NCBI GenBank assembly: GCA_964016885.1
Contig: OZ024742.1
Location: forward strand, 110,422,001-110,486,000
Direction: 5' to 3'
From: Eledone cirrhosa
Taxonomy: Eukaryota
DNA: 64,000 bases
The translations under genes were made by a program, and so were the position numbers. Of this stretch, positions 1-64,000 are shown piece after piece (within the stretch, counting starts at the first letter, position 1; the number at the start of each line of letters is the position of its first letter). Below the pieces are notes generated by a model, which was not told where the DNA came from, made no database searches, and was given only the letters and a program-made list of their open reading frames with translations.

Positions 1-755
1 TTTGAGCTTGATGGTCCGCATAATCCATTATAGCAAACCAAAATTGTGTCTCATGAGATGTCAGGTCAACAACATACCGTCTATTTGGACGTCAGACCAG
101 AATGATGTCTTTTAAACAGGGATTTCAAATATAGACTATTGTGCTCTTGATCTGGTATATCAACATCTTATAAACGCTAATAGAAAGTTATAATTTTTAA
201 TGTATAAAAATAAAGAAATAAGATAGAAACATTAACGGATTAACGACAGATGGAGGGTTGAATTTGTCGGGCAGATATTGTATACGTATAGGTATTGCAT
301 AAATGCATTTATATCGAGTGAATTTAATGCGTATCGTATAATGTATGTGATCGAATTCTTCTTTCGTAAGATATTTATTTCAATATTGGTAATCAGCCTG
401 AAGATTCTTCTTCTCAGTAGAAAACCAAAATGTTTATGACAAATCGTCTTTGTATATTGATATACTCTTGTATTCTTTTATTGTTTTATGCATTTCAGGC
501 ATTAAGCTGAGACCATGCTGGGGTACAAGTTTTGAAGTTTCATTTTTATTATCCTATATTATGCAAACAACTCGAAATCAACGATTTTCTTCAATAAAGA
601 TAAATTAAACTCTCGATAAATTAGTGAGAGGTGGATCGGCTGAATCAATAGAGCATCATACAAAATGTGCTGTATTTATTTGCGTACCTTCATGAGTCAG
701 AATCTCTTAATTCCCTTTCACATTTCTAGTGCTTTGCAGTATTTAGTTACGATTT

Positions 756-905
756 TGTACGTTCTAAGTTCAAATCCCGCGAAGGTCATCTTTGCCTTTC
801 ATCCTTCTGAGGTCGATAACATAAATTCAACTTAAGTACGAGGGTTGATTTAATCAAATGTTTCCTTCCTTCCAAATTTACTGGCCTTGTGCGTAAATTA
901 TCAAT
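756..905 (+). mobile_element. tRNA-derived SINE, decayed (MetaSINE-like central domain)
   Basis: B-box-like GTTCAAATCC followed by TTTGCCTTTCATCCTTCTGAGGTCGATAA. Same family as 3120-3309. Confidence 0.55.
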
Positions 906-1798
906 CAATATTTCCATAATAGTTAGATTAAGTAACAGTCAGGTACTGGGGGTTGATATAATCGACGGTTCCCAGGGATTCAGTATTTGTGACATTGTGC
1001 TTACTGTTAGATAGAAAGTATTAATAAGAAATTTTTTTGCTATGAATTAGTCAGATGTAAAAGGGTAGCTCCCATCATCTTTTATGGCGGCCACAGGGAT
1101 TCAACTGCTGAAAGAGAGTAAACTCTTTGAATATTGTCAGAATTCTTGCAAAAGAGAGGGTTGTGCTAATAAGACCAAGTCCGACATGATTAGTCCAGTT
1201 TTTAACTACCATATCTTTTCACTCGCAAACTTGGGTCGACTCTAGGTTTCTATTATTTAGACTTACGTGGTTACAAAGCAAACGTATCTACCAACATCGC
1301 CATACTAGTATCCACATTATTCTATTGAGAAATTTTATTTTTTTATTCTCACAACTTAAAACTTATAGTCTCTTAAATCGAAAATTTACTATCCTACGAT
1401 AATCAGAAAGTAAATATTTATTATATACTTTTAAAAATACATTTGAGAATTTAATCCGATTTCATGAATAATTTCATGAGTTCATCAAACGTTATCAGAA
1501 TGTGTTTTGTTATCATTTGATTGTAGGAAATTGTTGTGTAATATTTATAGTTATTTTATTCGTTTTTATATCTAACAGATAAGGTAGGAAATCCTTTCTA
1601 TTATGAGTAGAGCACGAAATGCGAAAGATGTTATTTAGGAAGAAGGAAAAGTAAATTTAATTATCAATACAGATAAGTTTTTTGTAGCGTTTCGTTTATA
1701 AAAATTATTCAAATTATCTGTTGTTTTTTTCTCTGTCTTGCTTGCTCATTCTATCTCCTAGTTCATTAGCACTTTCATTTTTACTCCCCTCTTTCTCT

Positions 1799-1863
<65 letters not shown>

Positions 1864-1908
1864 GTGACGAAACATAAGTCATTTGCATGAACTCATAATC
1901 CTTTATTT

Positions 1909-1964
1909 ACTGCTATATATATTTCGATGATAGCCATTGAATGGCTATGACCTCATCAGGCAGT
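1909..1964 (-). ncRNA. Type I hammerhead ribozyme in a pLTR fragment (about 1864-2030)
   Basis: Minus strand: ACTGC-CTGATGA-ggtcATAGCCATtcaATGGCTATcatc-GAAA-TATATATA^GCAGT. Same HHR at 8423-8478. Confidence 0.85.
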
Positions 1965-2054
1965 TAGTCAGTTCTTAGATATGCTAGCTCGGTGTTTATA
2001 GTGTTGATAGTTGTTTATAGCCTTGGGACATATGTATATATATATATAAATATG

Positions 2055-2133
<79 letters not shown>

Positions 2134-2209
2134 GTATATATATATATATATGTATATATATGTATATAGTGTGTGTGTGTTTTGTGCATTCATATATATA
2201 TATATATAC

Positions 2210-2255
<46 letters not shown>

Positions 2256-2392
2256 TAGATCGAGTTAGAAACTCAAAATAGTCTTTTACAATTAAAAATG
2301 GCGCATGTCTCTCAGACATGACACCCTTAATTGAGTTAATTATTATAAAATAACAGGGGGCTGGACTAGTGTAATTCATTAAAAGGTTTATT

Positions 2393-2450
2393 ATACTATG
2401 ATCATTTCAGTGATCGGGTTCAGTATGAATCCGGTGACATCATCAGGTAT
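2393..2450 (-). ncRNA. Type I hammerhead ribozyme
   Basis: Minus strand: ATAC-CTGATGA-stem II (CGGATTCA/TGAACCCG)-GAAA-TGATCA-TA^GTAT; palindromic stem III. Confidence 0.8.
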
Positions 2451-2533
2451 TCTAAATATAGCAAAGGAATATAAATAGACAAAATCCATGGGGCCGAAAC
2501 GCAGAGACATGAGGGCGGCCGAACATTTAACAG

Positions 2534-2606
<73 letters not shown>

Positions 2607-2735
2607 AAAGAGATATTTAATTTGTTGGTTATTCAACAAATTTATTTATAACAGATTCGAAGCACTCTACAGATTTTCTGGAGTATAATTTCAAATGTTA
2701 TTAATAAATGGAAACTATATATATAAAACCATATT

Positions 2736-2795
2736 TATTTTATTATATATATTTCAAGGGTACCACATTTTTGTACGCACTCATCAGATAAAATA
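2736..2795 (-). ncRNA. Type I hammerhead ribozyme (left arm)
   Basis: Minus strand: TATTTTAT-CTGATGA-gtgcGTACaaaaatgtgGTACcctt-GAAA-TATATATA^ATAAAATA. Confidence 0.8.
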
Positions 2796-3119
2796 CAAAA
2801 TTTGTTTTATAAATGTTGATATACTCAAGAAAACCAGACCTTATTGGTTCAGGTTCAGTTTAGATAGTGAAAGAAATATTTCAAATCTTTAGGATGAATA
2901 TGTAAATGAGGTTGAAATGTAAACTGAAAAAAAAAACGTTATATTTAGACGCTAGGTAAATTTAAATAATTATTAGGATAATTTATAAGGATAATTTATA
3001 AAAAGAAAAAAAGAAAAAAAGAGAGACTAATATTAATGTTATGGTCTAAGAAAATTTAAGGAATGGTTATAAGAAAGAATTATGGTTAGAAATACATTAT
3101 TATTATTAAGATAAAATTG

Positions 3120-3309
3120 CAGTCGATTGGCAGTATCAGTAGAGGGTCGGACGCCATGCTTTGACGCATAGAGTTACGACCCTTGCCATTCTGAGTTCAA
3201 ATCCCGCCGAGGTTAACTTTGCCTTTCATCCTTACGGGCTCGATAAAATAAAGTACCAGTAAAGCGCTGGTTAATTGCTGGCCTTGTGCCAAAAGTAGAA
3301 ACAATTATG
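3120..3309 (+). mobile_element. SINE nested in the PLE arm, with a 12-bp target-site duplication
   Basis: GAGTTCAAATCCC B box and GCCTTTCATCCTT..GATAAAATAAAGTACCAG core. AAGATAAAATTG occurs at 3108-3119 and 3310-3321. Confidence 0.7.
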
Positions 3310-4072
3310 AAGATAAAATTGTATGGATCATATCAGTGATGCTGTAAAGAGAGTGATATAATTATATTTAACTATTTAATTATATAATCATATATTTTGG
3401 TAGTATCTTTACAATAATATGAGAGTTAAGAATGTGTTGAAGTTTTTTAAAGAAATTGAGATATACAACAAATTGGATCTATTCAAATCATGAGTTATGA
3501 TATATAGATAATATTTATAAGTATATTTTAAGGCTGTAAGTATATTTTAGTTTATTATATTACAATGGGTTATTTATATAAGTATTTATATAAATAATTT
3601 TAGTGAGTATATATGTTGTTATTTTCACTAGATAGATAAATTTAATATTTTTATATATGTTAAGGGCCACGAAGAATTTTGTGTTTACATTGTGTTAAAA
3701 TTTTATTTAAGATTATTTTGTACATTCAGATATTTCAATCAAGATAGGAAACATTCACAAAAAACTTATTATGTCAACGAAAATATATATTTATGTAAAG
3801 TTTAGTTTTTACGTAGAAGGAATGTTTAAGCATGTTATATTACAAAGGAAAAGATAACTCCAATGTTTCTTAGTTAAAATAATTATGTTACATTTGTAAT
3901 TTTATTCTAGAATTTACTTTTAAAGAAATATACAATTAGGATATATGCGGAATATAAGTAGAAAAATTTAATATATTATTTTGTATATGATTATAAGGTA
4001 TTTTATATTAGATGTTTTCAAAGATGAGAATTCTTTTATATATGTATTTAGATAGTATTATCTACACTTATA

Positions 4073-5458
4073 TATTCTTCAAAATATACGGACTTATCTA
4101 GTGAAGAAATAAATATCATTTTAACCGCACGCAAAACCCTAATTGAATTTAATAACCATATCTGGACAAGGGCTGACAGACAGAACAATTTTGACATCAC
4201 AATGGGATCACCTGACTCAGCTCAAGTAACAGATCTCGTTGGAATATTTATTCTTAATGTACTACATAGAAAAATGCCAGAGATGGCCGGAGGTCTATAT
4301 CGCGACGATATGTTACTTATAGTCGAATAGCGAACTTAATAGGAAAAAGAAATCTATCATAGAATTTTTCAATAATTACAACCTTAAATCAGAAATTGAG
4401 AATAATAATAAAACTGTTAACTTCTTAGATGTAACTTTAAACCTTAGCTCAGGTCTATATCACCCTTTCCATAAGGTTAATGAAAACCTAAACTTCGTAA
4501 GCTTCCATTCTAACCATCCTAGAAACGTAAAAAATTACTATTGTCAATAGTGTCCAGCAACGAATTTCACGCATTTCAGCTAATAAGAATATTTTTGATG
4601 ACAATGATGCTTTACATAGAGCTGGCTACACGAGTAAAATTAAAGACTTAGATAACAATAACATGCAAAATCATCCTAAAATTCACTATAATAATAATGA
4701 TAAGAAATTTAACATAAATAGTAAATCAAACAAAAGAACTAGAACTAGAAATATTATTTGGTACTATCCCCCCTTCTCGATAGGCGTTAAAACACCTGTA
4801 GCAAACCTATTTTTCAAAGCATTAGATAAATGTTTTCCTAAATCCCATAGATACCATTCTATTTTTAACAGACATACTATTAAACTATCTTACTCTACTA
4901 CGATGAACATAGCACAGCATATAAATAGAATTAATAATAGCAACTTAAATTTAAGCCCAAACCAAATAAACCAAGACAACAATATTAATATTACTAATAA
5001 CACTATTAATACTAATAATAATAGTACTGTTCATAGTAACAATAACTCTGGAAAATCTAACTGTAGAGACGAATCAAATAGCCCTTTTACAGAATAATTG
5101 CCTAGATAAAAACTTAGTATACAAATGAACAGTAAAAACTAGAGATAAAATATATAACTATATAGGAGGCACTTCTACAAAATTTAAAGAACGCTGGTAT
5201 AATCACAAACATACTTTTAATAGATCCGATAAAAAATTTTCTACATCACTTTCACATCTAATTTGGTACTTAAAAGGCAATAATATTGACTATTCAATCT
5301 CTTGGGGAACGATTTCAAAAGCGCCCGCATACCGAAATATGGCTCCTTCAAGAATTTGTTATTTGTTTATTGAAGAAATATTTTATATACTTACCTGCCA
5401 AAACTCTATTAACAAAAAGAAAGAATTGTTCAGTTCTTGTAGACATCGCCGAGAATGA
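4073..5458 (+). pseudogene. Decayed PLE RT-GIY-YIG ORF (5'-truncated, with stops and frameshifts)
   Basis: FDITMGSPDSAQVTDLVG, GGLYRDD, VNFLDVTLNL, WYYPPFS, then NCLDKNLVYK*TV..YIGGTSTKFKERWYNH. Confidence 0.9.
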
Positions 5459-6321
5459 CTTTCAGAAGTATCTTTAATATATAGAATATATTTCACTTGT
5501 TTACATTTTATATGTCTTCACTATGTTTTTGTCGAGATTTTGTGGTGACTTTTAAATGATATTTTTCTTTTTATCTAATATTTTTCAAATGATATTCTTT
5601 TTCAAATGATATTCTTTTTAATGGTTTTCAATGATATTTTGAAATATATCTTTTTGGTAATAATTTTGATAATGTTTATAAATATAATTATGATGTCTGT
5701 AATCATATTTTTTCACTATATAGAAATTAACACATGCATCGATGTAGATAATACTATCTAAATACATATATAAAAGAATTCTCATCTTTGAAAACATCTA
5801 ATATAAAATACCTTATAATCATATACAAAATAATATATTAAATTTTTCTACTTATATTCCGCATATATCCTAATTGTATATTTCTTTAAAAGTAAATTCT
5901 AGAGTAAAATGACAAATGTAACATAGTTATTTTAACTAAGAAACATTGGAGTTATCTTTTTCTTTGAAATGTAACACGATTAAACATTCCTTCTACGTAA
6001 AAACTAAACTTTACATAAATATTTATTTTCGTTGACTTAATACGTTTTTTGTGATGTTTCCTATCTTGATTAATATATCTGAATGTACAAAATAATCTTC
6101 TCAAATAAAATGTATAACTACGTCCTTTTCTTAACTATATATTGAAAATGTAAACGCAAAATTCTTCGTAACCCTTAACATATATACAAATATTAAATTT
6201 ATCTATCTAGTGAAAATAACAACATATATACTCACCAAAAATATTTATATAAATACTTATATAAATAACCCGTTGTAATATAATAAACTAAAATATACTT
6301 ACAGCCTTAAAATATACTTTG

Positions 6322-6382
6322 TATTCTATCTGATGAGAGCGTACCAAAATTTTGGTACCCTTGAAATATATATAATAAAATA
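6322..6382 (+). ncRNA. Type I hammerhead ribozyme (right arm)
   Basis: TATTCTAT-CTGATGA-gagcGTACCAAAATTTTGGTACcctt-GAAA-TATATATA^ATAAAATA. Confidence 0.8.
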
Positions 6383-6424
6383 AATATGGTTTTATAAATA
6401 TAGTTTCCATTTATTAATATTATT

Positions 6425-6492
<68 letters not shown>

Positions 6493-6516
6493 CACACACA
6501 CGCACACACACACACA

Positions 6517-6547
<31 letters not shown>

Positions 6548-6877
6548 TATGTGTTTGTGTGTGTGAGTGTATGTATAAACAGATTTAATCAGAAGATCAT
6601 TGCTTATACATTCATTAGAGAAAAATAGACTCATACACTCTAGAGAAACTTTAGCTAGTATGACACGGAATCAAACTATCTACACAAACAAATATCTATA
6701 TATTTTACGAAATGGTGTATACCTACGTATTTATCTATTAGCAGATACATATATGCACACACATACACACACACATATACATACATATACACATATATAG
6801 TTATACATGTATATAGACATATATACACACACACACACATACACACATACACACATACACACACATGTATATATATA

Positions 6878-7189
6878 TGATGGACTCTCCCATCGATTCG
6901 ACGTATGAGAGTTCAACAGTCTTTTCAGTTCATTGTTTTATGTTTATGCCTCAAATAGCGCTTCACTCCAGCTACTGATTTACACATCAATCCGCATTTG
7001 GTGCAGGTGACAGAATCTTGAACAGAGAAGGCTGGTATGCCTGAGCGGACCCTGGTGTCAGATCTTATCTCACAGAGGCGGGCTAAATGAGATTTCTCAA
7101 AGTTCTTTATACCTTCGTGGCAGATGGTTCTCCATCTTTACAGTTGGCAATCTTGGCTTCAAACGAAGAAAGAAGTACGTTGACAGAAG

Positions 7190-7190
<1 letters not shown>
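6878..7190 (-). mobile_element. 3' fragment of an RTE-like LINE
   Basis: Minus strand translates to WRTICHEGIKNFE...VTCTKCGLMCKSVAGVKRYLRHKH* (C-terminal zinc-finger-like motif), followed by a short 3' UTR into (TA)n. Confidence 0.6.
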
Positions 7191-7242
<52 letters not shown>

Positions 7243-7281
7243 GATATTAACAAATGGAAACTATATTTATAAAACCATATC

Positions 7282-7346
7282 TATTTTATTATACATATTT
7301 CAAGGATACCATGTTAAATTATGGTATGCTTTCATCAGACAAAATA
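7282..7346 (-). ncRNA. Type I hammerhead ribozyme in a solo pLTR fragment (about 7243-7495)
   Basis: Minus strand: TATTTTGT-CTGATGA-aagcATACCAT..ATGGTATcctt-GAAA-TATGTATA^ATAAAATA. Related to the 2736, 6322 and 15425 HHRs. Confidence 0.8.
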
Positions 7347-7490
7347 CAATATATACCAGTTTTATAAATAAATATTGACATACCCTTACAAAATGCAACC
7401 GTTACATTTGGAAGACATCGGGATAGTGGAGTTGTTTACTTATATTAGTAAGTCGTTGTGTTACAGAGAAGGAAAAAGACGGAGAGAGAG

Positions 7491-7540
<50 letters not shown>

Positions 7541-7716
7541 GTAGGAGGTGAGTTTTATTGTAGTACAATAAAGCAATGCAGATATCGGATAAGAAGCACT
7601 CTACAGTTTGTGGGACTGGAGTATACATAATATATAAGAACAAAAGATGGTTCATATGTTGATCTAAAACTGAACTATCCACAAGTGTTTTTTAGCCTTC
7701 ATATCATGTCCTCCTG

Positions 7717-7783
7717 TTTTATCTGATGAAAACACAAATATTATTGCATGATGATATTTGTTTTTGAAATGCGCATAATAAAA
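7717..7783 (+). ncRNA. Type I hammerhead ribozyme in an inverted mini-PLE (7540-7820)
   Basis: TTTTAT-CTGATGA-aaacACAAATATTATtgcATGATGATATTTGTtttt-GAAA-TGCGCATA^ATAAAA. Same family as 32977-33047. Confidence 0.85.
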
Positions 7784-7862
7784 TACATGGAACTCCTTTA
7801 ACCATCTTTTGTTCTTATATATATATATATATATATATATGGAAAAAGATATATATGGAAAA

Positions 7863-7929
<67 letters not shown>

Positions 7930-8187
7930 TAAACGGAATAGAAAATGCTGACAAATTGTTCACAGTTGAAAAATGGTTTAATTAGGAATAAAAGAGTATT
8001 AGTGATTGTATGGGTTAGTATTCAGTTGTGGTTTTAAGTTTTTAAGTTTTTACCGGTTGCGCATTTCTAAATGCTTTTCAAAAATAATTTTGAGATAGAG
8101 TGTCCGTGCTGTTTGCTTATATATATTTATTGGAAAAGAAAATGTGTGAGATCCTTGGTACAGTTAGGTATATTTGAAAAAAGGAAC

Positions 8188-8292
8188 AGAATGACTTCAC
8201 TTGTAGTTCTAAATAATTTTGATTTAATTTTATAATATTGTAATATTATAAAATTAAATCAAATTATTTAGAACTACAAGTGAAGTGATTCT
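8188..8292. repeat. About 105-bp palindrome formed by an inverted element end
   Basis: AGAATGACTTCACTTGTAGTTCTAAATAATT.. is mirrored around about 8240. Related ends at 11147-11230 and 33099-33127. Confidence 0.8.
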
Positions 8293-8300
8293 TTTCTGTT

Positions 8301-8381
<81 letters not shown>

Positions 8382-8422
8382 CGAAACATAAGTCAATTGC
8401 ATGAACTCATAATCCTTTATTT

Positions 8423-8478
8423 ACTGCTATATATATTTCGATGATAGCCATTGAATGGCTATGACCTCATCAGGCAGT
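8423..8478 (-). ncRNA. Type I hammerhead ribozyme in a non-coding element (about 8377-9180)
   Basis: Same HHR as 1909-1964. Confidence 0.85.
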
Positions 8479-9175
8479 TAGTCAGTTCTTAGATATGCCA
8501 GCTCTGCGTGTATAGTGTTGATGGTATCAGAGCCTAGGGACATATAAGCTTGTTAAGAATATTTTGATGTTGTCAGCAGGAATAGTCTTGATTCTCATTG
8601 GTCAGTTTGTAGATGGTAGTAGGTTGGTATTTGACCTCAAAGAGGCAGGTGGTTCTGTAAGGTTCAAACCATCAGGCAAGAAGACTATAACAGAGAGAGT
8701 TATGTTTTTGTCACCAATTTAGCGGAGAGTTATATATTTAGAAGTTGGTAAGGTTGCCACGAGGAACCAGGTTTGGTAGAAAGATATGATAGGAATATCG
8801 ACAACGACTTTAGCTTGGTTTTACATTATTTATTAACAGAGGTTGAGCTGGCATGCTAAGAGAAATAAAACATATCAATTAAGATTACAAGAGAAAATAC
8901 GGTCGACTGGCTGAGGCGTTTAGCCAATTCCGTAGTAAAATTGTTGTGTCGTTACATATTGTTTGTGCTGGCGGAGCAAAAGAACAAGTGGTCTTTACCT
9001 TAGCACGGCCTAGCTGGAAGTGATAGCGTCCTCAAATCTTTGCGGGCTATTTCTCCCTCAGAACGCGTAGGGATACATCCTCTTCTACTGGCGCTGATTG
9101 GCTGAGCTGAGCCAAATCACGCACAGAGAATGTATGAGAGCCCGCGGAATGTAGGTCACTACAAGACAATAGTTC

Positions 9176-9229
<54 letters not shown>

Positions 9230-9240
9230 AGTAAGTAAGA

Positions 9241-9333
9241 CCCCGACGGCTGAGCTCAAGCCGTTTCGACGGCTAATTCTGTACTGAATGAAAAATCAGT
9301 TCTGGTATTTAAATAGCCGAACTTGTCAAGGGG
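9241..9333 (-). ncRNA. Hammerhead ribozyme, U3-A8 core variant
   Basis: Minus strand: CCCC-TTGACAA-gttCGGCTA..TAGCCGtc-GAAA-CGGCTtgagctcAGCCG-TC^GGGG. Confidence 0.8.
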
Positions 9334-9667
9334 CAATTCCATATATGGTCAAAGAGATAATCACCAGGATTGGTCATCCCGCAAGGTAGTAGTAATGCTG
9401 CGATGGCAAGTTGGTGGGGGAGGTAGCCAAACCTGCCAGTAGGAGAAAAGGGGAGAGGGGGCGGAGTAGACCCATTCATGCGTTGGTGGTGCCAGCTACA
9501 GCTGGGTGTGAGGTCGAAGAGGACGCCGGGGAGGGGGAGGGGGAGGAGGTCAAAACGGTAAGTAGAACGATGAAAATGTAAAACTGTAAAAGGTACTGAG
9601 AGAGAAAAGAAATATAAGCAGAATCTGGTTACTAAGACTTAATTCTCTCGCTATTGCTAGGCTGAAG

Positions 9668-10215
9668 AAATACATAAATAAGTAAATAAGAAATACATAA
9701 ATAATATTCCACATAAGTAAATAAGAAATACAAAAATAATATTCCACATAAGTAAATAAGAAATACAAAAATAATATTCCACATAAGTAAATAAGAAATA
9801 CATAAAGAATATTCCACATAAGTCAATAAGAAATACATGAATAATATTCCACGTAAGTAAATAAGAAATACATAAGTAATATTCCACATAAGTAAATAAG
9901 AAATACGTAAATAATATTCCACATAAGTAAATAAGAAATACATAAGTAATATTCCACATAAGTAAATAAGAAATACATGAATAATATTCCACATAAGTAA
10001 ATAAGAAATACATGAATAATATTCCACATAAGTAAATAAGAAATACGTAAATAATATTCCACATAAGTAAATAAGAAATACATAAGTAATATTCCACATA
10101 AGTAAATAAGAAATACGTAAATAATATTCCACATAAGTAAATAAGAAATACATAAGTAATATTCCACATAAGTAAATAAGAAATACGTAAATAATACTCC
10201 ACAAGAAAAACATAA
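9668..10215. repeat. 35-bp minisatellite, about 15 units
   Basis: AATATTCCACATAAGTAAATAAGAAATACATAAAT units start at 9703, 9738, 9773 ... 10193. Confidence 0.95.
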
Positions 10216-10265
10216 ATGAGTAAATAAACAAATAAGTGAGTAAAAGGATGGATAGATAGATTTAA

Positions 10266-10299
<34 letters not shown>

Positions 10300-10736
10300 G
10301 TAGAATAAAAAGAATAAGAAAACAAATGATAATGATAGAAAAAAAAACCTAGGTGTGACGGAGATAAAGGGACCCTTATGCGGGGTATAAGTGCGAGTAT
10401 CGTACGGTGACGGGTCAACAGAGGGGGGGGGGGTCGGAATACTACAGAGACCACCACGAAAAAAATAAATAAATAACGGTTTCTACCCCAAACACCGGGC
10501 CAGCAACCACCCAGTGCAAGAAAGTAGACTAGTACGAGAATATAATTCAGGGTCCCGCAAAAAAAAATACTGGTGCTAACTCTAAGGGTACCGCCACGAA
10601 ACAAAATGTCTTATACAAGCTACATGAAAAGTCGTACGAATTAAAAATAAAGAACGTAAAATTAATACAGGAAAAAGGGGAAAAAGGGAAAAAGAAGAAA
10701 GAGATACTGGATCGATAAAAAAAAGTGTAAAAGAAG

Positions 10737-11151
<415 letters not shown>

Positions 11152-11769
11152 AAATGTGTGTAATCCTTGGTACAGTTAGGTATATTAAGACAAGGGGGAA
11201 GAAAAAATGGCTTCACTTGTGCTTTCAACAAATTTATTTTCTTCACAAAATCCAAAAAGAATTTTTTTCCGGATTAGAAAAAATTTTTTTCTTAAAAAAA
11301 AAAAAAATTATTTTATAAATTAAGTTGTTGGTTGTTGGTTAGGTCTTAGGAGTTCTTGGTTAACGTAGGAGATATTGTTTCGTTTTTAGAACGACCTTTC
11401 ACGCTGAGGTGCGCTTGTCAAACTGATGTGTATGTGGTGTGTTGTTCTATATATAGGGATTTAACATGTCTGTGGTGTGGTGGGGTTTCTTTTCTCCCCC
11501 TTTAATAAGTGTATGGGTGTAGGTGTGTTGAAAAAGTGTTAATAGCAGTAAGACGGCGAGTAGGGTTGGGTGGGGAGAAATGTAGCAAGTGCAGCCTGCC
11601 CCGGTCATTCTCGAAAAATTCCTTTATTCAGGGGAAAAAGCTTTTAGTATTCCTTTTGTGTTGAGAATGGTCACAGGCAAATCGCACCTGCTAAGTTTGT
11701 AAATAATAATTTTTTTCTTTTTTTCTGAAGAATTTTTCTACGTCCATCCCAAAATTAGTCTTTTGTTCA

Positions 11770-11959
11770 ACACACACATATGTGCGTATATACGTACATA
11801 CACACACGGGCATATGTAGGAATATATAGGCACACACCATCAATCACACACCCATGTACAAATACATCCACATACATACACAAAAACATATAGAGACACA
11901 TATAAAAACACATATACACATACGTACACACACGAATATGTACTCATACCTACACATGG

Positions 11960-11990
<31 letters not shown>

Positions 11991-12047
11991 CATATATATA
12001 TATATACACATATACATACACACACATATACACATATATATACATAT

Positions 12048-12087
<40 letters not shown>

Positions 12088-12170
12088 ACACATACATACA
12101 TATACATACATACACATACATATACACACATAAAGATACATAACTAAATATACATATATACACATACACG

Positions 12171-12208
<38 letters not shown>

Positions 12209-12345
12209 GATACACACACACACACACATATACATATGTCCGCATATATACCTCCGTTCACACATACAAGCATACACACACACATACACACATACACATA
12301 TATATATACATATATAGAGAGAGGCATACACACACACACACATAC

Positions 12346-12390
<45 letters not shown>

Positions 12391-12491
12391 CATATATACA
12401 TATACATACATATATGTACACATAAACACATACAGACACATACACACATATACATACATATACACATACATATATATCTCTATATATATAT

Positions 12492-12532
<41 letters not shown>

Positions 12533-12597
12533 CATACACATACACATACAAGTACATACATACACACATACATATATACACATACATATACATACAT

Positions 12598-12660
<63 letters not shown>

Positions 12661-12742
12661 TATACACATACACACACATACATACACACATACATATATA
12701 CATATATATATATGTGTACACACGAGCACATAAAGACAATAT

Positions 12743-12788
<46 letters not shown>

Positions 12789-12947
12789 ACATAGATCTAC
12801 ATAGATACATACATATACACATACAGAAACATACACATATGTACACACATATATACATATATGAACATACATATACACACACACATATATATAGGTACAT
12901 ACATATACATACACACACATATAAACATATATATCCCTATCTATCTA

Positions 12948-13027
<80 letters not shown>

Positions 13028-13225
13028 TACACATATATATATACAAACATACACATACATACATATACATATACATATATATACACACATACACACATAC
13101 ATATATATATATATACACACACACATACAAACATACACACATCCATACGTACATATACACCCACATACATATATACCCACACGTATACATACATCCATAC
13201 ATACCTACACACATATATGTGTGTG
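11770..13225. repeat. Degenerate (CA)n/(TA)n microsatellite field
   Basis: Mixed TA/CA/TACA repeats; the ORFs here are artefacts. Confidence 0.95.
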
Positions 13226-13314
13226 TCTCACCGTTCACTCAGACATTCATGTGTATACATAAGAAGAGGGGGAGGGGGGTTTAGTGAAATGGAATTTTAC
13301 CTCCGAGTGTTAAT

Positions 13315-33519: not shown

Positions 33520-34100
33520 AATAGTGTTTCTTTGAGAGCTACCAGTCTGAATTGGATCGTAAATATTAAAATATGATAACAATGCAATTCTTTATAGGTC
33601 TTAACATTTCGGGATGAAATACCTTCATCAGAAGATTAATAGAAGAAACTAGTTCGAATATGTATTCTTTCTGTCGATTTTAAGCTGACATCTTGTTTTT
33701 GAAATTTGAATGTGGTCTATTTTTTTAAACGCTAGAAGTGGTGAATGTATCACGTGGTATGTTCTATAAGCTATTGTTGTATCATTTGTTAAATGGAATG
33801 AAATGTTGTACTGTCTATATCAGTATTAGCCACTTAGTGTTGATCCTAGTTTATTATTAATCTTAGGTTTCAGTTTAACTATTATTATAGATTCTTTTAG
33901 TCTGAGACTGTTGGAATTTCTAGTACAGTGGAAGTATCCATTGTCACAAAAGGTGAAAACGCACGTGAGGTGCGGAGTAACATCAAGGTGATGTTGACTG
34001 ATTTTTCGACTATTGTGCTTCTCGAATATTAACTAGAAGGATAAACAGTTTGAAAGCAGTGCAAATTGGAAATCCTTTGATGTCTTACTGACGCAGTGTG
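33520..34100 (-). pseudogene. Old PLE 3' relic with a degenerate HHR at 33599-33635
   Basis: Minus strand LRLKESIIIVKLKPKINNKLGS (GIY-YIG C-terminus), then TCTT-CTGATGA-aggtatttcatccc-GAAA-TGTT^AAGA. Confidence 0.6.
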
Positions 34101-34842
34101 ACACATGACTACAGATCTGTAGGCCTCGCAAAACTGATACTGTTTTGGTTCATTTGTCGCAGCTGATCTACAAGTAAAAGAGAGAAAGAGATAACGAGAG
34201 AAAGGAGGTACATAGAAAGAGACTGAAAGAAAAATAGATAGTTAGTGAGAGAGAGAGATAAAGAGAGATAAATAAAGAGAGAGTGAGAGATACATAGAGA
34301 GATAAATAGAGAGAGAATGAGAGTAAGAAAGATAGAGAGAAAGGGAGAGAGCGACAGATAGAGAGAGAAAGAGAATTATTCTTTAGCAGACAACTGGCAT
34401 TTTATTGGCATCGAAATTATGAACGTTCAGCCCTAGCAAGATTTTGAACACTAACAATGAAATTCCACTATTTAACGCGTCTGACAACTTGATGTCTTAT
34501 ATATCAACTACAGCAATGGAAAGTAAAGCCAATTTTAACTAATTTCGAAGACATTCCGTAATAAAAGGAAATGATGTCTTGAAATTCATAAAACCCAGCA
34601 GTCTATTGTTTCTGTTAAGAAATCCCCTCATTTAATGTAAATATTGTAAGAGAGAAAAATGGTAAAATTGCAGAGGAAATGAAATAGCTGATAGAAAGTT
34701 CTAGTTTATGTATTTATGATAATACTGGAGAAGAGAAGGTCTGTTGTTCACATGATGCAGAAAATATAACTCAAAACATTTCCTTCGTTAAACACACTTT
34801 TCCGGTTTCCTCGCCGCAGTATACATACATGCATACATACAT

Positions 34843-34890
<48 letters not shown>

Positions 34891-35008
34891 GGAAATTCCT
34901 TTTTTGTAAATAAATGTCTTGCTGTTTTCCATGAGAAAATCCCTTTAGCATTTTCTACTGTTTTTTGTTTTTACTATTATATATATAAATTTGTGTGTCA
35001 ATTCTCTA

Positions 35009-35066
<58 letters not shown>

Positions 35067-35209
35067 AGTTGACGGAACTAGCATGGGTTTCACTACGTGG
35101 ACCGGTTGCATCCCAGCGTACTCAATAGATAATGTTAAATAAATTCCCATAGTAGACACATAGTTATTCGATTTAATATAACGCACGTAAATGTATACCT
35201 TCAATTATT

Positions 35210-35328
35210 CCCGTTCTCGAGTTTCGACCACACTTAATGCAGCAATAGAGCGCACAGAACCCATTGTCCGCATATATTATGCAACAATGCAACAATGCAC
35301 AATCGGCGCATGTGGCTTTATCAGCGGG
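35210..35328 (-). ncRNA. Degenerate long-stem II hammerhead
   Basis: Minus strand: CCCG-CTGATAA-aGCCACAT..GTGTGGTc-GAAA-CTCGAG-AA^CGGG; two core mismatches. Confidence 0.55.
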
Positions 35329-35556
35329 TTTCACCTAATCGATCGACAGGATTATATTCCAGTCCGTGCCGGCTATGACTATGTGACGGCCAACACAGCA
35401 AAACGTTAGCAACTGAAATCTCTACGCGTCATCACAATGCCGTCCACTGATTGGCTGGTGAAAAGAATACTAACTACAGGCGATAGTGATTGCTAGACTC
35501 AATTTAACAATAAACCAAGAAAATAAATACAAACCAGAATTGTGGTAACTACCGAT

Positions 35557-35636
35557 CACCCGGACAGTTTTGATAGTACTGTTTCGCAATATTATTTGTG
35601 AAGAGGAATACCAAAATCCTAGCTCATCAGCGGGTG
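35557..35636 (-). ncRNA. Type I hammerhead ribozyme
   Basis: Minus strand: CACCCG-CTGATGA-GC..GC-GAAA-CAGTactatcaaaACTG-TC^CGGGTG. Confidence 0.85.
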
Positions 35637-35992
35637 CAGAAATAAGTATCCTGATCACTTCTAAATATAATAAGAAACTGGATAGTGTGTGTATATGTAA
35701 CGCACATGGTTCCCGAACTTAGCGTGTCTCGCAGACACACGCCACTAAAAATCGCAGCCGAGTTTACTAGACATTTGAATTAGCCCGACGAATTAACGGA
35801 GCCGAATATACCAAAGGCATGTATTGAGTTAGAAACTCAATTAGAAATTGTAGTTAGTATTATTTTCACCTTAGCGATTCTGGTCCATTACGATTTGAAC
35901 ACATATATGTATATACGGCTCGGAAAAACCTCTTTCCTAGAGCTATTTTACTGTAATGAGACTATTTTGAGTTTCTAACTCAATACATGCCT

Positions 35993-36693
<701 letters not shown>

Positions 36694-36791
36694 AAATGAA
36701 GTAATTCCGTCGGAAAAGTCCAGGAAAAAAGTGTGCTCTATGTAGGTAACAGAGCTTAATAGTTATGTAATAAACAACATAAGGCAATTAT

Positions 36792-36849
36792 TCCATTTAC
36801 CAGTGGTTTCTTAAAAGCAAAAGATTTTGCTTTCAATCCTCAGAATGAA
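36792..36849 (-). ncRNA. Type I hammerhead ribozyme
   Basis: Minus strand: TTCATT-CTGAGGA-TTGAAAGCAAAatcttTTGCTTTTAA-GAAA-CCAcTGG-TA^AATGGA. Relative at 43922-43980. Confidence 0.85.
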
Positions 36850-37009
36850 AAAATCCTGGTCTGTTTATTGAATTTGAATTTTAAAAAACAAAAATGCAAT
36901 CTATATGAAAGTGAGGCTGGAGAAAGAAGAAGGAAAGGAAAAATAAAATAAAACCACACATGCAAACACACACACAAACATGCACACACACACACACAAA
37001 AGCATACAT

Positions 37010-37076
<67 letters not shown>

Positions 37077-37218
37077 TTGAAAACAAAATGAAAACGAAAT
37101 TTCATTTCTCACTCTTAGTATGGCACTTACTTAAATGTAAGTATGTATGTATACGTACATACATATATGTATACAGACGTACAGTAGCATGCATATATAT
37201 ACATATATATACATATAC

Positions 37219-37307
<89 letters not shown>

Positions 37308-37311
<4 letters not shown>

Positions 37312-40300
37312 TAAGAGGAATTCCAACTTTGTCTGATTTACTCGTTTTATTTACAATCCTTTAAAATGTATAATGGTATTATAATGAAATAGTATGATAG
37401 AATATTAAATTCTAAGTGTTTATTGAACAAGTACTTTCATGCTTTCGCAATCTTCAGGTTCATAATATGTGGTGACAGTCGAGTTTTCAATTTTCAACTG
37501 TAATGAGATGGGTAAATTTCCTACCTTTTATACATTTTATACAGAGAAAAGTGGCTCCAGAATGCTAAGCCCTGTAAACTGTATTTCGACCAATCAGTGT
37601 GTAGTTTCACTGAATTACTAAAGCTGATTGGTTTAAGCGTCACGGCTGGTTGAGCATGCTAACGACCAATGATCATATCCAAAGCATCAATTGTTTTGCT
37701 ATGTTTAGAAATGATGAAAATAGCATTTTCTATTAATCATCACCATCAACATCACTTTTATTATTATTATTATTGTTGTTGTTGTTGTTGTTGTTAGTGG
37801 TCGTGGTCATAGTGGTAGTAGAAGTAGTACCCCTAAGCGTTATTATTGTTCATTTAGCTTGGGTTTGAATTTATCAATAAAATTCTTTTCTTTGATTTTT
37901 CTCTTGATTTTACTTGGGCTGTGTAATTTGTAGAATGGGAATATTATAAATATTCCCTGACCACATGTTGCCAGGTGACCGCTTAGGGGTATCTGACGGA
38001 CATTTGGGTCTCTGATTTGTTGACGGTGTACCCGTGCACGTTCCGATAGTGCATTTCCAGTTTGACCGACATATAGTTCTTCACAATTCGGGCATTTAAT
38101 GCAGTAAATTAGATTTCTGCTTTTGCAGTTCATATTTGCATTTGGGAATATTTTTCCAGTTTTTGTTTTCATATATTGACCGGCGTGTATGGATTGACAT
38201 GTGCCGCATCGACTATCATTGCATTTAGATACAGTGAATGATTGGTCTTTTGTTAGTAATTGCTTCAAATTTTTTGGCTGTCTTTTACTAAGAGTCAAAG
38301 ATCGATCTGTGATTAAGCCTTTTAATTCATTACTTTGACCAATGATCGGTAGGTTTGCTTTGGCAGTGTTGAAGATATTCTGGTGACATGGGTTGTGTGT
38401 CATTATAAATGGTATGACGAGTTCTTGGTTTCTTCTTCCTTGGGTTGTTCTAAGTTGTTGTACAGGTATTTTTATAGCCAGCTGTATGCCATTTTCTATA
38501 AGTAGAGATGGGTATTTTTATTTGAGCAAAAATTCTCTTAGTTCTGTTAGGCGTTTGTTCCTGGTATTCGTATCTTCTACAATGGTACAAATTCTTCTGG
38601 CTAGGCAGTATGGGATGTTGCGTTTTGTATGAGGTGGATGGCACGACTTAAAATTCAGATATTGATGGGTGTCTGTGTGTTTATAATATATATCCGTGGT
38701 AATGGTGGTGTCGTTTTTGATTATCATTATATCTAGGAATGGTAATTTGGTCCTACTCATCTCTTTTGTGAATTGGAGAGATGGGTGTAGGTTATTCAGG
38801 GGGATAATGAACTCATCCAGAGTATCTAGAGATTCTGTCCAGATGATGAAACAGTCGTCAAGGTATCTCTTCCAAGATTTTTCCATGTACTTTCTAAAGT
38901 CAGTACTATATTTTTCCTCTATTTCTTGGTAGAGTTGTTGTTCTAAGTATCCCATTACAGAGTTCGCGTAAACGGGAGCAAACTTCGTTCCCATCGCTGT
39001 GCCTCTAATTTGGATGTAATTCTTTCCATTGAAGAAGAAAGTGTTGTTTTCCAGAATAAGTTTAACTGCGTCTAATATAAATAGCTCTGTGAATCTAATG
39101 GGAATCACTTCTCTATGTTTTTCCACCCAGTATTTAACCGCCTTTATTTCTAAATCATGTGTAATGTTGGTGTAAAGGCTTACCACATCAAAACTGAGTA
39201 GAAGTGAATTCGTTTCCGTGGTTTTGGGAAGATGGGACAGGAAGTCGATATCATCCCGGATGAAACTGGGTATGTGAATACATAGTGGTTTCAAAATAAT
39301 GTCAACAAAATTGCTTAGACGGTGGGTGGGGCATGTTGGACCAGCTATAATAGGTCTAAGTTTCAAGTCTTTTGGGTGTATAATTTAATGTACTCACTGT
39401 TTTGTTCTCTTACTGCCAGTTGTATTTCTTTTGACTTATGAACTTTCGGTAGGCCATACAAGTTGCTGGGTTTCGGCTCAAAATTGGTGATGTAGTCTCT
39501 TTCCTTATCAGTAAATGAGTTGTGGTATTTTGAAGCCAGGTTGTTGATCTTCTTCATGATGTTGTGGTCTATATTTGACGGTATTTCATGATAGAATGTT
39601 GTGTCTTTCAGTTGTTCCTCAACCAAATCCTTGTAGAATTCAGTATCCATTATAACAACTGCACCCCCTTTATCTGCTAGTTTAATTATTATTGTTTTAT
39701 CATTTTGTATACGTTTAAGTGCAGACATTTCTGATTTGTTAATGTTTGGCCTAACATTAGTATTATGTCTAAGAGGAAATTTAGACAGGATGTCAATGTA
39801 TTGGTCGAGATAGATATTTCTTCCTTTTGGCGGAGTGAAATTTGATTTATTCTTTACTAGTGATTCATCACTCTCATTATTTTTATCAGCGAAGAATTCT
39901 ACAAGACGTAATTTTCGACAGAATTCTTGGGTATTCTCCTTCAGTTCTTGGTGATTGACTGTTGGAGTCGGTGTGAATTTCAGTCCTTTTGACAGAATTT
40001 GCATTTCATCATTGTCAAGATCTCTTTTAGATAAATTAATTATTTTAGGATCTACGTGTACAGCTGTTTTGGGTATGTTTCCTCCTGGAGTTTTTCTTTT
40101 TCCGGTTTTTGTTGTCCTGACGTTAAAAAATGGATTTTTCTCTGTTCAGGATTTATATTCCTGTTGGTGTTCGCTTGATGAACTTTTGGTCGTGATATTA
40201 TATTTGGTTTCGTTATGTATTTTGTCCTATTTTTGGTATTATGTATATTATTTTTCTTCCTGTTAGCATTATTTTTAACAATTTGGGAAAATGACCTAGG

Positions 40301-40655
40301 TTTGCTTTCAGGTTTAGATCGTTTTTTCGTCCAGTTTCTTGTGGGCAATCTCTGTTGAGATCTTGAGAGTGATCTGGTTATTCTACGTTTTGTTTCCACA
40401 TTCCTTGTTGGTAGTCTCTGTTGAGATCTTGAGAATGATCTCCTGGTTTTACTACTTCTCATGGTCTGGTCAAAGGAATATCTATCGTGTTTGTGCTTTT
40501 TGTTCATGTTGTGTGCGATAGGGTGTTTTTGTAGAAAAAGCGAAGAGTTATTACCGTAGCTCTTCTTTGATTCAAGGTAAGGTGAGTGTTTGTGTTGGCA
40601 CGTGTTCTGGCGTATGTTGTGTTGATGAGATTGTCCACTTTTAATGCTTTTTCTC
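37308..40655 (-). pseudogene. Neptune-like PLE, long arm (N-terminal region, RT, GIY-YIG, pLTR; disrupted)
   Basis: ORF pieces 40052-about 40655, 39363-40004 (LSKGLKFTP, ADKGGAVV, YGLPKVHK), 38518-39366 (RYLDD) and 37843-38403 (YVGQTG). HHR at 37425-37461. Confidence 0.92.
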
Positions 40656-42439
40656 AGAAATACAACTGGCAGTGTAAGAGAACAAAACAGTGAGTACATT
40701 AAATTATTACACCCAAAAGACTTAAAACTTAGACCTATTATAGCTGGTCCAACATGCCCCACCCACCGTCTAAGCAATTTTGTTGACATTATTTTGAAAC
40801 CACTATGTATTCACATACCCAGTTTCATCCGGGATGATATCGACTTCCTGTCCCATCTTCCCAAAACCACGGAAACGAATTCACTTCTACTCAGTTTTGA
40901 TGTGGTAAGCCTTTACACCAACATTACACATGATTTAAGAATAAAGGCGGTTAAATACTGGGTGGAAAAACATAGTGAAGTGATTCCCATTAGATTCACA
41001 GCGCCATTTATATTAGACGGAGTTAAACTTATTCTGGAAAACAACACTTTCTTCTTCAATGGAAAGAATTACATCCAAATTAGAGGCACAGCGATGGGAA
41101 CGAAGTCTGCTCCCGTTTACGCGAACTCTGTAATGGGATACTTAGAACAACAACTCTACCAAGAAATAGAGGAAAAATATAGTACTGACTTTAGAAAGTA
41201 CATTGAAAAATCTTGGAAGAGATACCTTGACGACTGTTTCATCATCTGGACAGAATCTCTAGATACTCTGGATGAGTTCATTATCCCCCTGAATAACCTA
41301 CACCCATCTCTCCAATTCACAAAAGAGATGAGTAGGACCAAATTACCATTCCTAGATATAATGATAATCAAAAACGACACCACCATTACCACGGATATAT
41401 ATTATAAACACACAGACACCCATCAATATCTGAATTTTAAGTCGTGCCATCCACCTCATACAAAACGCAACATCCCATACTGCCTAGCCAGAAGAATTTG
41501 TACCATTGTAGAAGATACGAATACCAGGTACAAACACCTAACAGAACTAAGAGAATTTTTGCTCAAACAAAAATACCCATCTCTACTTATAGAAAATGGC
41601 ATAAGCGGGCTATAAAAATACCTGTACAACAACTTAGAACAACCCAAGGAAGAAGAAACCAAGAACTGGTCATACCATTTATAATGACACACAACCCATG
41701 TCACCAGAATATCTTCAACACTGCCAAAGTAAACCTACCGATCATTGCTCAAAGTAATGAATTAAAAGGCTTAATCACAGATCGATCTTTGACTCTTAGT
41801 AAAAGACAGCCAAAAAATTTGAAGCAATTACTAACAAAAGCAAAGTTTGACCTTAACAACAAAGACCAATCATTCACTGTATCTAAATGCAATGATAGTC
41901 GATGCGGCACATGTCAATCCATACACGCCGGTCAATATATGAAAACAAAAACTGGAAAAATATTCCCAAATGCAAATATGAACTGCAAAAGCAGAAATCT
42001 AATTTACTGCATTAAATGCCCGAATTGTCAAGAAATATATGTCGGTCAAACTGGAAATGCAATATCGGAACGTGCACGGGTACACCGTCAACAAATCAGA
42101 GACCCAAATGTCCGTCAGATACCCCTAAGCGGTCACCTGGCAACATGTGGTCAGGGAATATTTATAATATTCCCATTCTACAAATTACACAGCCCAAGTG
42201 AAATCAAGAGAAAAATCAAAGAAAAGAATTTTATTGATAAATTCAAACCCAAGCTAAATGAACAATAATAACGCTTAGGGGTACTACTTCTACTACCACT
42301 ATGACCACGACCACTAACAACAACAACAACAACAACAACAATAATAATAATAATAAAAGTGATGTTGATGGTGATGATTAATAGAAAATGCTATTTTCAT
42401 CATTTCTAAACATAGCAAAACAATTGATGCTTTGGATAT

Positions 42440-42592
42440 GATCATTGGTCGTTAGCATGCTCAACCAGCCGTGACGCTTAAACCAATCAGCTTTAGTAAT
42501 TCAGTGAAACTACACACTGATTGGTCGAAATACAGTTTACAGGGCTTAGCATTCTGGAGCCACTTTTCTCTGTATAAAATGTATAAAAGGTA
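42440..42592 (+). promoter_or_regulatory. Putative Pol II promoter in the pLTR (CCAAT boxes + TATA)
   Basis: ATTGG (about 42444), CCAATCAG (about 42484), CTGATTGG (about 42517) and TATAAAA (about 42573, about 42582), 60-70 nt upstream of the HHR. Confidence 0.5.
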
Positions 42593-42652
42593 GGAAATTT
42601 ACCCATCTCATTACAGTTGAAAATTGAAAACTCGACTGTCACCACATATCAT

Positions 42653-42689
42653 GAACCTGAAGATTGCGAAAGCATGAAAGTACTTGTTC
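42653..42689 (+). ncRNA. Minimal hammerhead ribozyme
   Basis: GAAC-CTGAAGA-tTGCgaaaGCAt-GAAA-GTAC-TT^GTTC; mirror copy at 37425-37461 (-). Confidence 0.85.
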
Positions 42690-42839
42690 AATTAACACTT
42701 AGAATTTAATATTCTATCATACTATTTCATTATAATACCATTATATATTTTAAAGGATTGTAAATAAAACGAGTAAATCAGACAAAGTTGGAATTCCTCT
42801 TATTAATATAATCTTCTATACACAATCATACACACCCGT

Positions 42840-43830
<991 letters not shown>

Positions 43831-43921
43831 AACTCAGTCTTAGATAATTCAAATGAACCTTACATATACATATATATATAGTAGTAAAGTAATAAAGTAA
43901 TAAGCAACATAAGGCAATTAT

Positions 43922-43980
43922 TCCATTCACCAGTGGTTTCTTAAAAGCAAAAAAAATTTGCCTTCAATCTTCAGAATGAA
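43922..43980 (-). ncRNA. Hammerhead with a GUG (probably non-cleavable) site
   Basis: Minus strand: TTCATT-CTGAAGA-ttgaaggcaaa..ttgcttttaa-GAAA-CCACTGG-TG^AATGGA. Confidence 0.7.
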
Positions 43981-44095
43981 AAAAACCTGTATATATATAT
44001 GTATATATATATGTATATATATGTATATATATATGTATATGTATATGTATATATATGTATATATATGTATATATATGTATATATATATATATAAG

Positions 44096-45570
44096 AACAA
44101 ATGACGAAACGAAATTAAATTTCGTTTCGTTTGTAACTCACTTTTGTATGACTGACGCTTAAACAATTAAGTTAAAAAAATTACATCTACATATGCATAC
44201 TGAAATACTAGTGTGTATATGAATACACACACGTATACATATGTATATGTAACAAGTCTTTCACTGGTTGCTTTACTGTGAGCACCCAGCTATTCTGTAT
44301 GTAAACACACAGACAAACCGGTTTTTAGAGTCATACTGGTTTTTGAGGGAACACCTTCCCTCTATTCTCCAGAAAGCCAGACAAGGAATATTGAACTAGT
44401 TTCGTTGTTGTTACAACTCATCAGCAATATTTACCTATCTACCGGCCCTTCTGGAGAATTGTAAAAGCACATATCGTTATATGCTTTTTCTATGAAAATT
44501 AGTAGTGGGCAGACTAATTTGCATAGAGTGTGAGTACGCACCGGTTCAGCGGAGACGATAAAAACAAATGACGAAACGAAATTAAATTTCGTTTCGTTTG
44601 TAACTCACTTTTGTATGACTGACGCTTAAACAATTAAGTTAAAAAAATTACATCTACATATGCATACTGAAATACTAGTGTGTATATGAATACACACACG
44701 TATACATATGTATATGTAACAAGTCTTTCACTGGTTGCTTTACTGTGAGCACCCAGCTATTCTGTATGTAAACACACAGACAAACCGGTTTTTAGAGTCA
44801 TACTGGTTTTTGAGGGAACACCTTCCCTCTATTCTCCAGAAAGCCAGACAAGGAATATTGAACTAGTTTCGTTGTTGTTACAACTCATCAGCAATATTTA
44901 CCTATCTACCGGCCCTTCTGGAGAATTGTAAAAGCACATATCGTTATATGCTTTTTCTATGAAAATTAGTAGTGGGCAGACTAATTTGCATAGAGTGTGA
45001 GTACGCACCGGTTCAGCGGAGACGATAAAAACAAATGACGAAACGAAATTAAATTTTGTTTCGTTTGTAACTCACTTTTGTATGACTGACGCTTAAACAA
45101 TTAAGTTAAAAAAATTACATCTACATATGCATACTGAAATACTAGTGTGTATATGAATACACACACGTATACATATGTATATGTAACAAGTCTTTCACTG
45201 GTTGCTTTACTGTGAGCACCCAGCTATTCTGTATGTAAACACACAGACAAACCGGTTTTTAGAGTCATACTGGTTTTTGAGGGAACACCTTCCCTCTATT
45301 CTCCAGAAATGATGAGTTGTAACAACAACGAAACTAGTTCAATATTCCTTGTCTGGCTTTCTGTAGGAATAGAGGGAAGGTGTTCCCTCAAAAACCAGTA
45401 TGACTCTAAAAACCGGTTTGTCTGTGTGTTTACATACAGAATAGCTGGGTGCTCACAGTAAAGCAACCAGTGAAAGACTTGTTACATATACATATGTATA
45501 CGTGTGTGTATTCATATACACACTAGTATTTCAGTATGCATATGTAGATGTAATTTTTTTAAACTTAATT
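44096..45570 (-). mobile_element. Tandem array of 467-bp units (about 2.6) with hammerheads (44387-44431, 44854-44898) plus an inverted arm at 45310-45570; retrozyme-like
   Basis: ATGACGAAAC at 44101, 44568 and 45035. Minus strand: AATATTG-CTGATGA-GTTGTaacaACAAC-GAAA-CTAG-TT^CAATATT. Confidence 0.9.
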
Positions 45571-45584
45571 GTCTATATATATAA

Positions 45585-45694
<110 letters not shown>

Positions 45695-45695
45695 G

Positions 45696-45726
<31 letters not shown>

Positions 45727-45843
45727 GTATATATATGTATATGTATATATATATATGTATATATATATATATTTGTATCTATATATATATGTATATATAT
45801 ATGTATATATATATAAGTATATATATATAAGTATATATATATG

Positions 45844-45923
<80 letters not shown>

Positions 45924-45929
45924 TATACA

Positions 45930-47455
45930 TAAGAGCGATCACTTAGATGGAACCACCCGTAGCAAAAGTACAAGAACACGTAATCGCCACCGTAACGTCC
46001 TATGGTTCCACCCCCCTACTCTCGAAGTGTGGCCTCCAACATACCCCGGATATTCTTCGAAGCCTTAGAGAAGAACTTCCCACCCAACCATAGGTATAGA
46101 AAAATTCTTAATAGGAACAATATAAAAATATCCTTCTCTACTACTCCTAACCTAGCAGACATCATAGGAACAACGAACCACAGTAAGATCACCAAGACAC
46201 AGCACCTCGACACAGACGCACCTACACCTGATAATAACTATATAGGCCTTAACAACTCCCTGACAGCATCCAATAGTGTTGGCAACGGCATCCGCAGACG
46301 CAACCAGAATGACCGCGAAGTGACTGGGGAACATGCAGAACATGACGTGCCGAATAACAATCGCACCATCCCGCGTGCTGTGGGTTGTAATTGTGCTAAC
46401 GACAGCTGCGGTAGCGTAGGTAACAACGTAGGCAGCAGCAATGATAGCCTTACCGTGGGAAATAGACGGAACCGCGACAGAAATTGCAACTGCCGCGACA
46501 GAGGACGCTCCCCCCTTAGAGGATACTGCTTGACTGATAGGGTTATATATAGATGCACTATTACTAGCCACAATAGCGTTAAACATTATATAGGGGCCAC
46601 CTCCGGCCCGTTCAAAATTAGGTTTCGAACACATCTCCACTCTTTCACAAATAGAAAACTAAGGCACTCCACTTCGCTCGCGGACTACATCACATCACTA
46701 AAGGACTTAAACATCAGCTTCTACACGCACTGGGAGATTGTCGGCAGGGCTGCACCGTACAACTTCAAGAGGAAATGCGATCTTTGCCTCATGGAGCTCT
46801 ACCACATCATAACTGGACCCCACGAGCTCATCAACAGCAGAGCTGAAACAGCGATAAGTTGTACACATCGCTTAAAAATATCCTTCTTTAGATGGGTTAA
46901 GAATGAAGAGTGAAATAGTACACTGGATCTCCCTGCAACAAGTCTTAACACCCCGGCGGGCAGGCGCAGCAAAATAACACACAGAAAACAATCCTTGCAT
47001 ACCAGACCCAGCCTCAGACAAACGGATGCGGCAAAAAAAAAAAAATTATCCGGGAAAGACTGCCCTAACACCGGCCTGAGTTACCTCCCTTGACCTGCTG
47101 CAAAATCAAAACAAGATATTTTTGCGAGCAATGAATCTTGATGTAGATTTAACCCCCAAAACTCTTTCCGAACTATATAAGGAACACTTGTGATTATTTA
47201 TGCCCTTGAGAAACCCAACTGGGCGAAACGTACGTAGGTGATATTTTAAATAAACATGTTTTAACGGTCTATTCTCCGATTTTTAACTTTCCCACGTGCT
47301 TACACTCTGCTAACTCTCTAGCCCACTAAATATTAACACTTCGAATATTTAATACTGCCGGCACTAGTATCGAGCACCTTTGGCATACGCTACTTGGCAA
47401 ATAACTATATGTATCACCTATCCCTCCTTTTTCTCTCTTTCTCGATACGTAAATA
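45930..47455 (+). mobile_element. 5'-truncated PLE (GIY-YIG ORF end to 46913) with a pLTR; U3-A8 HHR-like motif at 47201-47242
   Basis: NCNCRDRGRSPLRGYCL..VIYRC..YIGATSGPFKIRFRTH. Motif CC-TTGAGAA-aCCCaactGGGc-GAAA-CGTACG-TA^GG, with TATATAA at about 47174. Confidence 0.85.
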
Positions 47456-47462
47456 CTATATG

Positions 47463-47493
<31 letters not shown>

Positions 47494-47508
47494 GTATATA
47501 TATATATG

Positions 47509-47542
<34 letters not shown>

Positions 47543-47814
47543 TGAGCTCAAGCCGTTTCGACGGCTAATTCTGTACTGAATTCAGTACAGAATTAGCCGT
47601 CGAAACGGCTTGAGCTCAGCCGTCAGGGTCTTACTTGTTCCTATTACCCACTCTACTACCCTAAGTATTGAGTACTTTGGTGCTTTATGGTCCACCTGGT
47701 TCCTTACCACATTTCCTTCGTTATCTAGCTCCTATCCCCGTAGTAGAGCAGTTTCCGACCCTACCACGCCGTACCCAGACTTTTCCGCTAAGCTCAATTT
47801 CTTTCACCCGCACC

Positions 47815-49974
47815 ATGCGAAAACACAATATCGACTTCTCTACCAAGAACATCCCAATCCCACCGAAAAAACTTTACCTTCGGATGCTTACGCAAAAAAT
47901 CGATCTATTTGCGAAAAGACTTAGATGGAGAACTTAGATGGAGAACTTTTTTCTACGACAGATTCTGCGACAATCAGGACTTCGGTACCAAGGAGAGATT
48001 CGGATTTATTACCTACAAATCACCCCCCCCCGAACCCTTTGCTCTCACCCTTCGAGAATGACCTCTTCCAACTGGTCAAGAACCTTAAATTCAAACCCAG
48101 ACACAACCGATTCCTACAAAAACTCCGTAGCAACTTAACAGAGTATGATAACACCAATGACATCATGGTGCATTCGGATAAAACTGGGAACCTATACTTT
48201 GTCAACCCCGACATATACCACACACTGATCAGGAGCAGCCTAAACTCCACCTATAAAAAGGCTAACCACTCATGCATCGAGGACATTAATCGAGATGGAC
48301 AACAAATTACCTCCAGCCGACCGCACCGAACCCCTAGACCCACGGACACCCTTCTTCACACTGAAGGACCACAAATCCGATTTCGACTGTAAACCATCTA
48401 TCAGGATTATAAACCCAACGAAGTCCGACATAGGGAGAATCAGCAAAAAAATCCTAGACCGCGTGATACCAAAAGTCAAGCAACACGCCCGACTTAGCCT
48501 ATGGATCAACACCCAGGAAGTTATCTCATGGTTCAGTAATTTGGAGGATAAACGAGACTCTAAATTTATCCAGTTCGACATAGAGAGCTACTATGCTTCA
48601 ATCACCTTACTGCTACTTACTGCCGCCTTGGACTTCGCCGAAGCACTTGTGCCCATCACGGACCAAGAAAGAAAAGTCATCCCCCACGCCAGGAAGATAG
48701 TCTTACTCTTTGACAACTCCAAATGGATAAAAAGAGCTCCTGACTCACCATTCGACGTCAGCATGGGCGCTACGGATTCGGCCGAGGTCACCGATCTTAT
48801 AGGATTATTCCTTATAGCCAAACTCACCGATATGTTTCCTGCTTTCGGTGGTGGATTGTACCGTGATGATGGGCTCCTTACCCTTAAAGGGTACAACCCC
48901 AGTAGTACAGATCGGGTCCGTAAACAATTAATCAGCTTCTTCCGCGACTGGGGATTTAAAATAACCCTACAAACGTCCCTGACCCGAGTTAATTTCCTGG
49001 ATGTTACCCTCGATCTCAATAATGACCTGTACTACCCATACAGGAAACCCAATGACAGCCTGCACTACATCCACCGCCGATCTAACCATCCCAGGAACAT
49101 CACCAACAACCTGGTCAAAAACATCTCCCTCCGTATATCCCGTTTGTCAGCTAATGAGAAGATATTCGATGAACATGCGCCTTACTACAACCAGGCCCTC
49201 AAGCGGAGTGGTTTCCGGGAGAAAATATCCTACTGTCCAGCTCCCATTAGCGGAACCAGCAGGCAACACCGCCGCTCACGCAATGTAACATGGTTCAATC
49301 CTCCCCACAACGCCGAGGTGACAACCCCCATCGGGAAAATTTTCTTTAGGCTCATTGAAAAACACTTCCCACCACAACACCGCTACCACAACATAATTAA
49401 CAAAAATACCATCAAACTCTCTTACAGCACTACACCTAACTTCGCACAAAACATCGTCTCCTCCAACAACAAAAAACTCAACCCCGATGGAAGAAACAAC
49501 CTAAATAGCAGTGGAGAGCCGACCAGGAGGTGCAACTGTCCTGATAGATCCAGTTGCCCCCTCGACAACAGATGCAGAGACCGTAATGTGATCTACCAGT
49601 GCAACGTGAGCACGGACACATCCAACAAAGCTTATATAGGATTAACCGCATGTGACTTCAAGACCCGGCTATACCAACACAGACATACCTTCCGAAACCC
49701 GGCCCGGCGTCACGCCACTACACTTTCGGGCCACATATGGGACCTCAAGGACAACAACATCAACTATCATCTCACTTGGAAATTACTGTCCAGAGCCAAC
49801 TCTTACACGGGAGGACGCCGTCCGTGCAATTTATGCTCGGAGGAAACATTACAAATGCTGTTTTCGACGGACCAACTCCTAAACAAGAAAGATGAACTGG
49901 TTACTGCATGTAAACACCGATTACGTAGGACTTACCTCGCCCTCAAACCCCATAATGACCCGGGGGGGGGGTAG
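47815..49974 (+). pseudogene. PLE RT-GIY-YIG ORF with 5' frameshifts; the 3' 559 codons are open
   Basis: ATG 47815 MRKHNIDFSTKNIP; 13-bp duplication ACTTAGATGGAGA at about 47919-47944; further shifts at about 48030 and about 48310. GLYRDD, CNCPDRSSCPLDNRC, YIGLTACDFKTR. Confidence 0.9.
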
Positions 49975-51179
49975 ACTAGGGAATAACACCCCACTTGCCT
50001 ATTTTGTAATGGGTAACCCCTGCTTGCCAATGGAGACGTAAGATCTTCTTTTACATTATTTTATCGCTTCCTCTATATCTCCTCCTTCCCCCCATCCCTC
50101 CCTAGTCCTTCTACCGCAGTTCCCTTTCTTTGTCGTCGTCTTTTTCTCGCCCACCCGAGGTAGCCCCTCGGTCCCTTGTAGCTTCAGCACCCCCACCCCC
50201 TCCCCTATTCTATGATAGATTTGGCTGACTCCGCTTTTTATAGCAGAGGTGTTAGACTTCGGAGACTCGCCCCTTCTCCGACCGCTGTCCCCTTTTTTCC
50301 GTGCCTTCTATATTTCTTAGTGGCATCTTTGCTTTAATTTCTCGTTTATCCAGTATTTCTTTCTTCTTTTTCCCTTTTGGGGTGGGGTGGGTGGGGGTGG
50401 GGGGTGTTCCTGTATTACTTTTCCGTTCTTTACTTTTACTTCGTACGATCTTTCATGTAGCTTGTATAAGACTTTTTGTTTCGTGGCGGTACCCTTAGTG
50501 TTAGCACTAGTATTTTTTTGCGGGACCCTGAATTATATTCTCGTACTAATTTACTTTCTTGCACTGGGTGGTTGCTGGCCCTGTGATTGGGGTAAAAACT
50601 TTTATTTCGTGGTAGTCTCTTTAGTATTCTGCCCCCCCCCCCACCCTTGTTGACCCGTCACCGTACGATACACGCACTTATACCTCGTATAAGTCTCCCT
50701 TTATTTCCGTCCCACCTAGTTTATTTCTATTATTATATTTTATTTTTTTATTCTACATTATATATACATATATATATATATATTTTTTTTTTAAATTTAT
50801 TTATCTATTCTTTTATTCACTTATTTGTTTATTTATTTATTTATGTATTTCTTTAGCCTAGCAATAGCGAGAGACTTAAGTCTTAGTAACCAGACTTTGC
50901 TTATTTATTTTTTTTCTCTCTCAGTACCTTTTATAGTGTTACCTTTCATTGTTCTACTTACCGTTTCGACCCCCTCCCCCTCCCCCTCCCCAGTATCTTT
51001 TTTGACCTCACACCCAGCTGTAGCTGGCACGACCAACGCATGAATGGGTCTACTCCTCCCCCTCTCCCCTTTTCTCCTACCGGCAGTTTTAGCTACCGCT
51101 TCCCCCACCTTCACAGATTTACTACTAACTTGTGATGTGACCAATCCTGGTGATTATCTCTTTAACCATATATGGAATT

Positions 51180-51273
51180 ACCCCTTGATAAGCTCGGCTA
51201 TTTAAATACCAGAATAAATTTTCATTCAGTACAGAATTAGCCGTCGAAACGGCTTGAGCTCAGCCGTCGGGGT
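51180..51273 (+). ncRNA. Hammerhead ribozyme, U3-A8 variant
   Basis: ACCCC-TTGATAA-gctCGGCTA..TAGCCGtc-GAAA-CGGCTtgagctcAGCCG-TC^GGGGT. Confidence 0.85.
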
Positions 51274-51423
51274 CTTACTTGTTCCTATTACCCACTCTAC
51301 TACCCTAAGTATTGAGTACTTTGGTGCGTTATGGTCCACCTGGTTCCTTACCACATTTCCTTCGTTATATATGTATATATATATGTATATATATATGTAT
51401 ATATATATATGCATATATATATG

Positions 51424-51458
<35 letters not shown>

Positions 51459-51472
51459 GTATATATATATAT

Positions 51473-52082
51473 GGTCAGGTCACCAGTTGGTGCTACTGGT
51501 AACATGTATCCCAGTACAACCTGTCCCATGGTCGGGTCGTTGGCGACTAAACTGGCAACCCCACCAAGGTTTCTTGGTGAGGAGGGTGACTTTGGACATC
51601 CTGCAGGACTAAAAACAAGACCTGTCAAAGGGCAAAGGAGCTATTAAGAGTCAATGGCCATCCAAAATCACCGGGAGAGATGACCCCTTAGCCTTTGTCA
51701 AGGCAGAATTCTAGGAGAAGGAAAACTCTGATATAACACCTGCAACTCTGATGGTATCCAATGATGTTGACTTGTTCTTTATTTTGGTAAATTTCATCTT
51801 GGTTAAGAGAGTGGGACTGGCTTTGTGCAGTGCCTTTGCTCACTATAAAAGCTTCACGGCACAGGCATTGCTTTATATCTGGAGATCTCTCTGCACTTGT
51901 CGTCACAGGGTACCATGGCCCCAGCACTATGTGTCAATATTTGTCACAAGTGTAGTGTTTGTACCAGAGTTTTCAAGTCGCTGGCTGGACTAAAAGGTCA
52001 CACTCGTTCACTGCATCGGTAGGGGTTCTCCTATATGGATATAAAGTAGTGGCCGTACTCGAAAACGAGTTGGCAGCCACCA
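51473..52082. mobile_element. Probable RTE-like LINE 5' region, rearranged
   Basis: GGCGACTAAAC and GGAGAAGGAAAACTCTGAT motifs recall RTE 5' UTRs (recognised from memory only); (TA)n flanks. Confidence 0.35.
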
Positions 52083-52168
52083 TATATATATATATATGCA
52101 TATATATATATATATATGTATATATATATGTATATATATATGTATATATATATATGCATATATATATG

Positions 52169-52260
<92 letters not shown>

Positions 52261-52266
52261 TATTTG

Positions 52267-52298
<32 letters not shown>

Positions 52299-52455
52299 TA
52301 TGTTGTTATACTTTGGGAGGGTCATGTTGCCAATAAGAAACACACGCACCAGTTGCTTTCACTTCAATTTATTATAATAAATTTATAATAAATTTATAAA
52401 TTTATAAATTTCTGGTTGGTTGGTTGGTTCCACAACCGGATAGTTGTTTATATAT

Positions 52456-52499
52456 AGTCATAGTTCTTTCGTCACACACTCTGTGCCTCTTCAGTGACT
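52456..52499 (-). ncRNA. Type I hammerhead in the 3' pLTR of the adjacent PLE
   Basis: Minus strand: AGTCA-CTGAAGA-GgCACAgagtgTGTGaC-GAAA-GAAC-TA^TGACT. Confidence 0.85.
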
Positions 52500-52698
52500 G
52501 GGGATTCCTTTCTTTGTTTCTGTGCCTCTCCTTTGTTCTGTCCTACGCCATTTTGTTTCTGTGTGTGTGTGTGTGCTCAGGCTGCGCATGCGCCACATCC
52601 TGGTGTCTGTGTGTGTTTATGTTCATTTATTTATTTGTTTATTTACATGTTACTGGTTGGTTGTTTGTTCTATGTGTGTGTGTGTTTTCATTTTGTCC

Positions 52699-54205
52699 TT
52701 AATTGTAAGTTGTGATGTTGCTGTTCCACTCATATTTTCTATTTAATTTTGGTTGTAATTCTTTTATGTTTATTGCCTCTGTAATTTGTCTAAACATTGC
52801 GTCTTTTCTGTGTGTAGATTCTATTTTTATTTTTATGTTCTCTAATTTACCCTTGTGTTCTATTTTAGCATGTTGGTAGAATACAGATGATTCTTTATTA
52901 TCTTGAAGGTCTCGCCAGTGTTCATTTATCCGTTCCTCTACACTACGAGCTGTCTCACCTATGTACACTATATTTTTGTCTCTACATTGTCCTTCAGTAC
53001 ATCTTATGCTATACACTACATTTCTAGTTTTACAGTTAATATAGGGGCTTATTTTACAGGTTATACATTTCTTATTTATACATGAGTGTCTTTGAAAAGG
53101 GTATGTCTTGCTAATAAGTGTTTTTACGGAGGTACCTGGTCTTTCTACTATCTTAATATTGAGTTTATATTTATTTAGGGCCCTTCTAAATTTGTAAGCT
53201 AATTCACCTCTAGGGGTTGTATCGATGAACATTACACTCTGGTATTTATTGCTATCATACCATGAGTTTATTCTATTAGCCTTGTTCCTAGTTCTTTCTA
53301 TTCTATTCCAAAATTTGCTCCTATACAAGGGGCAGGTCCCATTTATGTCATTATTTACCATTTTTTCCCATTTGGTTCTGGCTCCTCTATACACTCTGAT
53401 TTTATCTCTCTGATTGTAGCCAGAGAACTGCATACGGTGGATGAAGTGTTGTATGTGTCTATCTAGTTCTTCGGGGTTGCACATGCGGGACACATTTCTC
53501 ATCACCCGTACCAAATCCGCAATCAGTATGTTGATTTTGGTATGGTCCGAGACGGCCGAGTTTCGGTGGATCAGATGTTTGGAAGTCATGGGTTTGGCAT
53601 AATGGGAATGGAGGATTTGTTTTTTGTTGTTAATGGTATCTAACCAGAGCTCTGTGTCTAGTACAGGTAATCGATGGTTGGGGTGTTTACTTGGGTAGTC
53701 TATAGTAACTATAATACTCTGGTGGATGGAGTTTGCTATTTGCTGGATGCTTTCCATTGTGTTTTTCTCTAGTTCCTGACTGTTCTCTAGTGGGGGTCCC
53801 TTGACTACGATGTTTATATCATCAACGTAGCGGGAGTACATTATCAGGGTTAAGGGGTCTTCTAATTGTTCTTTAAGTTTAACTTTAAGTCTACTGTCCC
53901 ACCATACCATGAATAAGTTAGCTATGTCGCCTGCAATGCTAACACCAATGGCTGCTCCTTCCTCTTGGGCATATGTTTTTCCATTAAATTTGAACATATA
54001 TTCCTTAAGGGTTAGTTTTATGCTGGCCCCTACTGCATGTGCAATCATTTTCTTCAGTTCATCGTGGTTTTCGGGTGTCCGTATTGCTCTGGTCCACCCG
54101 TTCCATCTATCTGTGTGGGTTTTCTTGGCCATTGAGGTAATGGTAGGTGGTCTGCCTCTTGCTGGTCTTGTAGGGCACAGGTTGCTAAGGTCATATGTGT
54201 CTAGG
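52699..54205 (-). CDS. 5'-truncated PLE RT + GIY-YIG (YVDD; Nematis/Neptune-like)
   Basis: QEEGAAIGVSIAGDIANLFM, YSRYVDD, LPVLDTELW, CINKKCITC, NVVYSIRC..YIGETARSVEERINEH, PKLNRK. Confidence 0.9.
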
Positions 54206-54224
54206 TAATTATTACATACAGGGG

Positions 54225-57200
54225 GAAAAGGACACAAAAAATAAAAATTATGAGTATCACACCAAATGTAAATATTTGGTGGATACTATGTGGATTCATT
54301 GATTTTGATGAAGATAGAATAATCATCATCACCCAGTGATGATGAGGGAGAACACCTCCGCGAAAAAAGAAAAAAAAGTGACATACACGAACAAACAGAC
54401 AACAAACACACAACCACCAACACAAACAACACAAACATCACCCCCCCCCTCTTCTGAAAACAAAACACCCACAACAAAGAGAAAACACACACAAGAACAA
54501 CAAACAAAAAACTAACACTACACAACAAAGACAGTACACATATATAAACACAGACAATAAAACTTTAATGCAGGTTATAACCAAAGACCCTTCGGTTTCC
54601 ACCGAAGGGAAAACATTTACCTACTCGTGGGAAAAACCTAATCTTAAGATGATTAGGATCCCGATAGACATATATAAACATTTAAAAGAAAACTTTCCAA
54701 ACGACGTAGGCAACCCCTGCGTCAAACCTTACAACCGAGTCGTGTTAAAATCCCCCCCCCCCGACACCCCCCACCAAACATCTCAGTCCCCACCCCACCA
54801 GAAACCTCCACCCCACCAAACAACCCCTCCAACACCCCCTGGAAATTGTGCAGCCTGGTCCCCAGGAGACGAAGAGATAAGTGATCTCTTTTCTTCTTCT
54901 TTTAACTTTTCAGCACCAACATGGCCAATATAAAAGTTGGATGTGTGAATGTACGCGGCCTGGGAATCCTATGGAAACAGGGCAAACTCTTAAACAACCT
55001 CAGGTCCCACAGTATAGATGTAGTAGCCATTTACGAGTCCAGGATCCACAGTGAGCGGCAACTGGCCCCATCTTCGACGATTTTGAGATCTACGCTTCTC
55101 TCTGTCAGCCGGGAGGTGGAGGCGGGGTTGCTGTTTTGCTGGGGAAACACCTGGACCTCGTAACACAGACGGTACATCTGGACCCGGAGAGTCGACTGGT
55201 GGTCCTAGACGTCGACAGTAGTGAAGGTGGAGCGTTCAGACTGGTGGCCGTATATGCCCCTTCCGGGACATCGCGGCCAGACTTCTTCAAACGTCTAGAG
55301 ACTTTTCTCGGAACGTCCCGATCCTTGCGCGATAGAGGGAGGTGTAACAGTCTCAAACAGTTAATCGGCCGATTTCAACTGGCCGATAAATACCGACTAG
55401 ATTTTCTGACTGTGCCACTGTGGACGTGGACCAACCGTAGCGGGACATCTAGATCGTACCTAGATAGGTTTCTAGTTAGAGATAGTGATAGGGACATGTT
55501 AAGCTGTCCACACATGTTCATGGTTGCCTATTCAGATAACAAACTAGGGACCTGCATAGTCAACCTTGATAGAACACATAGATAAGGACCCGGCTACTGG
55601 AAGCTAACCTTGTCGTTACCGACATGCAAAGCTTACAGTAGACGGATTAGCACTTTCGTTAAGCAGCAGTTGACAGGGGCAATTGTCAACAATTAGATTA
55701 GAATCGATAGGCTTTAGTAAGGAACTAGCGTTAGATAGGAATAGGACTGAAAAAGAACTAGTAGATAAAGTAGAAGAGGCGATTAGAAGTGGAAACGTAG
55801 CTAACGTGCTAGCGACAAGAACGGCCTTAGACCAGTTCTTCGACACAAAGCACGAAGGCTGCGTAGTCAGGAGTAAAACACGTGCTCTAGGAAATGAGGG
55901 AGCCAGAGCTGTTAGCTGGGCCCGAGTTACAGAGGCGAAAAGTGGAAAAAAATCCACGATTCGGTCTTTGAAGGACCAAGATGGAGGTGTGATACTTGAA
56001 CCGGAGCGGATGTGCGCGGCCTTTCAGCGGAACTTTGCACAGTTGTCCGGGAGGGGTGGCGCGCCGGGAGAGACTATGGATTTCGGTCCATACCTCGACG
56101 GCCTGCCGCGACTCTCGGACGGGGAGGCGAAGTCCTGCGAAAGGCTGATTTCAGCCGCTGAGATAGGGGACGCGCTGAGCCAATGCGGCAAACGCAAATC
56201 TCCGGGTCTCGACGGTCTACCCTACGAACTTTACGTAGCAATGCCAGACTTGTTCTCCGATCTCCTCGAAGCGGTCTACTGCAACTGGCAGCAGAACGGG
56301 AGAATTACCAGTTCTGTAGTCGCGCTATTCAGGAAGGACTAGAACAAGGGGGACTACATAGGTAACTTCAGGCCCATAACTCTGCTAAACACAGAGTTAC
56401 AGATTTTGGCCAAGGTGTTAGCAAAGAGGTTGGCGCTTGTCGTCGGGGACCTGGTGGAAGAAGCGCAGACATGCGTAAGCTCGTCCAGGTCCTTACACGA
56501 CAACCTCCACCTCATGCGATACATCGTATAGAGGGTAGGGTGTGAACCCGGCTTCGGTGGGGCCCTGATCAACTTGGATCAATCTAAGGCGTTCGACAGG
56601 GTTGACCATCGTTACATGGATGAGGTGCTCGCAGCAGCAGGCTTCGGACCTTTGTTCAGAGGCTGGATTGCTGCAATGCAGAGCAGCAACATCTGCTCAA
56701 GGGTTAAGGTGAACGGCTACCTCTCGGAGCCGTTCCAAATCACGTGTTCCACTCGACAGGGATGCCCTCTCTCCTCTCTTCTGTATGTACTGGCTCTCGA
56801 TCCACTACTGCGAAAGTTGGAGCGACTACAGGGCATCCCGTTGGAACTGGGACTACGAAAAGCGGTGTCGGCCTACGCCGTTGACGTGACAGTAATGGTG
56901 TCGAGCACCTCGCAAATCGGGGAGGTCGGCACCTTACTGGAGGAATACGAAAGGTTCACAGGAGCGAAGCTGAACCGGAATAAGTCCGTCGGTTTGCAAC
57001 TCGGATCGTGGAGAGCCAAACCGATGCCTTCCGATGGCGTCGTAGGACGCTGGACGGAGGGACCGATGAAGCTGCTCGGGATCTAGTTCGGACCGGACCT
57101 CCAGGTGGAGAAAAACTGGAACGAGGTGACGGCCAAGGTGTTTGCGCTCGCCCAGAAGTGGGCCGAGTGCAAACTGTCCTTGAAAGGTCGAGCGGAGGTG

Positions 57201-58460
57201 GCGAACGCTTTCATAGCGTCCGTCATCTACTACCGCTTGACCGTCGTGCCTTGTCCAGGTAAAACGCTCACCAAAATAGAGCACGCGCTCTTCCAATTGC
57301 TTTGGTGAGAAGATCCATCTGCTGTCAACACCCTTCTAACGGAGGGCTGTGGATGCCGTGGCTGACGATGCGTAAACACGCACTCAGGCTGCGGCACCTC
57401 CACGTATTCCTCACCCATCAACCGGTGTTGGCCCCGTTCGTGAGGCGAACCTTCCCACATCTCGTCTCACTGACCGAACTGCAGTCCTGGGTTAAGCAAA
57501 GACCGTGGAAAATGGGCGACTGGCACATTGAATGTGCTCAGGCGCTCACGGTCCTCTGGCAAACGGACCCGGCAATCAGTGGAGACTCCACTTCATCATT
57601 CTATAGAGGGTTGGTCCGCAGCAAGTACGATGACACTCTCGGAGAAACTCCAGGCATGGAGGAAGATAAAATGGACAGTCTGTTCGGTAGGACCTTCCAC
57701 CCGGGACCGATGGATAACTTCCAAAAGTCCCTGGCCTGGCAGTGCTACCGAGGAGCTCTACGCGTTTGAGACAAGCTCTACAGACACGGGCGCCTGGGCA
57801 GGGACCCCTCGTAAAAGATCTGTGCGAGATGCTTGCGGGACGAGGAAACCGTCGCGCACGCATTTGTACACTTCCCGGGCGTTACCGACCTGTGAAGCTA
57901 CGTAGAACGACTACTGTCGCGGGTGGCACCAATCAGGTTGGCCACCGGGTCCATTGTCATGATCAAACCACCACCCTCCTTCAAAAACGAAGGAGAGGCG
58001 GTTTTCCTCTGTGTAATGGCTATGGTGAAAGAGGCTATATGGTGGACGAGGTTGAAAGGGCTGAGGTCAGACACCTTTCTCTCCGGCTAACAACTGGTTC
58101 GCTTCTTTAAATATCATTTTAAAAGAAGAATCAGACTGGAGAGAGAGGTGCTGCACCTCAGCAAAATTTACGAAAGGTGGGTGAATGTGGCAAGGATGGC
58201 CCGAGTGATTGGGCCTTCTCTCTATATAAGCCTGTAGGTTGAGGAAGCGGATGAAGAGAGGAAGGGAGCACTCGCTCCTCGTGCTCCTGGAGAGGGGGGT
58301 TGCACATTTTCTTGGGAGTGTATACAACCCTTTTGTAACGCCTGCCCCCTATTGGGGATTTCGATTGTTTTATTTTTTCATTGTTATATTTTTTACACGA
58401 ATTTTCTGTATGTAAACTCCCCCCATTGTATTTGTTCCCATCTTTTACGCCCTCGTGGCA
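54225..58460 (+). pseudogene. L1/Tx1-type LINE, 5'-truncated in ORF1; decayed ORF2 at 54921-58237 (APE endonuclease, RT, zinc-binding domain)
   Basis: VGCVNVRGL, RLVAVYAP, SYLDRF, GPGYWKL, KSPGLDGLPYE, FRPITLLN, DQSKAFDRVDH, RQGCPLS, AYAVDV; many stops and frameshifts. Confidence 0.9.
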
Positions 58461-59372
58461 GCAAGCAGACCCGATTATCAGTGGAGACTCCACCTCGACA
58501 TTCTATAGAGGGCTGGTACGCAGCAGATGCGACGACGCCCTCGGAGAAGCCCTAGACATGGAGGAAGAAGAACTGGCCAGCCTGTTCGGTAGGACATTCA
58601 GTCCGGGACCCATGGACAACTTCCAGAAGTCCCTAGCCTGGCAGTGCTACCGAGGGTCTCTACCCTTTCGAGAAAAGCTCTACAGACACTGGCGCCCGGG
58701 TAGGGACCCCGCCAAAAAGATTTGTCCCAGATGCGTGTGCGACGAGGAAACCGTTGCACACGCATTGATACACTGCTCGGGCGTAGCCGATCTGTGGGGC
58801 TATGTCGAACGACTGTTGTCACGGGTGGGACCGATCCGGTTGACCACCGAAGCCATTGTAACGATTAAGCCGCCTCACCCCTTCAAAAATGAAGGAGAGG
58901 CGGTGTTTCTGTGCGTAATAGCCATGGTGAAAGAGGTTGTATGGTGGACGCGTCTGGAAGGACTGAGGTCAGGTACCTTTCTCTCTGGCCAACAACTGAT
59001 CCGTTTCTTCCGATACCATTTCCGAAGAAGGATCAGGATGGAGAGAGAGGTGCTCCACCCCAGTCGTTTTAATGAAAGGTGGCTGATGTAGAGAGAATGG
59101 CCCGTGTGAATGTGCCTTCTCTCTACATCAGCCTGTAGATGGAAAAGATGAAGGAACGAGGGAGCACCCTTTCACTGTGCTCCTGAGGAGAAGGGTTGCA
59201 CACTTTATTCGGAGATGTGTGCGAACCCCCAAAACGCCTCCTCCCTATTGAGGACTTTATTATTAATCTTATATTTATTTGTTTCTTTACTCGCCTTTTT
59301 GTGTAAACTCCCCCCCTTGTATTTTTCCCCTTCTTTTACGCCGTCGTGGCAATAAATAGAAATATATCTATC
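58456..59372 (+). mobile_element. Second L1/Tx1 copy, 3' 0.9 kb only
   Basis: WQQADP..CPRCVCDEETVAHALIHC, stop at about 59138, 3' UTR similar to 58238-58460, AATAAA at 59351. Confidence 0.88.
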
Positions 59373-59563
59373 TGGGATGAAACTTGCTCGGTAAGTTTTG
59401 TTTAAATTTCTTTAGAAATTCGTCATTGTGAACTTTTATTTTTATACCAATTTGTAGAGGGACTGACAAGTCAAATTTTGATCCGGTCAATCCCCCAAAA
59501 TATCGTGCCCTTCAGGGCAAAAACATTCTAAATATTTTTGCAAAGCACTTCAAATTTTAAAAA

Positions 59564-61442
59564 ATGGCTGAAGCAAAGGCACCTATTTTTTTGTCAAGAC
59601 AAGAAGATGGGAAGGGAAAGCCATGCCTATTTGACCAGCAGGTAGTAGCAGACATGGACAAAGGAATGCCAACATTATCGCTTCAACATTTAGAATAGGA
59701 ACAAGCTTCAGCTGCTTGTAAGCAACTGAACACGCCTGACGTCACAGACGTCACATATATCCACACACAGAAGGAAGTATGTGTAGCAAACACTAATACC
59801 ACCACAACCAACAACAACACAATAAATGAGAACAACAACACAACAAAAGGAATCAGTGGGAACACAACGAATGAGACCATCATCACCACCAACAACAACA
59901 ATAACAAAATTTAATTTGCAGCAACAGTTGCTAAGCAACAGGATTTTAAATACTACCCCATGGACATTTCCTAAAAGTCCCAATATTTGGAAGAAGCTTC
60001 CAACTATGTGACGTTTGAGGGAGACACCCCACATATACACATACCCCCACAAGTAAGAGAAATGACACAGAAAAAGAAGCTAATTTATAGAACAGTTGAC
60101 ATCACTACCAAAAAAACCCATAACGCACCCAACAAGCACTATCGAAGCTGCACTAAAAGACATCAAGCCAGACGTGGCATACCTCCAAAGAGGTAAACAG
60201 CATGGAAGTGTGTCAGTGCTCTTTAAGAGCGAAACTCTGGCACAAAAACACTCGGTTCACCCAATAAAAACGGATCAGCACATCTTCTTCCCCACATACA
60301 TGGGAAGAAGATCCTACAAAATAAAAATAACCAGGATCCCAGTAGAGGGCAACATATGGTGGATCCTACACTGCATCCTGAAGAAGGATGAGGACACCCT
60401 CCTATCTGTAGACAGGACAGACCAGCATAACTGGTTTGGAACCTGCATCGAGGTTCTGGTACAAATGAGGCCAGAGAGAGTTGAAAAAATACCGGACAGG
60501 ATCGTCCTTGAGGAAGATGTCATCTCCATTTTAGTGGAGGGGAAAAGACCTCAGTGCCATAAGTGTGGGAAAACCACACACTTAAAGGCCTTTTGCCCTC
60601 TCTTAAACAAACCGAGGACAAACAAGATGTTATTACCAACACCAAAACCCCAACATCAACACTCCAAACCACACACAACACAAACACCTGCAACATCCAC
60701 TCCCACACCACCACAGACCAGAGACAACCACACACACAAAATCCCACTGAAAAACCCTCCATTGCCTCCCCCTGTCAATGTCAAATACTTCCACAAATAC
60801 CTGCACAAACACTCCACCACACAACATACCCCTCCCATCTATCCCTGATTCAGAAGTCTCAGATACGGGAACCTCTACATCTCCAAGTGAGAATGAAGAG
60901 GAACCCCCAAAATACAAAAAAACAAAAAAGACACAAAAAAGACAAAAAATCTACAGAAAACACGCACACACCCAACCCCACCATAAACACACCGCCACAA
61001 ACGAAAAACACACCAACAACACAATCACCACCAACACAACCAAACACTTCACCAACAAAACAAACACCCACGCCACCACAATCACAAACCCCAACCACAA
61101 AAAGAAAACTACAAACAGAAATAGTACACATAAAAAACAAAACACACTACACATACATAAAAACAAGAAACAAAGAACTGGTGGAAACTGTCCGAAAGGA
61201 CTCCACAATACAAACGGAAGGGAAAACTTTCCCCACCAACGACCCACCCCCAACCCTCAAACTTATCAGAGTAACAACCCTACAGTATGAAACTTTAAAA
61301 GAGAACTTCCCACATGATGTGCCCCCCCCCTTGCCAAAAAACCCTTAACCGTGTCCTGCTAAAAGGATTCCCTCCCTCCCCAAACACCACCAATCTGGAC
61401 ATGGAGATCGAACAACCCGACCTCCAGGAAACGAAAAGGTAA
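59564..61442 (+). pseudogene. L1/Tx1 ORF1 (CCHC zinc knuckle), disrupted
   Basis: ATG 59564 MAEAKAP; GKRPQCHKCGKTTHLKAFCP; Pro/Thr-rich tail homologous to 54300-54880; stops and frameshifts. Confidence 0.75.
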
Positions 61443-61474
61443 GTGTTCCTGTCTTTTCTCTCTTCTTCACCAAC

Positions 61475-63669
61475 ATGGCGACTATACAAGCTGGATGTTT
61501 GAATGTACGTGGCCTGGGGATGTCCTGGAAACAGGGTCAGCTTTTAAATGATCTCAGGTCACATTGTATAGATGTGATAGCCATCACTGAGTCCAGAATT
61601 CACGACAAGCAGCAGCTAACCCCCATGTTCGATGATTTTGAGATCTACGCATCTCTCTGTCAGCCAGGAGGTGGAGGGGGAGTTGCGGTTCTGTTTCGAA
61701 AAAACTTGGATCTCAAAATACAGACGATTCACTTGGACCCGGAGGGCAGCCTGGTGGTCCTGGACGTGAATGGTAGTGAAGGTGGAGCTTTCAGACTGGT
61801 GGCCCTATATGCCCCGACTGGGACATCGCGACAAGAGTTCTTCAAGCGTCTGGAGCCATTCCTGGGAACGTCTCGCTCCTTAGTGTTAGCGGGGGACTGG
61901 AATGGCATCTTAGACGCACATTGGGACTATGTAGGAACTTGTGATAATAGAGGGGGGTGGGGGGGGGGGGGGTGTAATAGCCTCAAAAATCTCATCAGCC
62001 AATTCTAACTGGCTGATAGATATCGACTAGACTTCCCAAGTGCATCACTGTGGACGTGGAGCAACCACACTGGGTCTTCTAGATCGTATTTAGATATATT
62101 TTTAATTAGACAGAATGATAAGGAAACATTAAGCTGTCCACAAATGCATATGGTTGCCTATTCAGAACACAAATTAGTCACCTGCGTAGTCAACCTTGAT
62201 AGAACACATAGACAGGGACCCGGATACTGGAAGCTAAACATGTTGCTCCCGGCGCGTAAGACCTACAGTAAACGGATTAGCACCTTAGTTAAGTGCCAGT
62301 TGACGGGAGCGATCGTCAACAACAGGTGGTGGAGCTCTCTAAAGAGAGCAATTAGAATAGAATCAATAGCATTTAGCAAGGAAGTAGCTTTAGAAAAAAA
62401 CAAAACTGAAAAGGAACTGGTAGCTAAAATAGAAGAGGCACTTAGGAATGGCAGTACAGCTGATGTGCTAGCGGCGAGAACGGCACTAGACCAGTTCTTC
62501 AACGTGAAACACGAAGGTTGTATCGTCAGAAGTAGAACACGTGCTCTAAGAAACGAGGGAGCCAAAGATGTTAGCTGGGCCCGAGTGGCAGAGGCGAAAA
62601 GTGGCAACAAATCCACAATTCGGTCTTTGGAAGACAAAGATGGACGCATTATACTTGAATCCAAGCAGATGTGCGCGGCCTTCTAGCAGCATTTTGCACA
62701 ACTGTTCGGGCAAAGCGGTACATCGAGCGACTCTACAGCACGTACCGCGACTCTACAGCACGGATGCGGAGAGCTGCGAAAAGCTGATCACAGCGGGAGA
62801 AATAGAAGATGCCCTAGGCCGCTGCGGGCAACGCAAATTACCCGGTTTAGATGGTCTACCCTATGAGTTTTACATAGGCATGCCGGACTTGTTCTCTGGC
62901 GTCCTCGAAGCGGTCTACTGCAACTCAGAACAGGAGGATTCCCAGTTTTGTAGGCAGAGGCGTAGTAACGCTGATCAGGAAAGATGAGAACAAGGGGGAT
63001 GAGATAAGCAATTTCAGGCCCATAACTCTGCTCAACACAGAGTTAAATATTTTGGCCAAGGTGTTAGCAGCAAGGCTGGCGCTTGTCGTCGAGAACCTGG
63101 TAGGGGAAGCCCAAACGTGTGCAATCCCGACCAGGTCCATACACGATAACCTCCATCATAGAGAGATACATCATAGAGAGGGTAGGGTATAAACCTGGCT
63201 TTGGTGGGGCTCTGATCAATTTAGATCAGTCTAAGGCATTTGATAGGGTCGACCATTAATACTTGGAAGCAGTTCTCAAGGCGGCCGGCTTCGGTCCCAT
63301 CTTCAGAGGCTGGATCGCTGCAATGCACACCACCATCTGCTCGGCAGTCAAGGTGAATGGCTAGCTATCAGAGCCATTCCAAATCATGCGTTCCATCCGC
63401 CAGGGATGCCCTCTCTACTCCATTCTGTATGTACAGACTCTCGAGCCGTTACTGCTGAAATTGGAGCTGTTGCAGGGCATTCCGATCAAACCAGGACTTC
63501 GGAAAGCAGCGTCAGCCCATGCCGACGACATAACCGTAATGGTGTCGAAAACCTCCGAAATCAGGGTAATCGGCAACCTATTACAGGAATACGAAACGTT
63601 GACAGGAGCAAGACTAAACCCAAACAAGTCTGTCGGTTTGCAACACGGCACATGGAGAGGCAAACCCAT
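61475..63669 (+). pseudogene. L1/Tx1 ORF2 (APE + partial RT), disrupted and 3'-truncated by an inversion
   Basis: AGCLNVRGL, LAGDWN, GPGYWKLN, PGLDGLPYEFY, RQGCPL, AHADDI. Confidence 0.9.
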
Positions 63670-64000
63670 GATTTCCGAGGTTTTCGACACCATTACGGTT
63701 ATGTCGTGGGCATAGGCCGACGCTGCTTTCCGCAGTCCTGGTTCGATCGGGATGCCCTGCAACAGCTCCAATTTCCGCAGTAAATGCTCGAGTGTCAGTA
63801 CATACAGAATGGAGTAGAGATGGCATCCCTGACGGATGGAACGCATGATTTGGAATGACACTGATAGGTAGCCATTCACCTTGACTGCCGAGCAGATGGT
63901 GGTGTGCATTGCAGCGATCCAGCCTCTGAAGACGTGACCAAAGCCAGCCGCCTTGAGAACTGCTTCCAAGTATTGATGGTCGACCCTATCAAATGCCTTA
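63669..64000 (-). repeat. Inverted duplicate of LINE RT segment about 63232-63561, running off the window
   Basis: Reverse-complement match with scattered mismatches; minus-strand ORF 63415-63969. Confidence 0.88.

What the first reader, a model, noticed from the sequence alone, without database searches (positions are those of the whole stretch)
45310..45570. Retrozyme array carries a PLE-type inverted arm that starts inside the catalytic core
Seen: the inverted copy begins at TGATGAG (core without C3 and the 5' strand of stem I) and ends about 65 nt short of the array's 3' end, at (TA)n. This is the same tailed/tail-less geometry as the coding PLEs here. Inference: a sequence footprint that PLE machinery inserted this non-coding repeat.
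Basis: partly seen in the sequence, partly recalled or inferred. Interest (0 to 1): 0.75.

Follow-up and report, generated by a model that had tools for sequence, protein, structure and literature searches.

The report
Ribozyme repeat with Penelope two-arm footprint
This is one of at least two thousand insertions of a protein-free 467-base repeat carrying a predicted self-cutting RNA motif; most sampled copies sit as two back-to-back arms with one longer and one shorter fixed end, the pattern of Penelope-type jumping genes, whose enzyme likely copied one RNA from both sides of a DNA cut, while this arm's start inside the ribozyme looks like chance.

Summary
A 467-nt hammerhead (retrozyme) array (44096-45309, minus strand) is joined head-to-head to an inverted arm (45310-45572) ending 67 nt short of the array's end, inside (TA)n, with a candidate 12-nt target duplication. 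The genome holds at least 5142 copies of this ribozyme and 2162 long and 1425 short ends fused to (TA)n. In 66 sampled insertions, 47 were two-armed, 107 of 113 outer ends fell at two fixed sites, and 42 of 42 canonical pairs joined one long and one short end. Inner ends scatter: 3 of 243 start in the core (4.2 expected), so the core start is chance. Two coding Penelope-type families in this window show the same geometry. Best reading: a Penelope-like RT/endonuclease primes both target strands on one RNA (circle or multimer unresolved). The partner enzyme was not found; no RNA data. Penelope mobilisation of retrozymes is already proposed in print; I found no paper showing this footprint. The scan noted the same footprint earlier for other families in this and other genomes.

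The parts
44084..44095 (+). Left copy of candidate 12-nt target-site duplication, at the end of a (TA)n run
   Evidence: Same 12-mer at 45574-45585, includes a non-TA letter
44096..45309 (-). Long-ended arm: 2.6 head-to-tail copies of the 467-nt non-coding unit, q183 to q462
   Evidence: TRF period 467; units differ at 0 of 462 and 1 of 285 positions, longest stop-free frame 60 codons
44096..44162 (-). One-sided tail (q396-462, 67 nt), holding a long predicted hairpin (44097-44134)
   Evidence: Absent from the inverted arm; fold
44387..44431 (-). Minimal type I hammerhead motif 1; predicted cleavage between 44394 and 44393
   Evidence: CTGATGA and GAAA cores, stem I 7 bp, stem II 5 bp, palindromic stem III; no Rfam hit at gathering score
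44854..44898 (-). Minimal type I hammerhead motif 2; predicted cleavage between 44861 and 44860
   Evidence: Identical motif; two copies cofold as a double hammerhead, -18.4 versus -7.5 kcal/mol for one
44394..44860 (-). Predicted 467-nt monomer RNA between the two cleavage sites
   Evidence: MFE -160 kcal/mol, z = -10.5 against 100 shuffles
45310..45572 (+). Short-ended inverted arm, q135 to q395; its first 37 nt (45310-45346) are a 5'-truncated hammerhead without C3
   Evidence: Alignment to the unit; blunt head-to-head junction
45574..45585 (+). Right copy of candidate target-site duplication, after one extra C at 45573, then (TA)n
37307..42870 (.). Comparison element: two-armed coding PLE (RT + C-terminal GIY-YIG, hammerhead in 3' region), short end 37307, long end about 42860-42870
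   Evidence: Pfam RVT_1 and GIY-YIG; self-alignment and motif scan; ends
25081..28686 (+). Comparison element: PLE-type ORF (25595-27607) with inverted 5' arm and 168-nt one-sided tail
   Evidence: No Pfam hit; 40% identical to ORF 48244-49974, which matches the Pfam-positive PLE ORF 13315-14700 at E 5e-9; ends

Best explanation
The locus is one insertion of an abundant non-coding 467-nt hammerhead repeat, built as two head-to-head arms with one long and one short fixed outer end in (TA)n, and it was likely made by a Penelope-like reverse transcriptase/GIY-YIG endonuclease acting in trans, which would nick both strands of the TA run and likely prime both on the same RNA at two fixed sites about 70 nt apart. 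Steps. Shown: unit, copy number, two fixed outer ends, long+short pairing, TA target, scattered inner ends, shared haplotype of the two arms, same geometry in coding PLE-type families. Inferred: (1) the array is transcribed and the ribozymes, probably as dimers, cut out monomers that may circularise; (2) staggered nicks about 12 nt apart give two 3'-OH primers, helped by a few bases of AT microhomology; (3) one primer starts at q462-467 behind the tail hairpin, the other at q392-398 in a small conserved hairpin; (4) both cDNAs run through the ribozyme site, often for several units, so the template is a circle or an uncleaved multimer, not a cut linear monomer; (5) the two cDNAs stop at unrelated positions and are joined, often by microhomology. 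The start at q135 here is one draw from step 5.
For: Counts: 5142 exact ribozyme copies; 2162 long ends and 1425 short ends fused to TA, reversed-pattern controls 0. Samples A (39 events from best hits) and B (27 events, first ribozyme places on C1): 47 of 66 two-armed; 107 of 113 outer ends in two windows covering about 5% of the unit; TA follows 93 of those 107; 42 long+short, 0 long+long, 0 short+short, p = 2e-13 against 0.5. Samples picked by the long end only: far end short in 10 of 11 and 22 of 25 two-armed loci, never long (one of the 25 is a duplicate). Several one-armed loci carry 7-20-nt micro-arms of the complementary type (4 of 10 in sample B). Arms of one locus differ by a median 0.7% against 6.1% to other loci, n = 70. 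Inner ends of the two arms are unrelated (KS p = 0.33); overlap of 3 nt or more at 22 of 50 clean junctions against 6% by chance. Both arms exceed one unit in 18 of 49 loci; no peak at the cleavage site, 7 of 243 against 5.7. A sister family (427 nt, 52% column identity) ends at the homologous two sites. Coding element at 25081-28686: second arm ends at the short site in 7 of 7 loci where a pLTR-matching second arm ends inside the stretch. In vitro, a PLE protein nicks and extends both strands of AT-rich DNA and starts at two internal RNA sites that define the tail (PMC11167929).
Against: No autonomous partner: a profile of both retrozyme families found no pLTR relative in 90 PLE-containing loci plus the window, and the coding element's ends did not fold like the retrozyme's. 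The tail (67 nt) is longer than the published 30-40 nt (PMC8557442). Short+short pairs exist: 3 were picked from the genome lists and confirmed, so the pairing is not absolute. Target duplications are visible in few loci: 12 of 73 against 6.6% in controls and 2 of 24 against 2.7%, neither convincing. The own arm was the closest or tied in only 43 of 70 loci, and later gene conversion could also make arms alike. In samples picked by the long end, 5 of 93 inner ends lie at the cleavage site against 2.2 expected (p = 0.07), so some cut linear templates are not excluded. Junction overlaps come from BLAST ends and may be slightly inflated. Ribozyme activity, transcription and circles are untested.
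Confidence: 0.72

Rival explanations
1. PLE machinery, but one priming event: the first cDNA (or an antisense template) folds back and is copied, and the short end is set by endonuclease resolution, as proposed for Penelope inverted repeats.
For: Self-priming is proposed in PMC3846280 (passages) and endonuclease resolution of the tail in PMC8557442; arms share a haplotype; 4 of 75 junctions have long fold-back overlaps.
Against: Fold-back predicts near-coincident inner ends, but the offsets are uniform (KS p = 0.33); the short-ended arm is the longer one in 15 of 49 loci; here the arm starts 48 nt upstream of the array's inner end.
Confidence: 0.12
2. The unit is only the terminal repeat (pLTR) of an unseen autonomous PLE, so arrays are truncated or stuttered cis-products, not a self-standing non-coding element.
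For: Retrozyme-pLTR homology is reported in Xenopus (10.64898/2026.07.22.740005); three one-armed loci abut PLE ORF fragments.
Against: Arms of up to 16 units hold no ORF between units; the three abutting fragments belong to three different PLE families and one keeps a remnant of the second arm, which points to later deletions; no pLTR match in 90 PLE loci.
Confidence: 0.06
3. A LINE enzyme (RTE, CR1 or L2 type) inserted the repeat, with L1-style twin priming making the inversion.
For: LINE-type RT and endonuclease fragments occur in the window; head-to-head geometry and microhomology joining resemble L1 twin priming (recalled); PMC7229834 names LINEs or PLEs as candidates.
Against: The second start is fixed, not variable; both arms copy the same sequence; no poly(A) or simple-repeat tail; one-sided tail and TA targeting match the PLE-type families here.
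Confidence: 0.05
4. Two independent insertions back to back in one TA run, a later DNA inversion, or an assembly fold-back artefact.
For: TA runs in this genome collect many insertions; no raw read across this junction was available.
Against: No TA at inner junctions, arms share a haplotype, strict long+short pairing, asymmetric arms, one duplication around the whole insert.
Confidence: 0.03

Closest known systems
Metazoan non-LTR retrozymes (Cervera and de la Pena 2020, PMC7229834; Li, Clavereau and Pollet 2026, bioRxiv 10.64898/2026.07.22.740005)
   Same: Non-coding tandem unit, one type I hammerhead per unit, GC 36%, dispersed short and long arrays, co-occurrence with PLEs, which both papers propose as the mobiliser.
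   Different: Unit 467 nt (expressed RNAs there about 170-400 nt; 51-972 bp in the preprint); minimal palindromic ribozyme; two-armed head-to-head insertions with two fixed ends, not described in the parts I read ('inverted' occurs 0 times in PMC7229834's main text). RNA, cleavage and circles untested here.
Endonuclease-bearing Penelope-like elements (Penelope/Poseidon, Neptune, Naiad, Hydra): partial tandem + inverted 5'-truncated copy + one-sided tail (PMC3846280, PMC8557442, PMC11167929)
   Same: Inverted adjacent copy, tail at one end only, AT-rich or (TA)n target, hammerhead in the repeat, two internal start sites.
   Different: No RT or endonuclease ORF; tail 67 nt rather than 30-40; arms are multimers of one short unit; pairing measured here as nearly strict rather than 'optional'.
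Non-autonomous Chlamys PLE derivatives such as MRC1 (PMC8557442, passage)
   Same: Non-coding, multicopy head-to-tail insertions attributed to PLE machinery.
   Different: Those share 3' sequence with a known autonomous family; no such partner was found here.
L1 twin priming (recalled, not read)
   Same: Both target ends primed on one RNA, head-to-head product, microhomology at the inner joint.
   Different: In L1 the second start is variable and the two parts barely overlap; here both starts are fixed and the arms overlap fully.

Membership tests
Non-LTR retrozyme | Tandem non-coding unit of a few hundred bp | tested here: met
   467-nt period; longest stop-free frame 60 codons
Non-LTR retrozyme | Type I hammerhead motif in each unit, at least two consecutive | tested here: met
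   Two intact motifs 467 nt apart, stems fold, core 99.5% conserved across units; Rfam gathering search negative
Non-LTR retrozyme | Dispersed copies, no LTR/PBS/PPT, low GC | tested here: met
   5142 exact motif copies; GC 36%; no LTR structure in the loci mapped; PBS/PPT not scanned separately
Non-LTR retrozyme | Self-cleavage and expression as linear and circular RNA | not testable with these tools
   Needs an assay or RNA reads; only indirect support from fold and read-through arms
PLE-type insertion footprint | Inverted 5'-truncated copy adjacent to the 5' end | tested here: met
   47 of 66 events two-armed, all head-to-head
PLE-type insertion footprint | Tail at one end only (two start sites) | tested here: met
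   42 of 42 canonical pairs long+short; length 67 nt exceeds the published 30-40 nt; 3 short+short exceptions in a hand-picked set
PLE-type insertion footprint | AT-rich or (TA)n target | tested here: met
   93 of 107 canonical ends followed by TA
PLE-type insertion footprint | Target-site duplication around the whole unit | tested here: inconclusive
   12-mer here; 12 of 73 vs 6.6%; 2 of 24 vs 2.7%; TA runs hide most
Autonomous PLE | ORF with RT and GIY-YIG endonuclease | tested here: not met
   No ORF in the unit or between units
Non-autonomous derivative of a named PLE family | Sequence homology to that family's pLTR or 3' end | tested here: inconclusive
   None in 90 PLE loci from a handful of families plus the window; only 30 of 150 listed GIY-YIG hits, out of 10596 candidates, were fetched

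The most novel reading that the evidence does not exclude
A Penelope-type enzyme, probably a dimer, loads on one circular retrozyme RNA and primes both strands of a cut (TA)n at two fixed sites flanking a hairpin tail, then rolls round the circle from both; the long+short rule is the genomic record of that asymmetric complex and explains both how animal retrozymes spread and how PLE inverted arms and tails arise.
Probability: 0.4. Interest if true: 0.75.

Novelty: new member of a known kind. Interest (0 to 1): 0.5.

Why it matters
Which enzyme spreads animal retrozymes is proposed (PLEs) but rests on co-occurrence and pLTR homology, and how PLEs make inverted arms and one-sided tails is still open. 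This family gives thousands of young insertions with two mapped start sites on a 467-nt RNA, so it supplies a short defined template and exact predictions for the existing PLE in vitro assay. The specific feature flagged, a start in the catalytic core, carries no meaning.

Tried and rejected
Core-start hypothesis: 3 of 243 inner ends in q134-141 (4.2 expected), 15 in the whole ribozyme (23.4 expected); overall spread mildly uneven (chi-square p = 0.015), with the excess near q375-467, not at the core. Partner search: variant-ribozyme patterns returned subfamilies of the same unit, a sister non-coding family and three unrelated decayed motifs; profile search over 90 PLE loci was negative; the lead that PLE and retrozyme ends share small hairpins held for the two retrozyme families but not for the two coding elements folded. 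Retrozyme-PLE 'chimeras' (L230, L237, L247) were not used as evidence: three different families, probably deletions. Rfam: no hit. Expression: no RNA holder listed; contigs of four runs did not span the junction and gave nothing usable. Second TSD test unconvincing. An octamer-like word in the unit suggested an snRNA-type promoter as recalled for newt satellite 2; the paper search listing did not confirm it. Circle versus multimer could not be separated from unit diversity. Rows dropped before counts: L032 (duplicate of L031), L137 and L152 (incomplete or two events), the second event in L044; L083/84 and L098/99 merged; L071 left out of haplotype and junction counts; two stretches ran off the edge, L310 was not parsed, L301 duplicates L300. 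Sample D (19 loci) was hand-picked as pairs and is excluded from the pairing test but included in the 243 inner ends.

Full report
1. Observation. The window holds 2.6 head-to-tail copies of a 467-nt unit. On the minus strand each full unit carries a minimal type I hammerhead motif: CTGATGA and GAAA cores, a 7-bp stem I, a 5-bp stem II and a palindromic stem III. Rfam gave no hit at gathering score. Numbering the unit on that strand (q1 = 45024), C3 is q134 and the predicted cut follows q164. The array runs from q183 (45309) to q462 (44096). Directly next to it, on the plus strand, an inverted arm runs from q135 (45310) to q395 (45572), with three small differences. So the two 5' ends meet in a blunt junction, both 3' ends point outward into (TA)n, and only the array has the last 67 nt. 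A 12-mer with a non-TA letter flanks the whole structure on both sides.

2. The family. The genome (3.0 Gb) holds 5142 exact copies of the 31-nt ribozyme core and 1035 matches to a variant pattern, mostly a subfamily in the listed part. The long end fused to TA occurs 2162 times and the short end 1425 times, with 0 in the reversed controls; the patterns differ in strictness, so both are lower bounds. The predicted monomer RNA folds far better than shuffles (z = -10.5), has no ORF, and two ribozymes cofold as a double hammerhead; dimeric action of such motifs is reported for amphibian retrozymes (PMC7229834 abstract).

3. Geometry across copies. Sample A is 39 events from the 40 best-scoring loci, including this one; sample B is 27 events from the first 100 ribozyme places on contig C1. 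Of 66 events, 47 have two arms of at least about 30 nt, all head-to-head. Of 113 outer ends, 58 lie at q460-467 (or just past) and 49 at q390-400; TA follows 93 of these 107. Of 47 two-armed events, 42 have two canonical ends and all 42 are long+short (p = 2e-13 against 0.5, the most that independent choice allows); 5 have one odd end. Two further samples picked only by the long end gave a short far end in 10 of 11 and 22 of 25 (one duplicate included), and never a long one. Four of 10 one-armed events in sample B have a 7-20-nt micro-arm of the complementary type at TA. Against a strict rule: three short+short pairs spotted in the genome lists were confirmed (L156, L157, L164).

4. Inner ends. 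Across all samples, 243 inner ends scatter over the unit: 3 in CTGATGAG (4.2 expected), 15 in the ribozyme (23.4), 7 at the cut site (5.7). The start at q135 is therefore chance. The lack of a peak at q165, and arms that pass the ribozyme many times (both arms longer than one unit in 18 of 49 loci; up to 16 units), argue that the template is a circle or an uncleaved multimer; a weak excess at the cut site in the long-end samples (5 of 93 against 2.2, p = 0.07) leaves room for some cut templates. The two inner ends of a locus are unrelated (KS p = 0.33). Of 75 junctions, 21 have inserted bases, 4 long fold-back overlaps, and of the other 50, 22 overlap by 3 nt or more against 6% by chance.

5. 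One template. In 70 two-armed loci the two arms differ by a median 0.7% against 6.1% to arms elsewhere; the own arm is closest or tied in 43 of 70. That fits one RNA, though conversion after insertion is not excluded. Target duplications are mostly hidden by TA: 12 of 73 loci against 6.6% in mismatched controls, several of 12-13 nt, but only 2 unconvincing of 24 in a second sample.

6. Comparison inside the genome. A sister non-coding family (427 nt, 52% column identity) ends at the homologous two sites, about 50 nt apart, and five of its loci show long+short pairs; both families have a small predicted hairpin at the short site and a longer one before the long site. The coding element at 37307-42870 (RT and GIY-YIG) has a short left end and a long right end 53-60 nt further, seen again clearly in one of 30 other loci, most of which did not show a second arm. 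The element at 25081-28686 has a 168-nt tail, and 7 of 7 second arms ending inside the fetched stretches stop at its short site. No partner was found: a profile of both retrozyme families hit no pLTR in 90 PLE loci, a small part of the 10596 GIY-YIG candidates.

7. Mechanism. Most likely a PLE protein nicks both strands of a TA run and primes both on one RNA at two fixed sites; the cDNAs stop independently and are joined. The in vitro behaviour of an anole PLE (both strands cut and extended, AT-rich target, two internal starts equal to the tail, predicted dimer; PMC11167929, parts 1-2 of 4 read) is the direct precedent. A fold-back model (PMC3846280, passages) fits worse because inner ends are unrelated and the short-ended arm is the longer in 15 of 49 loci. 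LINE twin priming (recalled), a mere pLTR stub, and artefact are less likely (see rivals).

8. What is known. PMC7229834 (passages) defines animal non-LTR retrozymes and names PLEs as strong candidates; the 2026 preprint 10.64898/2026.07.22.740005 (parts 1-3 of 5, abstract to discussion; supplements not seen) argues PLE origin from co-occurrence and pLTR homology and, in what I read, does not analyse insertion ends. The inverted copy plus one-sided tail is textbook for PLEs (PMC8557442 passages; PMC3846280; PMC2377424 passages), and non-autonomous PLE derivatives are known in Chlamydomonas. Five full-text searches (listings only for papers not named above) showed no paper reporting this footprint in retrozymes; the library lacks most subscription journals. 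Earlier notes of this scan report the same footprint for 310-, 500- and 591-nt families in this genome and in other genomes; none matched this 467-nt unit by sequence. They are unchecked AI notes; my reading was set before I saw them.

9. Verdict. A new member of the known non-LTR retrozymes with a real, strongly recurrent PLE-type footprint. The footprint strengthens a published hypothesis and makes it testable; the core start is incidental. Interest 0.5.

Noticed in passing
window 23445-24261 and 28906-30532 (minus strand): A 593-bp tandem repeat in (TA)n with a hammerhead-like motif whose core reads TTGATAA...GAAAC (C3U/G8A-type variant, label recalled); its two 3' ends lie 162 nt apart in the unit. 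Probably another retrozyme family; the MFE fold did not give a clean hammerhead.
   Followed up: partly
window 37091-37228 (minus); L130, L248-L269: Fragment of the 427-nt sister retrozyme family, homologous along the whole unit, with ends at the homologous two sites.
   Followed up: yes
window 44517-44524 and 44984-44991 (minus strand of the unit, q34-41): ATGCAAAT octamer-like word, 97% conserved in the family, also in the sister family and about 95 nt upstream of a decayed ribozyme in L266; possible internal promoter element.
   Followed up: partly
window 25081-28686: PLE-type element with no Pfam hit and a 168-nt one-sided tail, four to five times the published length; resembles the Hydra clade by description, not tested.
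   Followed up: partly
window 37307-42870: Two-armed coding PLE; tandem copies elsewhere repeat every 4202 bp and the long end falls in a TA tract native to the element just before the ORF.
   Followed up: partly
window 15144-15540 and 47543-47618: Near-perfect palindromes (397 and 76 nt) in TA context; the first has a hammerhead-like motif in each arm. Likely short two-armed insertions of other families.
   Followed up: no
L230:550-3120, L237:520-1715, L247:5745-5935: One-armed retrozyme arrays joined without TA, head-to-head, to ORF pieces of three different PLE-type families; probably deletions, but two-template chimeras are not excluded.
   Followed up: partly
L071:2447-7211: A two-armed retrozyme insertion split by a later LINE-type insertion with a 1040-aa frame.
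   Followed up: no
L031/L032 and L300/L301: Identical insertions about 10 and 18 kb apart, from local duplication or assembly repeat.
   Followed up: no
L096, L134, L140, L145, L316, L320: One-armed copies whose 5' end joins (TA)n directly, with no micro-arm.
   Followed up: no
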